Below, one piece after another: positions 1-64,000 of a stretch of DNA of 64,000 nucleotides. This stretch comes from Candidatus Brennerbacteria bacterium (GTDB lineage Bacteria > Patescibacteriota > Minisyncoccia > UBA6257 > GWB1-50-10). Positions within the stretch are counted from its first letter, which is position 1. The number at the start of each line of letters is the position of its first letter. The DNA is taken from positions 9,553 through 73,552 of the forward strand of contig JAZDNP010000008.1 of NCBI GenBank assembly GCA_043799565.1, read 5' to 3'. The notes below the pieces were generated by a model that was not told the DNA's origin, made no database searches, and worked only from the letters and a program-made list of their open reading frames with translations. The position numbers were made by a program, and so were the translations under genes.

Positions 1-207
1 AACCCGTACCGGCGCGCAAGAAGCTCTGCCTGCGTCCCCTTCCCCGACCCCGGCGGACCGTACAATATCACCGCTTGTTTTTGCATGTTTCCATCATACC
101 ACCACTTATTTCACAAAAACAAAAGCGAGCGCGGCACCTCTGCGAAGAAGGCTAAAGACTTGGCTGTCGGCCCGGAGACAGCCTGATGAGTAGAGATGAC
201 GCGTGAG

Positions 208-1479
208 TTAAAAAATTCCCTCGTATTCCCGGACGGTGAGCTGGCTCTCCACCTGCTTCATTACTTCAAGCGCAACCGCAACCACAATGAGGAGCGCGGT
301 GCCACCGATAGTCAAGGCCTGAATACCCGTCACAATCTGCGTGAGGTTCGGCAAGATTGCAATGATCCCCAAGAAGAGGGCGCCGAAAAATGTCGTGCGG
401 TGCACCACCTTCCCGATGGCGGCCGTGGTCTGCTCGCCGGGGCGGATGCCGGGAATAAATCCCCCGCTCTTTTGAAGGTTCTTCGCTATTTCCTCTGGGT
501 CAAATGTTACTGCGGTGTAGAAATACGTGAAGAGCACCACAAGAACGAAGTAGAGCGCGCTGTATGCCACGATGTTCCCTAGAAACTGATTTACAAGATC
601 ATTCAGGCGGATGGAGAGGTCCGGCGAAAAGATAGCCGCCGCTTGCGCCAAAAATTGCGGGAACAGGAGCAAGGAGATGGCAAAGATGATGGGGATAACG
701 CCCGCCTGGTTCACTTTGAGCGGCAAATACGTTTGCGCGCCACCATACATCTTGTTTCCTCTTACCTGCTTCGCGTAGGAAACCGGAATCTTCCGCTCGG
801 CCTCGTTCACGAAAACCACGCCCGCGATGACGACGATCGCGAGGATGACGTACGCGAGGTAAGTCGGAATCATGGAAGGGTCGTAGTTCACCACCGCGGA
901 CATAATGGCCTGCGGAAGTGCCGAAACGATACCCGCGAAGATGAGGAGTGAGATACCGTTTCCAATCTTATATTCCGAGATGAGTTCGCCGAGCCACATA
1001 AGGACGATGCTTCCCGCGGAGACCACGATGACGTTCGTAATGAGCTCAAGCCCTGAAAGTTCGCCGAGCACGCCCTGCGATTTCAAAAGGTTCAAAAATC
1101 CGTACGCTTGAAGTGCCGCGAGGGGCACCGTAAGCCAGCGCGAGATACGGTTAAACTTTGCGCGTCCTTCCGGACCTTCCTCGTAATAATATTTCTTGAG
1201 GTTCGGAAAGATGATGGTCAAAAGCTGCATGATGATAGTCGCCGTAATGTAGGGCGCGACACCGAGCATCATGATGGAGAGCGAATCCAATCCGCCGCCA
1301 GAGAAAATATTCAAGAATCCAAAAAGCTGGTTGGAGCCGAAAAATTCCTCCAGCCGAAACGCATCAATGCCGGGAATAGGAATTGCCGCGAGCAAGCGGA
1401 ATACAATCAAAAGCCCCAAGACCGAGAGGACCTTCTTCCGAAGGTCCGGTATTTTGAAAATTTGGAGTATGCGCTCCAT
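208..1479 (-). CDS. secY: Preprotein translocase subunit SecY
   Basis: 423-aa 10-TM protein with typical SecY sequence; sits at the end of the spc-type ribosomal-protein cluster after rplO. Confidence 0.93.
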   Translation of the reverse strand: MERILQIFKIPDLRKKVLSVLGLLIVFRLLAAIPIPGIDAFRLEEFFGSNQLFGFLNIFSGGGLDSLSIMMLGVAPYITATIIMQLLTIIFPNLKKYYYEEGPEGRAKFNRISRWLTVPLAALQAYGFLNLLKSQGVLGELSGLELITNVIVVSAGSIVLMWLGELISEYKIGNGISLLIFAGIVSALPQAIMSAVVNYDPSMIPTYLAYVILAIVVIAGVVFVNEAERKIPVSYAKQVRGNKMYGGAQTYLPLKVNQAGVIPIIFAISLLLFPQFLAQAAAIFSPDLSIRLNDLVNQFLGNIVAYSALYFVLVVLFTYFYTAVTFDPEEIAKNLQKSGGFIPGIRPGEQTTAAIGKVVHRTTFFGALFLGIIAILPNLTQIVTGIQALTIGGTALLIVVAVALEVMKQVESQLTVREYEGIF

Positions 1480-1483
1480 ATGC

Positions 1484-1900
1484 CTATTCTACCTTTCCGC
1501 CCGCGGCTTCTATTGCCTTCTTCGCGCTTGCCGAGACCGGCACGCCTTTTACGGTAACCGCACGGGTCATTTTCCCGCCTCCCAAAATCTTCACCTTATC
1601 TTTCGCATGCATAATGAACCCCTGCGCCGCGAGTGCAGCAGGCGTCACATCATTTCCCTTCATCCGCTCAATGTTTTCGAGTGTTACCACCACCGCGCGC
1701 AACGAGAGACGCGAGTGTTTGATACCGCGCAGTTTCGGAAGGCGCTGGATGAGGTCGCGCTCCGCGGGGCGTATCCGGTGCCCTGCACGGGCTCCCTGCC
1801 CCTTTTCACCGCGGCCCGAGGTCTTACCCCGCTTTCCGCCCCGGCCCACACGCTTTTCTTTTTGTCTCCTCAAAAGAGGAGCAAGTTCATGGAGTTGCAT
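1484..1900 (-). CDS. rplO: 50S ribosomal protein L15
   Basis: N-terminus MQLHELAPLLRRQKEKRVGRGGKRGKTSGRG matches L15; the six-frame ORF runs to 2095 but true start is the ATG at 1900, 4 nt after the rpsE stop. Confidence 0.88.
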   Translation of the reverse strand: MQLHELAPLLRRQKEKRVGRGGKRGKTSGRGEKGQGARAGHRIRPAERDLIQRLPKLRGIKHSRLSLRAVVVTLENIERMKGNDVTPAALAAQGFIMHAKDKVKILGGGKMTRAVTVKGVPVSASAKKAIEAAGGKVE

Positions 1901-1904
1901 AGAT

Positions 1905-2417
1905 TTAGGTGGTAGGAGTTTCAACCGGCTTCGCATCGCTCGACATTTTACGAGGGTGGAGCGAGGAGAGCGCCACGAGCGCCGCTCGCGCGTTCGCAAT
2001 CTTGTTCTTCGTACGCCCGGTGGTCTTTGCGGAAACGTCACGGACACCCGCAAGCTCCAAAACGGCACGCGCCGCTGAACCCGCGATGAGTCCATGCCCT
2101 TTGCGCGCCGGCTTCAAGCGGATGCGCGCCGCACCGTACTTCGCGTCAATTTCGTGCGGGATGGTGCGCTGTTCCACGAGCGGTACGAGAATAAGATTCT
2201 TTTCTCCCTGACGCTTCGCCTTTTCAATGGCGCTCATTACGTCCAAACCTTTTCCGATGCCGAAACCAACCTTGCCGCGCATGTCGCCCACTACCACCGA
2301 GGCACGGAAGCTGAACCGCTTGCCGCCGGCCATCACACGCGTCACGCGCCGTACCTCAAGAAGGCGATCCATGTAATCGCTCTTCCGCTTCATCATTGTT
2401 CTGCGTTGCATTGCCAT
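1905..2417 (-). CDS. rpsE: 30S ribosomal protein S5
   Basis: 170 aa, dsRBD-like S5 N-domain and GHGLIAGSAARAVLELAG motif; followed directly by rplO with no rpmD (L30) gene. Confidence 0.92.
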   Translation of the reverse strand: MAMQRRTMMKRKSDYMDRLLEVRRVTRVMAGGKRFSFRASVVVGDMRGKVGFGIGKGLDVMSAIEKAKRQGEKNLILVPLVEQRTIPHEIDAKYGAARIRLKPARKGHGLIAGSAARAVLELAGVRDVSAKTTGRTKNKIANARAALVALSSLHPRKMSSDAKPVETPTT

Positions 2418-2418
2418 A

Positions 2419-2775
2419 TTATATGGAAAGTCCTTCCGCCCGTGCCGCTTCTACGAGCGACTTCACCCGACCATGGTAACGGTACGGGCCACGGTCCGCC
2501 ACCGCCTTCGCGATGCCCGCTTTCTTCGCACGTTCGGCAATGGCTTTTCCCACGAGCGCGGCAACCGGAATTTTTGCGCTCTTCCCATTGAACTCGCGCG
2601 AAGATGCCGCCACGAGCGTTTTCCCCACCACGTCGTCAATGAGCTGGGCGACTGTAAAACGGTTGCTCCTGAACACCGAAAGACGCGGACGCTCGGAGGT
2701 GCCCCTTACCTTCGCCCGCACGCGGAACGCGCGGCGAATTCTTTGGGTTTGAATTGTTGATTTTACTTTTCTCAT
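2419..2775 (-). CDS. rplR: 50S ribosomal protein L18
   Basis: 118 aa; Arg-rich N-terminus and L18 core; position between rplF and rpsE. Confidence 0.9.
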
Positions 2776-2785
2776 GGTTCAAATG

Positions 2786-3379
2786 TTATGCCGTGCCTCC
2801 CGAAGCGGTCGCCGCTTTTTTGCCCGCCTTTCTCTGGACTACCTCGTCGGAATAATGGAAACCTTTCCCCTTGTACGGCTCCGGCTTTTTCATCGCGCGG
2901 ATTTCCGCCGCCACCTGGCCCACCAGCGCCTTATCCGAACCCTTCACGATAAGCGAACCGTTCTTTTCCACCTCAAACGAGATGCCGGGCCTCGCCGCAT
3001 ATTTAATGGGGTGTGAAAATCCGAGCGTCATGGAAAGCCCTTCACCCTCCTTCGCGACACGGAACCCCACACCTTCCAGCATAAGCGTCTTTTGAAATCC
3101 CTTCGTCTGGCCTTCCACCGCGTTCGCAATGAGCGCGCGGAGCGTCCCCCAGTTCGCACGGGATTGTTTCCCGGTGCCCACTATCGCAACCGTGAGCGTG
3201 TTCCCCTCTATCTTCACCTCGGTGCCGGTCAACATGGGAATATAATGCTCCCCTTTCGCTCCTTTCACTTCCACGACGCGGTCCCCGCCCGAACGACTGG
3301 AGTCGTCCGGTCGGGCGGGCACCACTTTTATGGTGACGCCCTCGGGAATGATAATAGGTTGTTTGCCGATTTTACTCAT
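2786..3379 (-). CDS. rplF: 50S ribosomal protein L6
   Basis: 197 aa two-domain L6 (PIIIPEGVTIKV ... GKGFHYSDEVV). Confidence 0.92.
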   Translation of the reverse strand: MSKIGKQPIIIPEGVTIKVVPARPDDSSRSGGDRVVEVKGAKGEHYIPMLTGTEVKIEGNTLTVAIVGTGKQSRANWGTLRALIANAVEGQTKGFQKTLMLEGVGFRVAKEGEGLSMTLGFSHPIKYAARPGISFEVEKNGSLIVKGSDKALVGQVAAEIRAMKKPEPYKGKGFHYSDEVVQRKAGKKAATASGGTA

Positions 3380-3387
3380 GAAAATAA

Positions 3388-3759
3388 TTACCAGATTTCA
3401 AAGAGAAGTTTTCCACCCACTTTTTCCTTCCGCGCCTCGTGCCCCGCGCGAATACCGTTTGGCGTGGTCATGACCAAGAGTCCGTGCCCCTGCTTCACCT
3501 GCTTCACCCTACGATACCCCGCATAGCGCGCCACCGAAGGAGTGCTCTTGAAGCGGACGTCACGGATCGGGCGTTCCACGTTGAAATCAACCTCAATAAT
3601 CTTCTTCGGCGCACGGCCCTTCACTTCCACGTTTTTCAGGAATCCATGACGTGCAAGCACCTCGGCTACTTTGAGGTCCATCACCGTGTACGGCAACTTC
3701 GCCGATTTCTTGCCGGCGCGCCCCGCATTTTTCAGTTGTATAAGAAAATTAATGTACAT
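3388..3759 (-). CDS. rpsH: 30S ribosomal protein S8
   Basis: 123 aa; S8 motifs (TTPNGIRAGHEARKEKVGGKLLFEIW C-terminus). Confidence 0.92.
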   Translation of the reverse strand: MYINFLIQLKNAGRAGKKSAKLPYTVMDLKVAEVLARHGFLKNVEVKGRAPKKIIEVDFNVERPIRDVRFKSTPSVARYAGYRRVKQVKQGHGLLVMTTPNGIRAGHEARKEKVGGKLLFEIW

Positions 3760-3760
3760 A

Positions 3761-3946
3761 TTACCAAGATGCCTTTTTCACTCCAGGAATTTCCCCTTTG
3801 CTCGCGAGCTCGCGGAAGCAGATGCGGCAAAGATTGAAATCGCGCATATACCCGCGTCCTCGCCCGCACCGAAAACAGCGACGTACCACGCGTGTGGAAT
3901 ACTTCGGTTTTTTCTTTGCTCGTGCGATGACTGATGTCTTTGCCAT
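3761..3946 (-). CDS. rpsN: 30S ribosomal protein S14 type Z (zinc-binding)
   Basis: 61 aa with CFRCGR...CRIC (CxxC-x12-CxxC) typical of short S14 type Z; position between rplE and rpsH. Confidence 0.9.
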
Positions 3947-3960
3947 GGGTGAGTGTTAAT

Positions 3961-4488
3961 TTAACTCTTTGCGCCTACCTTTTTCAACGGCACGCCGATG
4001 GACTCGTAGAACGCGAACGCGCGCTCACGATCCCTCAGGCGAGGAACCGCCGTAATCTGGAGCCCGAACGATACCTTGGACTTTTCCGGATTGATTTCGG
4101 GAAACACATATTGTTCGCGAAGACCGATGTTCAAATTCCCATGGGTGTCCACGTTGTTTCTATCCAAACCGCGGAAGTCCTTCACACGCGGGAGTACGAT
4201 GCGAATGACCTTCGTCAAGAATTCGCGCATACGCGTACCGCGAAGCGTAATTTGTAGTCCCACCACGTCGCCCTCGCGCGTCTTAAAGCTTGCGACCGCT
4301 TTCTTTGCAGAACGGGGCGCCGCTTTCTGTCCGGTGATGGTCGCGAGTTCTTCCACGATTGCGGGAAGCACTTTTTCCTCGAATTGCGTCATGCTGCGCG
4401 CGCGACCCACCCCGACGTTCACGACGATTTTTGCGAGATCATTGTCCTTGCGAAATGTTTTGGTCATAAGTTTAAATAGTGCTTCCAC
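3961..4488 (-). CDS. rplE: 50S ribosomal protein L5
   Basis: 175 aa L5; conserved position after rplX. Confidence 0.9.
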   Translation of the reverse strand: MEALFKLMTKTFRKDNDLAKIVVNVGVGRARSMTQFEEKVLPAIVEELATITGQKAAPRSAKKAVASFKTREGDVVGLQITLRGTRMREFLTKVIRIVLPRVKDFRGLDRNNVDTHGNLNIGLREQYVFPEINPEKSKVSFGLQITAVPRLRDRERAFAFYESIGVPLKKVGAKS

Positions 4489-4786
4489 AACGACGGCAAA
4501 CCCGCGTGCGCGTGTTTTCGTTCACTTTTACGCCGACTTTCACGCCGCGATTACATTTTGAACAAAAGAGCGCCACCGCACCGAACGGCACCGTGCGCGG
4601 CACGGACACCAAATCTCCTTTCTCGCCCTGACGCTTCGGGCGCACGTGCTTCTTCACGAGATTCGCGCCTTCCACGCTAAGGCGACCACGCGTTGGGCTC
4701 ACATGGAGCACCTTGCCGGACTTCCCACGGTCCTTGCCGCTCCGCATCACGACCGTATCACCTTTTTTTATCTTTATCTTCAACAT
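4472..4786 (-). CDS. rplX: 50S ribosomal protein L24
   Basis: 104 aa KOW-domain protein (KIKKGDTVVMRSGKDRGKSGKV); C-terminus unusually carries CSKC...CRRC (four Cys). Confidence 0.88.
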   Translation of the reverse strand: MLKIKIKKGDTVVMRSGKDRGKSGKVLHVSPTRGRLSVEGANLVKKHVRPKRQGEKGDLVSVPRTVPFGAVALFCSKCNRGVKVGVKVNENTRTRVCRRCGSTI

Positions 4787-4790
4787 GGTC

Positions 4791-5156
4791 TTACACTAAT
4801 TCTTCCGCGAGCGAGGCGATGGTGTCGTACCCTTTTTCTTTTATTTCGCGGGGGATGGGACCGAAGATGCGGGTTCCGCGCGGCTCCTTCTTATCGACCA
4901 AAACTGCGGCGTTGTCGTCAAAGCGCACCACCGTACCGTCTTTCCGGCGAATGGGAGCGCGGCTCCGCACGAGCACACACCGCACGATGTCCTTCTTCTT
5001 CACCTGCTTGCGCGGTTCCGCGGCCTGTACGGACGCCACAAAAATGTCGCCGATGCGCGCATAGCGTTTGCGGCTCCCACCGAGCACCCGGAAACAACGA
5101 ACCGTCTTTGCTCCGGAGTTATCCGCCACTTTCATTATTGAGCGTTCCTGTATCAT
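4791..5156 (-). CDS. rplN: 50S ribosomal protein L14
   Basis: 121 aa starting MIQ..., L14 core (KVADNSGAK...RIFGPIPRE). Confidence 0.93.
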
Positions 5157-5380
5157 ATTTTTTCAACGATTATCCAACGCTTGTCCTTGCTCATCGGCCG
5201 AATTTCTTTGATGAGCACCTTGTCGCCCACGTGATATTTGTTCTCTTCGTCGTGCGCTTTGAAACGCGTGGTAACCTCATACCGCTTCTCGTAGCGGGGA
5301 TGTTCCTTCACCCTCGTGACTTCTACCACGCGGGTCTTCTGCATTTTGTCCGAAATGACGATGCCGGTAAGTGTTCTCAT
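5153..5380 (-). CDS. rpsQ: 30S ribosomal protein S17
   Basis: 75 aa OB-fold S17 ([18 protein letters not shown]...[13 protein letters not shown]). Confidence 0.92.
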
Positions 5381-5383
5381 AGA

Positions 5384-5584
5384 TTATTGATTCGCACGCT
5401 CTTTAAGAAGCGTGTGGAGCTGTGCCACGCTTTTCTTCACGTCACGAATTTCGCGTATATTCTTCACTTTGCCCGCCACCAAGTCAAACTGGAGCGCTTC
5501 TTTGCGGCTCTCCAATATGCGGATTTCCTTCGTGATATCCTCCACGCTTTTCCCCCGACTGGTGGTGAGTTCTTTCTTTTTCAT
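5384..5584 (-). CDS. rpmC: 50S ribosomal protein L29
   Basis: 66 aa helical L29-like; position between rplP and rpsQ. Confidence 0.85.
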   Translation of the reverse strand: MKKKELTTSRGKSVEDITKEIRILESRKEALQFDLVAGKVKNIREIRDVKKSVAQLHTLLKERANQ

Positions 5585-5588
5585 AGTT

Positions 5589-6002
5589 CTAATTTTTCAT
5601 GACGAAGCGGGTGCCGACCGGCAATTTGAACCCCGCACGTTTCAGCGCCGCGCGTGCGACCTCTTCCTTCACGCCGTCCACTTCAAAAAGCATGCGGCCG
5701 GGCTTCACGGGGAACACGTAGTGGTCCACGTCTCCCTTACCGCCTCCCAAGGTGACCTCCGGCGGAAGTTTTGTAATCGGCTTGTCGGGGAATATACGAA
5801 TCCACATCTTTCCTTCCTTTGCGAGTTGGTGACTGATGGCTTTGCGTGCCGCCTCTATCTGGTTTGACGTCACCCATGATGCCGAGGTCGCCTGGAGCCC
5901 ATAGCGCCCATACCCAAGCGTAACGCCGCGCGTTTCCACCAAGCGGCGGCGCGAGCGTCCTTTCTGCTGTTTACGAAACTTTTGTTTCTTAGGTTGCAAC
6001 AT
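5589..6002 (-). CDS. rplP: 50S ribosomal protein L16
   Basis: 137 aa (MLQPKKQKFRKQQKGR...) canonical L16 N-terminus. Confidence 0.93.
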   Translation of the reverse strand: MLQPKKQKFRKQQKGRSRRRLVETRGVTLGYGRYGLQATSASWVTSNQIEAARKAISHQLAKEGKMWIRIFPDKPITKLPPEVTLGGGKGDVDHYVFPVKPGRMLFEVDGVKEEVARAALKRAGFKLPVGTRFVMKN

Positions 6003-6012
6003 AATTCAAATA

Positions 6013-6705
6013 TTATCGCGTGCGCGACTGCGACTCATCCTTCTTCTCGAAAATATCGCCTTTGTAAATCCACACCTTCACGCCGACCGTGCCGTAGGTG
6101 TTGAACGACGTTGCTTCACCATAATCCACATTCGCACGGAGCGTTTGGAGCGGCATGCGTCCCTTCGCGAGCCAGTCGTTCCGTGAGATTTCTGCGCCGT
6201 TCAAACGGCCCGAAAGCCGGACTTTCGCGCCCAATACCTCGCGATTTTGCATGAGAAGCTCGAGCGTGCGCTTCATGGCGCGGCGGTACGGCAACCGCTT
6301 CTCAATATCGAACGCCATCTGCTGTGCGGTCACCGCGGCCGACACCTCCGAGCGTTTTAGCTCCTCAATGTTCAAATTGACCACGACCGGTCCTGCGATT
6401 TTCGCGGCAAGGCGATATTTCTTTATTTCCTGCACCAATCCATTTCGAAGGTCGTCTATCCCCTTCCCTCCGCGCCCGATGATAAGACCGGGGCGGCCGG
6501 CACGGATGGCAACACGAAGCGCGTCCGACGTCCGCTCAATCTCAATGCCCGCAATGCCCGCTTGGAGCACTTTGCTTCGGAGATATTCTCGGATGCGGAA
6601 ATCCTCCTCAAGGAAGTACCGGAGGCTCTTTTTGAAGAACCAGCGGTTCTGCCACGGAAGTGTGATGCCGATACGAAATGCGTTTGGTTTTACTTTTTGT
6701 CCCAT
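6013..6705 (-). CDS. rpsC: 30S ribosomal protein S3
   Basis: 230 aa; KH domain (GRGGKGID) and S3 C-domain. Confidence 0.93.
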   Translation of the reverse strand: MGQKVKPNAFRIGITLPWQNRWFFKKSLRYFLEEDFRIREYLRSKVLQAGIAGIEIERTSDALRVAIRAGRPGLIIGRGGKGIDDLRNGLVQEIKKYRLAAKIAGPVVVNLNIEELKRSEVSAAVTAQQMAFDIEKRLPYRRAMKRTLELLMQNREVLGAKVRLSGRLNGAEISRNDWLAKGRMPLQTLRANVDYGEATSFNTYGTVGVKVWIYKGDIFEKKDESQSRTR

Positions 6706-6710
6706 AGTTT

Positions 6711-7223
6711 TTATACCGCTTTCCTGCGGAAGAAGCGCTGTGCAAAACCTTTCTTTTCCACCTCCTTCTTCTCCTCACGGGCGTGGGTCTCTTCGTGCGC
6801 TTCAGGTTTCGGTTTCCTTTTTTTCTTCTCCTCCGTCTGTTTCTTCACGGGTTTCCGCACGGTGAAGCGCGAAGCTTTCGGCGTCGCGAGCGCTTCAAGA
6901 ATGATGGAAACATGACTTGTCTTCCGCTCGATAGGGCTCATGGCGCCGCGCGCGCGGGGCATCCAGCGCGTTGATTTTGGACCCTGGTCCACCCGTATCT
7001 CCTTTATGAAAAGTGCGTCCGCTTCTTTCTTCATCACCTGCTTTGCATTCGCGGTTGCGGAACGGAGCAGTTTCAAAAGTGGAGTTGCGGCGCGGCGGGG
7101 CAAAAGCAAAAGCTGTGCTTCCGCTTCGGTGACCGGAAGTCCGCGAATAACATCCACCACCGCACGCGTCTTTCGGGGCGCGATGTGAAGATAACGAAGT
7201 TGTGCTTTTGCTTGGGGTTCCAT
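6711..7223 (-). CDS. rplV: 50S ribosomal protein L22 with Lys/Glu-rich C-terminal extension
   Basis: L22 core in first ~115 aa; ~55-aa KKQTEEKKKRKPKPEAHEE... tail. Confidence 0.9.
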   Translation of the reverse strand: MEPQAKAQLRYLHIAPRKTRAVVDVIRGLPVTEAEAQLLLLPRRAATPLLKLLRSATANAKQVMKKEADALFIKEIRVDQGPKSTRWMPRARGAMSPIERKTSHVSIILEALATPKASRFTVRKPVKKQTEEKKKRKPKPEAHEETHAREEKKEVEKKGFAQRFFRRKAV

Positions 7224-7232
7224 AGTTCGTGA

Positions 7233-7568
7233 CTATTTTTTCGCGGGTGCCGCGGTGGGACCTGCCGCCGGTTTTGCCGTCGCTGCAGTGGACGCTTCAA
7301 GCTCGCGCTGCATTTTACCGCCGTGCTTCGTAAATTTGCGTGTCGGTGAAAATTCTCCCAAACGGTGGCCTACCATGTCCTCGGAAGCGGAAACAGAAAT
7401 GAAGTCCTTACCGTTGTGCACCTGGAACGTGAAACCAACCATTTCCGGCGCAATCTGAGAATCCCGCGACCATGTTTTCACGGGTGCGGCATCGTTCGGG
7501 TTTTTCCCGGCGATTTTCTCCAGAAGTTTGGGGTCCGTCCAAGGACCTTTGCGAAGTGGGCGTGTCAT
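7233..7568 (-). CDS. rpsS: 30S ribosomal protein S19 with Ala/Pro-rich C-terminal tail
   Basis: S19 core (KGPW...HNGKDFISV...GHRLGEF) plus AATAKPAAGPTAAPAKK tail. Confidence 0.92.
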   Translation of the reverse strand: MTRPLRKGPWTDPKLLEKIAGKNPNDAAPVKTWSRDSQIAPEMVGFTFQVHNGKDFISVSASEDMVGHRLGEFSPTRKFTKHGGKMQRELEASTAATAKPAAGPTAAPAKK

Positions 7569-7569
7569 A

Positions 7570-8397
7570 TTATTTAGTGCGGCGTTTTACGATAAGCGCG
7601 TTGGACCATTTCTTTTTGTTACGGGTCTTCCGGCCACCCGTGATATTACCCCATTTATCCTTCGGACGCTTGGTACCACGCTGGGTGCTCCCTTCACCAC
7701 CTCCGTATTTGTGGTCACGGGGGTTCATCGCCTTTGCGCGCGTGGTGGGGCGGATGCCGAGCCAACGGGAACGGCCCGCTTTGCCGATAACCACGAGCGA
7801 ATGCTCGGGATTGGAAACCTGGCCTACCGACGCATATCCGTTCCAAAAAACCTTACGGACCTCTCCGGACGACATCTTAAGATGAGTGTAACCGTCCTCG
7901 TTCGCAAGCACCTGGAGCGACGTACCCGCGCTTCGCGCAATGGAGCCGCCGCGGCCGGGAAAAATCTCCACGTTGTGCACGAACGTTCCCACGGGAACAT
8001 TTTTCAGTTGCAAACGATTTCCCGTCTTCAAAGGCGCTTCGGGCGCGGTAACAATCTCGTCCTTCACCTTCAGACCCTCGGGAGCAATGATATAGCGCCG
8101 CTCGCCATCTTTATAGATGACACGGGCGATGAACGCCGTGCGGTAGGGGTCATATTCTAGATGCTCCACGCGCGCGGGAATGTTCAACTTCTCCATCTTA
8201 AAGTCAACGGTGCGGTAAAGCTTTTTGTTGCCGCCGCCCTGATGGCGCATGGTGATGCGGCCATGGTGGTTGCGACCCGCGTGGGATTTCAGCCGTTTGG
8301 TAAGCGATTTCACGGGTTCGGAAGCGGTGAGACCGCGATAGTCCGTGCCCTGCATGTGGCGCCGCGAAGACGTGGTGGGTTTATAAATCTTAATCAT
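7570..8397 (-). CDS. rplB: 50S ribosomal protein L2
   Basis: 275 aa; L2 signature GRNHHGRITMRHQGGG and C-terminal basic tail. Confidence 0.95.
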   Translation of the reverse strand: MIKIYKPTTSSRRHMQGTDYRGLTASEPVKSLTKRLKSHAGRNHHGRITMRHQGGGNKKLYRTVDFKMEKLNIPARVEHLEYDPYRTAFIARVIYKDGERRYIIAPEGLKVKDEIVTAPEAPLKTGNRLQLKNVPVGTFVHNVEIFPGRGGSIARSAGTSLQVLANEDGYTHLKMSSGEVRKVFWNGYASVGQVSNPEHSLVVIGKAGRSRWLGIRPTTRAKAMNPRDHKYGGGEGSTQRGTKRPKDKWGNITGGRKTRNKKKWSNALIVKRRTK

Positions 8398-8399
8398 GG

Positions 8400-8786
8400 C
8401 TATTTAATATCTATCTTTGCTCCCGAGACGAGCGTGACGTGCGCTTTCTTTCCCACCTCTCCTTCGTGCCACCGGCCGCGAAAAAAACGGAACGCATCGT
8501 GATTGCGCACAATATTCACTCTTTTTACCTTCACTTTATAGCGGCGCTCCACTTCTTCCTTCACGAGCGTTTTATTTGCATCGTCCCGCACCAAAAACAC
8601 ATAGGTTCCACCCTGCTCCAGTCGGCTCGCTTTTTCGCTCGCGTGAGGAGCAATAAGCACTCGGCGGGCACTCGTAGGATGCAGAATCTTCGGCTCCACG
8701 GACGCTGAAACCGCTGCCGCTTCCGCCGGTTTTTTCTCCGCTACTTTTTTCGTTTTCTTTGAAAATATTCCCATAGGTTTATCCAA
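8400..8786 (-). CDS. rplW: 50S ribosomal protein L23 with N-terminal extension
   Basis: C-terminal ~90 aa are L23-like; ~35-aa K/A-rich N-extension; 8-bp overlap with rplD. Confidence 0.85.
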   Translation of the reverse strand: MDKPMGIFSKKTKKVAEKKPAEAAAVSASVEPKILHPTSARRVLIAPHASEKASRLEQGGTYVFLVRDDANKTLVKEEVERRYKVKVKRVNIVRNHDAFRFFRGRWHEGEVGKKAHVTLVSGAKIDIK

Positions 8787-9414
8787 GCCGCTTTTTCAAA
8801 ACATCCAACGCTTTTTTCTCAATGAGGAGCGCGCGGTGCGCCATGCAGGCGTAGGTGTGGAGATCAGCGGCGCTGATGGTATCCACTTTCTGGATGTTGC
8901 GGCCTGCACGTACGAGCGCCGCATCCGGTTTCGCCGAGACAAGAAGCGCCGAAGCGTTCCCCTTCGCTGTAAAGAGTTTGAGAAGCGCCACTACCGCTTT
9001 GGTTTTTGGCGCGGAAGGCGTGAGCGATTCCACCACCGACACTTCGCCGTCCTTCCACTTTTTGGAAAGCACCGAGCGGAGGGCCGCACGTTTCATTCCG
9101 TCGTTCACTTTTTTTGAAAAATCCCTCTCCGTAAGCGGCCCGTGGGTCACGCCACCGCCGCGCCACAAAGGACTCCGTGTTGAACCGTGCCGCGAACGGC
9201 CCGTGTGCTTCTGTTTCCACGGCTTCTTACCACCGCCCGATACTTCGCTCCGGTCTTTCGCGTGCGCTACCGTGTTCCGCTGATTCGCGAGAAACGCGGT
9301 GACCACCTGATGCACCGTACGCGGCGTCCACGCTGCGCCAAACACGCGGGAGGAAAGTTCCACCGTTCCAACCTTCTCACGCACCTGATTAAAAACGTCC
9401 GCCACGATTGCCAT
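8779..9414 (-). CDS. rplD: 50S ribosomal protein L4
   Basis: 211 aa; L4 motif GGGKKPWKQKHTGRSRHGSTRSPLWRGGGVTHGP. Confidence 0.93.
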   Translation of the reverse strand: MAIVADVFNQVREKVGTVELSSRVFGAAWTPRTVHQVVTAFLANQRNTVAHAKDRSEVSGGGKKPWKQKHTGRSRHGSTRSPLWRGGGVTHGPLTERDFSKKVNDGMKRAALRSVLSKKWKDGEVSVVESLTPSAPKTKAVVALLKLFTAKGNASALLVSAKPDAALVRAGRNIQKVDTISAADLHTYACMAHRALLIEKKALDVLKKRLG

Positions 9415-9418
9415 ACCG

Positions 9419-9898
9419 TTAGGAATTTATAATAACCTCAACCTTTCTCCCTTTCGGTCCCGGCACCGCACCGCGGATAAAGAGAAGCTGTTCGTCTTTT
9501 TTAATGTCGGCAATCGTAAGATTCTTCACCGTAACCCGCGCATTCCCCATATGGCCCGCCATTTTGCGTCCGGGAAGCACGCGCTGTGGCGCGGTAGGAC
9601 CCAAAGAGCCCGGCGCGCGAAGACGATCCTTCTGTCCGTGGGTTTTCGGACCCCCATGAAAGCCGTGGCGCTTCACTACGCCCTGGAACCCTTTCCCTTT
9701 GCTCGTGCCGCTCACTGCCACCTCCTTTCCCTCGGTCAGCATATCCCACGCGTCGGCGGGAACGGAATCGGAAACCTTAAGTACGGTGACGGGCACCGCC
9801 TCGTCGCCTTTCCAGATCGTCGTCATGTTTAGTTTGGTTGCCGCGATGTTCGCCATAATAAAAACACCCGCTTTAGGCGGGTTGTTTCGGTGTTTCAC
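9419..9898 (-). CDS. rplC: 50S ribosomal protein L3
   Basis: L3 core (TKLNMTTIWKGDEAVPVTVLKV, GKGFQGVVKRHGF, GHMGNARVTVKNL). GTG start at 9898 preceded by GGAGG 6 nt upstream; an alternative ATG at 9856 would give a shorter protein. Confidence 0.85.
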   Translation of the reverse strand: MKHRNNPPKAGVFIMANIAATKLNMTTIWKGDEAVPVTVLKVSDSVPADAWDMLTEGKEVAVSGTSKGKGFQGVVKRHGFHGGPKTHGQKDRLRAPGSLGPTAPQRVLPGRKMAGHMGNARVTVKNLTIADIKKDEQLLFIRGAVPGPKGRKVEVIINS

Positions 9899-9991
9899 GA
9901 GTGCCTCCTAAAGCCCGATAATCCTAACCGAAATGGGCAAAAGCGTCAACCCCCATCACCAACAAAAAGCCGCCTTGCGGCGGCCTTTTGT

Positions 9992-10324
9992 TTATCCCAT
10001 TTTTATCTCCACATCCACGCCCGCGGGAAGATTCAAATCTGAGAGTGATTCAACCGTTTTAGGGCTGGGGTTCATGATGTCCAAAAGACGCTTGTGTACG
10101 CGGAGTTCAAACGCCTCGCGCGATTTCTTGTGCACGAAGGTCGAACGGTTCACGGTGTACTTTTTGAACTCCGTGGGGAGTGGAGTCGGACCCACCACCT
10201 CGCCCCCCTGCCGCCGAATCGCTTCAACGATTTGGCGGACCGAATTGTCGATGAGCTTCGCGTCGTATGACTTCACACGAAGACGAATGCGCTCCTTGCG
10301 AAGTTCCACGTCTTTTTTTGCCAT
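9992..10324 (-). CDS. rpsJ: 30S ribosomal protein S10
   Basis: 110 aa, canonical S10 (RIRLRVKSYD...LPAGVDVEIK). Confidence 0.95.
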   Translation of the reverse strand: MAKKDVELRKERIRLRVKSYDAKLIDNSVRQIVEAIRRQGGEVVGPTPLPTEFKKYTVNRSTFVHKKSREAFELRVHKRLLDIMNPSPKTVESLSDLNLPAGVDVEIKMG

Positions 10325-11523
10325 TACTTGGAAATCTTCGTCACCGCACCTGCGCCCACGGTCTTGCCTCCTTCACGGATAGCGAAACGCTGTTTCTCTT
10401 CAAGCGCGACAGGTGCGATAAGTTTCACCGAGATAGACACGGTGTCACCCGGCATCACCATTTCAACGCCCGCGGGAAGAATGACCTCGCCCGTGACGTC
10501 GGTCGTCCGAATGTAGAACTGCGGCTTGTATCCCTTGAAGAACGGCGTGTGACGCCCTCCTTCCTCTTTAGAGAGCACGTAGACCTCTGCGTCAAATTCA
10601 GTGTGGGGAGTGACCGAGCCGGGCTTCGCAATAACTTGCCCACGCTCCACGTCCTCTTTCTTCAAACCACGGAGAAGGATACCAACATTGTCGCCTGCAC
10701 GCGCCTCATCCAAGGTCTTCTGGAACATTTCAACACCCGTTACCACCGTCTTCTGGGTGGGTTTCAAACCGATGATTTCAACTTCCTCGTTCACTTTGAG
10801 GATTCCGCGCTCCGCACGACCCGTGCAGACCGTCCCACGACCCTCAATGGAGAAAATGTCTTCGATAGGCATAAGGAACGGCTTTTCCGTCTCACGAACC
10901 GGCTCCGGAATGTAATCGTCCAAGGCCTTCACGAGTTCCATGATGGGCTTCGCCGCTTCGTCGTCTGCCGACTTGGACTCAAGCGCCTTCAGGGCCGACC
11001 CGCGAATAATCGGGGTTGCGTCGCCATCGTAGTGATACTTCTTCAAAAGCTCACGAACCTCGGATTCAACGAGGTCTACAAGCTCCTTATCGTCCACCAT
11101 ATCAACCTTGTTCAAAAACACCACGATCTTCGGCACGCCGACCTGATATGCGAGCAGAATGTGCTCACGCGTTTGCGGCATAGGACCGTCCGCGGCTGAA
11201 ACCACGAGAATAGCACCGTCCATCTGGGCGGCACCCGTGATCATGTTCTTGATGTAGTCCGCGTGTCCCGGCGCATCGATGTGCGCGTAGTGACGCTTCT
11301 CGGACTCATACTCGGAGTGGTGAAGTGCGATCGTGATACCGCGCGCCTTTTCTTCCGGCGCGTTGTCGATCTGGTCCACCTTCTCCTCCTTCTTCGTCAG
11401 ACCTTTCATGAAGAGCACGTGCGTGATGGCCGCGGTAAGAGTGGTCTTGCCGTGGTCAACGTGGCCGATGGTCCCCACGTTCACGTGAGGCTTCGTCCGT
11501 TCGAACTTTGCTTTCTCTGCCAT
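10324..11523 (-). CDS. tuf: Elongation factor Tu
   Basis: 399 aa; [23 protein letters not shown]-motifs; full-length EF-Tu. Confidence 0.97.
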
Positions 11524-11630
11524 ATGCTTAATTTATGTTACGAGAAAATATTTACCCCCCCTTTTCGACTTTAAGGAGGCCTTAATTGGCTTGAATATCT
11601 TCGCGTATCCCGTAAAAGGTGTCAAGGGGA

Positions 11631-12704
11631 TCATTCCAACCCCTCCAAGAGGTCATCGAGCTCATCTTCCAATCCTGCATCGTCCAAAAGGTTGTCTAAA
11701 TCCTCAAGGTCAGTACGGCGAGAACTAGAAGAAATCAATTTGAATGTGGAAAGAATTTGCGCATATTCTCCCTTAACTTCAGAGGCGTCTTCGCCAAAAA
11801 ACTTTACTGTATAAAATTTTCCATCGTACGACGTCCACAAAACGCGTGAAGCAGGAATGCTCAACACACCATCTGTGAATGGTTCATATATGCTCTTGTA
11901 ATAAATCTCGCGTGCGTCCAGCCAATCAATTTTGTAAGCAGAGGCGATACCATTGTTACCGGCGTCATTTCCAAGCGCCGGCACGTCGGCTGTAACTGTT
12001 ACCGAGAAACCTCCTCCGCTGATGGGATTTGTTATTATAAACTGCTTATCCCAAGTTGGATTTAACCTCCCATTCCAACCAACCGGGTATTTCACCTCAT
12101 ATCCGAGTTGATCGTTCCGATACTTTTTCCAATCGGCAGAGACTGTAGCGGACGCGCCTTCATCCTCATCGTCATTCAATAATCCTTCAAACTCTTCATC
12201 AAAGATATCGTCCAGCTTCTCGAGCTGCTTTTTGGATTCCTCAAGCGCACGTTCAATGCCTTCCCTGGCCGATTCGGATACTTTCTCCAAGTTTCGTTCA
12301 AGCACCATTACGTGCTTTTGTGTTGCTTCTTGCGCCTTCACCTTGAGCGCTTCTCCTGCTTCCTCTCCTTTTTCTTTCAGCTCTTCTGCTTTTTGAAGCG
12401 CACGATTTAGCTGATTCTCATATTTTTCAAGCGTCCGTTCAGCGATATCCTCTTTGCCCTTCTCAAGCATCTTTTCATACTCCGCGAGGCGCACTTCGGC
12501 CAAATGGAGATATTGCTCCGCTTTCTTCTCTGCGCCGAAGGTGAAGAAAAGCTGGACGCCCTCCTTCCAAGATTTCAGGAAGTAGAGTGGGCTGTCGGGG
12601 AGCGTACCGGGGTCCGGCAAAGTTGAACTTGCAACCTGTGCCGACACGACCGAGCCAACAGTAAATGCCACGAGAAGCACGGACACTGCAAGGAATTGTT
12701 TCAT
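11631..12704 (-). CDS. Secreted protein with DUF5667-like N-domain, coiled-coil, and C-terminal domain shared with the neighbouring gene
   Basis: Signal peptide; LPDSPLYFLKSWKEG...coiled coil; WKKYRNDQLGYEVKYPVGW motif; ILSTFKLIS near C-terminus; acidic tail. Confidence 0.75.
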   Translation of the reverse strand: MKQFLAVSVLLVAFTVGSVVSAQVASSTLPDPGTLPDSPLYFLKSWKEGVQLFFTFGAEKKAEQYLHLAEVRLAEYEKMLEKGKEDIAERTLEKYENQLNRALQKAEELKEKGEEAGEALKVKAQEATQKHVMVLERNLEKVSESAREGIERALEESKKQLEKLDDIFDEEFEGLLNDDEDEGASATVSADWKKYRNDQLGYEVKYPVGWNGRLNPTWDKQFIITNPISGGGFSVTVTADVPALGNDAGNNGIASAYKIDWLDAREIYYKSIYEPFTDGVLSIPASRVLWTSYDGKFYTVKFFGEDASEVKGEYAQILSTFKLISSSSRRTDLEDLDNLLDDAGLEDELDDLLEGLE

Positions 12705-12723
12705 GTGCTAATTATAATAAAAA

Positions 12724-13713
12724 TTACCGTGCTTTACACACCGTAAACTTTCCCCACCCGTAATAGGTATAGATAGTGCCGCCAAGATTTTTACAAATCG
12801 TTTCGTCGGTAACGCCTTCATAAACTTTTATCGTGTATTCCTCCGCCGGTTTGGGGCAGTAATCACTGCAGGCAAAATGATCGATAATGCGCGGCTTAAC
12901 TTGAGCACCCGGGGAAATGAATTTGAAGGTGGAAAGAATCGTATTAAAAATCGTTGGATCGTATTCAAATGATCGAATGTCTGGTCCTTGCACCGACATT
13001 TGAACGGTAATCATTTTGCCGTCCTTAAAAAGTTGATATTCGTCAAAATAACTCTCACCGCAAGGCCCTCCTGAGGTCCGGGGCAAATAATGCTTTGCAA
13101 CGGTACCTAAAAGATCCACGTACTCATATGCTACGGGAGCTGTGGGATCAATGATCTTATTTTCAAAATCTTGCCTTCGCTTCCCCAAATCTACTCTCAC
13201 TAACTGGCCGATACTCGTAGGGCGAGGAACGCCGGTCATATCTCCGAACGAAGTGATGTATGCGAACGTCGAGGACACCATATCGTGAACTGCCACCCGA
13301 AAAACATGACGATTATTCAACTCATCAACGGAGGAAAGGTGTATGCGAAGATCGGCGAGTTGACCATTAACAAAACAACTTCCGCCTTCCCAATAGATCG
13401 GCGCAACATTTAATTCTTTCTCTAAATCACGCGCACTAAGATTTTCCGAGATTTCGGATTGGAAACTCGCTGGATATTTGAATTCAAGCCCATACCGCTC
13501 GTTGCGGTAGGTTTCCCAATTCTCCAATTGCGAATAATACTCGGACTCTGATTGATGAATTGATTCAAAGCCCTCCGGAAAGTCGGCAGCTCCATCGGAT
13601 GGTGCCGAGGGGACATTTTCCTGCGGTGTAAGCACCAAATATCCTCCCACTGCGACCGCAACGGCGAAAATAATGATAAGTGGAGCCAACGCAAAACCAC
13701 TTCTTTGGTTCAT
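12724..13713 (-). CDS. Membrane-anchored secreted protein, paralogous C-terminal domain (WETYRNERYGLEFKYP ... ILSTFKFIS), Cys-rich tail
   Basis: N-terminal TM anchor, same two motifs as the downstream gene, 4 Cys in last 50 aa; TATAAT 6 nt upstream of the ATG. Confidence 0.75.
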   Translation of the reverse strand: MNQRSGFALAPLIIIFAVAVAVGGYLVLTPQENVPSAPSDGAADFPEGFESIHQSESEYYSQLENWETYRNERYGLEFKYPASFQSEISENLSARDLEKELNVAPIYWEGGSCFVNGQLADLRIHLSSVDELNNRHVFRVAVHDMVSSTFAYITSFGDMTGVPRPTSIGQLVRVDLGKRRQDFENKIIDPTAPVAYEYVDLLGTVAKHYLPRTSGGPCGESYFDEYQLFKDGKMITVQMSVQGPDIRSFEYDPTIFNTILSTFKFISPGAQVKPRIIDHFACSDYCPKPAEEYTIKVYEGVTDETICKNLGGTIYTYYGWGKFTVCKAR

Positions 13714-13775
13714 GCTCTTATTATACCCCCTAACAAAAACAGCGCGTGATGTGCTCTCGGTGCAGGCGGCCGGTT

Positions 13776-15884
13776 CTATTTCTTCGTCCTTCCTTCTATC
13801 ACCGCCGTGGCTACGTTCCCTGGAACTTCGTCGTAGTGGGAAAACTCCATGGTGAATGACCCACGTCCTTGCGTCATGGAGCGGAGGTTCGTCACGTACC
13901 CGAACATTTCGGCCAAAGGCACATCCGCGTCTATCACACGCGCCATACCGCGCTCTCCCATCGCGGTGATTTTCGCGCGGCGTGAGGAAAGGTCGCCCGT
14001 TACGTCGCCCAAGAATTGGTCGGGCGCGATAGCCTGCACTTTCATGATGGGCTCAAGAAGCACCACCTTCGCTTGCTTCGCCGCTTCCTGGAGCGCCATA
14101 GATGCAGCGATTTTGAACGCGAATTCCGAAGAATCCACATCGTGGTATGAACCGTCATAGAGCGTCACTTTGAGGTCCGTCATTGGGTACCCGGCGAGCA
14201 CACCTTTCACAACGGCCTCTTCCAAGCCCTTCTCCACCGGCGCGATGAATTCCTGCGGGATGGTACCTCCCTTAATCTCGTCCACGAACTCATAGCCCTT
14301 GCCGCGTTCCATCGGCTCTATTCTTATCTTCACGTGGCCGTACTGACCTTTGCCACCGGACTGGCGAATGTACTTCCCTTCTGCGTCCGCTTTGCCTTTG
14401 ATGGTCTCTTTGTATGCCACCTGCGGACGACCGACGTTCGCTTCCACGTTGAATTCCCGCTTCATGCGGTCCACGATGATTTCCAAATGAAGTTCTCCCA
14501 TGCCGGCAATAAGCGTCTCGCCCGTATCGGGGTCGCCCGACACGCGGAACGTGGGGTCTTCCTCCGCAAGACGATGGAGCGCAAGTCCCATCTTCTCCTG
14601 GTCGGCCTTCGTCTTTGGTTCAATGCGAATTGTGATGACCGGCTCGGGGAATGTAATGCGCTCAAGCACGATGGGGTTTGCGGGATCCACCAAACTGTCT
14701 CCTGTCGTAGTGTTTTTCAAGCCCACGATAGCGCCGATGTCGCCCGCGTTTATTTCATCCACCTCTTCCCGATGGTTCGCGTGCATGAGCATGATGCGGC
14801 CTACGCGCTCCTGCTCATTTTTCGTTGAATTTAAAATATAGCTCCCTCGCTTCATCGCACCGGAGTAGACACGGAAGAATGTGAGCGACCCGACGAACGG
14901 GTCCGCCGCGATTTTGAACGCAAGTGCCGCAAACGGCGCATCGTCAGATGGTGCGCGCTCTTCCTCGGCGTGCGTGTCCGGGTGCGTCCCTTTCACCGGC
15001 GGAAGATCAACGGGAGAAGGGAGGTAGTCCACCACCGCGTCCAAAACCAACTGTACGCCTTTGTTCTTCAACGCCGAACCGCAAAGGATGGGCACGAGGC
15101 GTACTTTCAAGGTCGCGGCGCGAAGCGCTTTCTTCAAATCCGAAAGCGGAGGTTCTTTCCCTTCCAAATACTGGTGGAGCAATGTGTCGTCGGTCTCCGC
15201 AATATGCTCAATAAGATCGTGGCGATACTTTTCCACCTGCTCTTTCATATCCGCGGGAATTTCTCCCTTTACAACCCTCTCTCCCTTCTCGCCCTCAAAG
15301 CGATATGCCGTGCGGGTCAAAAGGTCCACGACGCCTTCAAACGTTCCCTCAATGCCGATGGGAAGCTGGAGGATAGCAAGATTTGTGGTGAGCCGCTCAC
15401 GGATGGATTGGATATCATGCTCAAAGTTCGCGCCCATGCGGTCCAACTTGTTGATGAAACATACGCGAGGTACGTGGTATTCGTCCGCGTAGCGCCAGTT
15501 GGTTTCCGATTGGGGCTCCACGCCCGCAACACCGTCAAAAACCACCACCGCGCCATCAAGTACACGGAGTGAACGTTTTACCTCCACAGTGAAGTCAATG
15601 TGGCCGGGGGTATCAATGAGGTTGATACGATGCTCGTGTGCTTTGTCGCCTGCCGCATACGTCGGGGTCCAGTAACACGTGGTCGCGGCTGAAGTAATGG
15701 TAATGCCACGTTCACGCTCCTGTTCCATCCAATCCATTATCGTGTCACCTTCATGCACTTCGCCGATCTTGTGCGACACGCCGGTATAAAAAAGAATGCG
15801 CTCGGAGACCGTAGTCTTCCCCGCATCAATGTGTGCGATGACGCCGATGTCGCGCACACGTTCCATGGGGTATTTTCGGGCCAT
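13776..15884 (-). CDS. fusA: Elongation factor G
   Basis: 702 aa; [17 protein letters not shown], all five EF-G domains. Confidence 0.97.
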
Positions 15885-15909
15885 AAACTAAAAAAGCGTT
15901 CGTTGAACC

Positions 15910-16380
15910 TTAACGGCGTAAAAGCGACGCAAAAGCGCGGTTCGCTTCCGCCATGCGGTGCATGTCCTGTTTCTTCTTGATAGCGCTCCCCTCGTTCTTT
16001 GCGGCGAGTACAAGCTCTTCCGCCAAACGGTCCGCCATCGGTTTTCCTTTCTTTCCGCGCGCCGCGGCAATAATCCACCGCGCGGCAAGATAGAACTTAC
16101 GCTCGGGGCGCACCTCCTGCGGTATCTGATAGTTCGCCCCACCCACGCGGCGCGACACCACTTCTACAAGCGGCGTGGCGTTTTCCAATGCGCGTTCAAA
16201 AACCTTTACGGGGTCCTCTTTGGTGATTTCCTTAACTTTTTCAAACGCGCCATACACAATACTTTCCGCCGTGGATTTCTTGCCGTCCTCCATCACGTAG
16301 TTCACAAAACGCGCGAGGTCCAACCGGGCATACTCGGGGTCGGCGCTACGCGAAGGACGTTTAAAATTTTTTCGTCTCAT
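15910..16380 (-). CDS. rpsG: 30S ribosomal protein S7
   Basis: 156 aa canonical S7. Confidence 0.95.
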   Translation of the reverse strand: MRRKNFKRPSRSADPEYARLDLARFVNYVMEDGKKSTAESIVYGAFEKVKEITKEDPVKVFERALENATPLVEVVSRRVGGANYQIPQEVRPERKFYLAARWIIAAARGKKGKPMADRLAEELVLAAKNEGSAIKKKQDMHRMAEANRAFASLLRR

Positions 16381-16389
16381 GCTTCTCTA

Positions 16390-16812
16390 TTATTTACCTG
16401 CTTTCGGGGTCTTCGCCCCGTACTTGGAGCGCTGTTGCCTGCGGTTCTCTACGCCGCCCGTGTCCAACACGCCACGCACGATGTGATATCGCACGCCTGG
16501 AAGGTCCTTCACGCGGCCCCCGCGGATCATAACGACCGAGTGCTCCTGCAAATTGTGACCTTCACCAGGAATGTACGCCGTTACCTCCATGCCGTTCGTG
16601 AGGCGAACACGCGCAACTTTACGCAAGGCCGAGTTAGGTTTCTTCGGCGTCGTGGTGAATACCTTCACACACACCCCACGCTTGAAAGGTGAGGGTGAGT
16701 TTACCGGCCGATTCTTCAGATAATTGAAATAGAAACCAAGCCCCGGGGTTTTGTCCTTCCTCGCGGTCCTTGAGCGACCCTTCTTAATGAGTTGGTTCAC
16801 TGTAGGCATCAA
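16390..16812 (-). CDS. rpsL: 30S ribosomal protein S12
   Basis: 140 aa; [19 protein letters not shown] signature. Confidence 0.96.
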
Positions 16813-16868
16813 AAAATGCGTGCTTCCACGCTGGAAAAGTATACCCTGCAGGGCTTTCGGAAGTCAAT

Positions 16869-17525
16869 TTATACGCCAAGGAAAAGGGAAACGATACGTA
16901 GGATGAGCGGCACGACAAGTTGAATGCCGAAAAAGATGAAGAAAAGAAGTATGAAAAATCCGTAGCGTTCAAGAAATGCGCGGAATTCGTATGCGCTCTG
17001 CGGCAGAAACCAAAAGAGCACCTTGGACCCGTCCAAGGGAGGGATGGGGACAAGATTGAAAACGGCAAGCCACACGTTCACGATAACAATCTGCGCTAAA
17101 AGCGAAGGGAACAATTCCCCTACCACCGCCGCTTCCCCCGGCCCCGGCGCAAAGAAACGAAAGAGAAGCCCGAAGACAAGCGCAATGAGAAGATTGGAAA
17201 CGGGTCCCGCCGCCGCGACTAATGCCGCGTCCCGCCCCGGATGTCGGAGATTTCTCGGGTCATACGGCACTGGTTTCGCCCATCCGAAAATAACGCCGCC
17301 GGGAAGGAGCGAGAGCATCAAAGGAAGTAACACCGAACCGAATGGGTCCAGATGTTTCAAAGGATTCAATGTAAGACGCCCCGCGAGGCGCGCGGTCGGA
17401 TCTCCAAGACGCTCTGCCACCACGCCGTGAGAAACTTCGTGGATAACGACAGAGAACACCAAGACGATGACGGAAAATACGACTTCCATACGAACCATCA
17501 TAAAACAAAAGAGCGCATAGGTCAT
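16869..17525 (-). CDS. Site-2 protease family (M50) zinc metalloprotease
   Basis: HEVSHG (HExxH) in a TM helix plus NLVPIPPLDG (LDG motif) in a polytopic 218-aa protein. Confidence 0.85.
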   Translation of the reverse strand: MTYALFCFMMVRMEVVFSVIVLVFSVVIHEVSHGVVAERLGDPTARLAGRLTLNPLKHLDPFGSVLLPLMLSLLPGGVIFGWAKPVPYDPRNLRHPGRDAALVAAAGPVSNLLIALVFGLLFRFFAPGPGEAAVVGELFPSLLAQIVIVNVWLAVFNLVPIPPLDGSKVLFWFLPQSAYEFRAFLERYGFFILLFFIFFGIQLVVPLILRIVSLFLGV

Positions 17526-17554
17526 TAATCTGACCTATGCGCCCCGAATGAAGC

Positions 17555-18877
17555 TCACTTCATAAGAACCATCTTCCGCGTGAGCGTTGCACCGTTCGCC
17601 CGTAAGCGATAGATGTACGTTCCCGAAGGAAGCGCTGATGCATCGAAGTGGATAGAATGCGTCCCTGCCGCACGTTCTCCTTCCGCAACCGTTGCGACCG
17701 CTTCGCCGAGCATATTGTACGCAATGAGCGAAACAGAGCCGGCCGTCGGCAGTGCGAACGTGATGGCCGTGGTCGGATTGAACGGATTCGGATAGTTCTG
17801 TCCGAGCGAGAAATCGCTCGGCGTAGCGGACAGATCGTCCGCCGCCGTGGTTTGCCCAACCTTCTCTACCACCAACGGAACGCCTTCGTTCACCTTCCCG
17901 GTGATCTCCAGATCCGCGATTCGCGCACGAGGAATGAACAAGAGTTCTCCGTCGCCCGCAAGCGGTTCCAGGTTCACGAAACCGAGCCGCGCCTCCTTAT
18001 CACTCCCGCGAACGATCTTGGAAAGTGTTCGCCGGAGAAGCGGTTGTGATTCGAGCGTGAAGGCCGTCTTTCCCTTAATAGTCAGGTCCGCGCTTACCAG
18101 CGACGAACCGTCCACCGTTCGGAGAGAGACCCCGCCTTCCACTTCCTTCGCGACGAGATGGATTTTCCCGAATCCGCCACTCACAGAAATTGAGGACAAA
18201 TTCTCGTAGTCCTCCACGTCCAGGCGATACGAGGGATATGCGACGCGGTAGAGGATCTGATAACAATCCCACACATCTACCACTCCATCGCCCGACACAT
18301 CCGCACGTAGAGATTCATCTTCCGTGAATGCGAAGTTGGTATCGGGAATTGCGATATCGATGCCTCGAACGACGTCCAACACGGTGAGTGTATCGTCTCC
18401 GTTCACATCGCCCGGTCGGCCGTAGTTCCCCGCGATGACCGAGCCGCCGATGAACGCCGGCACGATGGTATCGTTCAGAAATACGCGGGGTGTAGGAAAC
18501 GCTACCGCGGTCCCCGGTGTCACATAGCCTGCAAGACGCACCCGGAACGAACCCAATACCTCTGACCCCGTGAAAGCATTCTTGGACGCGAGTACGATCC
18601 GATTGGTGTCCTGGGTAACATATTGCGCGGTGATCCAATTCGGGAATGCCTCCCAATTCAGCCAAAACCACGATCGTGGCGCAAGGGAATCGGACCCGTA
18701 GGCAAGCAGAAGATCGATGCCACGAACAGGCACCGAGGTCGTGAGCTTTGCGCTCACCCGGATGATCGTTCCTGGGATGGCTTTCCGGTCCCCGATGTGG
18801 AACGACGCAAGCGGCGCCTGTGCGAGTGCGACAGACGGAATGACCGCCGCGATGATCAATGCGAAAAGTGTTCGCAT
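17555..18877 (-). CDS. Secreted protein with dockerin-like repeat pair and C-terminal T9SS-type (Por_Secre_tail-like) sorting domain
   Basis: Signal peptide; DVNGDDTLTVLD and DVSGDGVVDVWD dockerin-like calcium-binding repeats; C-terminal LGQNYPNPFNPTTAITFALP...SGTYIYRLRANGATLTRKMVLMK matches the T9SS CTD consensus. Confidence 0.75.
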   Translation of the reverse strand: MRTLFALIIAAVIPSVALAQAPLASFHIGDRKAIPGTIIRVSAKLTTSVPVRGIDLLLAYGSDSLAPRSWFWLNWEAFPNWITAQYVTQDTNRIVLASKNAFTGSEVLGSFRVRLAGYVTPGTAVAFPTPRVFLNDTIVPAFIGGSVIAGNYGRPGDVNGDDTLTVLDVVRGIDIAIPDTNFAFTEDESLRADVSGDGVVDVWDCYQILYRVAYPSYRLDVEDYENLSSISVSGGFGKIHLVAKEVEGGVSLRTVDGSSLVSADLTIKGKTAFTLESQPLLRRTLSKIVRGSDKEARLGFVNLEPLAGDGELLFIPRARIADLEITGKVNEGVPLVVEKVGQTTAADDLSATPSDFSLGQNYPNPFNPTTAITFALPTAGSVSLIAYNMLGEAVATVAEGERAAGTHSIHFDASALPSGTYIYRLRANGATLTRKMVLMK

Positions 18878-19030
18878 GGTAGTACCTCCCTGACAGAATG
18901 GAACATTAGTGAATTAGATGCGAAAATGCTGGATATATATATACTACAGAAGCTCTCAAATGTCAATATCTCCCCTTTTATCAGTGGAATATTGACGCAA
19001 TAAAAAATGAACGGTATTCTTCTCATTACT

Positions 19031-19243
19031 ATGCGTGAATGTGCACGGTGCGGAAAATCATACAAGGGCGGCGGGACGCGCAAGCTTCTCCGCGGCCACT
19101 ACAACCCGACTGCGTACGGGCAAAAGAAAGCTAACCTCCAGTGGACGCGCTCGTTCATTTCGGGAAAGCGCCTACTGCTTTGCACGCGGTGTTTGCGCAC
19201 TATCACACGGAAGCCAGCGAGAAAGAAAGCGGTTAAAAAATAA
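19031..19243 (+). CDS. rpmB: 50S ribosomal protein L28
   Basis: MRECARCGKSYKGG...LLLCTRCLRTI (L28 zinc-ribbon pattern); ORF track starts at 19007 but the L28 N-terminus aligns to the ATG at 19031; TTGACG-17-TATTCT promoter just upstream. Confidence 0.85.
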   Translation: MRECARCGKSYKGGGTRKLLRGHYNPTAYGQKKANLQWTRSFISGKRLLLCTRCLRTITRKPARKKAVKK

Positions 19244-19244
19244 A

Positions 19245-19270
19245 GGAGCGCGGTGCGCTCCTTTTTTGTT
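19245..19270 (+). terminator. Rho-independent terminator after rpmB
   Basis: GGAGCGC-GGT-GCGCTCC stem followed by TTTTTTGTT, 2 nt after the rpmB stop. Confidence 0.8.
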
Positions 19271-19284
19271 CTCATCATCCGCTT

Positions 19285-19461
19285 CACATGTCGGTGAAGC
19301 CGAGACGAATATCCGATTTCTTCCGCCTCTCAAATTCCTCCTTCACCGCTTCAAGCTGCTTTTTGGGGAGAAGCGGCCAGCGGAGAAGAATATCGAAAAG
19401 TTTCCCCTTCCCTCGAAGAGTTCCCTTTTCTTTGGTGGACGAAACGTCATGCTCTTCCATA
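19285..19461 (-). CDS. Small hypothetical protein (58 aa)
   Basis: ATG preceded by AGGGGGA SD at 4-nt spacing; below ORF-track length cutoff; no recognisable domain. Confidence 0.3.
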
Positions 19462-19654
19462 GTTCCCCCTAGTAGTGCGCGACTGGATAAATCCTGGGAC
19501 TAATTCGAATATAGCGACATGGAGTTGCGGGGTCAAATCAATCGCGGTATGCTGGAGTCAAATCATTTTGTTCCTCACTACGGGCCGTAAGCAATTGCTT
19601 TCGTCCCGGGCGTTCGGATAAAATGGTTGCGTCCAATCATTTTACTCCTCACTT

Positions 19655-19728
19655 CGGGCCGTAGTATACCGGCAGTACGCATGCATGGGGTGCATGTAGA
19701 CCGGGTTCAATTCCCGGCGGCCCGACCA
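19655..19728 (+). tRNA. tRNA-Pro (anticodon GGG)
   Basis: Manual cloverleaf: acceptor CGGGCCG/CGGCCCG, D-stem GTAT/GTAC, anticodon stem CATGC/GCATG with loop ATGGGGT (U33, G37), T-arm CCGGG-TTCAATT-CCCGG, discriminator A, encoded CCA. Confidence 0.85.
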
Positions 19729-19800
19729 ACAACAACCTATCGCCGAGAATTGAACGGAACTTGCGCGCTCGCGAGCGAACAAAATCGGGAAACAAAAAAC

Positions 19801-19824
19801 CGCCTCGTGGGAGGTGATTTTTTA
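19801..19824 (+). terminator. Rho-independent terminator downstream of tRNA-Pro
   Basis: CGCCTC-GTGG-GAGGTG stem then ATTTTTTA; A-tract on 5' side. Confidence 0.6.
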
Positions 19825-20047
19825 CAGGAAGTTCTGCCTCATGATTCCCGGCTTCTGTTGTACGTGGGTTTCCGCAATTCCGATTCACGAACCGGAATGA
19901 TTAAGAATCCCATTTCAAATTTATTTGATCCGGAATCTAAAAGCAGTACTTCCTACCACCATTATACTCCCGCCCAAATCCCCGAAAGTGGATAACTAAT
20001 TGACCCTAGCCCAAACTTGTGGCCAAGTCTTGGGCGGGCGCAGCACT

Positions 20048-20650
20048 TTATTCTAAAATGCCGTCTAAGTTAACGTCGTAGAGAATGGCATCGCCCACAA
20101 GCCGATAATTCAACAGTTCTTCCGGCCTGAACCAAAGCAGAATCTCCTTTTCGGCCTCTTCCGAAGACCCCGAAGCATGCACAATATTCCTTGTCGCGCG
20201 ATTGTCTTCGTCCGAAACTTCATACGAGTCAATAGTAAAGTCCCCACGGATGGTTCCCACGTCGGAGGTCAAGGGTTCGGTGCCTCCCGTGATCTTCCGA
20301 ACCACTCCCACTGCATGCATCCCTTGCCAGACCATAGCAACCACCGGTCCCGAGGTCATAAACTTCCTCAATTTTGTGAGTGTGATCCCCCCCACCTTTT
20401 CCGGGTCGTCGGAAGGCGGCGTTTGTCCTTTCTTTTTGTACGAATCAATGGTCTTCTGTCCCGATTTGCGCTTCCAATCGGGGTCCACTAGGTAGTGCCG
20501 CTCCGCGAGCGCTTCATCTGCAGTCGTCATTTTGAGCCCCACGAGTTTCAACCCAGTGCGTTCATACCGTTGGACCACCTCTCCGATGAGTGCACGCTGC
20601 ACGCCGTCAGGTTTTACAATAACAAGCGTCCGTTCCTTTTTATTTGCCAT
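20048..20650 (-). CDS. ndk: Nucleoside diphosphate kinase with internal insertion and C-terminal extension
   Basis: NDK motifs (RTLVIVKPDGV, NIVHASGS) but 200 aa; ~30-aa insert before FMTSGPVVAMVWQG and ~20-aa C-extension. Confidence 0.88.
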   Translation of the reverse strand: MANKKERTLVIVKPDGVQRALIGEVVQRYERTGLKLVGLKMTTADEALAERHYLVDPDWKRKSGQKTIDSYKKKGQTPPSDDPEKVGGITLTKLRKFMTSGPVVAMVWQGMHAVGVVRKITGGTEPLTSDVGTIRGDFTIDSYEVSDEDNRATRNIVHASGSSEEAEKEILLWFRPEELLNYRLVGDAILYDVNLDGILE

Positions 20651-22076
20651 TATTCTTCTTTGTTTTCTTTTTCGCGAGTTCCAATCCTAACTCATCCCAT
20701 TGCTCCTTCGCAACTTCCGAGGGCGCATGCATCATGAGGTCGCGCCCGTCCCCCGTCTTCGGAAACGCGATGACCTCGCGGATGTTCGGCTCGTTCTCCA
20801 ATATCATCACGACGCGATCCAACCCCCACGCAATGCCACCGTGCGGCGGTGCGCCATACGAGAGCGCTTCTAGCATATGCCCAAAATTTTCTTTGATTCG
20901 CGTTTTCTCGAATCCCATTACTTCGAACACCGCCTCCAGCGCTTCGGGTCGGTGGTTCCGAATACTTCCACCGCCGATCTCCCATCCGTTCAACGCCACA
21001 TCGTACTGTGACGTAAGAATGCCACCGATGTTTTTCTTCGCAAGCAAATCGCTTATGAACTCCGGCTTCGGCGCCGAGAATGGATTGTGCGTGAAGGTCC
21101 ATCCACCATCCTCAGTTTTTTCAAAAAACGGAAAATCCACTATCCAACAAAACGCCAGAAGATTCGGGTCGTTCTTGTCTTTGCGAAGATCGGGCCGGTC
21201 GGTGCCGTATTTTTCCACCGCTTCCGCATAGGTGAAACGCGGAAATGGTTTTTCCTGAATGCGCTTCTCAGGATACAATTTCTCCACGAGCGCAATTAAA
21301 AGTTCTTCATTCAACGCCATCACGTCCTCCCGCTCCACAAAGCTCATTTCAAGGTCCAACTGCGTGAACTCCGACTGACGATCACCGCGTGTGTCCTCGT
21401 CGCGGAAACATCGCGCAATCTGAAAATAACGCTCAAGGCCCGCGACCATCAAAAGCTGCTTGTATTGCTGGGGCGATTGAGGCAAGGCATAGCACTTCCC
21501 CTGCTGAATACGGCTCGGCACAAGATAGTCGCGCGCGCCTTCGGGCGTGGACTTCGTGAGAATGGGAGTCTCCACCTCGGTAAATTCCTTCTCGCCAAGG
21601 AAATTCCTTATGAATTGTGTGATTTTTGACCGATTCCTGAGATTCTTCTGGAGCCGTGCCCGCCGGAGATCCACATAGCGATACTGCATGCGAACCTCTT
21701 CCCCCACATTATATCCGTCGGAATCAATCGGCACCGGAAGCCCTTCACCGGCCATGCGATTCAAGAATGTGAACGCAGATGCCTGCACTTCATAGTATCC
21801 CAAACGATTCGGTAATTTCTCGTTCACCATTCCCTCGGGACGCGCTTTCACCGTTCCATGTATTTCAATCACGTCCTCGTTTCGAACCTCCCCCACACGT
21901 TCCACTTTCCCCGCAAATACCACCTGCACCGTGCCGGTCCGGTCGCGCATATCCACGAATATGAGCTTGCCGTGGTCGCGGCGTGTGTCGGCCCAACCTT
22001 TCAAGATTATTTCTTCGCCTTCTTTTGTGGGAATATCCCGCACCAGCGTTCGTTCCATATAAAGAAATACTACCAC
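20640..22076 (-). CDS. aspS: Aspartate--tRNA ligase (short form lacking the bacterial GAD insertion)
   Basis: Class II aaRS; anticodon-binding OB N-domain, QSPQQYKQLLMVAG, FRDEDTRGDRQSEFTQLDLEMSF motif-2 region, GGIAWGLDRVVM motif 3; 478 aa. Confidence 0.85.
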   Translation of the reverse strand: MVVFLYMERTLVRDIPTKEGEEIILKGWADTRRDHGKLIFVDMRDRTGTVQVVFAGKVERVGEVRNEDVIEIHGTVKARPEGMVNEKLPNRLGYYEVQASAFTFLNRMAGEGLPVPIDSDGYNVGEEVRMQYRYVDLRRARLQKNLRNRSKITQFIRNFLGEKEFTEVETPILTKSTPEGARDYLVPSRIQQGKCYALPQSPQQYKQLLMVAGLERYFQIARCFRDEDTRGDRQSEFTQLDLEMSFVEREDVMALNEELLIALVEKLYPEKRIQEKPFPRFTYAEAVEKYGTDRPDLRKDKNDPNLLAFCWIVDFPFFEKTEDGGWTFTHNPFSAPKPEFISDLLAKKNIGGILTSQYDVALNGWEIGGGSIRNHRPEALEAVFEVMGFEKTRIKENFGHMLEALSYGAPPHGGIAWGLDRVVMILENEPNIREVIAFPKTGDGRDLMMHAPSEVAKEQWDELGLELAKKKTKKNNGK

Positions 22077-22081
22077 CTCTC

Positions 22082-22987
22082 TTATCGTTCGACAAAAGTC
22101 CGAATGGCTCCGCTCTCCACACGTATGGTAATGGTGCCATCCCTGTCGGTGCGATACACGCGGGCACCTACCGTTTCAAGCCGCGCGAGCGTTTCGCGCG
22201 TCGGGTGACCATAAGAATTCTTACCAACACCAATCGCCGCGAGCGTCGGCCTTACGGCGAAGAGAAACTCCGCCGCGGACGAGAATTTAGAACCGTGATG
22301 CGCAATTTTTAGCACATCAAACGGCTCGGTAATTTTCTTTGCAACTATACGTTCTACATTCGCACCGATATCACCGGTAAAAAGAAACCTTGCTCCACTG
22401 GACTCAAACGCCAGCACCATACTCGTATCGTTCTTCTCTCTCGCAGAAACGAGCGTATCGTCCGGAGAGATTATGGAGAACACCTGCCCGCCATAACGGA
22501 TACGATCTCCCGCACGAAGGGTAGTGCGGCGGATTTTGTACTCCGCCAATTTATTCACCAGCACCTCATACGCCTCAACTTCTTTTGTGACTCCGGCGTC
22601 AATGAACATGCCGACCTCATACCTCCCGAGAAGCTCTATGAGTCCTCCGTAGTGATCAACTTCCGGATGTGTGAGTACCACGAGTTCTATCGTACGATCG
22701 TACGGAAGCATAATTTCGCCAAGCTCCGCGAGAAGCCGCCCGTTCGGCGGACCTCCATCAATGAGCATCTGCACACCTTCCCCCAATTCAACAAGCGAGG
22801 CATCGCCCTGACCCACGTCAAGAAATAAAACCGCAACACTTCCCGCTTCTTTTTCCACGCTTCCCAACAACGCAAAAAGAAATGCGTTCAAAACAAAAAA
22901 CACCGCGAGAACACCAAATATGCGCGGTTTAGATCTTTCGAGAAATGAAGCGAGTATTTGCATACCAAATGAATACGAGAAGCACAC
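22082..22987 (-). CDS. comEC: ComEC C-terminal part: membrane-anchored metallo-beta-lactamase domain
   Basis: THPEVDHYGG (HxHxDH) MBL signature, HHGS; N-terminal TM helix; the listed start (22987) is a GTG alternative start; the first canonical ATG (MQILASF...) is at 22963, inside the 3' end of the upstream ComEC ORF. Confidence 0.8.
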   Translation of the reverse strand: MCFSYSFGMQILASFLERSKPRIFGVLAVFFVLNAFLFALLGSVEKEAGSVAVLFLDVGQGDASLVELGEGVQMLIDGGPPNGRLLAELGEIMLPYDRTIELVVLTHPEVDHYGGLIELLGRYEVGMFIDAGVTKEVEAYEVLVNKLAEYKIRRTTLRAGDRIRYGGQVFSIISPDDTLVSAREKNDTSMVLAFESSGARFLFTGDIGANVERIVAKKITEPFDVLKIAHHGSKFSSAAEFLFAVRPTLAAIGVGKNSYGHPTRETLARLETVGARVYRTDRDGTITIRVESGAIRTFVER

Positions 22988-24407
22988 AGTAATAGAGCAC
23001 GATAGTCCCTATGGAAAGCGCCGGACCGACTGGAAGTGCAAGTGCCGCAAAAAGCTCAATCGTGAACGTTTGAAATTTGAGAAAGAGAAGTGTAAAAAGC
23101 GCAAAAACCTTTGAGAGAACGAGTGGAAGAAATGATACGGCGGCAAGCACAAACCCGAGTCCCATAGTGAGCGGCACCACCTCAAGAATAATTACGTTCG
23201 CAGCGAGTGAAGACAGCGACACGCTTCCGAAAGTGGAAATAAGGAGCGGCGCAACCACAAGCTGCGCCGATGCGGTGGTGGTCAGGTTCTCGCGCCATGA
23301 AAAAATGCCTGGTTTTCCGCTCCATCCAAAAAATTTATCCAGAGATGGCTTCAGATACACAATGCCGAGAAGCGCGAGGAATGAGAGTTGAAACCCAAGA
23401 TCAAACACGAGCACTTTCGGATTTATGAGCACCATAACAAGCGCCGCGAACACGATGGCATTTCGCACGCTGAATCGCCTCCCCATGTGCTGCGCAAGGA
23501 GCGCAATACCTCCCATCACCGCCGCACGAACCACGGACGCCTCGGCACCGGTCATAAGTACGAACGAGCAAACGACCGCGAGCGTGGCGAAGAACGCGAA
23601 CCTTCGCGGGAGAAAAGTGAGAAAGAACGCCATTGCGACTATTACCACGATGGAAATGTTGTACCCCGAAAGCGCCACAAGATGGGTAGTGCCGCTTTTC
23701 GTCATTGCATCGCGGAAACTTTCCGAAAAATCCTCGCGCGCGCCGACAGTAAGCCCCGCCATAAGTGCCGCTTCTTTTGCCGGAAGTGTACGGCGAAACG
23801 AATCCACTATTTCGTCACGAAATGCGTAGAGTGTACCGCGGAGCGAAAAATCCCCCGGTTCACGCGCAATAAGTTTTGGGAACGCAATCACGCCGCGCAC
23901 CCGCTCTTTCGCAAGATATGCGCGATATGAATCCGAAAACGGTTCTTCCATGCGTCCAGAAAGAGTGATGCGGTCGCCGTATGAAAGTGCGGGATACGGC
24001 GGAAGTTTTACGAGCACACGCAGATCATCGGTTCCAATGGTTACTACCGCCTCCCGTGTGCCATCCTTCGAAATCGGGTGAGAAACAACCTCCGCACGGA
24101 ACGTTCCTTCTCCGACTGGTAATGGCGTGCGATTAAATCGCACATCATCCACCGCGCAGTAAAGCGCCCCTGCGGGTATGAAAAGCAAAAGGGCGGCCAT
24201 CACAAGCCACCCATTCCTTTCCCATCGTTTAAATTTCCATCCCTTACCCTGCCACCACCATGCGATGAACGTACCTACCACGCCTACTACCACCATCCAC
24301 CACAGCCACCTCCCCCATTCCACGCCCGCCCCTGCGGACAAACTCGCCGCGAAGATGCCCACCAAAAAGAACATCGCCCCAAAGAAAAACGAATCGTACA
24401 CCCGCAT
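22929..24407 (-). CDS. comEC: ComEC N-terminal part: DUF4131/competence membrane channel domains
   Basis: 492-aa polytopic membrane protein with ComEC/Rec2 core; ends 59 nt inside the start of the MBL ORF, in a different frame. Confidence 0.8.
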   Translation of the reverse strand: MRVYDSFFFGAMFFLVGIFAASLSAGAGVEWGRWLWWMVVVGVVGTFIAWWWQGKGWKFKRWERNGWLVMAALLLFIPAGALYCAVDDVRFNRTPLPVGEGTFRAEVVSHPISKDGTREAVVTIGTDDLRVLVKLPPYPALSYGDRITLSGRMEEPFSDSYRAYLAKERVRGVIAFPKLIAREPGDFSLRGTLYAFRDEIVDSFRRTLPAKEAALMAGLTVGAREDFSESFRDAMTKSGTTHLVALSGYNISIVVIVAMAFFLTFLPRRFAFFATLAVVCSFVLMTGAEASVVRAAVMGGIALLAQHMGRRFSVRNAIVFAALVMVLINPKVLVFDLGFQLSFLALLGIVYLKPSLDKFFGWSGKPGIFSWRENLTTTASAQLVVAPLLISTFGSVSLSSLAANVIILEVVPLTMGLGFVLAAVSFLPLVLSKVFALFTLLFLKFQTFTIELFAALALPVGPALSIGTIVLYYCVLLVFIWYANTRFISRKI

Positions 24408-24429
24408 TTCAAGTAGTATACCACCCCGC

Positions 24430-25671
24430 CTAGACTATCACGCCGCCGGCGAGGAGTTCGCCTTGCGCTGAATACATTACCGCGGATTGACCCGGGGCGA
24501 TGAATTTTTGCGGCGCGACGAATGTGAGCTTGAAGCGCTTTCCGTCACGCGCGAGCATCGCGGGCGAGAGCGATTGACGGTACCGGACACGCGCCATCAC
24601 CTCTATTCGCCAATTCGCGCGAATTGGCGAATCGTAAGGGAGACGGATAAAATTCACATCGGTGAGCGTAAGTTCCTTACGGTAGAGCGCTGGATGATCC
24701 GAACCTTCCGCAACCACCACCGCGTTCGTGGCAACGTCCTTCAGCGCCACATAATGGCGCGCGGTCTCACCGCCTTTTGTGTGCGGCGCGACGCCAATGT
24801 GACGCTGGCCGATGGTGTAGAAGTGTGCGCCCTCATGCTCCCCTATCTTCTCGCCCTCAAGATTAAACACATTGCCCTTTTCCGATGGAAGATAATTTTT
24901 TAGAAAATCCATAAGCGACACATCGCCCAAGAAACAGATACCTTGCGAATCCTTTTTCTCTGCGGTTGAGATGCCCGCTTTTTTCGCAATGGCGCGTACC
25001 GCGGGTTTTAAAAGATTGCCGACCGGAAAAAGCGTCCGCGAAAGTTCCTTCTGTGTGAGCGTCCAAAGAAAATAACTTTGATCCTTATTTTTATCTTTTC
25101 CCTCAAATAAACCGAAAAATGGTGCAACGGGGTTGCTTCGAGGGACATCTCGGAGCTCCGCCGGCTTGGCGTCCGAGCGGAGCGAGGAACGGTGGGGCGA
25201 GAGAGAAGCGGATTTTCTCGCAGGAAGAAAATCACGCTGTGCCAGAGGAGCAATCCGTTGCACCCTCGCATAATGCCCCGTCGCCACATAGTCCGCTCCG
25301 AGCGCTATCGCTTTCTTGAAGAACAGCCCGAACTTTATCTCGCGGTTGCACATCACGTCAGGGTTCGGCGTAAGGCCTGCGCGATACCCTTCCACCATGT
25401 ATGTCACCACCCTCTTTTTGTATTCCTCCTCAAAGTTAAAAAGATAGAACGGAATGCCGATGTGCTCCGCAACTCTGCGCGCATCCTCGGCGTCGCGCTC
25501 CGCACACCCGTCAATGTTGTAGCAACGCATAAAAACGCCGGTTACGTCATAACCTTGTTTCTTCAAAAGCAACGCCGCGATGGAAGAGTCCACGCCGCCC
25601 GACATCCCCACAAAAACCTTTTGCTTCGCCATAACGTCACCATCATACTTGCAAAAACGCGATTCCTTCAA
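24430..25671 (-). CDS. mnmA: tRNA-specific 2-thiouridylase MnmA
   Basis: PP-loop VGMSGGVDSS, catalytic region; probable true start MAKQKVF at 25632; ~50-aa low-complexity insert in the middle. Confidence 0.88.
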   Translation of the reverse strand: MKESRFCKYDGDVMAKQKVFVGMSGGVDSSIAALLLKKQGYDVTGVFMRCYNIDGCAERDAEDARRVAEHIGIPFYLFNFEEEYKKRVVTYMVEGYRAGLTPNPDVMCNREIKFGLFFKKAIALGADYVATGHYARVQRIAPLAQRDFLPARKSASLSPHRSSLRSDAKPAELRDVPRSNPVAPFFGLFEGKDKNKDQSYFLWTLTQKELSRTLFPVGNLLKPAVRAIAKKAGISTAEKKDSQGICFLGDVSLMDFLKNYLPSEKGNVFNLEGEKIGEHEGAHFYTIGQRHIGVAPHTKGGETARHYVALKDVATNAVVVAEGSDHPALYRKELTLTDVNFIRLPYDSPIRANWRIEVMARVRYRQSLSPAMLARDGKRFKLTFVAPQKFIAPGQSAVMYSAQGELLAGGVIV

Positions 25672-25688
25672 TAGAATCTACGAGCAAT

Positions 25689-26267
25689 ATGCTTTCCTAT
25701 AACGAATTGAAGGTCGGTACGATCTTCACCAAAAACGAGGACCCGAATCCGTACCGGGTTATAGAGTACGCCTTCATCCGCATGCAACAGCGGAAACCGG
25801 TGACTCAGTTGAAGATAAAGAATCTCCTCACCGGGAAGGTGCTGGACTATGCGGCACACCAAAACGAGAGCTTTTATGAGGTGGAAATAGAGAATACGCC
25901 GGTAAACTTCATCTACCACAGCAAAGGAGAATACTGGTTTCATGAGAAAGGAAAACCCGCTGCGCGATTCAAATTGCCCGACGAACTGGTGGGAGATGCC
26001 GGCCAATTTCTCAAGGTGAACACGGAGGTAAAAGCATTCAAGTTTAGAGACGCCATTATTTCAATTGAGCTTCCCGTGAAAATGGAACTCAAAGTGACCG
26101 AGGCACCGCCCGCCATCAAAGGCAACACCGCACAAGGCGGCACGAAGACCGTGACGTTGGAGACCGGAGGCAAAGTGAACGTTCCCCTCTTCATCAACGA
26201 AGGCGACATCGTGCGCATCAATACGGAAACTGGCGATTACGCGGAGCGCGTAGAGAAAGGGAAATAG
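25689..26267 (+). CDS. efp: Elongation factor P
   Basis: 192 aa, three-domain EF-P (KIKNLLTG, GDxAQGGTK, VPLFINEGD). Confidence 0.92.
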   Translation: MLSYNELKVGTIFTKNEDPNPYRVIEYAFIRMQQRKPVTQLKIKNLLTGKVLDYAAHQNESFYEVEIENTPVNFIYHSKGEYWFHEKGKPAARFKLPDELVGDAGQFLKVNTEVKAFKFRDAIISIELPVKMELKVTEAPPAIKGNTAQGGTKTVTLETGGKVNVPLFINEGDIVRINTETGDYAERVEKGK

Positions 26268-26269
26268 AA

Positions 26270-26304
26270 GATAAAAAAGAGGACGATTGGATTTCCAATC
26301 GTCC
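26270..26304 (-). terminator. Rho-independent terminator of the RT gene (bidirectional context, convergent with efp)
   Basis: Perfect 11-bp stem GGACGATTGGA-TT-TCCAATCGTCC immediately after the RT stop, followed on the minus strand by UCUUUUUUAUCU. Confidence 0.75.
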
Positions 26305-26307
26305 CCG

Positions 26308-27426
26308 TTACTGTGTCTCCGAACAAAGCCTTGCCCACGGCCGCGCAACCTGTGGCGGCAACGTGGGGCCATAGACTCCGTGGAGATAATCCACGTACCC
26401 TTTCGCCCTTGCACGAAGGTTCTCGTCAAAGATGGCGCGGTGAATGATAGCGCGTATCTTCCGTATCTCCTTCTTCGGCACGCTCACCGAATCACCCGGC
26501 AAACGTTTTGATCCGTCCCGCGACCCGATATGCACCAGTCGAAGCCCCGTCACAAGCGGTGCAATCTGCCTGCGGTCGAAGAATAGTGTTTTATCCCTAT
26601 TGAACCGGAACACTCCTTCTTCTTCCACTATGGCCATGAACGCTTCAACGTCGGAAACCGCGATGGGGGTCGCCGAGGAAATGGTAAAGTCGTCGGCGTA
26701 CACGGATACGCGCACCGCGATACCCTTCTCCTCAAACCATTGCTGTGCCATTTGCGGGACTCCGTAGTGTGAAAGCACGAGGTCCAAAAGGAATGGTGAT
26801 GTCGGCGCGCCCTGTGGTAATGCCCCCCGATACGTCACGAGCGGTATCAATGTATCAAGAAATTCCTCAAGCACCTGATGGTGTTTCACGTTCCGTAACC
26901 ACTTGGGCGGCGGACCGGGCAGAAGAAGTTTCCGAAACCATTTTGCCTTTCTCGTGGAAAACAGGGGTGGGCGCGGATAATCACGTCTCCCCTCTTTACT
27001 CACATCGGCGGCAAGGAGCCGGCACGTGAGTACTTCCGTGGCCACAATCTGTGCGAGCACTTTCCGCACTACAACTCCGGTCACTGAAGGGAACGCGTCC
27101 TTGAGGTCCAGCCGTACCACGTACCGCGCATCGGCGCGCGCATGAAGGCGCGCGTTCGTCACTGAAGAGCGCCCCGGCAGAAATCCGTGGATCTGTGGCG
27201 CGAGCCATCCTTGCTGCCATATCCGATAGAGGAAATACTGCAGAAACTTCCGCTGGAACCTTTTCACGATAGGGTACGGAACCGCGATAGACCGCACGCC
27301 GCCACGCGGTTTCCTTTTCTTGTGGACCTCGTAATGGTCCTGGAACCGGATCGCGTGCTCGAGTTTGGTCTCGGGCCACCCCAACACGCCCGCGAGCAAT
27401 TGCGTGCCGTTGAATAGATAATGCAC
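26308..27426 (-). CDS. Retron-type reverse transcriptase
   Basis: RT1 KRKPRGGVRSIAVP; RT2 HGFLPGRSSVTNARLHA (NAxxH); RT3 LDLKDAFPSV; RT4 LPQGAPTSP; RT5 YADD; VTG triplet after RT7; 372 aa, no maturase/endonuclease domain; GGGAGGTG SD. Confidence 0.85.
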   Translation of the reverse strand: MHYLFNGTQLLAGVLGWPETKLEHAIRFQDHYEVHKKRKPRGGVRSIAVPYPIVKRFQRKFLQYFLYRIWQQGWLAPQIHGFLPGRSSVTNARLHARADARYVVRLDLKDAFPSVTGVVVRKVLAQIVATEVLTCRLLAADVSKEGRRDYPRPPLFSTRKAKWFRKLLLPGPPPKWLRNVKHHQVLEEFLDTLIPLVTYRGALPQGAPTSPFLLDLVLSHYGVPQMAQQWFEEKGIAVRVSVYADDFTISSATPIAVSDVEAFMAIVEEEGVFRFNRDKTLFFDRRQIAPLVTGLRLVHIGSRDGSKRLPGDSVSVPKKEIRKIRAIIHRAIFDENLRARAKGYVDYLHGVYGPTLPPQVARPWARLCSETQ

Positions 27427-27970
27427 GTTACTTCACCTCCCTTCTCCGTATTTTGATAAAGAACGGGCGTGGAGCGACCACTACAGGATCGCTCCACATG
27501 AGTGTGCTTGTCTCAGAGACCGTCAGGAAAGTTGAGATGGGTTGACTTCCGCCCGTTCGAGTTCCCTGCGATGCGGAGTGACTGCTCCGCAAGGTGCGAA
27601 TGGTCGAATGTCGGAGTTGATGGCGGCGAACCGTCCGGATGTTGCGCCGCTGATTCCCAACCGTTCCTCCGGCAGCCAGGTACTGACCACCGTTCCTCAA
27701 AAGAAAAGTACAACAGGATAAAACTCAAGCGACACCTTGCTCACAACCGAAAAGCCGAGGTTGTCAGCTTGCCCACCGTAAGCGTAGGGGTGAGGGTGGG
27801 GTGCGGTCAAGTTTTATCGGTGCAGGTCGTGAAACCGCGGGCGTGAGCTCGCGGATGAACGACCGCGATTGACTGGTGCGCCCGGTGGGCGCACCTTGCC
27901 GACACAACCGCCATGGTGCCGCTCGCGGAAAGCCCCACGCGTGAGCGTGGGGTTCGCCGCGCGGCCGGTT
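27427..27970 (-). ncRNA. Candidate retron non-coding RNA region (msr-msd-like): ORF-free, hairpin-rich leader of the RT gene
   Basis: 544 nt with no plausible ORF on the RT strand; multiple perfect hairpins (27934-27953, 27876-27896, 27479-27507), a 9-bp long-range inverted repeat CGAACGGGCG...CGCCCGTTC enclosing two hairpins just upstream of the RT SD, and ~18-nt direct repeats; exact RNA boundaries unknown. Confidence 0.45.
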
Positions 27971-29917
27971 TTATTCCTTCAGTTTCCCCAGGGCATCCCG
28001 GAGCGCGCTCTGCAAACCCTTAATGTCCGGCTCGCCATCGTCCCACGAGGGTTTTTTGTTTTCCTTCGCCTCCGTGGGCGTAAGTTCACTGAGACGCAGC
28101 TTGTGCTCTTCCTCTTCGCTCGCGACGGATGGACTCGTGTTAACATCCCGAAGAATAGACGCACGGCGTACCGGACTGGCCGGCGCTGTTTCGCGAGGAG
28201 GCGTGGGTGAACGGGCGTGTTCCGGTCTCGGACCCAAAGAAGAAACGGGACGTGGCCTTTCTTCACGCGGAGCCGCAGGTGGGCGCGGCCCTACCTCTGC
28301 TGACGGGCGCGGCACCGGAGCACCACTGCGTCCACCGAACTCAATGCCGAGTTTGGCAAGATCCGCCATATTACCCGCCTCTTCACGCGCAGATGGCGCG
28401 CGTGGTACCCGTACTGGCTGCAACTCGCCCGCTTTTATTTTTTTCAAACAATCCTGACAGTATACAGGCCGTCCCGGCAAAGGCTTGAAAGGCACCGTGG
28501 TCACTTTATTGCACGCAGAGCACGTTACTTCAAATTTCCCCTCCACTCCTCCCCCTGACTGAGAAGTAAATCCCCCCTCTCCCGAAGCCGGAGGGCCACC
28601 ACTACTTTCGCCCATAATGCCGCCTGCCCAGCGTGAGATTTCTTCCTCCACTGCCTGGCGGGACTTCGCATAGCGCCTGCGTGATTCCGAAATCACCATC
28701 TCCACGGTACTTTCGGAGCTTTCCACCTTGAACGGCGGGAGGGTATGTGCGGAAAACGGGCGCGAGGTTACGCCGTCCACCATAAGTTTCAGATAGATGG
28801 TGTAGTTCGGCAGATTCACAATATCTTCCGGCAGAAGCTCCGGAGTGAATTCCTGTTCTAAAAATTCAGCGTCTGCCGCACCCACGCGGAACACCACCAT
28901 AGTCCCCACGTTGCCGAACACCGCATCGCGCACCTTCGTAGATACGTCCGTCACAAGCTGGCCGATATACTGGTGTGCAAGGATGAGGTCTAGGCGGTAT
29001 TTCCGCGATTCTGAAAGAATGCCCGCAAATGAATCGGTCGCAAAGTTTTGGAACTCGTCTACGTAGAGGTAAAAGTCCACACGCTCTTCCTCGGGAATAC
29101 GCACGCGCTCCATCGCGGCGAGTTGAATCTTCGTAATGAGCATCGCACCTAAGAGTGCCGAGTTGTCCTCTCCAATACGCCCCTTAGATACGTTCACAAG
29201 AAATATCTTCCCGTCGTTCATTATCTTGAAAATATCCAACGTGCTTTGCGGCTGGCCCACCACATTCCTAATCATCGCGGTGGAAAGGAATTGACCCACT
29301 TTGTTCTGAATAGGTGCGATGGCTTCGTTCCTAAACTGATCGCGCCATTCTTCAAATTCGTTCAACCAAAACGAGCGCACCACCGGGTCTTTTACGTTCG
29401 CAAGCATCTGCTGGCGATATTGCTTGTCCACTAAAATGCGGCTGATACCGAGAAGCGTGGAACCGGGCGTATCTAAAAGCGCCAGCACCGCGTTGTTCAG
29501 AATGTATTCCATGCGCGCGGACCATGTGCCCGCCCATATCTTCGTGAAAATACCCATGAGCCCCGAAGCCACGAGGTGTTTGTATTTCGGGTCTGGCAAT
29601 TCCAGCACGTTGAACCCCATCGGGAACTCGCTGTCCGCGGGATTAAAATACACCACGTCCTTCAGGCGCTCTTTCGGTATCTTTTTCAAAATCGACTCCA
29701 CCAACTCACCATGCGGGTCCACTACGCATACCCCCTCACCATTCGCAATGTCCTGGATGATGAGGTTGTGGAGCATGGCGCTCTTCCCCGTCCCGGTCTT
29801 CCCGATGACGTACATGTGCTGCCTCCGGTCGGTGCGCTTGATGCCGAAAAGCTGATTTTTGTTCCGGAAATCTATGCGTCCGAAGTAGGCAACGTTCTTT
29901 TCAGGAGCGTCTTCCAT
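27971..29917 (-). CDS. VirD4/TraD-like (FtsK-HerA superfamily) P-loop ATPase with C-terminal zinc ribbon and Pro/Arg-rich tail
   Basis: Walker A GKTGTGKS, Walker B-like VDEFQNF, TraG-D_C-like region; CSACNK-x17-CQDC ribbon; low-complexity P/R-rich C-terminal ~150 aa; paralog at 62862..end of window. Confidence 0.8.
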   Translation of the reverse strand: MEDAPEKNVAYFGRIDFRNKNQLFGIKRTDRRQHMYVIGKTGTGKSAMLHNLIIQDIANGEGVCVVDPHGELVESILKKIPKERLKDVVYFNPADSEFPMGFNVLELPDPKYKHLVASGLMGIFTKIWAGTWSARMEYILNNAVLALLDTPGSTLLGISRILVDKQYRQQMLANVKDPVVRSFWLNEFEEWRDQFRNEAIAPIQNKVGQFLSTAMIRNVVGQPQSTLDIFKIMNDGKIFLVNVSKGRIGEDNSALLGAMLITKIQLAAMERVRIPEEERVDFYLYVDEFQNFATDSFAGILSESRKYRLDLILAHQYIGQLVTDVSTKVRDAVFGNVGTMVVFRVGAADAEFLEQEFTPELLPEDIVNLPNYTIYLKLMVDGVTSRPFSAHTLPPFKVESSESTVEMVISESRRRYAKSRQAVEEEISRWAGGIMGESSGGPPASGEGGFTSQSGGGVEGKFEVTCSACNKVTTVPFKPLPGRPVYCQDCLKKIKAGELQPVRVPRAPSAREEAGNMADLAKLGIEFGGRSGAPVPRPSAEVGPRPPAAPREERPRPVSSLGPRPEHARSPTPPRETAPASPVRRASILRDVNTSPSVASEEEEHKLRLSELTPTEAKENKKPSWDDGEPDIKGLQSALRDALGKLKE

Positions 29918-29939
29918 TGAATTTATTATACCCTACCTC

Positions 29940-30449
29940 TTATCTTTTGATTTCTACGAGGAGCGAAGGAGTACCACGCTTCGGTTTCCCGCTCGCATAC
30001 ACGTCCACCGTGTCGCCAAAATAGCGCATTGCTTCCCCTACCGTCCGTGCGGGGGGCTGGCCTTCAACGTTCGCGCTCGGCGCGACAAGCGGACCAGTCT
30101 TTTTAAGAAGGATGCATAGTGTTGTGGATTTCGGCACGCGGAACGCGAGCGTCTTCGTCCCCCGGTGGAGATACTGGAACTTCAGTGACGGGCACGGGAA
30201 AATAATACTTATCGGCCCGGGCCATACTTGATTCAAAAATGCTCTCACCCGCGCATCCGGACGAATGCCGAATTTTACAATGTCACGCGGCGAGGAAATA
30301 AGAACAATGAACGGTTTCTTCGGACTCCGCTTGCGCAGACGGTAGATACGCTCCACCGTCTTCCTTTTCACCGCGGAACCCACGACGCCCAATATCGTGT
30401 CGGTCGGCATGACCGCAACCCCGCCGTTGTTCAAAATATGTTCAATCAT
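29940..30449 (-). CDS. tsaC: L-threonylcarbamoyladenylate synthase (TsaC/YrdC family)
   Basis: YrdC fold motifs VAVMPTDTILGV and SANVEGQPP; 169 aa. Confidence 0.8.
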   Translation of the reverse strand: MIEHILNNGGVAVMPTDTILGVVGSAVKRKTVERIYRLRKRSPKKPFIVLISSPRDIVKFGIRPDARVRAFLNQVWPGPISIIFPCPSLKFQYLHRGTKTLAFRVPKSTTLCILLKKTGPLVAPSANVEGQPPARTVGEAMRYFGDTVDVYASGKPKRGTPSLLVEIKR

Positions 30450-32191
30450 TACACCAATACGGCGCGGATGCGGCGGACGCCGGCGCCAACGGCCTCTTCT
30501 TTGGATATCTTAATGCGTCCAATCTCCCCTGTGTGGGTAACGTGCGGACCGCCGCAAAACTCCTTACTCCAAGCACCTTCAAGTGAGTGTCCCACGTAAT
30601 ACACTTTCACGCGGTCGGGATATTTCTCCTTGAAGAAATACATCGCGCCGGTTTTCTCCGCTTCTTCCTTCGCCATTTCTTGAAACTGCACCGGAAGATC
30701 TTCCTTTATCTTTTCATTCACCAATTCCTCGACTTTCCACAGCTCTTCCTTCTCCACCTTGCGTGAGAACGAGAAGTCAAAACGGGTGCGTTCGGGTGTG
30801 ATGTCCGACCCGCGCTGTCCTACCTCCGACCCCAGCACTTCGCGAAGCGCGCGCTGGAGCAAGTGTGTTGCGGTGTGGAGGCGCGTTACCTTTTTCAGCT
30901 CCTCTTCGTCCCCCGCTTTCAATTCTCCGGTGTTCAAAATAAGACCGTGGCCTCCGAATTTCTTCACCGCACCCGCTCGGGAAATCTCCTGGTGTTTTTC
31001 AAACTCTTTATCAAAATCCTCACGCGCAAGTTTTGACGCCTTTTCGCCGCCAAGCTCTTTCAAAACCTCATAGGGTAATCCGTAACTTTCAAAAAGCGTG
31101 AATGCTCCCTTCGCATCCAATAAATTCACCTTCGCAAGCTCCTTCAAGCCCACCGCAAGCGTCTTCTCAAACCGCGCACGCTCCGCATTCCATTCTTCCA
31201 ATACCACTTCGGCATTCAGATCCGGGTAGAACTTTTCGTAATGCTCGTGCACCTCGGCAAAAAGATGCGCGGGGTCTACGGGATTTCCAGCAAGGTGAAG
31301 ATGGGTCACGAGGCGGCGCATGAGGCGCCGGAGCACGTACCCCGCTTCCTTATTGGAAGGACGCACACCGTCTGAGATAAGGAACGCGATGCCGCGAACA
31401 TGGTCAGCGAGGATGCGCCGCGTCCGCTCGGACAAATTCTCCGGCAAAAGCTTCATAAGCGGCGAGAAAAGATCCGTTTCAAAAATGGTCGGCACACCCT
31501 GCGACACCATCGTAAGACGCTCCAAACCCATACCTGTATCCACGCCCGGTGTTTTTAATGGAACGAGTTTCTTGTTTTTATCGCAGTAGAACTCGTTGAA
31601 AACGATATTCCACACCTCCAAACTCTTTCCTTCCGCGCTTTTAACATAAATCTCGGTCGTAGGACCACATGGACCTTCCGAACCGGTGGGGCCCCAAAAC
31701 ACGTCTGTGCCTTCGCCTCGAATGTCCTTCACCCCAAGCTTTTCCCAGAACGCGCGGGAATCGTCGTCGCGCGGCACGCCTTTCCGCCAATCACCATCGG
31801 GGACCTTCGCGGGGTCAAAGACCGAAACATAATCTATCGGGAGCCTCATCACCTTCGTGATAAATTCGTACCCGTACTCAATCGCTTCTTTTTTGAAATA
31901 ACCTCCGAACGAGAAATTTCCGAGCATCTCAAAGAACGTGAGGTGTGATTCGTTTCCCACTTCGTCAATATCCGAGGTTCGGAATGACTTCTGAACCGAT
32001 ACGGTGCTCTTCTCGCCAAAATCTTTCATCGCATCAAGCTCCCCCGTGTAATACCGCTTGAATTGCTGCATTCCGGCGGTGGTAAGAAGCACCGAAGGGT
32101 CGTCGGGCACAAGCGATGAGGAGCGCACCACCGCGTGGCCGCGCGCTTTGAAGAATTCAAGGAATTTCGTCCGTATTTCGCTTCCCGACAT
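30449..32191 (-). CDS. alaS: Alanine--tRNA ligase, short form lacking the C-terminal C-Ala domain
   Basis: FKARGH, LLTTAGMQQFK, HLTFFEMLGNFSFGGYFK catalytic motifs; editing domain HTATHLLQ and CGGPHV; ends right after the editing domain (580 aa). Confidence 0.88.
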   Translation of the reverse strand: MSGSEIRTKFLEFFKARGHAVVRSSSLVPDDPSVLLTTAGMQQFKRYYTGELDAMKDFGEKSTVSVQKSFRTSDIDEVGNESHLTFFEMLGNFSFGGYFKKEAIEYGYEFITKVMRLPIDYVSVFDPAKVPDGDWRKGVPRDDDSRAFWEKLGVKDIRGEGTDVFWGPTGSEGPCGPTTEIYVKSAEGKSLEVWNIVFNEFYCDKNKKLVPLKTPGVDTGMGLERLTMVSQGVPTIFETDLFSPLMKLLPENLSERTRRILADHVRGIAFLISDGVRPSNKEAGYVLRRLMRRLVTHLHLAGNPVDPAHLFAEVHEHYEKFYPDLNAEVVLEEWNAERARFEKTLAVGLKELAKVNLLDAKGAFTLFESYGLPYEVLKELGGEKASKLAREDFDKEFEKHQEISRAGAVKKFGGHGLILNTGELKAGDEEELKKVTRLHTATHLLQRALREVLGSEVGQRGSDITPERTRFDFSFSRKVEKEELWKVEELVNEKIKEDLPVQFQEMAKEEAEKTGAMYFFKEKYPDRVKVYYVGHSLEGAWSKEFCGGPHVTHTGEIGRIKISKEEAVGAGVRRIRAVLV

Positions 32192-32199
32192 GCGCTCTC

Positions 32200-32228
32200 A
32201 TTAAAGGGCGGCACGGCATTCAAGTCAA
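32200..32228 (-). promoter_or_regulatory. Sigma-70-like promoter for alaS (TTGACT-17-TTTAAT), near-leaderless
   Basis: -35 TTGACT and -10 TTTAAT with 17-nt spacer; -10 ends 8 nt before the alaS ATG. Confidence 0.5.
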
Positions 32229-32231
32229 TAA

Positions 32232-32265
32232 AAAAGCAGGCGCGTGTTGCATGCGCCTGCCCTTA
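32232..32265 (-). terminator. Rho-independent terminator after the 123-aa hypothetical gene
   Basis: GCAGGCGC-N9-GCGCCTGC stem followed by UUUUUUAUU on the minus strand. Confidence 0.75.
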
Positions 32266-32298
32266 CTATGAACCGTTGCAGTCGGCTCATCCCCCTAC

Positions 32299-32670
32299 CT
32301 ACACCATCGCGTCTTCGTCCACAGGAACGAAGTGCGTTTGGGGAGTTCTGATGACCTGGAGACTCCCGTTTGAGGAAAGTTTCACATTCCTCAAATCGTA
32401 GTAGCCCGGCGCGGGGACATGAAAATCCCCCACGAGCTCCACTTGCGTCGGCAAGGGTTTTCCATCGCCATCCGCAAGCCGCACCACGTCCTGGAGCGAA
32501 CTGATGCCACAAAAAAACAGATGCCCATTCTTACTGAAGTGGCCGGGCGCGGGATCCACACGCACATTGGGGATGGTAACCATCGCTTCGTCACCATGCC
32601 GCATGCCCTCAAGGGTCATCGCCTTCTCCAGTTGTTCGGGCTGGGAATACATCATGACGTGAGCTTGCAT
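32299..32670 (-). CDS. Hypothetical protein (123 aa)
   Basis: AAGGAGG SD 6 nt upstream of ATG; own terminator; no recognisable domain; immediately downstream of rpoD. Confidence 0.6.
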   Translation of the reverse strand: MQAHVMMYSQPEQLEKAMTLEGMRHGDEAMVTIPNVRVDPAPGHFSKNGHLFFCGISSLQDVVRLADGDGKPLPTQVELVGDFHVPAPGYYDLRNVKLSSNGSLQVIRTPQTHFVPVDEDAMV

Positions 32671-32771
32671 AAGACCTCCTTGGAGATGGTGGAAGTTCGG
32701 CCCTCTCTTGCATGGACCATTGATTGAAAAAGAACAATACCCAATTCTCCCGCGAAAAGAATACTAAGTCA

Positions 32772-32792
32772 AAGCCCCATAACGGGGCTTTG
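32772..32792 (-). terminator. Possible terminator hairpin after rpoD
   Basis: AAAGCCCC-GTTA-TGGGGCTTT 3 nt after the rpoD stop, followed by a moderately U-rich stretch. Confidence 0.35.
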
Positions 32793-32794
32793 CA

Positions 32795-34024
32795 TTAATA
32801 TCCTTCCAGCTTCTTCACCTTGGAATGGCTCCGTATCTTTTCCAATGCCTTCGCCTCAATCTGCCGGATACGCTCACGCGTAACACCGAATATCTTTCCC
32901 ACCTCTTCCAGCGTGTGCGGAATGTTGTCCTCAAGTCCGAAACGCATAGAGAGAATCTTTCGCTCGCGCTCGGTAAGGTCCGCAAGAATTTCCTTTATCT
33001 GGTCGCGAAGGAGCGCATGGCTTGCAAGCTGGTCCGGCGTCATACCGCGCTCGTCGGGAATGAAGTCGGAGAGCACCGAGTCGTCATCGTCATCGCCGAT
33101 GGGTGTTTCCAGGGAAATAACTTCCTGTGAGATTTTCTGGATGTAGTGAACCTTTTCCACGTCAACGCCGAGCTCCGCGGCGATTTCTTCCGGTAGGGGC
33201 TCGCGTCCGAGTTCCTGCATCAGGCGCCGCTTCGTCTGTGTGTACTTCGTGATGGTCTCCACCATATGGACCGGGATGCGGATGGTGCGCGAGTAGTCGG
33301 CGAGTGCACGCGTGACCGCCTGGCGAATCCACCACGTCGCGTATGTGGAAAACTTGAAGCCTTTCCGGTAGTCGAATTTATCCACGGCGCGGGAAAGCCC
33401 GATGTTCCCTTCCTGCACAAGGTCAAGGATGGAAAGATGGGGGCTGCGGTTTACATAGCGCTTTGCGATAGAGACCACGAGCCGTAAGTTGGCCTGGATA
33501 AGTCTTTGCCGCGCCGTTTCGTCACCCGCTTCAATGCGCTTCGCGAGCTCCTTTTCTTCTTTTGATGTAAGGAGAGCGGTCTTCCCGATTTCTTTCAGAT
33601 ACATCTGTACTGCGTCCGGAAGCGCGTCTTCAAAATCCGTCGCTTTACGAAGTTCTTCCAAACTCACCTCGTCTCGGTCCTTTTTCCCCACAAGTCCTGC
33701 GGGCTCCTGCACCTTGATACCCTCCCTGTCCAGCCGGTCATAGACCTGCTCCAAAAATGCGAGGTGGCGCTCGATATTCGGAAAATAGTTCAAAACCTCT
33801 GCGTCAGTCACAAAACCGCGCCCGCGCCCGCGCCGCACTAGGTCGTTCAAATGCGTCTCATATTCCTTCAATACCTCGGGGGGTATTTTCCTGTGCTTTA
33901 CAGCCTTCGCCTTCCCGTGTGAACGGGATGCCTTCTTCTTCGCCGCCTTCTTCCGTGCAACTTTCCTTCCGTGTTTTGGTGCCGCGTGTTTCTTTGTTTT
34001 TTTCTGCTTCTTTTTCTTTTTCAT
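32795..34024 (-). CDS. rpoD: RNA polymerase sigma factor RpoD (sigma-70) with Lys-rich N-terminal tail
   Basis: Regions 1.2-4 present ([44 protein letters not shown], region 4 HTH); ~55-aa [11 protein letters not shown]... N-terminus. Confidence 0.92.
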
Positions 34025-34030
34025 ATAGTA

Positions 34031-35071
34031 TTATGCCGCAACCGTATGGAGATCCGCCGCAACCGCTTGAAAACGCTTCATCGCTTCCTCAAGTGCTCCC
34101 TCGTCACCTCGGGTCTCGGCGAGACGCACATCGCGCCGCGCACTTTCCTGTCGCCGCTTCAAAACCGCGATCTTCAACTGTGTTATTAAATCCTTATATT
34201 CGCGCGCGAGCGCATCCTTCGGGAGCCGTGCGATGAGATAGGATGCCTGCATCTCAAACGCCTGTGCCGACTGGGAAGCCGGCTCTTCAAAAGCTTTCCG
34301 AATATGATCGGGAAGCCATTCTTTGTTTTCCGTGATTGTAGCAAGAAATTCAGGCGCGGTAAAGGCGACGACACCAAGACGGTTTGCAACCATTTCCAAT
34401 CTTCCTTCCGCTTCCCGCTCTGGCGTGATCTCTGCGACCGGTACGGGCTTCGCATCCACAGGGGTCATTTCAAACTCTTCCAAAAGCGCTACTTCCGAAA
34501 TGTGGGACGCGGCCGCAAGTTCTTTTACCGTCGTCATCTGCTCCACCGCGCTCGGCAACTTTTTTATTTTTGAAAGAAGTGAGCGAAGCACGCGCTTCAC
34601 GACTGCGGTGTCACCCACGTCTTTATCCGAAAAATAGTGTTTGAAAAGCATGCGGAACGCAGGCGCGGCCGTTTGTACCGCCTCCACGAGAATCTTCGGG
34701 TCCTTCACGGCAATTTCCGCAGGGTCCTTGGCTTCGCCGAGATCCATCGCTTTCACGTGAAAATCGAACGCATGGAAGGTATCCATCGCACGCTCCAGGG
34801 CGTGAAGTCCGGCCTCGTCGTTGTCAAAAGAAAGCACTACGCTGTCCGCAATGCGCCGCAAACGTTCCAGGTGGTGGGCGGTAAGCGCAGTACCCGAAAC
34901 TGCAACCACATTTTTCACTCCCGATTGCCAGCACATCAAAAGGTCCATCTGACCTTCCACAAAAACCGCTTCCCGCGCCGTCGCAATATCGCGCTTCGTC
35001 GCGTGAAGACCATACAGTATCTTCGATTTTGAAAAGATGGGTGTCTCGGGACTATTCACATATTTTCCCAC
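34031..35071 (-). CDS. dnaG: DNA primase DnaG, C-terminal fragment (TOPRIM domain onwards); frame-disrupted
   Basis: KYVNSPETPIF, EGQMDLL, SFDNDEAG TOPRIM motifs; the reported start is GTG inside the 3' end of the N-terminal fragment ORF, in a different frame. Confidence 0.8.
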   Translation of the reverse strand: MGKYVNSPETPIFSKSKILYGLHATKRDIATAREAVFVEGQMDLLMCWQSGVKNVVAVSGTALTAHHLERLRRIADSVVLSFDNDEAGLHALERAMDTFHAFDFHVKAMDLGEAKDPAEIAVKDPKILVEAVQTAAPAFRMLFKHYFSDKDVGDTAVVKRVLRSLLSKIKKLPSAVEQMTTVKELAAASHISEVALLEEFEMTPVDAKPVPVAEITPEREAEGRLEMVANRLGVVAFTAPEFLATITENKEWLPDHIRKAFEEPASQSAQAFEMQASYLIARLPKDALAREYKDLITQLKIAVLKRRQESARRDVRLAETRGDEGALEEAMKRFQAVAADLHTVAA

Positions 35072-35718
35072 CCCCTCTCGGTCGCCCGAGGGTAAATGCG
35101 CCCGGTAAACGCTACCACGCGCCCCACCGCGTTCATAAGCGGGAACATAATGCGATTTTCAAACCGGTCACGATGGAGCCCTCCGGTTTTAAGCGCCAAC
35201 CCCGACCGCACGATATCGTCCACCGAAAAACCTTTCTGGATGAGATACAACGTAAGCGATTCCCCGCCAGGGGCAAATCCAAGTCCAAACATCTTCGCCG
35301 TTTCTCCCGTAAGGCCACGGGATTTCAGATATTCCTTCGCCTCAACCGATTCCACGAGCGCACGCTCGTAAAATGCGCGCGCCTCGTCGTGGAGCGTGTA
35401 GAGTACGCCGAACTCACGTTCGTGCGCGGGGTTCAGTGATTGGAGCGTAAGACCGACCTTATCCGCGAGAAATTTGAGCGCCTCCGGGAACTCCATGTTC
35501 TCGTAGCGCATCACAAACGAAATAGTATCGCCGCCCGCACTACAGCCGAAACAGTGCCACGATTTCCGGTCCGGCGACACAATAAACGACGGGGTTTTTT
35601 CGGGGTGAAAAGGACAGAGCGCCTTGAAATTCTTTCCCGCCGGCTGGAGTGAGAGATAGCCGCGGATGACCTCCACCACATCCAATCGTTCTTTCAATCG
35701 ATCTACATCGCGGTTCAT
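35056..35718 (-). CDS. dnaG: DNA primase DnaG, N-terminal fragment (zinc-binding and RNA-polymerase N-terminal region); frame-disrupted
   Basis: CPFHPEKTPSF...WHCFGCSAGGD zinc ribbon; start at internal Met MNRDVDRLKERL (35718); ORF track extends to 35988 across the RRM-protein gene. Confidence 0.8.
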   Translation of the reverse strand: MNRDVDRLKERLDVVEVIRGYLSLQPAGKNFKALCPFHPEKTPSFIVSPDRKSWHCFGCSAGGDTISFVMRYENMEFPEALKFLADKVGLTLQSLNPAHEREFGVLYTLHDEARAFYERALVESVEAKEYLKSRGLTGETAKMFGLGFAPGGESLTLYLIQKGFSVDDIVRSGLALKTGGLHRDRFENRIMFPLMNAVGRVVAFTGRIYPRATERGWENM

Positions 35719-35800
35719 TGTTTTGAGTGTACCTCCGCTATGGCGTTTGCCGCAAACAAAAACCCCGACCAAAGGTCGGGATTCTTGTATAGGAGCTGAA

Positions 35801-36124
35801 TTAGCCCCGGTCGTATCCACCACCAAACCCACGGCCTCCACCGAAGCCACCGCGACCCCCTCCTGCACCTCCTTCCTCGCGGGGGCGAGCTTCGTTGACC
35901 GTAAGTTTCCGACCACCGATGTCCCGGCCATTGAGTTTCTCAATGGCGGCATCAGCTTCAGAGTCGGAAGACATCTCAACAAATCCAAAGCCTTTTGAAC
36001 GGCCGGAGAATTTGTCGGTGATGACGGTGGCGGACGACACGGTTCCTGCCTCCGCGAACATGTCCTTAAGTTCGGACTCGTTCGTCGAGTAGGGCAGGTT
36101 CCCTACGTAAAGTCGTTTCGCCAT
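35801..36124 (-). CDS. RRM-type RNA-binding protein with Gly-rich C-terminus
   Basis: RNP2 LYVGNL and RNP1 KGFGFVEM; GGAGGGRGGFGGGRGFGGG tail. Confidence 0.88.
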   Translation of the reverse strand: MAKRLYVGNLPYSTNESELKDMFAEAGTVSSATVITDKFSGRSKGFGFVEMSSDSEADAAIEKLNGRDIGGRKLTVNEARPREEGGAGGGRGGFGGGRGFGGGYDRG

Positions 36125-36261
36125 TTACTTCTGCTGCAAGTGCGCTGTGAAACTTTGAGAAGAATCCTATGCGCTCAAGCAATGCTTTTTAACTTACTTC
36201 TCTCGTTCGACCGCGCACTACTTTGGAGTGCTTATATTACGAGACCATGGGAGTGTACCAT

Positions 36262-36300
36262 ACTCCTAAGAAAAAAGCAAGGGGCACACGAATGTGCCCC
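36262..36300 (-). terminator. Rho-independent terminator after hypothetical gene 36319..36657
   Basis: GGGGCACA-TTCG-TGTGCCCC stem followed by UUGCUUUUUUCUU on the minus strand. Confidence 0.75.
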
Positions 36301-36318
36301 TCTCTGTTGAATCTGACG

Positions 36319-36657
36319 CTATGCTGCGGCAGAAGCTCGCGGTGGCGTCTTAACGAGCCTTGGCGCACGGCGAGGGCGCTTCAAGAGAAACGCACATTCC
36401 TCAAGTGGCTCTTTACCTCGCTTCCGGTAGATACACACCTTAAACTCCTTGTCGCTCCACACACGGTCCAATATCCGCGTGAGAAGAAACCCGGGAAATT
36501 CAAAGGCGCTCCGGGGAATGCCATAGTGGTCGGCAGATCCTTCTGCCGTACCTACGCCTTCGGGAAGAATGATCCCTAAGCTCGTCAGAAATTCCGCAAG
36601 GCGCTCATTCACCGCGGTTCTACGCGGCTCGATGAACCACCGATACGGGGTCTCCAT
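36319..36657 (-). CDS. Hypothetical protein (112 aa)
   Basis: AAGGAGGG SD upstream; followed by strong terminator; no recognisable domain. Confidence 0.55.
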   Translation of the reverse strand: METPYRWFIEPRRTAVNERLAEFLTSLGIILPEGVGTAEGSADHYGIPRSAFEFPGFLLTRILDRVWSDKEFKVCIYRKRGKEPLEECAFLLKRPRRAPRLVKTPPRASAAA

Positions 36658-36713
36658 GATTATCCCTCCTTCCGGCGGGCTGGTGAATGAATTGTGGTGG
36701 GTCTGATTTGAGC

Positions 36714-37304
36714 CTACTCCCCCGCGTCAGCAAGTGTCAAAAGCGCATCGCGGGCTTCAGGTAATTCAATAGTGCCGGTAGAACCGCTAAAATGGCCGCG
36801 CTTGGAAAGTGTAAGTATCTCCGAACCTAACTTGTCTCGAAAATCATCTTGGTTATCAAGCGGCACATAGGGATCATCATCCGAGAAAATCGCGATACTC
36901 GCCGGCAGATGAGATTTCACTTTTTGAAGGTCAGGCGACACGTCGAGCCAGTGATGCGCCATCGCCACCACTTCCTCTCCCTCTTCTTCAATACCGGTGA
37001 GGCGTTTGAAATATCCACCGACAAACACCGCTCCTCCTACCTTCTCATCGCCGGGAAGTGACTCGAGGTACCGCACGATGGTCTGCACGCCCATACTGTG
37101 ACCGACAAAATAGGTTTGCTCGTCGGTTGCGCCTACCGCCTCCGCAAGTGCCGGCACCCATTTTTCAATGCGCGGATGTGCTGCATCCGGCATCTGCGGC
37201 ACGTACACCTCAAAACCTTTCGCTTCCAATTCTTTCTTCAGCCACGGAAACCAACCCTCTTCGGGATATCCATCCCATCCGTGGACGATGAATACGCGCT
37301 TCAT
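36714..37304 (-). CDS. Alpha/beta-fold serine hydrolase (YdeN/RBBP9-like)
   Basis: IVHGW, GHSMG nucleophile elbow, ~190 aa, family-typical length. Confidence 0.75.
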   Translation of the reverse strand: MKRVFIVHGWDGYPEEGWFPWLKKELEAKGFEVYVPQMPDAAHPRIEKWVPALAEAVGATDEQTYFVGHSMGVQTIVRYLESLPGDEKVGGAVFVGGYFKRLTGIEEEGEEVVAMAHHWLDVSPDLQKVKSHLPASIAIFSDDDPYVPLDNQDDFRDKLGSEILTLSKRGHFSGSTGTIELPEARDALLTLADAGE

Positions 37305-38050
37305 TATCGCGTGGTGCCTTGTTCGATCTTCTCCGCGACGTTCCGTGCGCTCGCCTCAAACGCCTCCTGCAACCCTAGTGCTTGTTCTGGTTTCAACTGC
37401 TTTATTCTCGGATCCCCATACCCTACCACGCTCCATACCTCGCCTCCCCTGACAAAAACTTTGCGCCGATCCCGGAGTGAATCTACGCTTGCATCCGCTT
37501 CCGCAATAGCATCCAAACCTTTGCCAAAATAAGCAAGCGCAGCGGAATCCGCCGAAGCATCGGTTTCTCCATTTATATACACCATCTTGTCGGCGCGGCC
37601 ATCCATGTCTCCATCGTGCCAGTACCGTCCTCCCCCCAACACATTCCCGCTCTGCGGATCTTTATGCGCACTTTCATGTACCACAAGTTGCTTTCCGTCG
37701 GTTCGCGCAAATCCCGACTGAAACACCGTCTTTCCATCCGGTTCGACCCGTCGAAAATCCTTTCTTAGAAACCCGCCTTCCTTCTCTGGTTTAATGAAGT
37801 TGACGATGCGATCCTCGGACTGCTTTGCCTTGCGCACTGCCTCCACCATTTGTTCAGCGCCAGATTCTTGGGAAAAAAGTTCGGGGCTCAGAAGCGCAGC
37901 TAGAAGCGCGAGGCGGCGGCCCATTCTTGCGAGGCCGGATGCCCCCACCCTTGCGAGAAAATTGAGGTCCTCCGCCCTTTCCTCGAAACTGGCGACTTCT
38001 TCCTGCTCTTCCGGCCCCACTTCAAAACCATTTTTCTCGAGGTTTCGCAT
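37304..38050 (-). CDS. Hypothetical protein with HExxH motif (putative zinc metallopeptidase)
   Basis: VVHESAHKD motif; stop overlaps hydrolase start (ATGA); no signal peptide. Confidence 0.55.
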   Translation of the reverse strand: MRNLEKNGFEVGPEEQEEVASFEERAEDLNFLARVGASGLARMGRRLALLAALLSPELFSQESGAEQMVEAVRKAKQSEDRIVNFIKPEKEGGFLRKDFRRVEPDGKTVFQSGFARTDGKQLVVHESAHKDPQSGNVLGGGRYWHDGDMDGRADKMVYINGETDASADSAALAYFGKGLDAIAEADASVDSLRDRRKVFVRGGEVWSVVGYGDPRIKQLKPEQALGLQEAFEASARNVAEKIEQGTTR

Positions 38051-38057
38051 GGTACGT

Positions 38058-38534
38058 TTATTGTACCCCTAAAAGCTCCACCTCAAATATGAGCGTTGAG
38101 TTCGCGGGGATAAGGCCACCGCCCACTTCTGCACTTCCATACGCAAGTGCGGGCGGGATGGTAAGCTTGCGCTTCCCGCCCACTTTCATACCCGCGACGC
38201 CCTCGTCCCAACCCGCAATAACCTGCCGTGCCCCGAGTAAGAATGAAAACGGCTGCCCGCGATCCAATGAACTATCAAACTTGTTCCCATTCACGAGCCA
38301 CCCCGTGTAGTGCACCGAAACGGTAGCGCCCGCCACCGCTTCCACACCCGTCCCCACCGTCAAATCCTCTACCTTCAACCCACTCGCAAGCGTCTGTTCA
38401 TTTGAGTTTCCCATAAAAAGAAAATATGCCGCGACGAGCACGACAAGCCCGCCGACCGCAAACCAAATTGTTTTGTTTTTCATATGACCAGTGTAACAAA
38501 TTGGCGACGCGCGGCAATCAATGAGGCCCGCCAA
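38058..38534 (-). CDS. FKBP-type peptidyl-prolyl cis-trans isomerase, membrane-anchored
   Basis: FKBP motifs (VHYTGWLVNGNKFDSS, GWDEGVAGMKVGGKRKLTIPP, LIFEVELL); TM helix; probable true start MKNKTIW at 38483. Confidence 0.88.
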   Translation of the reverse strand: MAGLIDCRASPICYTGHMKNKTIWFAVGGLVVLVAAYFLFMGNSNEQTLASGLKVEDLTVGTGVEAVAGATVSVHYTGWLVNGNKFDSSLDRGQPFSFLLGARQVIAGWDEGVAGMKVGGKRKLTIPPALAYGSAEVGGGLIPANSTLIFEVELLGVQ

Positions 38535-38562
38535 AATGAAGCGGTAGGAGCGTACAATTATA

Positions 38563-39312
38563 GTGTGGAAAACAAATTTTAATGAGGCGGTGGAATATAT
38601 TATAAAAACCGTCAGGGAAAAGACCGGGGTTTCCCTTGATGACTCCGTCGTCGTAGAAGATAGAAGCTATGACGTCTATTTTTTTGGCGCTCGCACGCTT
38701 GCTCAATACGCGACAAGGTTTGAAAAAAGTGCGCGCGCTGACCAGATAAGAAATGTGCTTGAGTTGTACGGAGTCATGATGAAAGCAGTTGATATGGTAA
38801 CTGACGATGGAACGAAAACCATGAATTACTACTGCGATCTTATGAAACGCCCTTCCCTTTTTGATCGGGATGATTTTGCGAGTTCACTCGTTTCCAGCTT
38901 TGTAAAAATCGGTTATGTAGGTAAAGAGGACCTTGATAATTTTTATGCGGTCGCGCGCGAATCTTTAAACGAAAGAAACTCCCGAAACGTTAATGAATAT
39001 CTCTGCGCGCGAAGGGAGGTAACGCGATATCTTGTAAAGATCGGCATTATTTCAATACGAGAGTTTATTGATAACAAACGATTTAATGAATTTTTTTATA
39101 GATTACTTCACGTAGTGGACCTGTTCGATTGTGCGTGCGATCTTCGTGAGGACGTAGAACGAAAGGAAATTTCTTTCCACGTCGGTTTACAAGAACGCCT
39201 TAAAATATATTCTGAAGCAACCAAGTACTTTGTAACGCTCGTCGTTCGTTATCCTTTCGTCTTGAAAGACGTGGTCCGTTTTTGGGAAGTTCTGAACCGA
39301 CCCCATCGGTAA
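38563..39312 (+). CDS. Hypothetical protein (249 aa) in a lower-GC segment
   Basis: Long ORF, A+T-richer than surrounding DNA, no recognisable domain. Confidence 0.55.
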   Translation: MWKTNFNEAVEYIIKTVREKTGVSLDDSVVVEDRSYDVYFFGARTLAQYATRFEKSARADQIRNVLELYGVMMKAVDMVTDDGTKTMNYYCDLMKRPSLFDRDDFASSLVSSFVKIGYVGKEDLDNFYAVARESLNERNSRNVNEYLCARREVTRYLVKIGIISIREFIDNKRFNEFFYRLLHVVDLFDCACDLREDVERKEISFHVGLQERLKIYSEATKYFVTLVVRYPFVLKDVVRFWEVLNRPHR

Positions 39313-39420
39313 AACGCACAGCAATAAGCGCGAGCGTGACCCATATGTGATAATTTTAAGTTTTTCCATTTGCAGATGGGGTGGGAGTTCGGCTTCGCCT
39401 CACACGCCGCGCAAGGGATA

Positions 39421-39448
39421 AAAAAAGACCCTCGCACACACGAGGGCC
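39421..39448 (-). terminator. Terminator hairpin between convergent genes (stronger on minus strand)
   Basis: CCCTCG-CACACA-CGAGGG; on the minus strand followed by UCUUUUUUUAUCCC. Confidence 0.65.
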
Positions 39449-39478
39449 TCTGCAAACTAATAACGAGAAGGAGGAGAT

Positions 39479-39892
39479 TCAGCCACATGCTGTGGGAAAG
39501 TATTTTGATTTGCTGCGAAGGCGCGCGATGATTGCCGTCGCCATAGCATCGGTCACCTCTTCCACCGTTCCCTGAAGCGGCTCCTCGGTGCAATGGGTCG
39601 CGTAGGCGCTTTCTCCCTTGCAATAGAGATGAGCGTTTATTACTCTGACACCGAGTCCACTTCCAAGAACATATCCTTCGGGAAAGAAAGTGCATTCGAC
39701 TAGGACCGGCACGCCAAATTCCGAGCTGTACATATTCGACTCATGCCAGGCGATTGTGATTTTTGCTCTGCCTTCGAACCCGCTGGACGAAAGTTCGTCG
39801 ATTTTGATGCTCAGGCCGATGAAAGCGTTGAACAAATCACGGTTTCCGCGAGCCTTCCTTGCCGGCTCACTAATTGTCATGAACGTATCCAC
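39479..39892 (-). CDS. Hypothetical protein (~137 aa)
   Basis: GTG start with AAGGAG 7 nt upstream and a textbook TTGACA-17-TACACT promoter; ORF track's longer version (to 39961) starts at TTG inside the promoter. Confidence 0.6.
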   Translation of the reverse strand: MDTFMTISEPARKARGNRDLFNAFIGLSIKIDELSSSGFEGRAKITIAWHESNMYSSEFGVPVLVECTFFPEGYVLGSGLGVRVINAHLYCKGESAYATHCTEEPLQGTVEEVTDAMATAIIARLRSKSKYFPTACG

Positions 39893-40057
39893 GATAAATC
39901 TCCTTGTGTGGTAGTGGTAATGGTCTGTGGTCAGTGTAGCACATATAATAACTATTGTCAAGAACCGTTAACGGGACAAACAGTACCGACAAAGCGGTGC
40001 TGTTTTGCGGAGGGGGTGGGATTCGGCCTCAACTAAATCACTTTCTCCCGCACAAAG

Positions 40058-40144
40058 CGGAAGGGGCGAGATTCGAACTCGCGAGAGGATTTCTCCCCTA
40101 CAGTCTTTCCAGGACTGCGCCTTAGACCACTCGGCCACCCTTCC
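40058..40144 (-). tRNA. tRNA-Ser (anticodon GGA)
   Basis: Class II tRNA: acceptor GGAAGGG/CCCTTCC, anticodon stem CAGTC/GACTG with loop CTGGAAA, long variable arm, T-arm GCGAG-TTCGAAT-CTCGC, discriminator G; CCA not encoded. Confidence 0.85.
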
Positions 40145-40206
40145 GCTTTAAGCGGGGACAATCCGTCTTCAGCGGATTTAGTCCAATAACAACTTACAAC
40201 GAACAT

Positions 40207-41085
40207 TTACCAGCGTCCACTCGCGCCGCCGCCGCCAGAGTGGCCACCGCCAAAACCGCCGAATCCTCCCCCACCAAACCCACCGTGTCCACCGTGACCC
40301 CCGCCACCTATCCACCACGGGAAGTGGCCGGTCGTTTTCCCACGCGCATATGCTCGTGATACCGTAAAATCAAACGCGAGCCCGACGACCATAAAAAACG
40401 CTATCGCCACAACGCCCGTCCATAAAAATCCGTACGCAGTACCCGTGATAGCGCCTGCAACGGCACCAATAACGCCTCCCGCCCACCACGACTTGGACCG
40501 AGCAAGAATGCTTCCGAGCCAAAGTGGTAGGAAAAAGATAGCCCAGAACCAGTCGATATCGATTGGTAAAAGCTTGTTCGGCGCGGGCGCATATTCACCA
40601 CCGAGCGCTTCTATCGTCGCGTCCACCGCTTCCACTATCCCATCACCAAACATTCCGCTCTGAAACGCAGGCACTAAAACATTCCGAATAATTGCGGCAC
40701 TTTCAATGTCGGTAAGCACAGGTTCCAATCCATATCCCACCTCAATACGCATCTCGCGCTCATCCCGTGCAATGAGAAGAAGAACGCCGGTATCCATTTT
40801 TTCGTCGCCTATTCCCCATTCATCAAAAAGCGCCACGGCATAGTCCTCTATGGGGTCGCCGCCAAGCGAAGGAACAGTCACGACCGCGATTTCATTCCCG
40901 CTCTCTTCTGCGTACGTAGAAAGCTTCGATTCCAACCCCTCGGCTTCGCTCGGGGTGAGCATCGCCGCAAAATCATTCACAAATCCCCGAGGCTCACCTG
41001 GGCTTGCGTATGCCAAAACCGCAAACGGCGCCAATATCGTGGCAATACCTACCACCATTATATTTCTTACGTTGAGGAATGCCAC
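40207..41085 (-). CDS. TPM-domain (TLP18.3/Psb32/MOLO-1 family) phosphatase-like protein with TM helix and Gly-rich tail
   Basis: TPM core (FVNDFAAMLTP...IAVVTVPSLGG...GVLLLIARDEREMRIEVGYGLE); C-terminal GGGGHGGHGGFGGGGFGG repeat. Confidence 0.85.
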   Translation of the reverse strand: MAFLNVRNIMVVGIATILAPFAVLAYASPGEPRGFVNDFAAMLTPSEAEGLESKLSTYAEESGNEIAVVTVPSLGGDPIEDYAVALFDEWGIGDEKMDTGVLLLIARDEREMRIEVGYGLEPVLTDIESAAIIRNVLVPAFQSGMFGDGIVEAVDATIEALGGEYAPAPNKLLPIDIDWFWAIFFLPLWLGSILARSKSWWAGGVIGAVAGAITGTAYGFLWTGVVAIAFFMVVGLAFDFTVSRAYARGKTTGHFPWWIGGGGHGGHGGFGGGGFGGFGGGHSGGGGASGRW

Positions 41086-41165
41086 GTTTATTGTCCGAGG
41101 GTGCTATACCTAGGTATAGCACCCTTTATCCCCTGCCACACCCACGCCTAACTCCCGATATGTAC

Positions 41166-41720
41166 CTAGAGCTCCACCTGCGGCGCGTTTTCAGCACCTT
41201 CCGCCGCTTCAAAGTATTCGCGTTCACCGAAACCAAAGATGCTCGCAACTACATTGCTCGGAAAACGCTTTACCGAAACATTCAATTCACGCACCGCATC
41301 ATTGAACCGCCGGCGCTCCACCGACACGCGATTTTCCGTGCCTGCGAGTTCCGCCATAAGTCCATTCACACTCTCAACGGAACGAAGCTGTGGATAGTTT
41401 TCCATAATGACGAGGAGCCGCCCCAAAGCGCTTTCCACTTCGGTTGCTGCCGCCGCTTTTTTATCCACCGTACCTGCACCCGCGTACCGCGTGCGCGCAT
41501 CCGCCAAAGCGCCGAACACTTCCTCCTCCTGCGCCATAATTCCCTTCACCGCATTCACAAGATTCGGGATGAGGTCAAAACGGCGCTGGTATGCCGTCTC
41601 CACCTGCGCCCACTGGCCATCTACCGCCTCATTCTTCCCCACAAAACCGTTATACGCACTCCACCCATAGAGAAGCACCAACGCCACGACTGCAATCACA
41701 ATCCACCAAGTTTTATTCAT
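41166..41720 (-). CDS. LemA family protein
   Basis: N-terminal TM then LemA core (QVETAYQRRFDLIPNLV...MENYPQLRS...RRRFNDAVRELN); conserved LemA-TPM gene pair. Confidence 0.88.
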   Translation of the reverse strand: MNKTWWIVIAVVALVLLYGWSAYNGFVGKNEAVDGQWAQVETAYQRRFDLIPNLVNAVKGIMAQEEEVFGALADARTRYAGAGTVDKKAAAATEVESALGRLLVIMENYPQLRSVESVNGLMAELAGTENRVSVERRRFNDAVRELNVSVKRFPSNVVASIFGFGEREYFEAAEGAENAPQVEL

Positions 41721-41780
41721 AACGGCATTATATCACAAAATAATACGCCGCTCCGTCATAAAGACCGGAGCGGCATTGAT

Positions 41781-43529
41781 TCAACTGCCAACCGCGTGTG
41801 CAACTTCCTCGTACGGAATGCCTTTTGCGGTCCTCGCAAAAAGATACGCTGGCGTGCGGTCGGTGCGCGCGATATCCGCCCATAACGGATAGGCGCCGCA
41901 AAGCGCCGCGTCCATTTGGAGCGTGATTTCACGCACCTCGTGGTTCACAGAGAACTTACTCCGCTGCCAGAGCACGAACTCCCACTGCGAGAGGTTGCCT
42001 CCCGCCTGGAACCCGACCATGTTGCCGAGCGCGAGCGGATACTGGCACATCTCCGGCAACACGCCTGCAGAACGCATGTGCCGATAGAGCGAAGCGTCCC
42101 TTCCCTGCACCGAGAGGAACCACACTTCGAGCCATTCCGGCGCTAGCTTGTCATACCGGTAGAACCCGATATCCGGCGTGAGGTAGGTGCGGAAATGCGT
42201 GCAGAACCCATGCCGATGAAGATCGCGCCACCCCCGAAAGCTCATTACTCCACGGAAAAATCCCGAGAAGTATTCAAACTGATTCGGGAGCTTGTCATGA
42301 GCACCACGGTCTTTCGCGTCGGGACACCGCATCCTGGCTTCCCCCTCGAAATCCTGGAGCGCGAGTTCCAACTTCGCGAGAAGTTGAATGTTCTCGTCCC
42401 CAAACCATCCAATGACGTGGGGCAGAACAAGACCTTCTCCGGAAAAAAAATTCCGCGTTGAGAGATACTTCCAGTCCCTGCGTTTCGCTTCCGTAACCTC
42501 CGTATGACGCAGAAATTGGTCGCCTCCCACCATCTTTGCTTCTTCCGTGATGAAGTCAGCGAGCGCGATGTTCTCCGGAGTATTATCCAGCAAAAGATGC
42601 CGGATTAATTCCGGAAACGCTTCGCCACTCACCGATACGCCAAGCGAAGTGAGGGTCGCGGCCGGTAAAAGATTGCCGAGCAAATCGCAGGCCTCTCCCT
42701 TCACCGCCGCGGCGAGTTCCTTCTCCGGCACGCGTGAGCCGTGCACTTCACGGAAATAGACCTCAAGCGACCCGTCCTGCATGGCATCTTGGTAAAGCTT
42801 GAGACTTTCCCTCGCGTTTTCCTCCGCGCGAACCACCAGCTCTTCTTCAACGCCTGCATCGCGAAGATCTCCCCAAAACGGATAGAGCTCCGCTCTGTCC
42901 ATCCGCACAAAGCGGGTGGAAAGCTCGATGTAGCCGGCGCCGGGACGTCCCCACTCCATGGACTTTGCCGCAAGAATGGAAACACCTTCCGCACCGAACG
43001 TGAGCATGGCGCCACGCGCGATGGAATTGTGCCCGTACTTATCCAAGAAGAGCGCCATGAACCACCGGAACCGCGGCGACGATGCAAGCTTCTCAAAATA
43101 CTTCGGGTCCGCGGATGCACAGATGAACTCCCGAAACAGTGCGTAATGCTCGTCAGAATACGAGATAAATCGTTCGAGCGTGACTAGGCCTTGTTCCTTG
43201 AGAAACTCCTGCATGTCGCCCACAAGCGCTTTGAGCTCCTCGTCAGTCTTCGTCTCCGTCGCAAACCTCTCCGAAAAGCTCAAGAGTATGAGCGGCATGA
43301 GATTGTCCACGAAGTGCCCCCGAATGCCGCGCGCGTTCTCAATGCGTGAATACATGGAGAGCAGCGCGGCGCCGACCGACGGCGGGAGACCGAAGATAAA
43401 GAACACCCTCTGCGTCGTGTTCGTGAAGAAACGACGAAGCGCGTAGAGCTCGAGCGGCATGAACGTGTAGCTCACGGCCTGCCGCACCCATTGCACTGCG
43501 CCCTGAGAAACCAAACCTGTGTCTGGCAT
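41781..43529 (-). CDS. Large hypothetical protein (582 aa)
   Basis: Long ORF, no domain recognised. Confidence 0.6.
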   Translation of the reverse strand: MPDTGLVSQGAVQWVRQAVSYTFMPLELYALRRFFTNTTQRVFFIFGLPPSVGAALLSMYSRIENARGIRGHFVDNLMPLILLSFSERFATETKTDEELKALVGDMQEFLKEQGLVTLERFISYSDEHYALFREFICASADPKYFEKLASSPRFRWFMALFLDKYGHNSIARGAMLTFGAEGVSILAAKSMEWGRPGAGYIELSTRFVRMDRAELYPFWGDLRDAGVEEELVVRAEENARESLKLYQDAMQDGSLEVYFREVHGSRVPEKELAAAVKGEACDLLGNLLPAATLTSLGVSVSGEAFPELIRHLLLDNTPENIALADFITEEAKMVGGDQFLRHTEVTEAKRRDWKYLSTRNFFSGEGLVLPHVIGWFGDENIQLLAKLELALQDFEGEARMRCPDAKDRGAHDKLPNQFEYFSGFFRGVMSFRGWRDLHRHGFCTHFRTYLTPDIGFYRYDKLAPEWLEVWFLSVQGRDASLYRHMRSAGVLPEMCQYPLALGNMVGFQAGGNLSQWEFVLWQRSKFSVNHEVREITLQMDAALCGAYPLWADIARTDRTPAYLFARTAKGIPYEEVAHAVGS

Positions 43530-43603
43530 AACATACCTCGTGATTTGTGATTGTGAATGGATTGGGCTGACCCCACCCTAAACCCTTACGGGTCGGGCGG
43601 TCA

Positions 43604-43645
43604 AATCAAAAACCGCCCCTTCGGCAAGGGCGGCTTTTGTTTTCG
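43604..43645 (-). terminator. Rho-independent terminator after groEL
   Basis: GCCGCCC-TTGCCGAA-GGGGCGG stem followed by UUUUUGAUUU on the minus strand. Confidence 0.8.
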
Positions 43646-43646
43646 G

Positions 43647-45272
43647 TTAATAATCCATCCCTCCCGGCATACCACCTACGGGCGGGACTTCCTTCTTCGG
43701 AATCTCCGTGACAGCCACGCCTATCGTCAGGTAGGTTGCCGCCACCGAAACGGCATTCATGAGCGCCTCTTTCGTAACCTTCAAGGGGTCAATAATGCCG
43801 GCCTTCTTCAAGTCCTCCACCTTGTTCGCGGTGGCATTGAAGCCGACCCATGCATCCTTTGCGCTTTCAATTTCTTTCTTTATGTCGCCAGGCGTACGTC
43901 CACTGTTCGAGATAATGGCGGTGAGCGGCGCTTCCAGGGCGCTCCCAATAATGCGTCTTGCTTCATCGGAAACGGGATCTCTGGAACCCGCGCCAATTTT
44001 GTGTTTCGCATTAAAGAGCGCGATGCCGCCGCCCGGCACGATGCCTTCCTCCATCGCGGCGCGCGTTGCCGCAACCGCATCTTCCACACGCTGTTTCAAT
44101 TCCTTCTGCGCGGACTCCGTCGGCGCACCAACTTTAATGACCGCGACGCCGCCCGCAAGCTTGCCCAAGCGCTCATTCAGTTTTTCTTTATCGTAGTCAG
44201 AGTCCGTGCGCTTCACCTGCTCGCGCAGTTGTTTCACGCGGTCCTCAATAACTTTCTTATCGCCCTTGCCGCCTACAATAGTCGTTTTATCCTTGTCCGA
44301 AACCACGCGGTGCGCGTGCCCAAGTTCCTCCACATCCACATTTTCCAACTTCTTCCCGAGGTCCTCCGAGATGAGCGTAGCGCCGGTTATGACCGCAATA
44401 TCCTGGAGCATTTCTTTTTTGCGGTCGCCGAAGCCCGGGGCTTTCACCGCAAGCACGCTGAAGATGCCGCGAAGTTTATTGAGTATTAGCGTGGTCAAAG
44501 CTTCGCCCTCTACTTCCTCCGCAATAATGACAAGCTCCTTCTCGCCGCTCTGCACGAGCTTTTCCAAAAGGGGAAGTAGCTCCTGAATGGAAGATATTTT
44601 CCTGTCCGTCACGAGTATCGCCGGATCCTCTATTGTTGCCTCCATTCGCTCCTGGCTCGTCACCATGTAGGGCGAGACGTAGCCGCGGTCGAATTGCATC
44701 CCTTCCACCATTTCATGCGAGTTCCCCACCGTGTTGGAATCATCAATGGTCACCACACCCTCGCGGCCCACTTTGCCGAACACCTCCGCGATAAGCTTCC
44801 CGATCTCGCCGTCCTTCGCAGAAAGTGTCGCTACTTCCTCGATTTTCTTCGCGTCATTGATAGGCTCTTTCTGCTCTTCAAGCGCCTTCACCACCTTTAC
44901 GCTCTCCCTCTTCAGCTCCTCCGCAAGCTGGATAACGTTGAACCCCTTCTCGCGGATGGCCTTCTCGCCCTCCTCTATCAGAGCATGCGCGAGAACCACC
45001 GCGGTGGACGTACCGTCGCCTACGTTGTCATTCGTCTTATCCGCCGCCTGTTTCAGAAATTCGGCGCCCAAGTTCTCGTACTTATCCTCCAATTCAATCT
45101 CCTTCGCGACCGTCACACCGTCAAACGTAACTTGCGGTGCCCCGTACGATTTCTCAATAACCGCCGCCCGGCCGCGGGGACCCAGGGTCATCCGCACCGC
45201 TTCCGCAAGCTTATCAATGCCCTTCTTCATCGCCGCACGGGCGTCTTCGTTAAATTTTATCTGTTTTGCCAT
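43647..45272 (-). CDS. groL: Chaperonin GroEL
   Basis: 541 aa; canonical GroEL including GDGTSTA and C-terminal GGMPGGMDY. Confidence 0.97.
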   Translation of the reverse strand: MAKQIKFNEDARAAMKKGIDKLAEAVRMTLGPRGRAAVIEKSYGAPQVTFDGVTVAKEIELEDKYENLGAEFLKQAADKTNDNVGDGTSTAVVLAHALIEEGEKAIREKGFNVIQLAEELKRESVKVVKALEEQKEPINDAKKIEEVATLSAKDGEIGKLIAEVFGKVGREGVVTIDDSNTVGNSHEMVEGMQFDRGYVSPYMVTSQERMEATIEDPAILVTDRKISSIQELLPLLEKLVQSGEKELVIIAEEVEGEALTTLILNKLRGIFSVLAVKAPGFGDRKKEMLQDIAVITGATLISEDLGKKLENVDVEELGHAHRVVSDKDKTTIVGGKGDKKVIEDRVKQLREQVKRTDSDYDKEKLNERLGKLAGGVAVIKVGAPTESAQKELKQRVEDAVAATRAAMEEGIVPGGGIALFNAKHKIGAGSRDPVSDEARRIIGSALEAPLTAIISNSGRTPGDIKKEIESAKDAWVGFNATANKVEDLKKAGIIDPLKVTKEALMNAVSVAATYLTIGVAVTEIPKKEVPPVGGMPGGMDY

Positions 45273-45276
45273 AACA

Positions 45277-45576
45277 CTATTCGATTATTCCTAAAATATC
45301 GTCCTCATCCACGAGAAAGAATTTTTTACCTTCCTCCTCGAACTTGTGATCTTCGGACCACGGTTCCTTGAAAAGGATGCTGTCGCCGACCTTGACCGAG
45401 AGTGGGAGCCGCTCGCCTTTTTCCGAAAGCTTACCCGAACCTACCGCCACGACCGTTCCCTTCACCTGCTTTTTCTTATCAGCCGTGTCGGGGAGTACGA
45501 TGCCGGACTTCGTTGTTTTCGCGTCGTCGGCAACCGCCTCCACGAGCACGTGGTTAGAAAGTGGTTTTAATTTCAT
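45277..45576 (-). CDS. groS: Co-chaperonin GroES
   Basis: 99 aa; mobile loop and GroES fold. Confidence 0.95.
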   Translation of the reverse strand: MKLKPLSNHVLVEAVADDAKTTKSGIVLPDTADKKKQVKGTVVAVGSGKLSEKGERLPLSVKVGDSILFKEPWSEDHKFEEEGKKFFLVDEDDILGIIE

Positions 45577-45597
45577 TGTTTTTCCATTATTGACGTT

Positions 45598-45624
45598 TTA
45601 GCAGCAACGACCGTTTACTGCTAA
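45598..45624 (-). promoter_or_regulatory. CIRCE-like inverted repeat (putative HrcA operator) upstream of groES
   Basis: TTAGCAGCA-N9-TACTGCTAA versus CIRCE consensus TTAGCACTC-N9-GAGTGCTAA; 21 nt upstream of groES ATG; TAGAAT -10-like box just beyond. Confidence 0.55.
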
Positions 45625-45656
45625 TTGCATGGATTATTCTAGTCGGAAGGCGCACT

Positions 45657-47483
45657 ATGTCAAGTCGTAAAAAGTGCGCTACGATAAATATCCATATGGA
45701 CCTCCTCACGCAATACAAAAAAGAGAGCTTGGTGGGGCGCGCCTACGAGTTCGCGTCCGCGGCCCATAAGGACACGAAGCGAGAGTCGGGCGACCCTTAC
45801 TTTACGCACTGCGCCGCAGTAGCAGGGACCGTCGCAGAGTGGGGCTTGGACGAGGCGTCCGTCGCCGCGGCACTACTCCACGATGTCGTGGAAGACACTG
45901 CATTCACTCTCTCGGATATCTCCAGAGAGTTCGGGGAGGAGGTCGGGTTTCTTGTGGAGGGCCTTACAAAGTTGAAAAATCTTCCCCGGCCGGCCGCGAA
46001 CGAGGCAAGGAAAGAAGGCACCGAAGAGGCGGAAAATCTTCGAAAATTCATCATTTCTTTTGCGGAGGATATCCGAGTGCTCCTCATAAAACTCGCCGAC
46101 CGTCTCCATAATATGAGAACGCTTTCGGCGCTTACAGCCGAACGCCAAAAAAGGATAGCGGAGGAAACGCTTGAGGTCTACGCGCCACTCGCCTACCGTC
46201 TCGGAATGCAAAAACTTTCCGGGGATCTTGAAGATCTCGCATTCCACTTTGCACTTCCGGAGGAATTCGCGTGGCTTGAGAGCGCCATTAAAGACCCGTA
46301 TGAAGAACGACTTGCCTATGCCACCATGCTCATTCCAAAAATGGAAAATCTTCTCGCAACTCACGGAATCGCGCCGGTAATGGTCGATGCGCGCGCCAAA
46401 CGGCATTACAGTCTCTACAAAAAACTTTTCCGCCACGACATGGACGTGGGAAAGATCTACGACCTCGTGGCGGTCCGCATCGTCACCGAAACCATTGCCG
46501 ACTGTTATGCCGCGCTTGGCGTCATTCATCAAGAGTGGCCGCCGCTTCCCGGCCGTTTCAAGGATTATGTCGCACGCCCTAAACCGAACGGTTATCGGAG
46601 CCTTCACACCACCCTCTTCTGCGTGAACCACAAGATCACCGAATTCCAGATACGCACGAAGGAAATGCATGAAGAGGCCGAGCTTGGCATCGCTGCCCAC
46701 TGGGCGTACCAGCAAGTGAGGAGCACGGCTGGTGGCGCCACCCGTTGGAAAGGCGTCCGCAACCAAAAAGAACTCCGGTGGGTGGAACAGCTTCGAAACT
46801 GGCAGAACACGTTCGGGAATCAGGAAGAATTTATCCAAAACCTTAAAACCGACTTCTTTAAGGACCGCATCTTCGTTCTCACGCCGGAGAACGATGTTAT
46901 CGACCTTCCCACCGGGGCAACGCCCGTAGATTTTGCCTACCGTATCCACTCGGACCTCGGCGACAGCTGCGTGGGAGCGAAGGTAAACGGTAAGATGATA
47001 CCGCTCGATACTGAACTCCATTCCGGCGACATGGTGGAAATCATTGTGCAAAAAGGGAAAAAGCCCTCGGAGGACTGGATTCGATTCGTAAAAACGGCGC
47101 AGGCGAAGCAAAAAATACGCGGCGCGATTCGCGCATCCACCAACCGCTTTCAGTGGCGCGCCGAAGGACCTGTCGTTGAATTTCGCATCACGAATGAAGA
47201 CCGGCCGGGGTATTTGAAGGAGGTGACCGCAGTGTTCGGAAATATGAGAATAAATATCATCCGCCTCGCAAGCGACACAGACCCGCGGCGCACCTTCGCG
47301 AGCGTCACAATAGAATGCACCGGCGTCACGAAAGAAACTCTTGAAAAACTTCTCGTAAAGCTCAAAGCGCTCGCAGGAACCCGCGAAGTGCGTTTTGTAT
47401 ACAGAAACGTTGCTACCACTCCTCGCCGAGAAGCTTTGCCCGGACGCCGCGGTACTCCTCGTCGGAGTAAAAAGAAATCGTAA
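45657..47483 (+). CDS. rel: Bifunctional (p)ppGpp synthetase/hydrolase (RelA/SpoT homolog, short form)
   Basis: HD domain (HD at LLHDVVEDT), synthetase domain, TGS domain (DRIFVLTPENDVIDLPTGATPVDFAYRIHSDLG); GGAAGG SD before ATG 45657; 608 aa. Confidence 0.9.
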   Translation: MSSRKKCATINIHMDLLTQYKKESLVGRAYEFASAAHKDTKRESGDPYFTHCAAVAGTVAEWGLDEASVAAALLHDVVEDTAFTLSDISREFGEEVGFLVEGLTKLKNLPRPAANEARKEGTEEAENLRKFIISFAEDIRVLLIKLADRLHNMRTLSALTAERQKRIAEETLEVYAPLAYRLGMQKLSGDLEDLAFHFALPEEFAWLESAIKDPYEERLAYATMLIPKMENLLATHGIAPVMVDARAKRHYSLYKKLFRHDMDVGKIYDLVAVRIVTETIADCYAALGVIHQEWPPLPGRFKDYVARPKPNGYRSLHTTLFCVNHKITEFQIRTKEMHEEAELGIAAHWAYQQVRSTAGGATRWKGVRNQKELRWVEQLRNWQNTFGNQEEFIQNLKTDFFKDRIFVLTPENDVIDLPTGATPVDFAYRIHSDLGDSCVGAKVNGKMIPLDTELHSGDMVEIIVQKGKKPSEDWIRFVKTAQAKQKIRGAIRASTNRFQWRAEGPVVEFRITNEDRPGYLKEVTAVFGNMRINIIRLASDTDPRRTFASVTIECTGVTKETLEKLLVKLKALAGTREVRFVYRNVATTPRREALPGRRGTPRRSKKKS

Positions 47484-48348
47484 TAGTTCCGCCTTTGGAT
47501 TTCCGCACCACCTTCACGGGCGTGCCAAGCTTTTCTTCCAGCGCGCGCACCGTGGCGATATCTTCCGGCGATGCAGGTGCGGTTCCCGCTTTTTCGCGGA
47601 AGGTACGTACGGTGGCACGGCCGGTCAGAAATTCCTGAAATAATCGCATGCGCGCGGAGAGGTCCTCCACGGAAAGAAGCGTACGTGCCTGCGATTCGTT
47701 TATTTTCCCTTCAGAGAGCGCGAGAAGCGCATCGGAAGGAAGGCCGAGAAGCCGAAGTGTGTTTGCCACCGCTTCGCGGCTCTTTCCCACCCGAAGCCCG
47801 ATTTCCCGCTGGGTAAGTCCGAACTCTTCCTGAAGTCGCGCATAGGCCCGCGCGGTTTCAAGCGAGGAAAGATCGCTCCGCTGGATATTCTCAATAAGCG
47901 CCACTTCAAGCTTCATCTGGCGCGAATCCATCTGCGTTACCACCGCAGGCACACGCGGGAGCCCTGCACGCTTTGCCGCAAGAAGGCGCCGCTCGCCTGC
48001 GATGAGCTCGTACTCCACCACCGCCCCGTGGGGGGTTTCCTCCACATGTTTTGAAACCACCAAGGGCTGGAGCACACCGAATTCGCGGATGGAGGCCGCA
48101 AGTTCGTCCAGTTCTTCCTCTTTGAAGGTATGGCGCGGTTGATACGGATTCGGTTTTATTTTTTCAACCTCTATCTGGAAAATGGATTCTTGATGGGGCT
48201 TTTTCTGCACATTCTCCCGAGGATACGCTTCTTCTCGCGAAGAAGGCGGAAGGGGGCGCAAAGCAACCGCAGGTGCGGGCGCAGGCGCGGCAGAGGAAGG
48301 TGCCACCGATTTTTTCGGCAAAAGCGATTCTAATCCTTTCCCCAACAT
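47413..48348 (-). CDS. parB: Chromosome partitioning protein ParB
   Basis: ParB box GERRLLAAKRAGLPRVPAVV and HTH; 71-nt convergent overlap with rel 3' end. Confidence 0.9.
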   Translation of the reverse strand: MLGKGLESLLPKKSVAPSSAAPAPAPAVALRPLPPSSREEAYPRENVQKKPHQESIFQIEVEKIKPNPYQPRHTFKEEELDELAASIREFGVLQPLVVSKHVEETPHGAVVEYELIAGERRLLAAKRAGLPRVPAVVTQMDSRQMKLEVALIENIQRSDLSSLETARAYARLQEEFGLTQREIGLRVGKSREAVANTLRLLGLPSDALLALSEGKINESQARTLLSVEDLSARMRLFQEFLTGRATVRTFREKAGTAPASPEDIATVRALEEKLGTPVKVVRKSKGGTITISFYSDEEYRGVRAKLLGEEW

Positions 48349-48640
48349 ATCTTTATTGTATATGAAAAACTAAAACAGAGGCGTACGCGCGCCCCTCCCC
48401 TTCCACCATCCCCCAGTTTTAAACATTTCGAGAGTCTTAAATAAATGAAATGAAATTAATAAAGAACAGCAAGAAATGACGGGTTCAGGTGTAAAAGAGC
48501 GGGACTCACGCACAGAACTCTGTTTTAGCAAACGTATCAGATACGTGGCTTATGCTCTCAGAATCCCCCACATGACGACGAACGTTCCGGCCGGACACAT
48601 TTGCCGCCCTATGTTGAACCCCTCAAGTACAAGACCAGCA

Positions 48641-49507
48641 CTATGATAGTGATTCTACGCCGCCCGTGTCAAAACCGCCCACCTGTGGATAATCGGGGGC
48701 CGGCGGAGAGGGCGGATCGTTAAAGTACCGCACCGGAACCTCTGGAATTTCGCCCTGTGCAATGACCTCTTCCGCGAGACGCTCGTAGGCGAAGGCGCCG
48801 GGGCTCTGCGGAGCGTACAACATGATGGGCTTCCGAAACTGCGGCGCCTCGGCGAGCGCGACCGAGCGCGGTATCTCCACGTTATACACATGATGAGGAA
48901 ATCGCTTCCGTATCTCCCGTGCAATCTCGCGCGAGAGTTTCTCGCGTTTGTCATACATCGTGAGAAGCGCGCCGCCAACCTTCAGGTCGTGGCCTAAATT
49001 GTTCCGCACGAGGTTGATGGTTTGGATAAGCTGGTCCAATCCTTCCAAACTCAAATACTCGCACTGGATGGGTACCACCACTTCCCCCGCCGCCATAAGC
49101 GCATTCACGGTCAGAAGATGCAGACTAGGACCGAGGTCAATAACGATAAAATCGTAACTACTTCCCACTTTTTCCACGAAATTGCGAAGCACACGTTCGC
49201 GCTCCGGCACTTCCACCAGCTCTATCAAGGCCCCCGCAAGATCGGCGGATGCCGGCACCGCATGAAGGTGCGTAAGATACGTCGGCTTGATGACGCGTTC
49301 ATGCGGCACGCCCGCAAGAAGCGCGTGGTAGATGGTCTCGTCCGAAGCATGGACAACGCCGAGACACATCGTTGCGTTGAACTGCGGGTCAAAATCAATG
49401 AGGAGCGTTTTCTTACCGCGCATCGCAAGGTACGACGCAAGGTTCACCGCAGTCGTGGTTTTCCCCACTCCGCCTTTCTGGTTCAATATCGCGATAACGC
49501 GCGCCAT
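48641..49507 (-). CDS. parA: Chromosome partitioning ATPase ParA/Soj with extended C-terminal tail
   Basis: Deviant Walker A NQKGGVGKTTTAVNLA; ~35-aa Pro-rich tail. Confidence 0.92.
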   Translation of the reverse strand: MARVIAILNQKGGVGKTTTAVNLASYLAMRGKKTLLIDFDPQFNATMCLGVVHASDETIYHALLAGVPHERVIKPTYLTHLHAVPASADLAGALIELVEVPERERVLRNFVEKVGSSYDFIVIDLGPSLHLLTVNALMAAGEVVVPIQCEYLSLEGLDQLIQTINLVRNNLGHDLKVGGALLTMYDKREKLSREIAREIRKRFPHHVYNVEIPRSVALAEAPQFRKPIMLYAPQSPGAFAYERLAEEVIAQGEIPEVPVRYFNDPPSPPAPDYPQVGGFDTGGVESLS

Positions 49508-49570
49508 GTTGCTTCAATTCTACGATTTTTGCTTGATTTTCACAATGAAATACGGTGTAATGACGTTGTC

Positions 49571-49653
49571 GCCCGGGTGGCGGAATGGTATACGCGCACG
49601 ACTCAAAATCGTGTGATCGCAAGGTCTTGTGGGTTCGAGTCCCACCCCGGGCA
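49571..49653 (+). tRNA. tRNA-Leu (anticodon CAA)
   Basis: Class II tRNA: acceptor GCCCGGG/CCCGGGC, anticodon stem CACGA/TCGTG loop CTCAAAA, long variable arm, T-arm GTGGG-TTCGAGT-CCCAC, discriminator A. Confidence 0.85.
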
Positions 49654-49737
49654 CCGAATGTAACTTTGTAGGAATTGATGCCGCGCCCATTGCCAAAACA
49701 CCCGAGGCCGTACCAAGACGGATATTCTGTCTTCGGA

Positions 49738-50106
49738 ATGCGGAGTTTCGAACTTCCCCTTGGAACCGGCAACATTCATGTTTGGCCGCAACTTGTATGG
49801 GACTTTCTCAATGTTCATTTTACAGATACGGCAGTTTTAGCTTTGCTGTTTGGAATTCTGTTTCTGACAAAATCAACCCCACAAACATCAAGAAGCTATA
49901 AGATGATATTACTCGGCGCGGTGATATTTACGGCTTTTTTGATGTTTGGACATTTTTCATTTTTAATCTTTAACATAGACCCGACTGGAGGGTATTATTC
50001 TAGATTTACCAGAATAGAACTGCTTAGCCAATACTGGTTCCAGTGGGACTTCTGGTCCGAACTGGTAATTTTAGTAGGCGCGTTGTGGCTGCTTTTTAAA
50101 GGCTAG
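49738..50106 (+). CDS. Small hypothetical membrane protein in an A+T-rich insert
   Basis: Two predicted TM helices; ORF track start at 49675 overlaps the tRNA flank, so trimmed to the internal ATG; weak SD. Confidence 0.3.
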   Translation: MRSFELPLGTGNIHVWPQLVWDFLNVHFTDTAVLALLFGILFLTKSTPQTSRSYKMILLGAVIFTAFLMFGHFSFLIFNIDPTGGYYSRFTRIELLSQYWFQWDFWSELVILVGALWLLFKG

Positions 50107-50287
50107 TAGAAAATTGGCGTTACGGCGTATTTCGCTTTGCGAAATACGAAATTCGGCGGCGGCGGAAAGCTTCGCGCGATTTGATTTTTATACTAGTGGG
50201 GCTCGAAGGGAACCCGAAGCGCTCGTGGGACGAGAGGAAGCGATGGTCCCTGGCTTAGAAGGAGACGCTTTGCGTCGTGGGAGAAGG

Positions 50288-50304
50288 AGTCCCACCCCGG
50301 GCAC
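50288..50304 (+). repeat. Direct repeat of tRNA-Leu 3' end (17/17 nt, extended imperfectly to ~30 nt)
   Basis: AGTCCCACCCCGGGCAC identical to 49638..49654; preceding GTGGG-loop resembles a degenerate T-arm. Confidence 0.85.
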
Positions 50305-50323
50305 AAAAGGTATAATAAACGCG

Positions 50324-50581
50324 ATGTTCGACATCTTCTTTCCTCTCAAACGAAAGGCGCTCGCGGCGGAAAAGCTGGATAAACTTCTCCGCGAAATCCC
50401 GGCGCTCTCGCCGGAAGAACGAGAATATGTGGAAGCGGCGTTTGGCCGTTTTCAGGCGAACGGCATCTCAAAACTCGAGGCCGAACAGGTTATCCGCGGG
50501 CTGAAGATCAACTACAAAGATTCATTGGAACAAAGCGAGGTGGAGAAAATAAAGCTCAAAATCCTTTCGTTTTTCGTATAA
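50324..50581 (+). CDS. Small hypothetical protein (85 aa)
   Basis: TATAAT at 50311-50316, 7 nt before the ATG (leaderless-type arrangement); ORF track's upstream extension covers the repeat/non-coding region. Confidence 0.45.
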   Translation: MFDIFFPLKRKALAAEKLDKLLREIPALSPEEREYVEAAFGRFQANGISKLEAEQVIRGLKINYKDSLEQSEVEKIKLKILSFFV

Positions 50582-50597
50582 TTTGTGGCGAGCAACA

Positions 50598-50640
50598 TAT
50601 GTCTTCAAAAAACTCCCATATGGGAGTTTTTTGAAGACAT
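50598..50640. terminator. Perfect ~20-bp palindrome acting as bidirectional terminator between convergent genes
   Basis: ATGTCTTCAAAAAACTCCCA-TA-TGGGAGTTTTTTGAAGACAT; A/T tracts on both sides. Confidence 0.7.
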
Positions 50641-50653
50641 TGATTTTTCTATT

Positions 50654-51190
50654 CTAGCTCGCAGACACTTTTACGGTCCGAGGAACCTTTTTTAGAATCC
50701 AGTATACCGCGAGTACAGAGAGGGCGCCCACCACGGCGCCCGCAACAATGTCGGTCGGCCAATGTACGCCCGCGATGACGCGTGCGAGACCGTTTATGAG
50801 CGCGAGCCCTCCAAACCAGTATCCCCACTTTCGGTCGATAAACCACACCGCAAGTGCGAGGGCAAAGAAAATCGCCGCGTGTCCCGACGGAAAGGCGTAC
50901 GTCATGCTCTGTTCCACCAAGGGCTCAAACCCGAGTGCCACGAACGGCCGCGGGCGCTCCACAAAATAACGGATGAGCTCGGTCAGAAATCCACGCGAAA
51001 CAAGAAGCGTAAGTGCAATGAAGATAAGATTCTCCAAACGCTTTACCGGTGAGGAACTCTTAAAAACGAGCACCAGCGCCATAAGCGCGAGCCCCCACGG
51101 GAGATAACGTGCGGCAACGATAATAAACCAATCGCTCACCGCGGAAATGCTCGCCCACGAGTGGAGAAAATTGAAGAGCGCGCTGTCCAT
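50654..51190 (-). CDS. PAP2-family membrane phosphatase (undecaprenyl-diphosphatase-like)
   Basis: PSGH and SRVIAGVHWPTD PAP2 motifs in a 6-TM protein. Confidence 0.85.
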   Translation of the reverse strand: MDSALFNFLHSWASISAVSDWFIIVAARYLPWGLALMALVLVFKSSSPVKRLENLIFIALTLLVSRGFLTELIRYFVERPRPFVALGFEPLVEQSMTYAFPSGHAAIFFALALAVWFIDRKWGYWFGGLALINGLARVIAGVHWPTDIVAGAVVGALSVLAVYWILKKVPRTVKVSAS

Positions 51191-51193
51191 CGG

Positions 51194-51400
51194 TTAGTGG
51201 CGAACGAATGGAAGAAGGCCCATGACCCTTGCGCGCTTAATACCGCGCGAGAGCATTCGTTGATGTTTTGCGCACACGCCCGTGTGACGAGGATCCACGA
51301 TTTTTGCTTGACCCGACACGAATCGACGAAGCACCTCAATGTTCCGATAATCAATCTCCTGTACGTTCTGCGAGCAAAATACGCACTGTCTTGTAAGCAT
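51194..51400 (-). CDS. rpsR: 30S ribosomal protein S18
   Basis: 68 aa; CVFCS...IDYRNIEVLRRFVS S18 signature; rpsF-ssb-rpsR arrangement. Confidence 0.93.
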   Translation of the reverse strand: MLTRQCVFCSQNVQEIDYRNIEVLRRFVSGQAKIVDPRHTGVCAKHQRMLSRGIKRARVMGLLPFVRH

Positions 51401-51870
51401 TAAAATGGTATGTTTTCCGGCTTGATATCACCCTCCTCAATGTTTATCTCGGGGAGTTCCTCGCGCACCGGCGCATCAACACCTTTCGCGGGGCTGTTCC
51501 CGTATCCCGAACCTCCCTGTGCTCCGCTCGGAGAAGAACCGGCTGCGCGCGGACCAAACTGCATACGCTCACACACCACCTCGGTCGTGGTACGGTTCTG
51601 CCCCTGCTTGTCCTGCCATGAACGGTTTTGGATGCGCCCCTCCACCATTGCCATACTCCCCTTCTTTAAAAATTGGCTCGCAATCTCCGCCTGCCGTCCC
51701 CACACCACTACGTTGTGGAATTGCACGTCTTCCTGTTTTTGGCCCTGCTTGTCGGTCCACACGCGGTTTGTTGCGATGCTAAACGACGCGACGGATTGTC
51801 CGCCCGTGGTCGTGCGAAGCTGGGGGTCAGCGGTCAGGCGTCCGATGAGGAATACTTTGTTGAGATTCAT
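51400..51870 (-). CDS. ssb: Single-stranded DNA-binding protein
   Basis: OB-fold N-domain, Gly/Gln-rich linker, acidic C-terminal tip ...EENIPF. Confidence 0.93.
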   Translation of the reverse strand: MNLNKVFLIGRLTADPQLRTTTGGQSVASFSIATNRVWTDKQGQKQEDVQFHNVVVWGRQAEIASQFLKKGSMAMVEGRIQNRSWQDKQGQNRTTTEVVCERMQFGPRAAGSSPSGAQGGSGYGNSPAKGVDAPVREELPEINIEEGDIKPENIPF

Positions 51871-51875
51871 CGTCT

Positions 51876-52286
51876 TTATTGTAGTATCTCCTCTATCTTC
51901 TTTTCAATCGCCTCGTTCGTGAGTACCGAGGATTCCTGCGGCACCATGCGCGGAAGTGCCGGACGCTTGCGTTCCACGGGCTTCCGTTCCTCTCCCCTGC
52001 CTTCCGTCGGAGAAACCGATTTGGTGATGAGAAAACGAATTACGCCAGGCGCAAGCGAAAGCGCACGCGACAAGGGTGCCACGTCTTCGGGAGGAAGCGA
52101 TACATGAAGTGCGCCGAAGAACGCGAAGGATTCTTTTGCTATCTTGAATTCGAACCTCACCTTCTCAAAGGGCTTTTCTTTTGTCACTTCACCGTGATGC
52201 GCGGCAACCACGGACTTCACTGGCGCGGAATTCTCTTCCTTAGTGTAGAAGGCTATTTCGTACGTATTGTGCTGTTTTTCGTCCAT
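51876..52286 (-). CDS. rpsF: 30S ribosomal protein S6 with C-terminal extension
   Basis: S6 fold in first ~95 aa (YEIAFY...); position upstream of ssb-rpsR. Confidence 0.85.
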   Translation of the reverse strand: MDEKQHNTYEIAFYTKEENSAPVKSVVAAHHGEVTKEKPFEKVRFEFKIAKESFAFFGALHVSLPPEDVAPLSRALSLAPGVIRFLITKSVSPTEGRGEERKPVERKRPALPRMVPQESSVLTNEAIEKKIEEILQ

Positions 52287-52323
52287 ATTCGTGTGGGTAA
52301 CCTATCACACCGTGAGGGTGGAA

Positions 52324-56025
<3,702 letters not shown>

Positions 56026-56029
56026 AATG

Positions 56030-59221
<3,192 letters not shown>

Positions 59222-59230
59222 TGTGTTTCG

Positions 59231-60328
59231 TTATAAGTATTTCGCGCGATTTGCGTTATGTTCTTCTAACGTTCGGGAAAAAATGGTCTCTTTCGTGCCG
59301 TCTGCGGAAAGATAGTAAAGGTAAGGGCTGGTAACGGGTTCCGCTGCCGCTTTCATTGTTGAGGCCCCGGGATTTGAGATGGGGGTAGGAGGAAATCCCT
59401 GCTTCGTATAGGTGTTATAGGGGGACGGAAAGGTGAGATCGCTCCTTCCGATAACCACACTTTCGCATTCGCGATAGCTCCCCGCGCACTTTGCGTAGCT
59501 CACTGTAGCGTCCACTTGAAGCGGGATACCCAAGCGAATGCGTTTCAAAAGAATTCCCGCTACCGTCTGCCGATCCGCGAACGTGATGACCTCTCTCTCT
59601 AACAGCGAAGCGAGAATAAGTGCTTGATACCAATCACTTTCGTCCTCTATGAGCGGCCTCCCCTTCCGCATAAAATTCTCCAACATCCTTCGCGCAACCG
59701 ATTCCGCCGTCGCATCTACCGTGAAGTAGTATGTGTCCGGGAACAAAAGTCCTTCGAGCGACGTCACGCGTGCGAGCGCCGGAAATTCCAGCACGAACGT
59801 TTCGGGGCGGAGTGCCGCAAGCGTGCCTTTCCGTATCACTCCGGATTCGGCGAGAATTCCGTCAACATCTTTCAGACTCGAGCCTTCAGGAATCGTCACC
59901 AGCACATCCCCTTGGCTTCCAGCGGTGAGCACCGAAACAATTTCCGGTGCGCTCATCGCGGGCGAAAGTTCGTACACACCCGGTTGAAATTTCTGCGCCC
60001 GTCCCGCGAGAAGCGCATATAATTTGAAGACCGAGAGTGAGCGCACGAGATTTGCCTGTGAAAGTTTTCCGCCAATCTCGCGAAATCCTTCTCCTTTTAC
60101 GATTGTAAATCTGGCCACCGTTCCTTCACGCACCTCATCCCCAAGTTCCGATCCCATTTCTTCTCCCCGCGGGAGGTCTGAAGCAATGGGCTGGAGACCG
60201 TAAAAAAAATACGCGACTCCTATGAGAAGGATTAGGCAAGCGCCAAGCGAAAAAAGAAAGCGCAAACCAACCCTCCCTCCTTGTTTAACTTGAGGATTCA
60301 ACGTGAATATGCTGGATGATACCAACAA
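59231..60328 (-). CDS. mltG: Endolytic murein transglycosylase MltG (YceG family)
   Basis: N-terminal TM, YceG-like domain. Confidence 0.85.
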   Translation of the reverse strand: MLVSSSIFTLNPQVKQGGRVGLRFLFSLGACLILLIGVAYFFYGLQPIASDLPRGEEMGSELGDEVREGTVARFTIVKGEGFREIGGKLSQANLVRSLSVFKLYALLAGRAQKFQPGVYELSPAMSAPEIVSVLTAGSQGDVLVTIPEGSSLKDVDGILAESGVIRKGTLAALRPETFVLEFPALARVTSLEGLLFPDTYYFTVDATAESVARRMLENFMRKGRPLIEDESDWYQALILASLLEREVITFADRQTVAGILLKRIRLGIPLQVDATVSYAKCAGSYRECESVVIGRSDLTFPSPYNTYTKQGFPPTPISNPGASTMKAAAEPVTSPYLYYLSADGTKETIFSRTLEEHNANRAKYL

Positions 60329-61361
60329 GAAGCGCAGCCGTCAAGAGGCTCGACCCCCCGTAGCTGAAGAAGGGAAATGTGAGCCCGGTAACCGGGAGGA
60401 GGCCAACATTCGACCCGGTATTCACAAAAAACTGCGCGAGAAAAAGCGCGGCGGCTCCTATCGCAAGAAATCGCGAATAATTATCGTTCGCACGCGCCCC
60501 GATAGAAATGATACGGACAAGGAACGTAAAATATGCGGCGAGCAACACCAAGGCGCCTACCGTTCCCCATTCCTCCACGAATGCGGCAAAAAGGAAGTCG
60601 TTGTGCGCCGCCGGAAGAAAACCGAGACGGGCTTGTGTACCACCGCCAAAACCTTTTCCAAAAAATCCCGCAGAGCCTATTGCAATCTTGGACTGTATTA
60701 CGTTGTAACTGGTTCCCAAGGGATCGCGTTCGGGAAATAAAAATCCGGTGATACGCGCCTTCTGGTAAGGAGCGAGTGCGAAGCTCCAAAGAAGGGCAGT
60801 GGCAATTCCCGCAAGTACCACGCCTGCAAAGAATCTTTTCATATGAATACCACTCGCAAGAAATATACCGAGCCAAATGGTAAGCACGATAAGTGCGGAC
60901 CCAAGATCAGGGTGAAACATAATGAGCATAACCGGGATTCCCACCGCGACGAGAGAAAAAAGAATATTCCTACCCCTCCACGCTTCAAGATGGCGCCGCG
61001 CAAAGAAGTGCGCGAGAAGAACGATGAGCGCGAGTTTCATAAGTTCGGAAGGTTCGAATTGAAACCCACCTACTATGAGCCAGCTTGTGGTTCCACGAAT
61101 AACGGTCCCTTGGAGATGCGTGGCCACAAGGAGCAAAAGTGCAAGCCCATACAACCCGAAACGAAACCAGCGCTCCCCTCCCAGCCAGCGCCAATTAATA
61201 TACACGGCCCCAAAAATGATGATAAGCGCGATACCGTACCATAGGAGCTGCCGGAGGAAAAAATCGGGCGCAATAGATGCAAGCGCAATAAGGCTCGCGC
61301 TCGCGATCACCACGAGCGCGCCCATCATTTTCCAGTCCAAGGCGTGAAACCGATACTTCAT
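60285..61361 (-). CDS. SEDS-family peptidoglycan glycosyltransferase (RodA/FtsW)
   Basis: 10-TM SEDS protein; start moved to MKYRFHALDW (61361), directly after the upstream gene stop; ORF track's longer form overlaps the upstream gene by 149 nt. Confidence 0.88.
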   Translation of the reverse strand: MKYRFHALDWKMMGALVVIASASLIALASIAPDFFLRQLLWYGIALIIIFGAVYINWRWLGGERWFRFGLYGLALLLLVATHLQGTVIRGTTSWLIVGGFQFEPSELMKLALIVLLAHFFARRHLEAWRGRNILFSLVAVGIPVMLIMFHPDLGSALIVLTIWLGIFLASGIHMKRFFAGVVLAGIATALLWSFALAPYQKARITGFLFPERDPLGTSYNVIQSKIAIGSAGFFGKGFGGGTQARLGFLPAAHNDFLFAAFVEEWGTVGALVLLAAYFTFLVRIISIGARANDNYSRFLAIGAAALFLAQFFVNTGSNVGLLPVTGLTFPFFSYGGSSLLTAALLVGIIQHIHVESSS

Positions 61362-61362
61362 G

Positions 61363-62070
61363 TCAGTGTGCTTCCACGATAATTTCGGTTCCGTCCGGAG
61401 CCGCGCGCTCGGAAATGCCCCTATCGCGGGGAAAACGTATGAAAAATGACCGGAAACTACCGCCTGAAATATTCTCCAAAAGTGTTTGTGCCGCAAAGAG
61501 CGGGAAACCATTTGTGTCCTTCATAAACGCGATGATCCACACGGTGGTCGCGGAAACCGCTCCCATATTTCTCACCTCCCCACTAACGACCACGCCGAGT
61601 TCATCGGAAGATGTTTCCGCACGCGATACCACAAGCGTTGGACGCACAAGGAACTCGGAAGACTCCCAGTCCGGCGTGCCGATATCCAAAACTGCGCTCG
61701 AGTCCTCCGCGAATGTTGGGGAAGACACAATCTCAAGAAGCGACACGGCTTCAGATGGATACACAAAACCGGTTCGGCGAGGAGTTTCCATCACCACAAC
61801 ATCTCCTCGCATGATGCGAAACGAGTATGGGAATGAAGATGCCACATATGTCGCGTTTGGATTCCACACGCGCCCGAGAAATGCCACGCTCCCGTCTGCG
61901 GCGGTCATCACGGTAACTTCCCCACGCACTTCAAGCTGGCGAGCAGCGGTAGATACCGGCGCGGGAGATTCCTCCTCCTGCACTCCGAAGGGGGCTACGG
62001 AAACCAAAATAAGCGCGAGAATGGCGAGGTAGAACATGCCGTAACTTATTTGTTTTGCGGTACGGCTCAT
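61363..62070 (-). CDS. Hypothetical membrane-anchored protein (235 aa)
   Basis: N-terminal TM helix, no recognisable domain; tightly coupled (4-nt gap) to the SEDS gene. Confidence 0.6.
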   Translation of the reverse strand: MSRTAKQISYGMFYLAILALILVSVAPFGVQEEESPAPVSTAARQLEVRGEVTVMTAADGSVAFLGRVWNPNATYVASSFPYSFRIMRGDVVVMETPRRTGFVYPSEAVSLLEIVSSPTFAEDSSAVLDIGTPDWESSEFLVRPTLVVSRAETSSDELGVVVSGEVRNMGAVSATTVWIIAFMKDTNGFPLFAAQTLLENISGGSFRSFFIRFPRDRGISERAAPDGTEIIVEAH

Positions 62071-62151
62071 GTCAAAGAGTATAAGGCATCAGGTATAAAG
62101 TATCATGTATGAGACTTTTTATCCCATACTTTATACCTCATACTTTCTACT

Positions 62152-62862
62152 CTATACCTTCGCCGAAGCAACGATTTCCCTGAACTGCTTCAGCGAAAGG
62201 CTCGATCCACCCACCAACGCGCCATCAATTCCTTTCCCTTTAAAAAAACTTTCGGCGTTCTTCGGCGAAACGGAACCTCCGTATAAAACCCTTACCTTCA
62301 ACTTGCTTCTTTTGACCAAAAAACTTTTGATGAACTGCGCCATCTCGGCGGCTTCTTCGGGCTTGTCGGCTTTGCCGCTCCCGATGGCCCATATCGGCTC
62401 GTAGGCGACGATGAGCGGCGAACGTACCTTTTTCAGATCCGCCGAAAGTTGCATCTTCACAAATTGTTTTGCGGCGGTAATGCCCTTTTTCCTCACACTC
62501 CACGGTTCTCCGACGCAAAGAATCACCGCGAGTCCAGCCCTCTCGGCCGCACTCACTTTTTTCGCTACCGTAGCGTCGGATTCTCCATCCGCGCGCCTCT
62601 CCGAATGGCCCACAATCACATAGCGCACGCCGAGCGAGCGAAGCATGGACGGCGAGACCGCTCCGGTAAAAGCACCTTCCGCCTCATAAAACGCGTCCTG
62701 AGCGCCAAGCTTTGCACGTTTCAACACCTTGCCTACCGCCGAAAGAAACGGAAAAGGCGGAGCGATAACAACGTTCAGCTTGTCTTCCGCCAGCGCAAGA
62801 CGAACCGCTTCTTTCTCGGTCTTTGGATTTAACTTCCAATTCGCAACAACCAGTTTTTTCAT
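62152..62862 (-). CDS. tpiA: Triosephosphate isomerase
   Basis: ANWKLN, GHSERR, AYEPIWAIGSG, YGGSV signatures. Confidence 0.95.
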   Translation of the reverse strand: MKKLVVANWKLNPKTEKEAVRLALAEDKLNVVIAPPFPFLSAVGKVLKRAKLGAQDAFYEAEGAFTGAVSPSMLRSLGVRYVIVGHSERRADGESDATVAKKVSAAERAGLAVILCVGEPWSVRKKGITAAKQFVKMQLSADLKKVRSPLIVAYEPIWAIGSGKADKPEEAAEMAQFIKSFLVKRSKLKVRVLYGGSVSPKNAESFFKGKGIDGALVGGSSLSLKQFREIVASAKV

Positions 62863-64000
62863 CAGTTTCTTAGCCGTTCCCGTATTTCCTTTTCGACCTC
62901 CTCGCGCCGGCGTCCGTAGCGTGTACGCGAACGTTCTCGTATGGAGGCGCGGAGCGTTTCGTCCCCGTGCGCTCCAGGCACGAGCGCAAGCGAAAACGGC
63001 GGGGAAGTTTCTCCGTCCACTAAAAGTTTCAATGCGCCGCGGAAGTTATCCAAGTTCGTAAGATCGTCGGGAGTGAACGTGCCGCCAAGCTGTTTTGCAA
63101 GTATCTCCGCGTCCGGCGCGCCCACGCGAAATACCAGCGAGGACCCGACGTTTCCGAATACCGCATCGCATATCTTTTCCGTAAGTTGCCCCAGGAATTG
63201 GTGCGCAATGGTGAGGTCTAAGCGATACTTCCGCGCTTCGGAGAGGATAGTCGCAATGGAATCGGTCGTGAAATTTTGGAACTCGTCTATGGAAAGATAG
63301 AAATCGCGCCGCGAGGTCTCAGGCATATCGCCACGCCCGAGCGCGGCCATCAGGATCTTACCCACTACCACCATGCCGAGAAGCGAGGCATTCATGTCTC
63401 CAATCTTCCCTTTCGCGAGATTCACGAGAAGAATTTTCCCGTTGTCCATAAGTTCGCGGAAATTGAGCGCGGAGTGCGTTTGGCCCACGATAATCCTCAT
63501 ATAGTCGTTTGAGGTGAACGCAGCGAACTTTGAGGTGATGTAAGGCGTCATGTTCGCGAGCGCCGCTTCGCCTCCCGCCTTCGTCGCTTCCTTTTCCCAG
63601 AAATCCTGCACGGTAGGGTTCGTAATGCGCGCAAGCTTCCGTGTGCGAAACGCCGCGTCGGTAAAAACGCGCGGAACTTCCATAAGCGTCGCCGGCTCCA
63701 CCGCGCTGTCTTCCATGAGAAGCAGGAGTGCGTTCCGCATGTACTGTTCGAACATCGGGCCTCCCGTGGCTTTCAGGTCGTAGAGCCGGTCGAATATACC
63801 GAGGAGCTCGTTCACAATAAACGTCTTTTCCTCTGGCCGCGAGTGGTCGTGCTCTATCATATTGAGCCCTAAGGGGAACTCCAGGTCGGAGGGGTCAAAA
63901 ACAACGACGTCGTCCATGCGTTTGGGCGGTACCAGCGCGAGAAGCCGTTCTATAAGATCGCCGTGCGGATCAATAACGGCAACACCTTTACCCTCCGCCA
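62862..64000 (-). CDS. VirD4/TraD-like P-loop ATPase, paralog of 27971..29917 (5' end beyond window)
   Basis: Frame stays open to the window edge and reads ...AEGKGVAVIDPHGDLIERL..., matching ANGEGVCVVDPHGELVESI of the other copy; shared LVNxxKGxIGxxNxxLLG, DEFQNF, FRVGAxDAE blocks; stop overlaps tpiA start. Confidence 0.8.
   Translation of the reverse strand, partial: AEGKGVAVIDPHGDLIERLLALVPPKRMDDVVVFDPSDLEFPLGLNMIEHDHSRPEEKTFIVNELLGIFDRLYDLKATGGPMFEQYMRNALLLLMEDSAVEPATLMEVPRVFTDAAFRTRKLARITNPTVQDFWEKEATKAGGEAALANMTPYITSKFAAFTSNDYMRIIVGQTHSALNFRELMDNGKILLVNLAKGKIGDMNASLLGMVVVGKILMAALGRGDMPETSRRDFYLSIDEFQNFTTDSIATILSEARKYRLDLTIAHQFLGQLTEKICDAVFGNVGSSLVFRVGAPDAEILAKQLGGTFTPDDLTNLDNFRGALKLLVDGETSPPFSLALVPGAHGDETLRASIRERSRTRYGRRREEVEKEIRERLRN

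Follow-up and report, generated by a model that had tools for sequence, protein, structure and literature searches.

A probable lineage-specific island of exported-protein genes at the fusA–tuf junction of a Candidatus Brennerbacteria genome

The canonical str operon carries rpsL, rpsG, fusA and tuf in this order on one strand, and its fusA–tuf junction is normally tight: in distant, presumably non-CPR bacteria with fusA upstream, the gap measures 3-183 nt among the matches listed (mostly <100 nt), and in the nearest outgroups among those matches (tuf 82-88% identical) it measures only 109-305 nt. CPR/Patescibacteria have tiny genomes and many exported proteins, probably for dealing with hosts and surroundings; to our knowledge, the function of these proteins is largely uncharacterised. 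The DUF5667 family, exported and found mainly in CPR/Patescibacteria and Firmicutes, comprises >6000 clusters at 50% identity. Our literature searches returned nothing on DUF5667 or on a ligand, partner or phenotype for DUF5667 or CPR PsbP_2 proteins, nothing linking PsbP-like proteins with the Candidate Phyla Radiation, and nothing relevant on leaderless transcripts in Patescibacteria; judged by titles and abstracts, none of the papers returned for Brennerbacteria apparently concerns the fusA-tuf locus.

The window analysed here is a stretch of 64,000 nucleotides from a Candidatus Brennerbacteria MAG (CPR/Patescibacteria). Its four core str genes keep their order and strand, with a consensus promoter before rpsL; however, fusA and tuf lie 2.25 kb apart, and tuf is preceded by a promoter-like site and a leader hairpin of its own, both conserved. 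The junction, which is also split in several of the other related lineages sampled, holds two intact genes, here called geneA and geneB. We consider it reasonably likely that they form a lineage-specific island of exported-protein genes, with a conserved geneB and a variable geneA, read from their own promoters and encoding extracytoplasmic binding proteins.

Gene order and conservation of the fusA–tuf gap

All features described below lie on the minus strand. From the ORF list, rpsL (16390-16812) and rpsG (15910-16380) are followed by fusA (13776..15884; EF-G, 702 aa), geneA (12724..13713; 329 aa), geneB (11631..12704; 357 aa), tuf (10324..11523; EF-Tu, 399 aa), rpsJ and the S10 operon, with spacers of 62 nt between fusA and geneA, 19 nt between geneA and geneB, and 107 nt between geneB and tuf. 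The upstream flank, fusA, is 92-97% identical in the related loci L001, L002 and L004-L006; tuf forms the downstream flank. An earlier sequence-only reading of this DNA had placed two same-strand genes of these lengths in the gap, as the ORFs and the NCBI calls for the MAG confirm: the latter are identical full-length proteins, annotated as 'hypothetical protein V1885_01760' and 'DUF5667 domain-containing protein'. The island differs in composition from its surroundings, with a G+C content of ~45-47% vs ~55% in the flanks and a GC3 of 0.45-0.49 vs 0.63-0.69 in the backbone. An Rfam scan of the whole window and of the island found three tRNAs only, all outside the island, and no RNA family in the leaders.

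A DUF5667 gene with the acidic tail of geneB is intact in the window and in seven related loci. It lies directly upstream of tuf in six relatives, L001, L003, L004 (= L009), L007 and L008; the L002 copy is cut off from the tuf position by an IS integrase gene. Compared with these orthologues, geneB is 74-79% identical in its DUF5667 part and 59-82% in its tail, while its PsbP-like module is 32-35% identical or, in L004, L007 and L008, absent; the short form of L004 has 238 aa. The intact reading frames, the N-domain identity and the invariant tail positions argue for purifying selection and vertical retention of the tailed gene. Anchored genes of the geneA type occur in zero to three copies in relatives. 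On these comparisons, geneB is the conserved resident of the island and geneA its variable cargo. Sporadic insertion with pseudogenisation elsewhere, the outcome that the sequence-only reading had set against its own claim, does not describe geneB, which is retained undecayed in close relatives. DUF5667 genes occupy the gap in more distant Paceibacteria as well (L010, from Jorgensenbacteria, L013, L017 and L036; fusA 75-79% identical); there, toxin–antitoxin pairs of Phd/ParE and MNT/HEPN-like type are found in L010, L011 and L017, and the L017 gap contains DUF5667 fragments of frameshifted appearance.

These distant loci, together with the low GC3 of the island and the integrase gene of L002, are what one would expect if the gap were simply an insertion hotspot with recent, dispensable cargo and no lineage-specific role, as are the unrelated genes that fill the same gap in other CPR-like lineages among the matches listed (antitoxins, genes identified by eye as pyrD-pyrE-pyrF, a histidine-kinase-like gene, and rplJ-rplL). 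Such a reading suits geneA better than geneB, whose constant place before tuf in the window and six relatives, intactness and signs of purifying selection speak against it, and we regard it as doubtful for the locus as a whole.

Signals for transcription of the island and of tuf

A TATAAT hexamer lies 6 nt before the ATG of geneA (13720..13725), as the sequence-only reading had noted, and an identical arrangement, missed by it, precedes geneB (12711..12716). Both are -10 elements of leaderless type. TATAAT-N6-ATG occurs four times in the window, vs 0.14 expected, and all four instances are at ORF starts; the same arrangement precedes the geneB orthologues of L001, L004, L007, L010 and L013, and a -10-like hexamer, in several cases TG-extended, stands 6-8 nt before most island genes of the relatives. 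The pattern would represent a clean sequence signature of leaderless transcription in this genome. In L004, L001 and L002, 10-12 bp stems, each with a T-run behind it, form strong intrinsic terminators directly upstream of the island-gene promoters. In the window, neither the fusA–geneA spacer nor the geneB–tuf spacer shows a convincing terminator, so transcripts that start at the rpsL promoter (16838-16867) may quite possibly run on through the island, alongside those from the genes' own promoters.

The TTGACA that had been assigned to tuf is present at 11620-11625 and invariant in six of six relatives; 17 nt downstream is a second hexamer, GAAGAT, whose positions A2, A5 and T6 (GAnnAT) are equally invariant. 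The whole promoter-like site (11597..11625) scores below the strict consensus scan, in which the sole sigma-70 site found is the one upstream of rpsL. Between this site and tuf, a leader hairpin (GGCCUCCUU / AAGGGGGG; 11554..11581), followed by a U-rich run, is conserved in six of six relatives. It shows no compensatory changes, its folding energy of -9.8 kcal/mol is no better than that of shuffled sequences, and it has no Rfam match; given the lack of covariation and the shuffle-like energy, we make no claim for an RNA element.

These signals bear on the idea that geneA and geneB are tandem duplicates that joined the str operon as additional cistrons, sharing a transcript with fusA and tuf, so that their products would rank with the most abundant cell proteins. 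It would agree with their shared strand and short spacers, with a fusA–tuf interval that has no strong terminator in this window, and with the lone strict sigma-70 site before rpsL. Against these stand the leaderless-type -10 at each gene, the strong terminators that precede the orthologous promoters in relatives, and a GC3 much lower than in the adjacent translation genes, which are highly expressed; combined with the module comparisons given below, they make this reading unlikely in our judgement. Because both genes have TATAAT-N6-ATG and tuf has its own site, we find individual promoters a better account than straightforward co-transcription, and the str operon appears to be split rather than merely extended. 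That the two genes, embedded as they are in one of the most highly expressed loci, are also expressed with it is thus doubtful. In the reading that we prefer, geneA and geneB would each be transcribed from their own -10 as leaderless mRNAs, and tuf from its own promoter.

Domain architecture of the two proteins

The geneB product appears to begin with a Sec-type signal peptide (residues 1-22; 12639..12704), which we read as MKQFLAVSVLLVAFTVGSVVSA↓Q, with the putative cleavage site after VSA; A22 and Q23 are invariant across 11 orthologues. Just behind it comes the DUF5667 domain (residues 33-167; 12204..12608) with the motif LPDxPxYFLK, likewise invariant in the orthologue alignment. Pfam DUF5667 (PF18915; cut-off 27 bits) matches residues 33-144 with 82.6 bits (E 2.8e-23), and the match takes in profile positions 1-98 of 99, which bears out the DUF5667-like N-domain of the sequence-only reading. 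The 'long coiled coil' described there is replaced in the AlphaFold model (pLDDT 72.9, moderate confidence, with stretches inside the module poorly modelled) by a compact bundle of five predicted antiparallel helices. A PDB sequence search with the geneB orthologue profile returned coiled-coil-type noise only (best E 0.017). One PHROGs family of unknown function matches the DUF5667 region (E 6e-5), which is uninformative, as is a weak PADLOC match of the helical region to ZorA (E 0.0011), taken as compositional.

After the PsbP-like module, the protein ends in an acidic amphipathic tail (DLEDLDNLLDDAGLEDELDDLLEGLE; residues 331-357; 11634..11714), predicted to form two helices. The acidic character claimed earlier is evident: the last 27 residues include 13 D/E and no K/R. 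Across 11 orthologues, D341, D342, G344, L345, E348, L349, L352, L353 and G355 are invariant; the tail has no Pfam match and is covered by 4 of 6114 DUF5667 representatives (50% clustering). A C-terminal sorting signal (LPXTG, PEP-CTERM, T9SS CTD) was considered for this tail and dropped, since in P0016 and P0019 further domains follow the motif, which thus lies inside the protein; the tail is also acidic and amphipathic, with no hydrophobic segment.

With its signal peptide and LPDSPLYFLK motif, geneB resembles other DUF5667 proteins, and it shares with them an N-terminal position of the domain followed by a variable C-terminal module. It differs in belonging to a narrow subgroup with the acidic motif LLDDxGLEDELDxLLEGLE and a fixed site upstream of tuf, and in having its module inserted before the acidic motif rather than appended after it. 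Partner domains in the family look extracellular: CHRD (Pfam PF07452), Cys-rich tails, and repeats that resemble Fn3 when judged by eye. Another DUF5667 orthologue group lies between thrS and miaB-miaA (genes read by eye) in 33 of 80 genome loci.

The geneA product starts with MNQRSGF and a hydrophobic signal-anchor (residues 9-28; 13630..13689; predicted helix 9-27), so that a hydrophobic N-terminal segment is present in both proteins, as had been stated. Its model is of moderate confidence (pLDDT 70.2, pTM 0.61), with poorly modelled stretches inside the module. The N-terminus M.RHGFA.LP.III.LAVIAAVGGY is common to the island paralogues. One could therefore read the anchor-type proteins as prepilin-like, cut at the Gly–Phe bond of M..(K/R/H/S)G↓F and shown on the cell, on or by a type IV pilus-like apparatus, as variable adhesins: MNQRSG↓FALAP or MNRHG↓FATLP with ~20 hydrophobic residues is conserved among these paralogues, and several CPR PsbP_2 proteins begin with M..QKGF(A/S) and a hydrophobic stretch. 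Yet the class III signal peptide G↓F(T/S)LxE is not what geneA has, since Pro stands at +5 in place of Glu (Glu+5 being absent or replaced by Pro in these proteins), the Pfam and NCBIfam pilin and N-methylation HMMs give no match to geneA even at E up to 1, and a plain signal-anchor accounts for the sequence equally well; we rate the prepilin reading as improbable.

At its other end, geneA carries a 4-Cys mini-domain (DHFACSDYCP...YTYYGWGKFTVC; residues 277-329; 12727..12885) with C282, C286, C307 and C326, in agreement with the 4-Cys tail reported from sequence; two further Cys, C113 and C218, lie elsewhere. The region is modelled at low confidence (pLDDT 50-60). The same 4-Cys module is found C-terminally in P0002, N-terminally in P0003 and inside the SLH-domain protein P0004.

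Between anchor and tail, geneA has a module (residues 64-267; 12913..13524) bounded by WETYRNERYGLEFKYP and ILSTFKFIS, and geneB has its counterpart, an optional insert, at residues 189-325 (11730..12140). Foldseek with the geneA model returned Tsi3, PsbP, CyanoP, Apa and DcrB (best E 3e-5, probability 1.0), Tsi3 being the top match (E 3e-5, target-normalised TM 0.64-0.66), and the predicted module structure has the alpha-beta-alpha sandwich of PsbP, CyanoP and DcrB. These models place one module of roughly 140-200 aa, common to both proteins, in the putative PsbP/Mog1/DcrB/Tsi3 fold, consistent with the common domain that had been suggested. Pfam PsbP_2 (PF18933) matches geneA below its cut-off (17.5 vs 27 bits, residues 54-91 only) and geneB not at all; among the rows of the geneA alignment, 55 of 62 match PsbP_2 at E up to 0.01 (best 2.1e-12). 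BLASTP of geneA against geneB aligns two short patches only (E 1e-4 and 0.05), which are the shared motifs W..YRN..G.E.KYP and ILSTFK(F/L)IS pointed out in the sequence-only reading; among the island modules, only these two terminal motifs are conserved. The motifs are thus real, whereas 'tandem paralogous' overstates the relation: one module is shared, only its ends can be aligned by BLASTP, the architectures differ, and the geneB module is closest to the module of an anchor-type gene in a relative. The same two facts, end-patch similarity within a single shared module and a nearer kin in another genome than in geneA, weigh against duplicated str cistrons.

Compared with the known PsbP/CyanoP/Mog1/DcrB/Tsi3/LpqN-Apa fold, the island modules are only 12-21% identical to solved members, and the island has no photosystem, T6SS or mycobacterial envelope context. 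The top rank of Tsi3 and the hypervariability of the modules might suggest immunity or inhibitor proteins of Tsi3 type, directed against muramidases and diversifying in an arms race. We think this very unlikely, as the likeness does not go beyond the fold (12-19% identity), proteins of unrelated function (PsbP, DcrB, Apa and LpqN) score alike, the neighbours are fusA, tuf and geneA/geneB themselves with no adjacent effector, and PADLOC gave only the weak, presumably compositional match to geneB mentioned above. The Mog1 fold binds the Ran GTPase. A cytoplasmic partnership of the two proteins with EF-G or EF-Tu is accordingly conceivable from their position between two translational GTPases, the PsbP/Mog1 fold, an acidic tail reminiscent of ribosomal stalk tails, and the other DUF5667 group at thrS and miaB-miaA; it is hard to credit given the N-terminal export or anchor sequences of both proteins, the disulfide-type Cys module that geneA shares with an SLH-domain wall protein, the extracellular-type domains of DUF5667 relatives and the dispensability of the PsbP-like module in orthologues.

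We thus favour an extracytoplasmic role, in which the products of the island would act as surface or envelope binding proteins. The geneB product is a predicted signal-peptide protein built on a DUF5667 antiparallel bundle and ending in a conserved acidic amphipathic helix pair, with a PsbP/Mog1-fold module inserted into its acidic linker, optional and non-orthologous between relatives; geneA, as island cargo, combines a predicted membrane anchor, another module of this fold and a small 4-Cys domain. From the architecture, the bundle and acidic terminal helices may serve as a constant scaffold and the PsbP-like module as a variable binder of ligands or partners. As variable extracytoplasmic binding proteins, they could function in host or particle attachment or in envelope maintenance or protection.

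Module exchange and comparison with variable surface loci

The modules themselves point to movement between carriers. The geneB module is 41% identical to the anchor-gene module of L007 (136 aa, E 2e-34), and a DUF5667-borne module of L003 is 65% identical to an anchor-borne module of L008 (118 aa, E 2e-60), from which PsbP-like modules have changed places among related genomes, riding on anchor-type genes in some and on DUF5667-type genes in others. Modules of this kind are lower in GC3 than the backbone; the module-free short forms of relatives show a GC3 of 0.61-0.73, nearer their own backbones. Relaxed constraint, instead of exchange, could also account for the low GC3 and the divergence of the modules. 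The module ends W.TYRNEQYGFE.KYP and ILSTFKFIS are alike even at codon level; we take this as a hint of recombination only, since the AT-rich L013 uses AT-rich codons there, as expected of host preference.

For specialists, the locus defines a DUF5667 subfamily that is recognisable by its constant genomic position and its conserved acidic motif, and it contains a CPR 'W.TYRN...STFKF' domain that can be assigned, from predicted structure, to the PsbP/DcrB/Tsi3 fold and that acts as a mobile module, borne by either of two carrier types. It overturns no current view and is not a new kind of system; what it offers is a starting point for studying the structure and localisation of two CPR domains that are very abundant and uncharacterised.

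A further reading would make the gap a dedicated surface-variation locus, in which near-invariant housekeeping flanks and conserved module ends would let PsbP-like binding cassettes recombine, so that they are swapped between genomes and between two carriers, the prepilin-like membrane anchor and the DUF5667 scaffold. If true, swapping would alter the partner, host or phage specificity of an ultra-small, probably episymbiotic bacterium; we hold this to be improbable. Among known systems, the island can be compared with variable surface loci that have conserved housekeeping flanks, such as the pneumococcal cps locus (flanked by dexB and aliA) and the E. coli O-antigen locus (flanked by galF and gnd). 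As in those loci, variable surface-related genes of atypical composition lie between highly conserved flanks, and their content differs among close relatives. In contrast, the cargo here is a few modular proteins rather than a polysaccharide pathway, one member, geneB, is a conserved resident, and exchange mediated by the flanks is hypothetical.

Two probable exported proteins and their common module

In the window, which is from a Candidatus Brennerbacteria MAG (CPR/Patescibacteria), the minus strand of the str region encodes rpsL (16390-16812), rpsG (15910-16380), fusA (13776-15884), geneA (329 aa; 12724-13713), geneB (357 aa; 11631-12704) and tuf (10324-11523), followed on the same strand by rpsJ and the S10 operon; every sequence feature listed in the sequence-only reading was found again on re-examination. 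Proteins identical to both are on record at NCBI, from a contig of 110 kb. At 11.5-13.75 kb the G+C is about 45-47%, a drop from about 55%, and GC3 is 0.448 in geneA and 0.492 in geneB versus 0.63-0.69 in the flanking translation genes. Adjoining the operon is a gene (17555-18877, minus strand) for a 440-aa signal-peptide protein whose C-terminus is a sorting domain of T9SS type (Pfam Por_Secre_tail, 34.3 bits, cut-off 27), with a weak dockerin match, a tail unexpected here because CPR bacteria are thought to have no outer membrane; relative L004 has no counterpart at the equivalent position.

Pfam assigns DUF5667 strongly to geneB (E 2.8e-23). Its AlphaFold model (34-sequence alignment, pLDDT 72.9) comprises an N-terminal signal-peptide helix, five antiparallel helices (residues 39-167, pLDDT 81-92), an acidic linker of low confidence, a beta-rich module (residues about 189-325) and two terminal helices (residues 327-356). 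Alignment of eleven tailed orthologues, DUF5667 proteins with the same acidic motif, reveals strong conservation in the DUF5667 part and in the last ~20 residues, whose consensus, [LI]xxL[LI]DDxGLE[DN]ELDxLLEGLE, has nine invariant positions. Their identity to geneB is 74-79% in the N-domain and 59-82% in the tail, versus 32-35% in the module, where a module is present at all. Only 4 of the 6114 representatives of DUF5667 clusters extend over the tail. A role as a C-terminal sorting signal was ruled out, since database proteins P0016 and P0019 carry the motif internally, with more domains C-terminal to it; the tail is therefore part of the scaffold.

For geneA, a search of 5.8 billion proteins yielded six relatives, which, the identical entry aside, align only in short patches; a profile made from geneA together with the relatives' island paralogues recovered 80 CPR proteins, 17 of them with Pfam PsbP_2. 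The model (62 sequences, pLDDT 70.2, pTM 0.61) shows an N-terminal membrane helix (residues 9-27), a module combining strands with helices (residues about 64-267) and a poorly modelled small beta/alpha unit containing the four tail cysteines. This 4-Cys unit lies C-terminally in geneA and P0002, N-terminally in P0003 and inside the SLH-domain protein P0004, and is thus mobile, like the PsbP-like modules. Several CPR PsbP_2 proteins from the profile search (P0129-P0190) begin with M..QKG(F/I/L)(A/S), about 20 hydrophobic residues and GG.Y, a prepilin-like leader without Glu at +5, with which the geneA N-terminus (13693-13713) was grouped.

Foldseek against the PDB matched both models to PsbP, cyanobacterial PsbP and the T6SS immunity protein Tsi3 (probability 1.0; best E 3e-5 for geneA and 4.4e-5 for geneB; target-normalised TM 0.5-0.66), and the geneA model also to DcrB, mycobacterial Apa and LpqN. 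In the 62-row geneA alignment (geneA and its homologues), 55 rows match PsbP_2 and 8 match PsbP itself; neither window protein reaches the Pfam PsbP_2 cut-off at the sequence level. Structure prediction and Foldseek thus agree with the earlier proposal that the motifs common to both proteins reflect one fold. The description "tandem paralogues" says too much: BLASTP of geneA against geneB picks up no more than the two end motifs. The two proteins have a domain family in common and are not recent tandem duplicates. The closest match to the geneB module is a module of an anchor-type gene in L007 (41% over 136 aa, E 2e-34), and the DUF5667-borne module of L003 and an anchor-borne one of L008 share 65% identity (E 2e-60), indicating that modules move between the two kinds of carrier.

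The fusA-tuf interval in relatives and outgroups

Synteny was compared at loci encoding full-length and short geneB relatives, together with a scan of one genome per GTDB species; fusA of close relatives is 92-97% identical wherever the contig includes it. L001 reads fusA, a 216-aa anchored protein, a 148-aa protein, geneB-like (348 aa), tuf; L002 reads fusA, a 73-aa protein, a 268-aa anchored PsbP-like protein, geneB-like (367 aa) and an IS-type integrase gene (Pfam rve and rve_3; 3456-4439) before the expected tuf position; and L003 has a 221-aa anchored PsbP-like protein, a 391-aa DUF5667 and PsbP-like protein, geneB-like (350 aa), tuf. L004 (= L009; 570-kb contig) has rpsL, rpsG, fusA, a 144-aa protein, a 238-aa DUF5667-plus-tail protein without the PsbP module, tuf and rpsJ. 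L007 encodes a protein with two PsbP-like modules and a 207-aa DUF5667-plus-tail protein before tuf, and L008 a 429-aa protein, three anchored PsbP-like genes and a 216-aa DUF5667-plus-tail protein before tuf. GC3 lies below the backbone in module-bearing genes and closer to it in the module-free short forms. The 144-148 aa arginine-rich ORF after fusA (L001 1621-2067; L004 5535-5969) is conserved and has a canonical GAAAGGAG Shine-Dalgarno; Pfam gives it no match, and the window lacks it.

In distant Paceibacteria (L010, a Jorgensenbacteria locus, L013, L017 and L036; fusA 75-79% identical), DUF5667 genes also follow fusA, without the tail, beside Phd/ParE-like and nucleotidyltransferase/HEPN-like pairs; L017 contains DUF5667 fragments with apparent frameshifts. 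Outgroups came from a tuf-centred metagenome sample. Among the matches listed, the lineages that come nearest, with tuf 82-88% identical, have fusA-tuf gaps of 109-305 nt; in lower-GC CPR-like lineages (tuf 73-79%) the gap measures 0.6-4 kb and carries unrelated genes, and in more distant, presumably non-CPR bacteria with an upstream fusA it is 3-183 nt, mostly <100. The lower-GC cargo, again among the matches listed, includes antitoxins, a histidine-kinase-like gene and, in translations read by eye, two loci with pyrD-pyrE-pyrF and a third with rplJ-rplL (L097 3783-6289; L100 3196-5690; L127 3624-4711). Several of the sampled related lineages thus have an interrupted junction, and the DUF5667/PsbP-like content is specific to the window's clade. 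A less likely rival reading, which this varied cargo would fit but the conserved DUF5667 part and tail speak against, takes the genes as dispensable hotspot cargo.

At 33 of 80 species-representative loci (L009-L088), another group of DUF5667 orthologues keeps a conserved place of its own, with thrS upstream and miaB (27 loci) and miaA (22 loci) downstream, judged from example N-termini; DUF5667 genes thus lie among translation-related genes in two contexts. Further homologues (L055 and L063, about 5974-6780; L035, 4232-6804) occur in DPANN archaea (Aenigmatarchaeota), where small membrane proteins adjoin, and in one Syntrophomonadaceae genome, directly after a SigI/RsgI-like sigma/anti-sigma pair (by eye).

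Transcription signals

Within 10.2-17.0 kb, a strict sigma-70 consensus occurs just once, upstream of rpsL. TATAAT stands exactly 6 nt before the ATG of geneA (13711-13725) and geneB (12702-12716); with 2409-2423 and 41718-41732, all on the minus strand, four such sites occur in the window against 0.14 expected (about 30-fold enrichment), all at ORF starts. Further starts listed with them are 59221, 51870, 48348, 29917, 24407 and 1479, and looser -10 variants lie 6-8 nt 5' of ORFs whose N-termini, read by eye, resemble those of rpoB, ssb, secY and other genes. This enrichment, together with the looser variants, suggests that leaderless mRNAs are widespread in this genome. In relatives, most island genes are arranged likewise, with a -10-type hexamer 6-8 nt before the start, several with a TG-extended -10, and in L004, L001 and L002 a 10-12 bp stem and T-run lie directly 5' of the promoter.

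The tuf leader (11524-11630, minus strand) contains an invariant TTGACA and, 17 nt on, a hexamer GAnnAT with invariant A2, A5 and T6, followed by a conserved hairpin whose arms are anti-SD-like CCUCCUU and SD-like AAGGGGGG, about 38 nt before the ATG; the start codon has no SD close to it. All of this is kept in 6/6 relatives, across which the hairpin has no covariation support; it has no Rfam match. We infer that geneA and geneB probably form their own leaderless transcription units, splitting the str operon here. On the rival reading they are operon cistrons: no convincing minus-strand terminator was found between fusA and tuf in the window, and read-through from fusA into the island may occur in this particular genome.

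Proposed function and relation to known families

Both products probably work outside the cytoplasm, because both carry export signals, a disulfide-type module is common to geneA and the SLH wall protein, the partner domains of the DUF5667 family are of extracellular type, and the PsbP/DcrB/LpqN/Tsi3 fold is, in bacteria, characteristic of binding proteins of the periplasm or surface; an unlikely rival reading makes them cytoplasmic GTPase partners. We propose, as the most economical model, a constant DUF5667 bundle, including the terminal acidic helices, that would serve as scaffold for variable PsbP-like binding modules, either carried by it or encoded next to its gene. Pilus-displayed adhesins and, with Tsi3 among the structural matches, Tsi3-like immunity proteins are other, less likely readings.

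Both domains fall in Pfam families whose function is unknown or generic, and at NCBI geneB is already annotated as a DUF5667 protein. What is new is the tailed, tuf-linked DUF5667 subfamily, the predicted fold of the CPR "W.TYRN...STFKF" module, its optional insertion and its exchange between carriers, and the clade-wide fusA/tuf split, found here and in several related lineages sampled.

What the first reader, a model, noticed from the sequence alone, without database searches (positions are those of the whole stretch)
26270..29917. Retron-type reverse transcriptase with its own structured ~540-nt leader, adjacent to a zinc-ribbon P-loop ATPase, embedded between efp and tsaC/alaS
The 372-aa ORF carries the full retron RT signature: RT1 KRKPRGGVRSIAVP, the retron-specific NAxxH (HGFLPGRSSVTNARLHA), LPQGAPTSP rather than a DGR-type motif, YADD, and the VTG triplet after RT7. 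It has no maturase or endonuclease domain. It has its own strong SD and its own intrinsic terminator, so it is an independently expressed unit. It is preceded on the same strand by 544 nt of ORF-free, hairpin-dense sequence. Retron RTs normally act with an ncRNA and one or two effectors. No canonical effector is present (no HNH, TOPRIM, TIR, NDT, PRTase or protease). The only same-strand neighbour is a 648-aa TraD/VirD4-like ATPase with a CxxC-x17-CxxC ribbon and a long Pro/Arg-rich tail. This could be an undescribed retron architecture (ATPase-ncRNA-RT) in a lineage where retrons are rarely reported. Alternatively it is a minimal RT-plus-ncRNA unit next to an unrelated housekeeping ATPase.
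Basis: partly seen in the sequence, partly recalled or inferred. Interest (0 to 1): 0.75.

Follow-up and report, generated by a model that had tools for sequence, protein, structure and literature searches.

The report
Effector-less retron-like RT with new ncRNA
A candidate-phyla-radiation bacterium carries a compact, self-contained reverse transcriptase gene preceded by a previously uncatalogued structured RNA. It resembles a bacterial retron but has no toxin or effector partner, and the ATPase next door is an unrelated core gene.

Summary
A 372-aa RT (26308-27426, minus strand) has all the retron signatures, its own SD and terminator, and a structured upstream region.

The RT belongs to a small, retron-like clade: about 41 clusters at 90% identity, and every named member is a CPR bacterium. 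No defined retron type matches it better than the others.

In all 13 loci I could read, the RT follows a TTGAC promoter and a conserved ncRNA. In the window this ncRNA is about 318 nt (27458-27775), not 544 nt. Its parts are:
- P1, a helix that pairs the 5' and 3' ends;
- P2, a second long-range helix;
- an invariant 9-bp hairpin;
- a variable domain;
- a GC-rich terminal hairpin.

Covariation and permutation tests support these helices. Rfam 15 has no match.

The proposed ATPase-ncRNA-RT architecture is not supported. The ATPase is a core Patescibacteria gene with at least 8000 clusters, 94-97% identical between close relatives where the RT is 59%. Nine of 13 RT loci lack it. A syntenic relative has ATPase and efp 44 nt apart with no RT.

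No effector is conserved within 4 kb.

Best reading: an orphan retron-like RT plus ncRNA module that probably makes msDNA. Its biological role is open.

The parts
27805..27810 (-). -35 box TTGACC of the module's own promoter
   Evidence: A TTGAC lies 80-140 nt upstream of the invariant hairpin in all 13 loci. In AT-rich relatives it is followed after 17 nt by a good -10 (TATTAT, TAAAAT).
27781..27786 (-). putative -10 box TACGCT (18-nt spacer)
   Evidence: Its position matches the -10 of relatives. It matches the consensus weakly, so the promoter scan did not flag it. Inferred.
27458..27775 (-). conserved ncRNA, about 318 nt, from the predicted 5' end to the U-rich tail
   Evidence: Single-sequence folds of 13 homologs share one architecture. 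Further support comes from RNAalifold, pair counts, permutation tests and the covariance model.
27771..27775 (-). P1 5' strand (UGGGC) at the predicted transcript 5' end
   Evidence: It pairs with 27464-27468. The equivalent strands differ in sequence but pair in 11 of 13 loci (GGGCC/GGCCC, AGGCC/GGCCU, UCCUGG/CCAGGA, AGCGUG/CACGCU, GUCAAG/CUUGAC and others). Own-versus-cross permutation: 0 of 20000.
27743..27764 (-). 5' hairpin ACAACC..GGUUGU, specific to this clade
   Evidence: MFE fold. A hairpin sits at this position in L085, but not in the shorter relatives.
27727..27736 (-). P2 5' strand GGUGU-C-GCUU, followed by G and a U/A-rich linker
   Evidence: It pairs with 27501-27509. RNAalifold recovers this helix in clade B with compensatory changes. 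Permutation test: 2 of 20000.
27670..27692 (-). invariant hairpin CGGUGGUCAG-UAC-CUGGCUGCCG (9-10 bp stem, 3-nt loop)
   Evidence: Present in all 13 loci, with G-C/A-U/G-U exchanges in the stem. Found by model R1 at E=0.005. Likely the RT recognition element (inferred).
27622..27652 (-). hairpin CAGCGGCG...CGCCGCC
   Evidence: Conserved in the window, L085, L209, L211 and L081 (6 invariant pairs).
27526..27670 (-). variable domain: long stem GGAGGAACGGUUGGG/CCCAUCUCAACUUUCC enclosing two hairpins
   Evidence: MFE fold. Among homologs this region has no conserved sequence, and the P2-enclosed span that contains it ranges from 95 to 217 nt. One candidate for the reverse-transcribed part (inferred).
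27501..27509 (-). P2 3' strand AAGC-ACACU
   Evidence: It lies immediately 5' of the terminal hairpin, as in all relatives.
27469..27497 (-). GC-rich terminal hairpin (11 bp)
   Evidence: Present in all 13 loci with different sequences. Flagged as terminator-like. The alternative candidate for the msd.
27464..27468 (-). P1 3' strand GCCCG
   Evidence: It lies 0-2 nt after the terminal hairpin in every locus that has P1 (sequences; test).
27458..27463 (-). conserved U-rich tail (G)UUCUUU
   Evidence: GUUCUUU or a near variant follows P1 in nearly all loci. Its role is unknown; it may be an attenuator.
27434..27441 (-). Shine-Dalgarno GGGAGGTG
   Evidence: Sequence. A GGAGG-type SD is conserved in the homologs.
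26308..27426 (-). retron-like reverse transcriptase, 372 aa
26279..26306 (-). terminator hairpin plus T-run after the RT, shared with convergent efp
   Evidence: It marks the right edge of the ~1.67-kb indel relative to the empty site in L215.

Best explanation
Window 26279-27810 is a self-contained two-part retroelement of the retron kind. One promoter drives a structured ncRNA of about 318 nt, followed by a 372-aa RT.

Shown:
- The RT is most similar in sequence and predicted fold to retron RTs, but belongs to none of the defined retron types.
- The RT family is small, and every taxonomically named member is a CPR bacterium.
- The ncRNA always accompanies the RT. It has two covarying long-range helices: P1 closes its 5' and 3' ends, and P2 encloses an invariant hairpin and a variable domain. 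It ends in a GC-rich hairpin.
- No protein-coding partner is conserved next to the RT.
- The module is present or absent between close relatives, at a site between two convergent core genes.

Inferred by analogy with retrons:
- The RT recognises the invariant hairpin.
- The closing helix places a 2'-OH primer next to the template.
- The RT copies part of the ncRNA into an RNA-linked single-stranded DNA (msDNA). The copied part is either the terminal hairpin onward (if P1 is the a1/a2 duplex) or the variable domain (if P2 is).

The downstream role is not determined. The most likely options are phage sensing with an unlinked partner, or an effector-independent role. The adjacent ATPase is a housekeeping neighbour and not a component.
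For: RT class:
- The 25 best PADLOC hits listed (of 37 at E<=0.01; the others were not shown) are all retron RT models, at 58-113 bits.
- NCBIfam lists three retron-family models ahead of group II (retron_St85 1.8e-26 against group II 5.6e-10).
- In the PDB profile search the 12 best hits are retron RTs (7e-25 to 6e-15), against about 1e-7 for group II RTs.
- The AF2 model has pLDDT 93. Its 15 best Foldseek PDB hits are all retron RTs (4e-14 to 5e-11). GsI-IIC scores 6e-11, DRT2 1e-9, DRT9 1e-8 and DGR 5e-7.
- NAxxH, QGxxxSP, YADD and VTG are conserved in 41 homologs.

ncRNA:
- The motif and architecture are present in 13 of 13 loci.
- RNAalifold, run on MAFFT alignments that were not fitted to any structure, recovers P2, the invariant hairpin and the terminal hairpin in clade B. 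It recovers P1 in clade A.
- 89% of cells pair, against 29-45% when the partners are slid; 8 pairs show double changes.
- Position-anchored own-versus-cross duplex permutation gives 0 of 20000 for P1 and 2 of 20000 for P2.
- Covariance model R1 hits only upstream of family RTs. It finds nothing upstream of the RT in 79 other RT loci from the genome scan (mostly generic retron-type; not individually checked), and nothing in the empty site.

Autonomy:
- Only efp (5 of 13 loci) and the ATPase (4 of 13) recur near the RT.
- The empty site L215 has ATPase and efp 44 nt apart in otherwise identical gene order.
- No retron accessory model is hit by the other 65 window ORFs.
Against:
- No guanosine is invariant directly after either candidate a2 strand. 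G follows P2 in 8 of 13 loci and C or U in the others, so retron-type 2'-OH priming is not demonstrated.
- The architecture has two nested closing helices and a terminator-like hairpin plus U-tract before the RT. This is not the textbook msr-msd layout.
- P1 is absent in L095 and L212.
- All known defensive retrons need an effector, and none is found here.
- Only 13 loci were examined, and the transcript ends are predicted rather than measured.
Confidence: 0.65

Rival explanations
1. This is a three-part retron in which the zinc-ribbon TraD/VirD4-like ATPase is the effector (ATPase-ncRNA-RT).
For: - The ATPase lies on the same strand, directly upstream of the ncRNA.
- The arrangement ATPase-ncRNA-RT-efp recurs in L085, L209 and L211.
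- Some retron types do use ATPase effectors (Mestre 2020, PMC7736814).
Against: - The ATPase family has at least 8000 clusters, against about 41 for the RT.
- Nine of 13 RT loci lack the ATPase.
- L215 keeps ATPase and efp with no RT.
- The ATPase N-terminus is 94-97% identical where the RT is 59%. The recurrence is therefore inherited synteny of one clade.
- The ATPase has its own terminator-like hairpin just after its stop codon (27929-27952; seen in the sequence and as the hairpin aligned; the terminator scan did not flag it). The module has its own promoter.
- A paralog without an RT lies at the window end.
Confidence: 0.04
2. The upstream RNA is mainly a cis-regulatory leader that controls RT expression, for example as an attenuator or antiterminator. 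It is neither a template nor a primer.
For: - A GC-rich hairpin followed by a conserved U-rich tract lies 20-110 nt before the RT SD in all loci.
- P1 and the terminal hairpin could be alternative or stacked elements that gate read-through.
Against: - The U-tract is separated from the terminal hairpin by the 4-7-nt P1 strand, so this is not a canonical intrinsic terminator.
- A 160-330-nt multi-helix RNA with an invariant hairpin and end-to-end pairing is far more than an attenuator needs.
- Every characterised member of the closest RT lineage uses its adjacent ncRNA as primer-template (established retron biology).
- The two roles are not mutually exclusive.
Confidence: 0.12
3. The RT-ncRNA pair works by a non-retron mechanism like the single-gene DRT systems. 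Examples are rolling-circle cDNA concatemers that encode a toxic never-ending ORF (DRT2), or untemplated or homopolymer synthesis (DRT9).
For: - The composition is two-part (RT plus upstream ncRNA, no effector), as in DRT2.
- P2 brings the two ends of an internal segment together, which is what template jumping requires.
Against: - No stop-free frame is conserved in the P2-enclosed segment. L085, L211, L083, L095 and L087 have stops in all six frames, and segment lengths are often not multiples of 3.
- The RT is closer to retron RTs than to DRT2 or DRT9 in fold (4e-14 against 1e-9 and 1e-8). DRT2 and DRT9 do not appear in the PDB sequence-profile hits at all.
Confidence: 0.08
4. This is a decaying or selfish remnant with no current function, such as a relic of a group II intron or a DGR.
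For: - The module is dispensable, since it is absent from the syntenic relative L215.
- The RT evolves much faster than its neighbours.
Against: - All catalytic and signature residues are invariant across 41 homologs spanning 34-64% identity.
- The ncRNA helices are maintained by compensatory changes.
- There is no Rfam hit to group II intron or any other family, and no maturase domain.
- The leader has no TR/VR-like repeat in 64 kb.
- The RT4 motif is QGxxxSP, not the DGR type.
Confidence: 0.04

Closest known systems
Canonical retrons (for example Retron-Eco1/Ec86, Eco7/Ec78, Eco2/Ec67)
   Same: - The RT has the same lineage signatures (NAxxH, VTG, YxDD) and the closest fold and sequence matches.
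- The ncRNA gene lies immediately upstream on the same strand.
- The ends of the ncRNA pair, as a1/a2 do.
- A conserved stem-loop lies upstream of a variable stem-loop region.
   Different: - No effector gene or fused domain is present.
- The RT has a family-specific insertion of about 50 aa between RT3 and RT4 (YPxxPLFSxKKVKWFR).
- The ncRNA has two nested long-range helices plus a terminal GC hairpin and U-tract.
- No invariant branching G is evident.
- The module sits among core translation and replication genes, not in prophages or defence islands.
- Every named host is a CPR bacterium.
Orphan retrons of the Retron-Eco5 (Ec107) branch (Mestre et al. 2020, PMC7736814)
   Same: They are RT plus msr-msd without an associated protein. 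[quoted passage not shown]
   Different: - The RT clade is different: the PADLOC RT_Ec107-like model scores only 82 bits, no better than the other types.
- The ncRNA is different.
- Here the effector-less state is seen at all 13 loci examined across several CPR lineages, not as a secondary loss inside an effector-bearing type.
Type XIII (myxobacterial) retrons
   Same: Type XIII retrons show a moderate correlation with host phylogeny, taken as a sign of vertical inheritance. Here RT identity to the window RT broadly tracks the identity of the neighbouring host genes, closest relative highest and most distant lowest.
   Different: Type XIII retrons have SWIM/winged-helix and HEAT-repeat partner proteins and their own ncRNA type. 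None of these is present here.
DRT2 (UG2) two-component RT-ncRNA defence
   Same: It consists of only an RT and an upstream structured ncRNA.
   Different: - The RT lineage is different.
- No never-ending-ORF template is present.

Membership tests
Retron | The RT groups with retron RTs rather than with group II, DGR, UG/Abi or CRISPR RTs. | tested here: met
   PADLOC, NCBIfam, PDB profile and Foldseek searches all rank retron RTs first. No full phylogeny was made.
Retron | Retron RT signature motifs are present: NAxxH, VTG after RT7 and an intact YxDD. | tested here: met
   N91, H95, D245 and D246 are invariant, and T293 and G294 are invariant or nearly so, in 41 homologs.
Retron | A structured ncRNA gene lies adjacent on the same strand and is co-inherited with the RT. 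| tested here: met
   Present in 13 of 13 loci. Covariance-model hits occur only next to family RTs.
Retron | Inverted repeats (a1/a2) pair the 5' end of the msr with the 3' end of the msd. | tested here: met
   P1 pairs the predicted 5' end with the segment after the terminal hairpin in 11 of 13 loci. P2 is a second candidate. Transcript ends are predicted, not mapped.
Retron | A conserved branching guanosine lies at the 3' end of the a2 strand. | tested here: inconclusive
   G follows the P2 5' strand in 8 of 13 loci, and C or U follows in the rest. After P1 an (A)GC occurs within 1-8 nt in most loci but not all (read).
Retron | The system produces msDNA (RNA-linked multicopy ssDNA). | not testable with these tools
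   This needs expression and small-DNA analysis, or read-coverage analysis of the source metagenomes.
Retron | A cognate effector protein or fused domain is co-localised with the RT (tripartite system). | tested here: not met
   No shared neighbour exists other than efp and the core ATPase. Pfam finds only RVT_1 in the window RT. The longer family member tested (P0017) and the longer, more distant relatives tested also show no effector domain.
One of the 13 defined retron types (Mestre 2020) | A type-specific RT clade with a matching ncRNA and effector. | tested here: not met
   All type models hit all 41 members at similar, modest scores, with none standing out. The NCBIfam retron_St85 score is 93 bits against a cut-off of 235.
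ATPase-containing retron (type I-like) | The ATPase co-occurs and co-evolves specifically with the RT. | tested here: not met
DRT2-like | A UG2 RT and a template segment that reads as a stop-free repeat ORF. | tested here: not met
Diversity-generating retroelement | A TR/VR repeat pair and DGR-type RT motifs. | tested here: not met
   The leader has no repeat in 64 kb. The motif is LPQGAPTSP. The DGR RT is only the 49th Foldseek hit.
Group II intron | Ribozyme domains flank the ORF, and the protein has a maturase (X) domain. | tested here: not met
   No Rfam intron hit. Pfam finds RVT_1 only.
Catalogued RT-associated RNA motifs (Rfam msr, RT-1 to RT-19 of Weinberg 2017) | A match to the family covariance model. 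| tested here: not met
   No Rfam 15 family matches the ncRNA in the window at E<=10 or in seven homologous loci at E<=1. That the RT motifs of PMC5737381 are in Rfam is from memory.

The most novel reading that the evidence does not exclude
This CPR-restricted RT-ncRNA pair is a genuinely effector-independent retron relative. On this reading its reverse-transcribed product has a self-contained role. That role might be a new cDNA-based immunity or regulatory mechanism, or a domesticated cellular function in ultra-small episymbiotic bacteria. The module would be retained largely vertically beside core genes rather than in mobile defence islands.
Probability: 0.2. Interest if true: 0.8.

Novelty: new variant of a known kind. 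Interest (0 to 1): 0.5.

Why it matters
Retrons are understood as three-part toxin-antitoxin-like defence systems. CPR bacteria are reported to carry mostly DGR-type RTs, about 80% (PMC8632793).

Here a coherent clade of retron-like RTs, found so far only in CPR bacteria, keeps a strongly constrained ncRNA but no effector. That gives a clean natural test of what an RT-ncRNA core does on its own. It also adds a new structured RNA family with clear covariation.

The RT is compact (372 aa) and has a defined ncRNA scaffold, so it may be of practical interest for retron-based DNA production.

The result also corrects a tempting mis-annotation: the neighbouring 'type IV secretion' ATPase is a core Patescibacteria gene, not part of the element.

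Tried and rejected
It returned almost only unrelated retron RTs. These served afterwards as negative controls for the covariance model.

2. The metagenome scan for the invariant-hairpin DNA motif returned 120 stretches. Only one, L095, has the RT. The rest are chance matches, as expected for a degenerate 21-mer in that much sequence.

3. Model R1, built from the short-ncRNA clade, did not find the window with default filters. With filters off it found only the invariant and terminal hairpins. I did not build a pan-family model.

4. A DRT2-style stop-free ORF in the template segment was rejected.

5. A DGR was rejected.

6. Known Rfam families, including tmRNA, RNase P and RT motifs, gave nothing.

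7. Small proteins encoded in the leader were rejected.

8. Fused effector domains were sought in longer relatives. None was found among the close relatives tested. Only a distant 1381-aa kinase-RT fusion turned up.

9. Target-site duplications or repeats at the indel edges were not seen.

10. Defence or retron-accessory genes were sought elsewhere in the window. There were none. The PADLOC 'RT_UG29/RTasDnaG' hits (two ORFs) are most likely the two halves of housekeeping DnaG, an inference.

Full report
WHAT IS THERE

The window comes from a Candidatus Brennerbacteria (CPR/Patescibacteria) genome: the RT is 100% identical to an NCBI protein of that name.

On the minus strand the gene order is alaS (30449-32191), tsaC (29940-30449), a 648-aa ATPase (27971-29917), a 544-nt gap, and a 372-aa RT (26308-27426). 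efp (25689-26267) converges on the RT from the plus strand.

Pfam finds only RVT_1 in the RT. An SD precedes the GTG start, and a hairpin with a T-run follows the stop codon. The gap folds far better than its shuffles (z = -4.8).

Two details need correction. Mechanical ORFs of 71-114 aa do cross the gap, but their translations are not conserved. Only about 318 nt of the gap is the conserved RNA.

WHAT KIND OF RT

Every line of evidence ranks retron RTs first.
- The 25 best-listed PADLOC models are retron RT models. They score 58-113 bits, and none stands out. The same holds for all 41 family members.
- NCBIfam gives retron_St85 at 1.8e-26, far below its cut-off, against group II at 5.6e-10.
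- A profile of the family finds 12 retron RT structures in the PDB at 7e-25 to 6e-15. Group II RTs score about 1e-7.
- The AlphaFold model is confident (pLDDT 93.3). Its 15 best Foldseek matches are retron RTs. The group II RT GsI-IIC scores 6e-11, DRT2 1e-9, DRT9 1e-8 and a DGR RT 5e-7.

The family proper is small. There are about 41 clusters at 90% identity with 34-64% identity to the query. Roughly 50 full-length representatives appear among 1.84 billion cluster representatives.

Every member that carries a taxonomic name is from a CPR lineage: Brennerbacteria, Jorgensenbacteria, Kerfeldbacteria and Saccharibacteria.

The family shares a conserved insertion of about 50 aa between RT3 and RT4.

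THE ATPASE IS NOT PART OF IT

I read 13 loci that encode this RT family.

Only four have the ATPase: the window, L085, L209 and L211, all from the Brennerbacteria/Jorgensenbacteria clade. The other nine sit beside unrelated core genes. These include a tRNA and an ABC transporter, RNase Y and HU, SmpB and tmRNA, rnpA and dnaA, a DHH phosphoesterase and trigger factor, and RNase HII and L32.

Clustering all ORFs within 4 kb of the RT finds only efp (5 loci) and the ATPase (4 loci) as shared families.

The ATPase family itself is very large. At least 8000 clusters reach E<=1e-20, and the top 120 are all full length (>=76% of the query covered) at 61% identity or more, across Patescibacteria.

The decisive case is a close relative, L215/L216. 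It has the same order as the window: dnaG, rpoD, alaS, ATPase, efp, mnmA, comEC, MBL and aspS. There the ATPase stop and the efp stop are 44 nt apart, with no RT, no ncRNA and no covariance-model hit.

Identities to the window make the same point.

| Locus | ATPase N-terminus | efp | mnmA | RT |
|---|---|---|---|---|
| L085 | 97% | 91% | 71% | 59% |
| L215 | 94% | 76% | 70% | absent |
| L209 | 85% | 71% | 55% | 57% |
| L211 | not comparable (only 52 aa of the ATPase N-terminus lie on this contig) | 75% | not on contig | 53% |
| L086 | absent | 39% | not on contig | 38% |

The recurrence of ATPase-RT is therefore inherited synteny. The module is a dispensable indel of about 1.67 kb (26300-27970) that evolves much faster than its neighbours. 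No target-site duplication was seen.

THE NCRNA

All 13 loci share the following, in order:
- a TTGAC -35 box and, after 17-18 nt, a -10 box;
- a 5' strand (P1) that starts 35-38 nt after the TTGAC, which is at the predicted transcript start;
- the 5' strand of a second helix (P2), which commonly ends in ..GCUU and is followed by G and an A/U-rich linker;
- one or two hairpins;
- an invariant hairpin, GCAGUCAG-UAU-CUGGCUGC (window 27670-27692), with G-C/A-U/G-U exchanges in the stem;
- a domain of no conserved sequence, within a P2-enclosed span of 95-217 nt;
- the 3' strand of P2 (AAGC..);
- a GC-rich terminal hairpin (window 27469-27497);
- the 3' strand of P1, 0-2 nt later;
- a conserved (G)UUCUUU tail;
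- an SD, and then the RT.

P1 is made of different sequences in different loci:
- GGGC/GCCC
- GGGCC/GGCCC
- AGGCC/GGCCU
- UCCUGG/CCAGGA
- GCCUG/CAGGC
- AGCGUG/CACGCU
- GUCAAG/CUUGAC
- GGGGUC/GACCCC

Support for the structure comes from four independent analyses.
- Single-sequence MFE folds recover P1 and P2 in most loci.
- RNAalifold was run on MAFFT alignments not fitted to any structure. It predicts P2, hairpin 1, the invariant hairpin and the terminal hairpin in the short clade. It predicts P1, the invariant hairpin, a GCGGCG hairpin and the terminal hairpin in the window's clade.
- On the short-clade alignment 89% of cells pair, against 29-45% with slid partners. Eight pairs have changes on both sides, against 2-4 with slid partners.
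- An alignment-free, position-anchored test compared each locus's own strands with those of the other loci. It gave 0 of 20000 permutations for P1 and 2 of 20000 for P2. Fisher-combined shuffle p is about 2e-5 for each helix.

A covariance model from the short clade finds the RNA only upstream of family RTs. It found nothing upstream of the RT in 79 other RT loci from the genome scan (mostly generic retron-type; about 0.9 Mb). With filters off it detects the window's invariant hairpin (E=0.005) and terminal hairpin.

Rfam 15 has no match in the window or in seven homologous loci.

HOW IT MOST LIKELY WORKS

Shown: a promoter, ncRNA and RT unit is maintained by selection. The catalytic residues are invariant and the helices are kept by compensatory change.

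Inferred from retron biology:
- The RT binds the invariant hairpin.
- A closing duplex juxtaposes a ribose 2'-OH primer and the template.
- Part of the RNA is copied into msDNA.

Two assignments fit the data. P1 may be the a2/a1 duplex, with the terminal hairpin as the start of the msd. Alternatively P2 may be the a2/a1 duplex, with the variable domain as the msd.

A priming G is not invariant in either reading, so this step is uncertain.

The terminator-like hairpin and U-tail may also attenuate RT expression.

No effector is encoded nearby, and no PADLOC retron accessory model is hit by the other 65 window ORFs. The biological output is therefore unknown. It could be an unlinked partner, as Mestre et al. 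discuss for orphan retrons (PMC7736814), or an effector-independent role.

ALTERNATIVES REJECTED
- DRT2-like never-ending ORF.
- DGR (and the RT motif).
- Group II intron.
- Leader peptides.
- Fused effectors in relatives.

NOVELTY AND SCORE

My literature searches found no description of retron-like elements in CPR bacteria. Reviews state that about 80% of CPR RTs are DGRs.

The RT is a retron relative, and orphan retrons are a known idea. I therefore class this as a new variant of a known kind. It is a lineage-restricted, effector-less clade with a new and well-supported ncRNA architecture.

Interest is about 0.5.

Noticed in passing
window 27811-27970: About 160 nt of GC-rich (about 0.60-0.62, against about 0.53 on average), hairpin-dense sequence lies between the ATPase stop and the module promoter. 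It includes the ATPase terminator-like hairpin (27929-27952) and a near-perfect palindrome (27875-27895). In L085 and L209 the TTGAC promoter starts within a few nt of the ATPase stop, so this segment is window-specific. It has no other copy in the window.
   Followed up: partly
window 27971-29917 and 62865-64000: The TrwB/VirD4-like ATPase with a CxxC-x17-CxxC zinc ribbon and a Pro/Arg-rich tail is a core, highly conserved Patescibacteria protein (at least 8000 clusters; N-terminal 400 aa 94-97% identical in relatives). It is annotated only generically as 'type IV secretion DNA-binding'. A 43-44% identical paralog whose C-terminus ends without the zinc ribbon or the tail sits next to tpiA at the window end; its N-terminal part runs off the window. 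The cellular role of the ATPase (DNA uptake?) is undescribed here.
   Followed up: partly
window 34034-35988: DnaG primase is split into two overlapping ORFs. ORF 35059-35988 has the Zn ribbon and part of DNAG_N. ORF 34034-35071 has the end of DNAG_N and Toprim. The relative L215 has a single 563-aa DnaG. This may be a frameshift, an assembly error or a genuine split. These two halves most likely explain the PADLOC 'RT_UG29' and 'RTasDnaG-like' hits.
   Followed up: no
window 29940-30449 versus L215 5984-6001: tsaC (Sua5/YciO/YrdC) lies between alaS and the ATPase in the window and in L085. It is absent from that position in the otherwise syntenic L215. This is a second indel in the same short region.
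   Followed up: no
L086 6001-7807; window 25689-27426: The RT converges directly on efp in a Kerfeldbacteria locus too (RT 38% and efp 39% identical to the window). No other neighbour is shared there. This could be an ancient retained position or a preference for the efp terminator. It remains unexplained.
   Followed up: partly
L081 5595-5667; L083 5340-5411: tRNA genes lie just upstream of the module. In L081, tRNA-Arg ends about 20 nt before the -35 box. In L083, tRNA-Phe lies about 340 nt upstream. This may hint at insertion next to tRNA genes.
   Followed up: partly
L087 4780-5548: tmRNA and smpB lie on the opposite strand immediately upstream of the RT-ncRNA module in this locus.
   Followed up: no
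L086 12094-13212: A DUF3800 gene lies 4.9 kb downstream of the RT, next to an rve-family transposase. DUF3800 is the domain used by type VII retrons. The gene is separated from the RT by six housekeeping genes, so it is probably unrelated.
   Followed up: no
protein P0280: A distant relative of the family is a 1381-aa protein with an N-terminal Ser/Thr protein kinase domain and a C-terminal RT.
   Followed up: no
window ORFs: PADLOC models MzaA (1e-60), LmuA (6e-20) and Avs1a (2e-12) are each hit by one window ORF that I did not identify. The window is otherwise core housekeeping (EF-G, RpoB/C, GroEL, RelA/SpoT, FtsW), so these are probably generic-domain hits.
   Followed up: no

Follow-up and report, generated by a model that had tools for sequence, protein, structure and literature searches.

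A probable stand-alone retron-type cassette with a new structured RNA family in CPR bacteria

The DNA examined here (the window) is a stretch of 64,000 nt from a Candidatus Brennerbacteria genome. On its minus strand, a sigma-70 gene (32795-34024), an AlaX-like gene (30449-32191), a Sua5/YciO gene (29940-30449) and a gene for a P-loop ATPase (27971-29917; 648 aa, TrwB/VirD4-like, with a CxxC-x17-CxxC zinc finger) precede a gene for a 372 aa retron-type reverse transcriptase (RT; 26308..27426), which starts with GTG and has the Shine-Dalgarno sequence GGAGG at 27440-27436. The 544 nt between the ATPase and RT genes (27427-27970, minus strand) had been flagged in an earlier note as a candidate msr/msd. 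The RT gene is convergent with efp (25689..26267, plus strand), downstream of which lie genes for MnmA, ComEC and an MBL-fold protein. An intrinsic terminator 3' of the RT gene (26273..26304, minus strand; GGACGATTGG-AAAT-CCAATCGTCC and then T6) is bidirectional, shared with the convergent efp, and is conserved in the homologous loci L161, L162, L165 and L166. The GC content of the RT gene and of the RNA described below is host-like.

The RT is 100% identical to an NCBI protein of 'Candidatus Brennerbacteria bacterium'. It matches Pfam RVT_1, and its best 25 matches in PADLOC were all retron RT models. The highest-scoring model was RT_X (3e-33), with RT_XIII, II-A, III-A and others scoring nearly the same, and the RT_X match is therefore generic. 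In an alignment of 41 homologs, the motifs NAxxH (N91-A-R-L-H95), YADD (Y243-A-D-D246) and VTG (V292-T-G294) are invariant or nearly so; NAxxH in region X and VTG in RT7 (region Y) are the hallmarks of retron RTs (Mestre et al. 2020, PMC7736814). A profile search of the PDB returned the RTs of retrons Ec86, Ec67, Kva2, Ec83 and Ec78, from 7e-25 (Ec86) to 6e-15, with group II intron RTs trailing at 1e-7; the 18 PDB sequences that matched at E <= 0.001 included no DRT chain. When an AF2 model of the RT (pLDDT 93.3) was compared with known structures using Foldseek, the best 15 matches to this predicted fold were all retron RTs (4e-14 for the best), and GsI-IIC, DRT2 (1e-9), DRT9 (1e-8) and DGR RTs ranked lower. 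The model contains no extra domain that could represent a fused effector. A clade-specific insertion of ~60 aa lies between residues ~125 and ~190, and the RT scores below every cut-off of the curated NCBIfam retron models. When 1.84 billion cluster representatives were searched with a profile, relatives turned up in 397 clusters at E <= 1e-30; among the matches listed, about two dozen full-length, single-stretch clusters at 50% identity fell below about 1e-90. The named members of the clade all come from CPR bacteria. The RT represents a separate, CPR-restricted clade of retron-type RTs.

The same RNA architecture was present upstream of the RT gene in all 18 homologous loci that had usable upstream DNA, at RT identities of 27-64%. 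The source MAGs are labelled Brennerbacteria, Jorgensenbacteria, Kerfeldbacteria and Saccharibacteria. The shared order is a TTGACN -35 box, a TAnnnT -10 box, a 5' arm, a conserved 5' domain, a variable middle, a GC-rich hairpin, a 3' arm and a U-rich tract, with the Shine-Dalgarno sequence and the RT start ~25-40 nt past the U-rich tract. Single-sequence MFE folds, run independently, recovered the stem formed by the two arms (the closing stem), the conserved hairpin and the terminal hairpin, and the unconstrained MFE fold of 27455-27777 gave the same picture, including the closing stem and a further helix, P1b. Apart from two entries corrected below, each hairpin and repeat in the earlier note was found within 0-4 nt of its stated place. 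The whole region, 27427-27970, folds better than shuffled controls (z = -4.8); the corresponding values are -3.3 for 27455-27777 and -4.6 for 27811-27970. The functional unit is the RT-proximal ~320 nt only (27777-27455, minus strand).

Covariation supports four elements of this RNA, namely the closing stem, P1b, the P4 hairpin and the terminal hairpin. The earlier note had proposed that its retron interpretation be dropped if homologs failed to covary; covariation was found for the closing stem, P1b and P4. The RNA is also conserved, with covariation, in loci that lack the ATPase gene (L167, L169, L171-L173, L081-L087 and L001). In L085, a canonical terminator follows the RNA and the RT gene has a separate promoter. 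Thus, in L085 the RNA would be a separate transcript rather than just a leader, and could act in trans, which argues for an RNA with a function of its own. Rfam yielded no match in the ncRNA region of the window (E <= 10) or of eight homologous loci (E <= 1), and the sole match in the window, to Acido-Lenti-1, fell on the terminator hairpin and scored 21.5 bits, below the gathering score of 37. The 90 aa open reading frame reported at 27428..27700 does exist, and neither it nor the other reading frames of the region are conserved as protein; weak matches occur on both strands, over the conserved RNA hairpin. Complementarity between the ncRNA and other sites in the window was limited to chance-level matches of <=13 nt. 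The RNA was found exclusively next to this one CPR RT clade, and we conclude that it constitutes a new, covariation-supported ncRNA family without an Rfam counterpart.

The promoter of the ncRNA(-RT) unit is at 27781..27810 (minus strand), where the -35 box TTGACC (27810-27805) is separated by an 18-nt spacer from the -10 box TACGCT (27786-27781). TTGACN followed by TAnnnT 16-18 nt on occupies the equivalent position in nearly all of the homologous loci. A generic promoter scan missed this promoter because its -10 box matches at only 3/6 positions. Just downstream, (GG)TGGGC (27771..27777, minus strand; core TGGGC at 27775-27771) makes up the 5', a1-like side of the closing stem, and its partner is the a2-like 3' arm GCCCG(TT) (27462..27468, minus strand; GCCCG at 27468-27464).

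MAFFT aligned the divergent RNAs poorly and misaligned two composite hairpins. Long-range helices were evaluated by a cognate test, in which the 5' segment of each locus was combined with the 3' segment of that locus (cognate) or of another locus (non-cognate). For the closing stem, the values over 17 loci were -11.3 kcal/mol for cognate and -7.4 kcal/mol for non-cognate pairs, and none of 20,000 permutations was as good (p < 5e-5). A compensatory change distinguishes TGGGC/GCCCG in the window from TAGGC/GCCTG in L161, and further examples are AATCCTAAG/CTTAGGATT in L082, CCTGGTG/CACCAGG in L166 and GTGGGGTC/GACCCCAC in L087. In the window this stem is short, with 4-5 Watson-Crick or GU pairs and up to 7 when wobbles are included. 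Directly 3' of a1 is AAGC (27767..27770, minus strand), which is also found after a1 in L161, L162 and L163, and G27768 within it is a candidate priming (branching) G. A G is present 1-6 nt past a1 in all loci inspected, in columns that are not strictly aligned. Retron ncRNAs have been described as having 'two opposing G' at the inner end of a1/a2 (PMC7736814); no such pair was consistent among the loci inspected.

The second long-range helix, P1b, joins a segment after a1 (GGTGTcGCTTG; 27726..27736, minus strand) to the 16 nt preceding the terminal hairpin (CAAGC-ACAC; 27502..27510, minus strand; also paired in the MFE fold). Family-wide, the cognate test gave -11.2 versus -8.9 kcal/mol for this helix (p < 5e-5), and examples include GCAAACTT/AAGTTTGC in L169 and CAGGCTT/AAGCCTG in L172. 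Between a1 and P1b, the small hairpin P2 (ACAACC-N10-GGTTGT; 27743..27764, minus strand) is subgroup-specific. MFE folding predicts it for both L161 and the window, the RNAalifold consensus for the four closest sequences does not include it, and in other subgroups its place is taken by a different small hairpin.

P4 is a conserved hairpin with a stem of 9 bp (27671..27691, minus strand; GGTGGTCAG-TAC-CTGGCTGCC) and an invariant tip, CAG-NAN-CUG. Its alignment is gap-free in 17/18 loci, and over all 18 (A3) 98.8% of cells are paired, three pairs show double-sided changes and none of 500 shuffles was as good. A covariance model of P4 (R1) matched a single site in the window (27661-27699), and its matches elsewhere were limited to this RT clade, including L089, on which it had not been trained; none was found in ~150 loci of other retron-type RTs. 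P4 is a candidate RT-recognition hairpin, the likely equivalent of an msr. The strand immediately 3' of it is purine-rich (GGAGGAACGG; 27661..27670, minus strand), and a GGAGGA, GGTAGA or GAAG motif is kept after P4 in most loci. The sequence GAGGAACGG, correctly noted earlier as occurring twice, lies within a 10-nt repeat at 27698-27689 and 27669-27660.

The hairpin P5 (GCGGCG-N16-CGCCGC; 27622..27650, minus strand) is conserved in the eight closest loci and was also found by RNAalifold. It is followed by a variable region (27511..27621, minus strand) that in the window forms a long imperfect hairpin. This is capped by GCGGAG-CAGTCA-CTCCGC, a hairpin identified earlier and located here at 27590-27573, some 4 nt from where it had been placed. 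Among homologs, this region ranges from ~20 to ~130 nt and differs widely in length and sequence. The terminal GC-rich hairpin, GTGGAGCGA-N11-TCGCTCCAC, likewise identified earlier, was confirmed at 27497-27469 (minus strand), where it abuts a2, and is a candidate msd (template) hairpin. In 15/17 loci, a hairpin of 8-13 bp with a free energy of -11 to -25 kcal/mol lies 35-57 nt before the RT start. The sequences of these hairpins are unrelated between loci, and 8/8 pairs show double-sided changes in a composite alignment, although this had been fitted to the individual hairpins. Directly after a2 is the U-rich tract TTCTTT (27458..27463, minus strand), represented by GTTCTTT or TTTTT in nearly all loci.

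The earlier proposal of a retron-like msr/msd thus stands in part: the RNA is conserved and structured, it is on the strand of the RT gene and its ends pair, but the elements put forward as a1/a2 and the distal hairpins do not belong to it. The 9-bp inverted repeat that had been likened to a1/a2 is present and perfect in the window (GAACGGGCG at 27558-27550, within the variable region, and CGCCCGTTC at 27469-27461; -16.9 kcal/mol). It is absent even from the closest homolog, and family-wide the pairing is not conserved (-8.46 vs -8.49 kcal/mol, p = 0.51). One of the hairpins said to lie inside it, GTCTC-TGA-GAGAC, actually reads GTCTC-T-GAGAC (27520-27510) and can form a stem of no more than 4 bp. 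RNAalifold proposed two further pairings, which were also rejected. For the four closest sequences, it paired GGAGGAACGG with a2 and the U-tract, a duplex that is possible in the window (-12.7 kcal/mol) and has no significant family-wide support (p = 0.11). For L165-L167, it paired the strand after P4 with the segment preceding the terminal hairpin, again without significant family-wide support (p = 0.23).

The RT-distal part of the region, 27811-27970, is a 160 nt spacer with a GC content of 69% that lies upstream of the promoter and is missing from homologs, in which the promoter is found within 3-30 nt past the ATPase stop codon. Both of the distal hairpins reported earlier are real: CCCCACGC-TCAC-GCGTGGGG is at 27952-27933, a single position from where it had been placed, and GGTGCGCCC-ACC-GGGCGCACC is at 27895-27875. 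Both fall within this spacer, ahead of the conserved promoter, and so lie outside the RNA, as does one copy of a supposed ~18-nt direct repeat. That repeat amounts to only 13 nt at 85% identity plus 8 nt, and its local alignment score of 23 is at chance level (shuffled 17.7 +/- 2.2, maximum 26). The first hairpin, which sits 18 nt past the ATPase stop codon and is followed by CTTTCC, plausibly terminates the ATPase gene. We considered and rejected the possibilities that the spacer is a degenerate duplicate of the ncRNA, as the alignment score is at chance level, or a genomic repeat, as there are no other copies.

With these borders, the cassette extends from 27810 to 26273 on the minus strand and comprises one promoter, a structured ncRNA of ~320 nt, a retron-type RT and its own terminator. 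It is delimited on one side by the ATPase terminator and on the other by the bidirectional terminator shared with efp. The cassette is independent of the neighbouring genes. When the neighbourhoods of 20 loci were compared, RT was the only gene shared, and no effector gene was conserved beside it. The ATPase gene adjoins the RT gene in six loci only, which are the six closest relatives. The ATPase family includes at least 8000 clusters at 90% identity, and those with a source name are from CPR bacteria; the best 120 clusters are at least 61% identical to the window ATPase across most or all of their own length. In a related genome (L174/L175), which has an 82% identical ATPase, the gene order sigma70-AlaX-ATPase-efp-MnmA-ComEC-MBL is kept, but only 44 nt separate the ATPase gene from efp and both the RT gene and the RNA are absent. 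Thus, the RNA and RT have been gained or lost together, as one cassette. As the ATPase is a ubiquitous CPR gene that adjoins the RT gene in just these six loci and is present without it in L174/L175, its candidacy as a retron effector was rejected. Carriage by phage was also rejected, as IMG/VR holds no close relative of the RT (best match 26-29% identical). Integration next to a tRNA gene is not a general feature; it was seen in L167, where a tRNA-Arg gene is 22 nt upstream, loosely in L172 and in no other loci.

Stand-alone msr-msd-RT cassettes are known from branches of RT clades 2 and 11, the hosts of which are mostly Gammaproteobacteria and essentially Actinobacteria, respectively (Mestre et al. 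2020, PMC7736814). The cassette described here resembles them in having a retron-type RT with NAxxH, YADD and VTG motifs, a structured ncRNA on the same strand immediately upstream, ncRNA ends that pair, short hairpins in the 5' part, a stable hairpin by the 3' arm and no effector. It differs in its CPR/Patescibacteria host, in an RNA that has its own conserved CAG-NAN-CUG hairpin and an extra long-range helix, is closed by a very short stem and lacks an opposing-G pair, and in an RT that carries the ~60-aa insertion and scores below curated retron family cut-offs. Among solved structures, the best match is Retron Ec86 (Eco1; PDB 7v9u / 7v9x), with a profile match of 7e-25 and a fold match of 3.9e-14 (TM 0.58/0.67). 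Ec86 shares the gene order of ncRNA followed by RT, but the RTs are only ~21% identical and the ncRNAs have no sequence or Rfam-level similarity. The partner of Ec86 is a nucleoside deoxyribosyltransferase-like effector. RT_X was the top PADLOC profile (3e-33), but retron type X is defined by an upstream IHF-like/VHL-beta (membrane) protein (PMC7736814), and no such partner is present here, where the neighbours are the TrwB-like ATPase and efp. DRT2 (UG2) is similar in having two components, an RT and an upstream structured ncRNA, and no effector gene, but its RT comes from another lineage, with a fold match of 1e-9 compared with 4e-14 for retrons. A Neo-like endless open reading frame, as in DRT2, was rejected, because all six frames contain stops in most loci.

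We favour, as the probable though by no means certain explanation, a retron-type msr/msd-RT cassette that stands alone, carries an RNA of a new family and represents an effector-less CPR relative of retrons. From the sequence comparisons and the analogy with retrons, we infer that the RNA would be transcribed and would template cDNA synthesis by the adjacent RT, and the proposals below for the priming nucleotide, the limits of the template and any biological role have the same basis. The RNA is predicted to adopt a three-way arrangement, in which TGGGC (27775-27771) would pair with GCCCG (27468-27464) to form the closing stem, the terminal hairpin (27497-27469) would stack directly on that stem, and P1b (27736-27726 with 27510-27502) would enclose the conserved 5' domain. 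The 5' domain, with the tip of P4, is likely to be the RT-recognition element, equivalent to an msr, and the variable region together with the terminal hairpin beside a2 is the likely template, equivalent to an msd. By analogy with retrons, the RT would bind the RNA, use as primer the 2'-OH of a nearby G on the 3' side of a1, for which G27768 is the candidate, and copy the RNA starting beside a2 to give a small cDNA. A retron msr has one to three short hairpins, and the msd is a long stable stem-loop beside a2; the RNA described here has the 5' hairpins P2, P4 and P5 and a stable terminal hairpin beside a2, but P1b encloses its 5' domain and the terminal stem has only 8-13 bp. The departures from a textbook retron are the short closing stem, P1b, the U-rich tail after a2 and the lack of both an opposing-G pair and a conserved effector. 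The closing stems of validated retrons are longer than the 4-7 bp available in the window, a textbook msr/msd has no extra enclosing helix comparable to P1b, and stems of 8-13 bp are at the short end for an msd. An effector is present in about 75% of retrons.

Other explanations were also considered. It is possible, although we think it unlikely, that the locus is a two-component CPR retroelement consisting of RNA and RT only, in which the cDNA or the RNP itself is the end product and priming and template geometry are non-classical. The three-way junction with its enclosing helix, the U-rich tail and the lack of an opposing G suggest such a geometry, and the element may then serve in defence without a protein effector or may have been domesticated for a non-defence role in minimal episymbiont genomes. 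We also think it unlikely that the RNA acts in cis, as a leader of the RT mRNA that escapes reverse transcription altogether and serves as an autoregulatory RT-binding site or an attenuator, with the closing stem and U-rich tract forming a leaky terminator or the fold gating the Shine-Dalgarno sequence. The element does lie between the promoter and the RT start, most loci lack a canonical terminator and a U-rich tract, TTCTTT in the window, directly follows the closing stem in nearly all of them. A terminator scan flagged the terminal hairpin region, and the alternative partners available to a2 and the U-tract in the window (GAGGAACGG, present twice, and GAACGGGCG) would fit a switch. However, none of the alternative pairings shows conservation (p = 0.51, 0.11 and 0.23), 5-13 nt separate the U-tract from the local hairpin in most loci whereas in intrinsic terminators the two are adjacent, and in L085 the terminator of the RNA and the promoter of the RT gene make action in trans possible. 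Moreover, the enzyme is of the retron type, and retron-type RTs use the adjacent RNA as both template and primer (PMC7736814).

The RNA might instead be copied by a mechanism other than that of retrons, such as rolling-circle synthesis as in DRT2, synthesis of a homopolymer on the U-rich tract as in DRT9 or priming by a snap-back of the terminal hairpin, with the cDNA itself, or a gene that it creates, as the effector. This would explain the missing effector gene, and as in DRT2 and DRT9 the RT and ncRNA stand alone, with no conserved neighbour in 20 loci. The conserved U-rich tract, the missing opposing-G motif and the ~60-aa insertion of the RT (residues ~125 to ~190) are also in keeping with it, and the DRT2 and DRT9 RTs are detectable structural neighbours (1e-9 and 1e-8). 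We nevertheless regard it as doubtful, since retron RTs are the better match both by sequence (7e-25, with DRT RTs accounting for none of the 18 PDB matches) and by fold (4e-14 versus 1e-9), the NAxxH and VTG motifs of retrons are present and no frame is open family-wide across the interior between a1 and a2, which argues against a Neo-like endless open reading frame. The earlier note had itself offered a simpler alternative, that the region is nothing more than the ATPase 3' UTR and terminator plus the RT promoter; the hairpins would then have arisen by chance in GC-rich DNA. This is accurate for the distal 160 nt (27811-27970), which are absent from homologs and not repeated elsewhere, and the generic promoter scan of the region was empty. 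As an account of the whole region it is very improbable, because the proximal 320 nt covary in loci that lack the ATPase gene, which refutes it for the conserved segment 27455-27777.

A review states in one passage that DGRs make up ~80% of the RTs in CPR bacteria (PMC8632793), and in the literature searched we found no description of retrons in these organisms. The result described here defines a CPR-restricted clade of retron-type RTs together with an ncRNA family that is missing from Rfam. At ~1.5 kb, the cassette is potentially a small new scaffold for RT-DNA tools. Lacking a conserved effector, and varying in presence among otherwise syntenic genomes, it also offers a compact test case for a retron RT-RNA pair on its own.

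A related CPR genome that is syntenic with the window (L174/L175) contains an 'empty site' at positions 6001-8507. The gene order there is that of the window, but without Sua5, and neither the retron-type reverse transcriptase (RT) nor its upstream structured RNA (ncRNA) is present; only 44 nt separate the ATPase gene from the convergent efp gene. RNA genes lie upstream of the cassette in three of the loci that carry homologs of both the RT and the ncRNA. In L167, a tRNA-Arg gene (5595-5667) ends 22 nt upstream of the ncRNA promoter. In L172 there is a tRNA-Phe gene (4340-4411) approximately 350 nt upstream, and in L173 tmRNA/SmpB (3780-4099) lie approximately 900 nt upstream. There are hints that the cassette inserts near RNA genes, in a pattern that is inconsistent between loci.

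In the window, a 160 nt spacer (27811-27970, minus strand) extends from the ATPase stop codon to the ncRNA promoter. Its GC content is 69%, versus 54% for the whole window, and its predicted fold is very stable (-86.7 kcal/mol, z = -4.6). The spacer has no counterpart in any homologous locus and no second copy elsewhere in the window. Within it, 27952-27933 is likely the ATPase terminator.

The window RNA includes three copies of GAACGG (27694-27689, 27665-27660 and 27558-27553), each complementary to CCGTTC at 27466-27461, in the region of the 3' closing-stem arm and U-rich tract, and several mutually exclusive pairings are therefore available to it. These alternative pairings are not conserved across the ncRNA family, and they may represent either a lineage-specific switch or chance. 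In L085 (approximately 393-824), a distant member of the family, the ncRNA is closed by a canonical intrinsic terminator, GGGGATTCC-ATCT-GGAATCCCC followed by T6, and the long-range stem does not enclose the terminal hairpin. The RT of L085 is driven by its own promoter, TTGACA-N17-TAATAT, located after the ncRNA terminator.

The RT of the window (26308-27426) has a clade-specific insertion of approximately 60 aa between conserved RT blocks (residues ~125-190), which includes the conserved motif YPxxPLFSxKKVKWFRxLF and is absent from solved retron RTs. Part of this insertion is modelled with low confidence by AF2 (pLDDT 63 around residues 141-150).

PADLOC defence-model matches were also returned for two housekeeping genes. 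One, adjoining ComEC, encodes the MBL-fold protein (22082-22987, minus strand) and matched LmuA and RTasMBL; the other encodes the sigma-70 factor (32795-34024, minus strand) and matched MzaA. The conservation of the housekeeping synteny in L174 makes it probable that both are cross-matches at the level of the fold.

The gene upstream of the ncRNA (27971-29917, minus strand) encodes a P-loop ATPase, TrwB/VirD4/HerA-like, in which a CxxC-x17-CxxC zinc finger is accompanied by a long Pro/Arg-rich tail that is disordered. It is conserved and extremely widespread across CPR, with at least 8000 candidates, every scored one of which had E <= 1e-20. As this ATPase gene is near ComEC in the window, it is conceivable that its product plays a part in DNA uptake.

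Follow-up and report, generated by a model that had tools for sequence, protein, structure and literature searches.

The insert behind the tRNA-Leu(CAA) gene of the window (the whole stretch of DNA that was analysed, 64,000 nt in length) is, on balance, probably a miniature, non-autonomous insertion element situated in the 3' end of that gene. It is bounded by a direct repeat of the tRNA end and it is composite; a constant, structured module, here called X, is combined with A+T-rich DNA that is specific to the window. Modules resembling X recur behind tRNA-Leu genes in related candidate-phyla bacteria, and comparison of filled and empty sites showed that the unit is gained or lost precisely at the repeat boundaries. 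X matches no described RNA family or mobile element, and it is a novelty within the known theme of tRNA-targeted insertion. The features of the locus are collected in Table 1.

Table 1. Features of the tRNA-Leu(CAA) locus, in positions of the window, with strand and the basis of each assignment
Feature	Position	Strand	Basis
parA	48641-49507	-	divergent from tRNA-Leu(CAA)
tRNA-Leu(CAA), complete, target gene	49571-49655	+	ARAGORN; Rfam tRNA 60.3 bits
Repeat copy 1, GAGTCCCACCCCGGGCAC, = tRNA-Leu(CAA) 3' end	49637-49654	+	exact-match search
Filler, window-specific, 541 bp, A+T-rich	49655-50195	+	blastn against L001; composition
5'-truncated membrane-protein gene fragment	49704-50106 (stop 50104-50106)	+	tblastn with P0003
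Perfect hairpin, 10-bp stem, 3-nt loop	50126-50148	+	sequence
Module X, type 1, ~110 nt, includes repeat copy 2	50196-50304	+	covariance model R1
5' arm of X, GTGGGGCTCGAAG	50196-50208	+	comparison with tRNA-Leu
P1 of X	50196-50204 / 50287-50295	+	consensus fold
P2 of X	50207-50220 / 50240-50251	+	consensus fold
P3 of X	50254-50257 / 50283-50286	+	consensus fold
Repeat copy 2, = P1 3' strand and tail of X	50287-50304	+	exact-match search
Unpaired 3' tail of X, 9-nt acceptor strand, CCCGGGCAC	50296-50304	+	consensus fold
TATAAT	50311-50316	+	upstream of the ATG of the 85-aa gene
Conserved 85-aa gene, native neighbour of tRNA-Leu, outside the insertion	50324-50581	+	ORF and homologs
Perfect 21-bp palindrome, bidirectional terminator separating the 85-aa gene from PAP2	50599-50640	.	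sequence
PAP2 gene	50654-51190	-	gene call

The tRNA-Leu gene, the repeat pair and the gene order

An earlier interpretation of this DNA, made from the sequence alone (the sequence-only reading), had placed a tRNA-Leu at 49571, and ARAGORN and Rfam agree that a complete tRNA-Leu(CAA) is present there. The same reading had described a perfect 17-nt direct repeat of the tRNA 3' end. The 17-mer AGTCCCACCCCGGGCAC does have two exact occurrences in the 64 kb, one at 49638-49654 and the other at 50288-50304, with no match in 100 shuffles; it was found that the repeat gains one base leftward and is really 18 nt long, comprising the final four nucleotides of the T-loop, the 3' strands of the T-stem and of the acceptor stem, A73 and C74. 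The DNA between the copies had rightly been called richer in A+T, the GC content being 0.36-0.46 at about 49700-50100 compared with 0.50-0.60 in the flanks.

The gene order of the window is relA, parB and parA on the minus strand, tRNA-Leu on the plus strand, the 85-aa gene, and then PAP2, rpsR, ssb, rpsF and rpoC on the minus strand. By its ParA homologs, the window is assigned to the Patescibacteria (Paceibacteria; Brennerbacteria/Jorgensenbacteria-like); a search for the exact ParA sequence gave no record. The divergent parA/tRNA-Leu(CAA) pair is kept in about 58 of the 80 related genome loci, and the distance from tRNA-Leu to PAP2 among related loci ranges from 0.27 to 4.3 kb. A TATAAT element followed by a small gene immediately behind the repeat had been recognized previously, and both were recovered, with the start codon of the 85-aa ORF at 50324. 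This gene is probably leaderless, and at five empty sites (L137, L139, L134, L004 and L025) it begins 15-25 nt past the tRNA. An identical 85-aa protein is on record from a Candidatus Brennerbacteria MAG. The 85-aa ORF and a 143-aa ORF were searched against Pfam, NCBIfam and PADLOC, and no family was assigned to either.

Empty sites and filled/empty pairs

Close relatives were found by way of homologs of the 85-aa protein. In three of them (L137, L139 and L134), the tRNA-Leu directly abuts a TATAAT flank of the type that starts at 50305 in the window, and because of these precise empty sites, a comparison that the sequence-only reading had itself proposed, the DNA between the repeats is identified as an insertion. 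The closest relative is L137, with an 85-aa protein that is 89% identical and a tRNA region that is 87% identical at the nucleotide level; its junction reads ...GAGTCCCACCCCGGGCACC / AAAGGTATAATAAACGCG / ATGTTCGACATCT, that is, ...GGGCACC / AAAGGTATAATAAACGCG / ATG.

Two pairs of filled and empty sites were compared. L133 (empty) and L136 (filled) have the same 123-nt spacer before the 85-aa gene, and L136 exceeds L133 by exactly one unit, in which a 51-nt terminator segment precedes an X core of 92 nt and the repeat of 18 nt. In the second pair, the tRNA and the promoter are identical, and L007 carries a 72-bp insertion with a 19-nt repeat at the site that is empty in L004. In the distal repeat copy of L007, the CCA and the adjoining flank are as in the empty L004; hence, the proximal copy is the incoming one, and for the same reason copy 2 of the window is read as the original tRNA 3' end in a displaced position. 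It is from such patterns of presence and absence only that the unit may be called mobile, and the patchiness could also have arisen from one old insertion followed by repeated precise losses via the repeats, which counts against the miniature element.

The composite insert

The insert spans 650 bp from the start of copy 1 to the start of copy 2, and the sequence-only reading had treated it as a single unit encoding a small two-TM protein. Neither part of this description was upheld. The constant X of about 110 nt occurs without an ORF in relatives, and units of about 160 bp made up of terminator, X and repeat were found in L001 and L136. On comparing the window with L001 by blastn (ParA 91% identical), homology was seen to end at 49654 and to return from 50276; the 541-bp filler occupies the place of the terminator segment of about 50 bp of L001 and L136 (49 bp in L001). 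The supposed two-TM gene is really the C-terminal 132 codons of a gene for a 237-aa multi-TM protein, the fragment corresponding to residues 96-227 with 90% amino acid identity over 132 aa (tblastn) and with its reading frame still open up to the stop codon.

The fragment has 51 homologs, mostly of 237 aa, which are widespread in Patescibacteria. Over 49704-50102, it shares 84-88% nucleotide identity with genes in three unrelated Patescibacteria contexts, and therefore it is a fragment of a gene that is seemingly moving between lineages. No homolog was found behind tRNA-Leu in L001-L080. The ORF of the insert is, on these comparisons, a pseudogene fragment of a foreign gene, neither an intact gene nor intact cargo. 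The perfect 10-bp hairpin reported previously is present, one base off its earlier placement; no T-run lies behind it, and it may be the leftover of a terminator. The filler has no repeat of its own, so that its route of entry differs from that of the X unit, a point that weighs against the miniature element; the filler is a secondary capture.

Fold and distribution of module X

A covariance model (R1) was built from three copies of X and applied to the window and the collected related loci. It gave a single match in the window (97.8 bits, E = 2e-22), and homologs scoring 88-109 bits were found in L001, L041, L113, L114 and L136; the homologous elements in relatives are 100-140 nt long. With one R1 match in 64 kb, at most two copies per locus, a position that is always behind tRNA-Leu and a repeat length that varies from 15 to 32 nt, an assignment to the MITEs was rejected; MITEs are expected to have many copies in a genome, terminal inverted repeats and a target-site duplication that is short and of fixed length. 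At least three sequence types of X were distinguished, and L041 and L113 each carry one type-2 and one type-1 unit in tandem. The type-2 modules (L041a, L113a, L016, L042 and L039) contain a mimic of the acceptor 5' strand, and L041a folds into an acceptor stem, a side hairpin and P1, with the 'AC' end unpaired. Hexamers resembling a -10 element lie 1-4 nt upstream of X, and terminators flank it.

In the consensus fold, P1 is formed by pairing of the 5' end of X with the start of the repeat, over 9-11 nt; the P2 helix, GGGA/UCCC (CGGA/UCCG in L001 and L114), lies around a variable hairpin, and P3 surrounds a second variable hairpin. The core contains junction motifs that are conserved across lineages. 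In the five type-1 copies, 91% of the cells are paired and six pairs are changed on both sides; this level of covariation was reached in none of 500 shuffles, and when the partners were slid by 1-3 columns the paired share was 44-55%. The plus strand of X is more stable than the minus strand in all 12 elements. The window X folds with no excess stability over shuffled sequences (z = 0.07) and forms three of the four pairs of P3, and both results speak against the miniature element.

It had been suggested that the second repeat copy is preceded by a degenerate T-arm-like GTGGG loop. The sequence is there, GTGGG at 50278-50282 being followed by a 9-nt loop and CCCAC in a local hairpin, but the helix that covaries in relatives is the long-range P1 (50196-50204 with 50287-50295) and not this hairpin. 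A strict regular expression for P1-type stems recovered three known cases among chance matches, because the real P1 helices are bulged, and a fuzzy search for degenerate copies of the repeat was too noisy for use.

Match of X to the local tRNA

The 3' end of X is a copy of the tRNA from the T-loop to C74, and its 5' arm is antisense to the same region. The arm of the window copy, GTGGGGCTCGAAG, agrees at 11 of 13 positions with the reverse complement of G53-C65 of the tRNA (GTTCGAGTCCCAC), and the 5' arms of L114 (GAGGGGGACTCGAAC) and L040 (GGCGGGATTTGAAC) are exact reverse complements of the local tRNA over 15 and 14 nt, respectively. It was found that the 5' arm tracks the local T-stem (GTGGG/CCCAC, GGGGG/CCCCC, GCGGG/CCCGC and GGAGG/CCTCT). 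In most cases it reaches GAA(C), the complement of G53-C56, which lies beyond the pairing reach of the 3' arm of X.

Of 71 tRNA-Leu genes, 10 have an exact repeat of the tRNA 3' end behind them, against 0 of 44 other tRNAs (Fisher p = 0.013, the cases not all being independent). These repeats are 15-19 nt long, each corresponds to the tRNA end of its own genome, and they lie 54-632 nt downstream; the repeat of L114 measures 32 nt and runs 14 nt past the tRNA into the 3' flank. Modules resembling X are associated with four tRNA-Leu isoacceptors, namely CAA, CAG (L114), GAG (L040 and L044) and TAA (L039).

Indications of turnover were seen in several relatives. Tails are decayed and cores intact in L016, L051, L041b, L113a and L113b, and in the L041 array the perfect repeat is on the proximal unit. 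The X core of the window is 83% identical to that of L136, identities to L001 are 62-66% (62% for the window), and the 85-aa gene is 77-78% identical in all three pairs of the window, L136 and L001; the similarity of X does not track the host. Other displaced 3' fragments of tRNA-Leu were also noted, L003 having a T-arm with a 31-nt insertion in the loop and L008 and L049 having fragments from the anticodon loop to the 3' end, and therefore the site is a general recombination hot spot.

Searches for a recombinase and for related sequences

The absence of an integrase, stated in the sequence-only reading, was confirmed; none was detected by Pfam among 20 ORFs of the window, and tblastn with two phage integrases gave no hit, either in the window or among 82 loci from genomes and metagenomes. 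At 71 tRNA-Leu genes, no repeat-bounded element longer than 650 bp and no autonomous element with the same att site was detected, and no locus had a gene for a TnpB/IscB/Cas12 effector or a transposase flanking X. The insert gave no match in the phage and plasmid collections by blastn, a search that had been proposed earlier as well. No match of X to Rfam 15 was obtained at E values up to 10 (window, L039, L040, L113 and L114), and ARAGORN reported no tRNA or tmRNA in X, its tmRNA mode having been run on all loci.

Viral contigs with the exact 18-mer were found (L129 and L128). Their attP is a 50-60-nt fragment from the anticodon loop to the 3' end and lies close to a tyrosine integrase, and those contigs carry no X. 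A search of viral contigs for the type-1 core motif gave 32 matches, all of which were judged to be due to chance by the covariance model and by inspection. Several leads were discarded. A likeness of the 5' arm to the D-loop analogue of tmRNA (GGAUUCGAC) was dropped after the negative result of the tmRNA mode of ARAGORN, and a likeness of GGAAGUCCGUGGCUCC to the P4 motif of RNase P was dropped as no RNase P family matched. A link to the retron-like reverse transcriptase at 26308-27426 was also rejected, this gene lying 23 kb away with no shared repeat or structure found.

Proposed element and alternative explanations

The core unit of about 160 bp, as found in L001 and L136, consists of four parts. 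A replacement copy from the T-loop to C74, by which the tRNA stays intact, comes first; the others are an intrinsic terminator, a short stretch rich in A/T that contains the -10-like hexamer, and the structured core of about 90 nt. The 5' arm, being complementary to the T-loop and the 3' strand of the T-stem, pairs with the displaced original tRNA 3' end to give P1, followed by the 9-nt single-stranded acceptor tail. In the window, the terminator part has been replaced or expanded by the 541 bp of captured DNA with the truncated membrane-protein gene. Entry may have occurred by recombination within the block that begins in the T-loop and ends with the tRNA 3' end, in the way of tRNA-targeting integrative elements, presumably by an enzyme encoded elsewhere, and the folded P1, as single-stranded DNA or RNA, could offer a duplex copy of the tRNA half-site. 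Loss would be possible by recombination between the 18-nt repeats. Since a double-stranded circle of 72-160 bp is physically implausible, a model of the Campbell type needs single-stranded DNA, RNA or a larger precursor. It likewise counts against the miniature element that no recombinase, transposase or circular intermediate was found, and that the acceptor 5'-strand mimic of type-2 modules suits a tRNA-like RNA at least equally.

An alternative, considered unlikely, is that X serves primarily as a resident gene for a small RNA that arose from tRNA-Leu and resembles this tRNA. Such an RNA would be expressed from its own -10-like element or by co-transcription with the tRNA, and its 3' end would be processed in the manner of a tRNA; the repeat would be held identical by selection or gene conversion, and the absence of X would reflect loss via the repeats. 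The conserved junction motifs, the covarying stems and the bias towards the plus strand in 12 of 12 elements are in line with this proposal, as are the terminators around X and the hexamers 1-4 nt upstream, but X is missing from the closest relatives and from most tRNA-Leu genes. The acceptor mimic of type 2 and the L041a fold with its unpaired 'AC' end likewise favour a tRNA-like RNA, which would have to be reconciled with the occurrence of two distinct X types in tandem at one locus, with a new copy in L007 that is proximal and not distal, and with the failure of the Rfam tRNA model and of both the tRNA and tmRNA modes of ARAGORN to detect X. In addition, tails decay and cores persist (L016, L041b, L113a, L113b and L051), so that identity between tail and tRNA is unnecessary for keeping X.

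A further and quite improbable reading is that X is the self-targeting cis module of a new miniature mobile element, in which a folded RNA or single-stranded DNA would recognize tRNA-Leu by both of its ends and a recombinase or reverse transcriptase from elsewhere would carry out the insertion. With respect to the sense strand of the tRNA gene, the 5' arm is complementary to the part between T-loop and T-stem, and the 3' arm has the same sequence as the T-loop and everything after it up to C74. Candidate-phyla bacteria would then possess a system similar to attC or to a guide, with a tRNA gene as its anchor.

The sequence-only reading had seen the footprint of site-specific integration (attL/attR) in the repeat pair, left either by a decayed remnant or by a miniature cassette. 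A repeat-bounded insertion is indeed present, but recombination of the integrase type is unsupported, the attP of viral tRNA-Leu fragments looking different, and of the two options the miniature cassette comes closer than the decayed remnant. That the insert is a decayed classical prophage or island, once equipped with a tyrosine integrase and since deleted except for the arm next to attR, seems quite improbable. It is true that the integrase-bearing contigs L128 and L129 use the exact tRNA-Leu 3' end as attP and that the displaced 3' halves in L003, L008 and L049 mark a recombination hot spot. The repeat block from the T-loop to the 3' end also matches a known class of integrase crossover, of which phage Ms6 is an example (PMC1762012), and element integration is known to leave partial tRNA genes behind (PMC9897764). 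However, random deletion would not yield one and the same unit (about 160 bp) repeatedly, in lineages that are independent and behind tRNAs of four isoacceptors, and covarying hairpins and a tRNA-matched 5' arm are unexpected in the arm regions of integrases. The lack of an integrase in the window and the 82 loci, of any repeat-bounded element above 650 bp at the 71 tRNA-Leu genes and of a match in the phage and plasmid collections argues in the same direction.

Finally, X as a decayed tandem duplicate of tRNA-Leu and its promoter, with the 3' end alone still recognizable, can be set aside as very improbable. In its favour, each copy has TTGATTTT upstream in almost equal register (a distance of 648 nt compared with 650 nt), type-2 X retains the acceptor 5' strand and a D-arm-like GG..AAC stretch, and the L114 repeat takes in 14 nt of the 3' flank. 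Against it, 18 nt are perfect and identity elsewhere is near random, a contrast not expected of neutral decay, which would act uniformly. Moreover, the 5' arm is of antisense and not of sense orientation relative to the T-loop (unambiguously in L040, L114 and L042), different lineages share the conserved core motifs, and no second match was obtained with the Rfam tRNA model at E values up to 10.

Significance

The genomes of candidate-phyla bacteria (Patescibacteria) are small and are thought to be poor in mobile elements. The miniature-element reading would make the locus a recurrent insertion unit of about 160 bp at tRNA-Leu, with no recombinase of its own, which repairs the tRNA that it interrupts, supplies a terminator and has a conserved fold that fits the target at either end. 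Should the fold serve as a substrate for recombination or as a guide, the unit would amount to a very small programmable, site-specific insertion system; should it instead be a small RNA of the tRNA-like kind, a new family not contained in Rfam 15 would be at hand. For annotation, the ORF of the insert should be treated as a pseudogene fragment and the second 'tRNA end' should not be called as a gene.

Comparison with known systems

The closest parallel in the choice of site is with integrative elements that target tRNA genes by means of a tyrosine integrase, namely prophages and islands, mycobacteriophage Ms6 being an example of the T-loop crossover class (PMC1762012). These also use the tRNA 3' end and bring a replacement 3' end. 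As in those elements, a direct repeat from the T-loop to the end of the tRNA bounds the insert, and empty sites exist in relatives. The differences are that no integrase is nearby, that the unit measures 160-650 bp here, and that it contains a covarying module with a 5' arm antisense to the T-loop. The tRNA-Leu attP of the viral contigs also differs from the present insert, in that it starts at the anticodon loop and is adjacent to an integrase.

CIMEs are reportedly cis-mobilizable, att-flanked remnants of ICEs without recombination genes, as described in work on Streptococcus thermophilus. The present unit is similar in having attL/attR-like repeats and no recombinase of its own, and presumably in depending on functions supplied in trans. 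Unlike for CIMEs, the loci examined here gave no parental ICE or IME that shares the att site; the unit is also far smaller, and its conserved content is an RNA-like fold and not leftover ICE sequence.

In the attC site of integrons, a variable loop separates an inverse core from a core, and the core occurs again at the upstream boundary; the attC consensus contains AAC...GTT triplets (RYYYAAC/GTTRRRY), and the shared core is 6-7 nt long. The order of parts in the present unit (core upstream, short or no cargo, inverse core, variable structured loop, core) is like that of an integron cassette, and X is also like attC in its size of about 100-140 nt, in keeping structure over sequence and in its bulged outer helix; the outer helix P1 is formed by imperfect inverted repeats, and the core recurs in the tRNA. 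Tandem pairs of units, as in L041 and L113, recall integron arrays, and the lack of an adjacent recombinase recalls CALIN arrays. In many relatives the 5' arm ends in GAAC opposite GTTC of the tRNA, as in the AAC/GTT pair of attC, but in the window it ends in GAAG, and the 3' arm has no GTT, the GTTC being found in the tRNA target alone. Other differences from integrons are that the target is the T-loop of tRNA-Leu and not attI, that the shared core is 15-32 nt long, that the interior is multi-branched with conserved junction motifs, that no IntI was detected and that the upstream neighbour is parA. By analogy, the topology of X can be said to match that of an attC site.

A 3' guide is carried by the omega-RNA of TnpB, and the delocalised crRNA of type V-K CAST targets tRNA genes. 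X resembles such guide RNAs in having a scaffold of about 90 nt followed by a match of 15-19 nt to a tRNA gene, the matching stretch starting right after the GTT(C) of the T-loop. It differs in that no gene for TnpB, Cas12 or a transposase lies near X, that no Rfam family is matched and that half of the would-be guide, its first 9 nt, is paired in P1. A folded attP is also known from the CTX phage, and the folded X would resemble it as well.

Probable recombination at tRNA-Leu

In three of the related loci (L003, L008 and L049), displaced 3' fragments of tRNA-Leu lie 30-110 nt downstream of tRNA-Leu(CAA) and differ in sequence from the resident tRNA; the L003 fragment is a T-arm whose T-loop carries 31 inserted nt, with ACCA after it. 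These displaced fragments point to repeated recombination at tRNA-Leu(CAA). The viral contigs L128 and L129 carry partial tRNA-Leu(TAA) genes (see table), whose T-arm and acceptor sequence is exactly that found in the window and near which tyrosine integrases are encoded; the partial genes represent phage attP sites of the classical type.

Downstream of tRNA-Leu in L018, L041, L113 and L003, small hairpins with the pattern CCTGCC-GACG/NNNN-GGCAGG recur at varying positions, and in L113 one of them interrupts the tail, i.e. the unpaired 3' end, of the structured module X. These hairpins might represent very small mobile units with a palindromic structure.

In GCA_016183535.1, which is a single MAG, L002 and L135 lie on different contigs (parA/tRNA-Leu versus 85-aa gene/PAP2). 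The assembly ends within ~1.4 kb after tRNA-Leu, and hence a variable or repeated segment is suggested at this hot spot.

The 85-aa gene and the multi-TM family

At the empty sites, where the insertion is lacking (L137, L139, L134, L004 and L025), a conserved 85-aa gene begins 15-25 nt past the 3' end of tRNA-Leu, and the motif TATAAT is located 7-8 nt ahead of its ATG in L137, L134 and the window (50311-50326). Given this spacing, the gene probably either lacks a leader or is released from a co-transcript with the tRNA. It has no family match in Pfam, NCBIfam or PADLOC.

The 237-aa multi-TM family (window 49704-50102; L115-L127) shows 80-90% protein and 84-88% nucleotide identity across Patescibacteria, with hosts assigned to different candidate phyla. 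The gene occurs in at least three unrelated neighbourhoods, and every time its neighbour encodes a secreted or surface protein (PG_binding/CARDB, Peptidase_S8 or Beta_helix). This looks like recent horizontal spread.

Other loci in the window

The domains of DnaG primase are divided between two overlapping ORFs, one containing the zinc finger and DNAG_N and the other Toprim; this could be a genuine split gene, a frameshift or a sequencing error.

Features of the window and of two viral contigs
Feature	Location	Strand	Remarks
Retron-type reverse transcriptase, 372 aa	window 26308-27426	-	Pfam RVT_1; PADLOC RT_X, RT_XIII, RT_II-A
ATPase, 648 aa	window 27971-29917	-	HerA/VirD4-like; CxxC-x17-CxxC domain
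DnaG primase, two overlapping ORFs	window 34031-35071 and 35056-35988	both -	
Partial tRNA-Leu(TAA)	L128 3430-3495; L129 4100-4150		viral contigs; anticodon loop to 3' end

The reverse transcriptase, which scores under the NCBIfam retron cut-offs, is encoded next to the 648-aa ATPase, with a gap of 544 nt (27427-27970) in which a non-coding RNA could lie. Together, the two genes (26308-29917) are a candidate retron-like defence locus.
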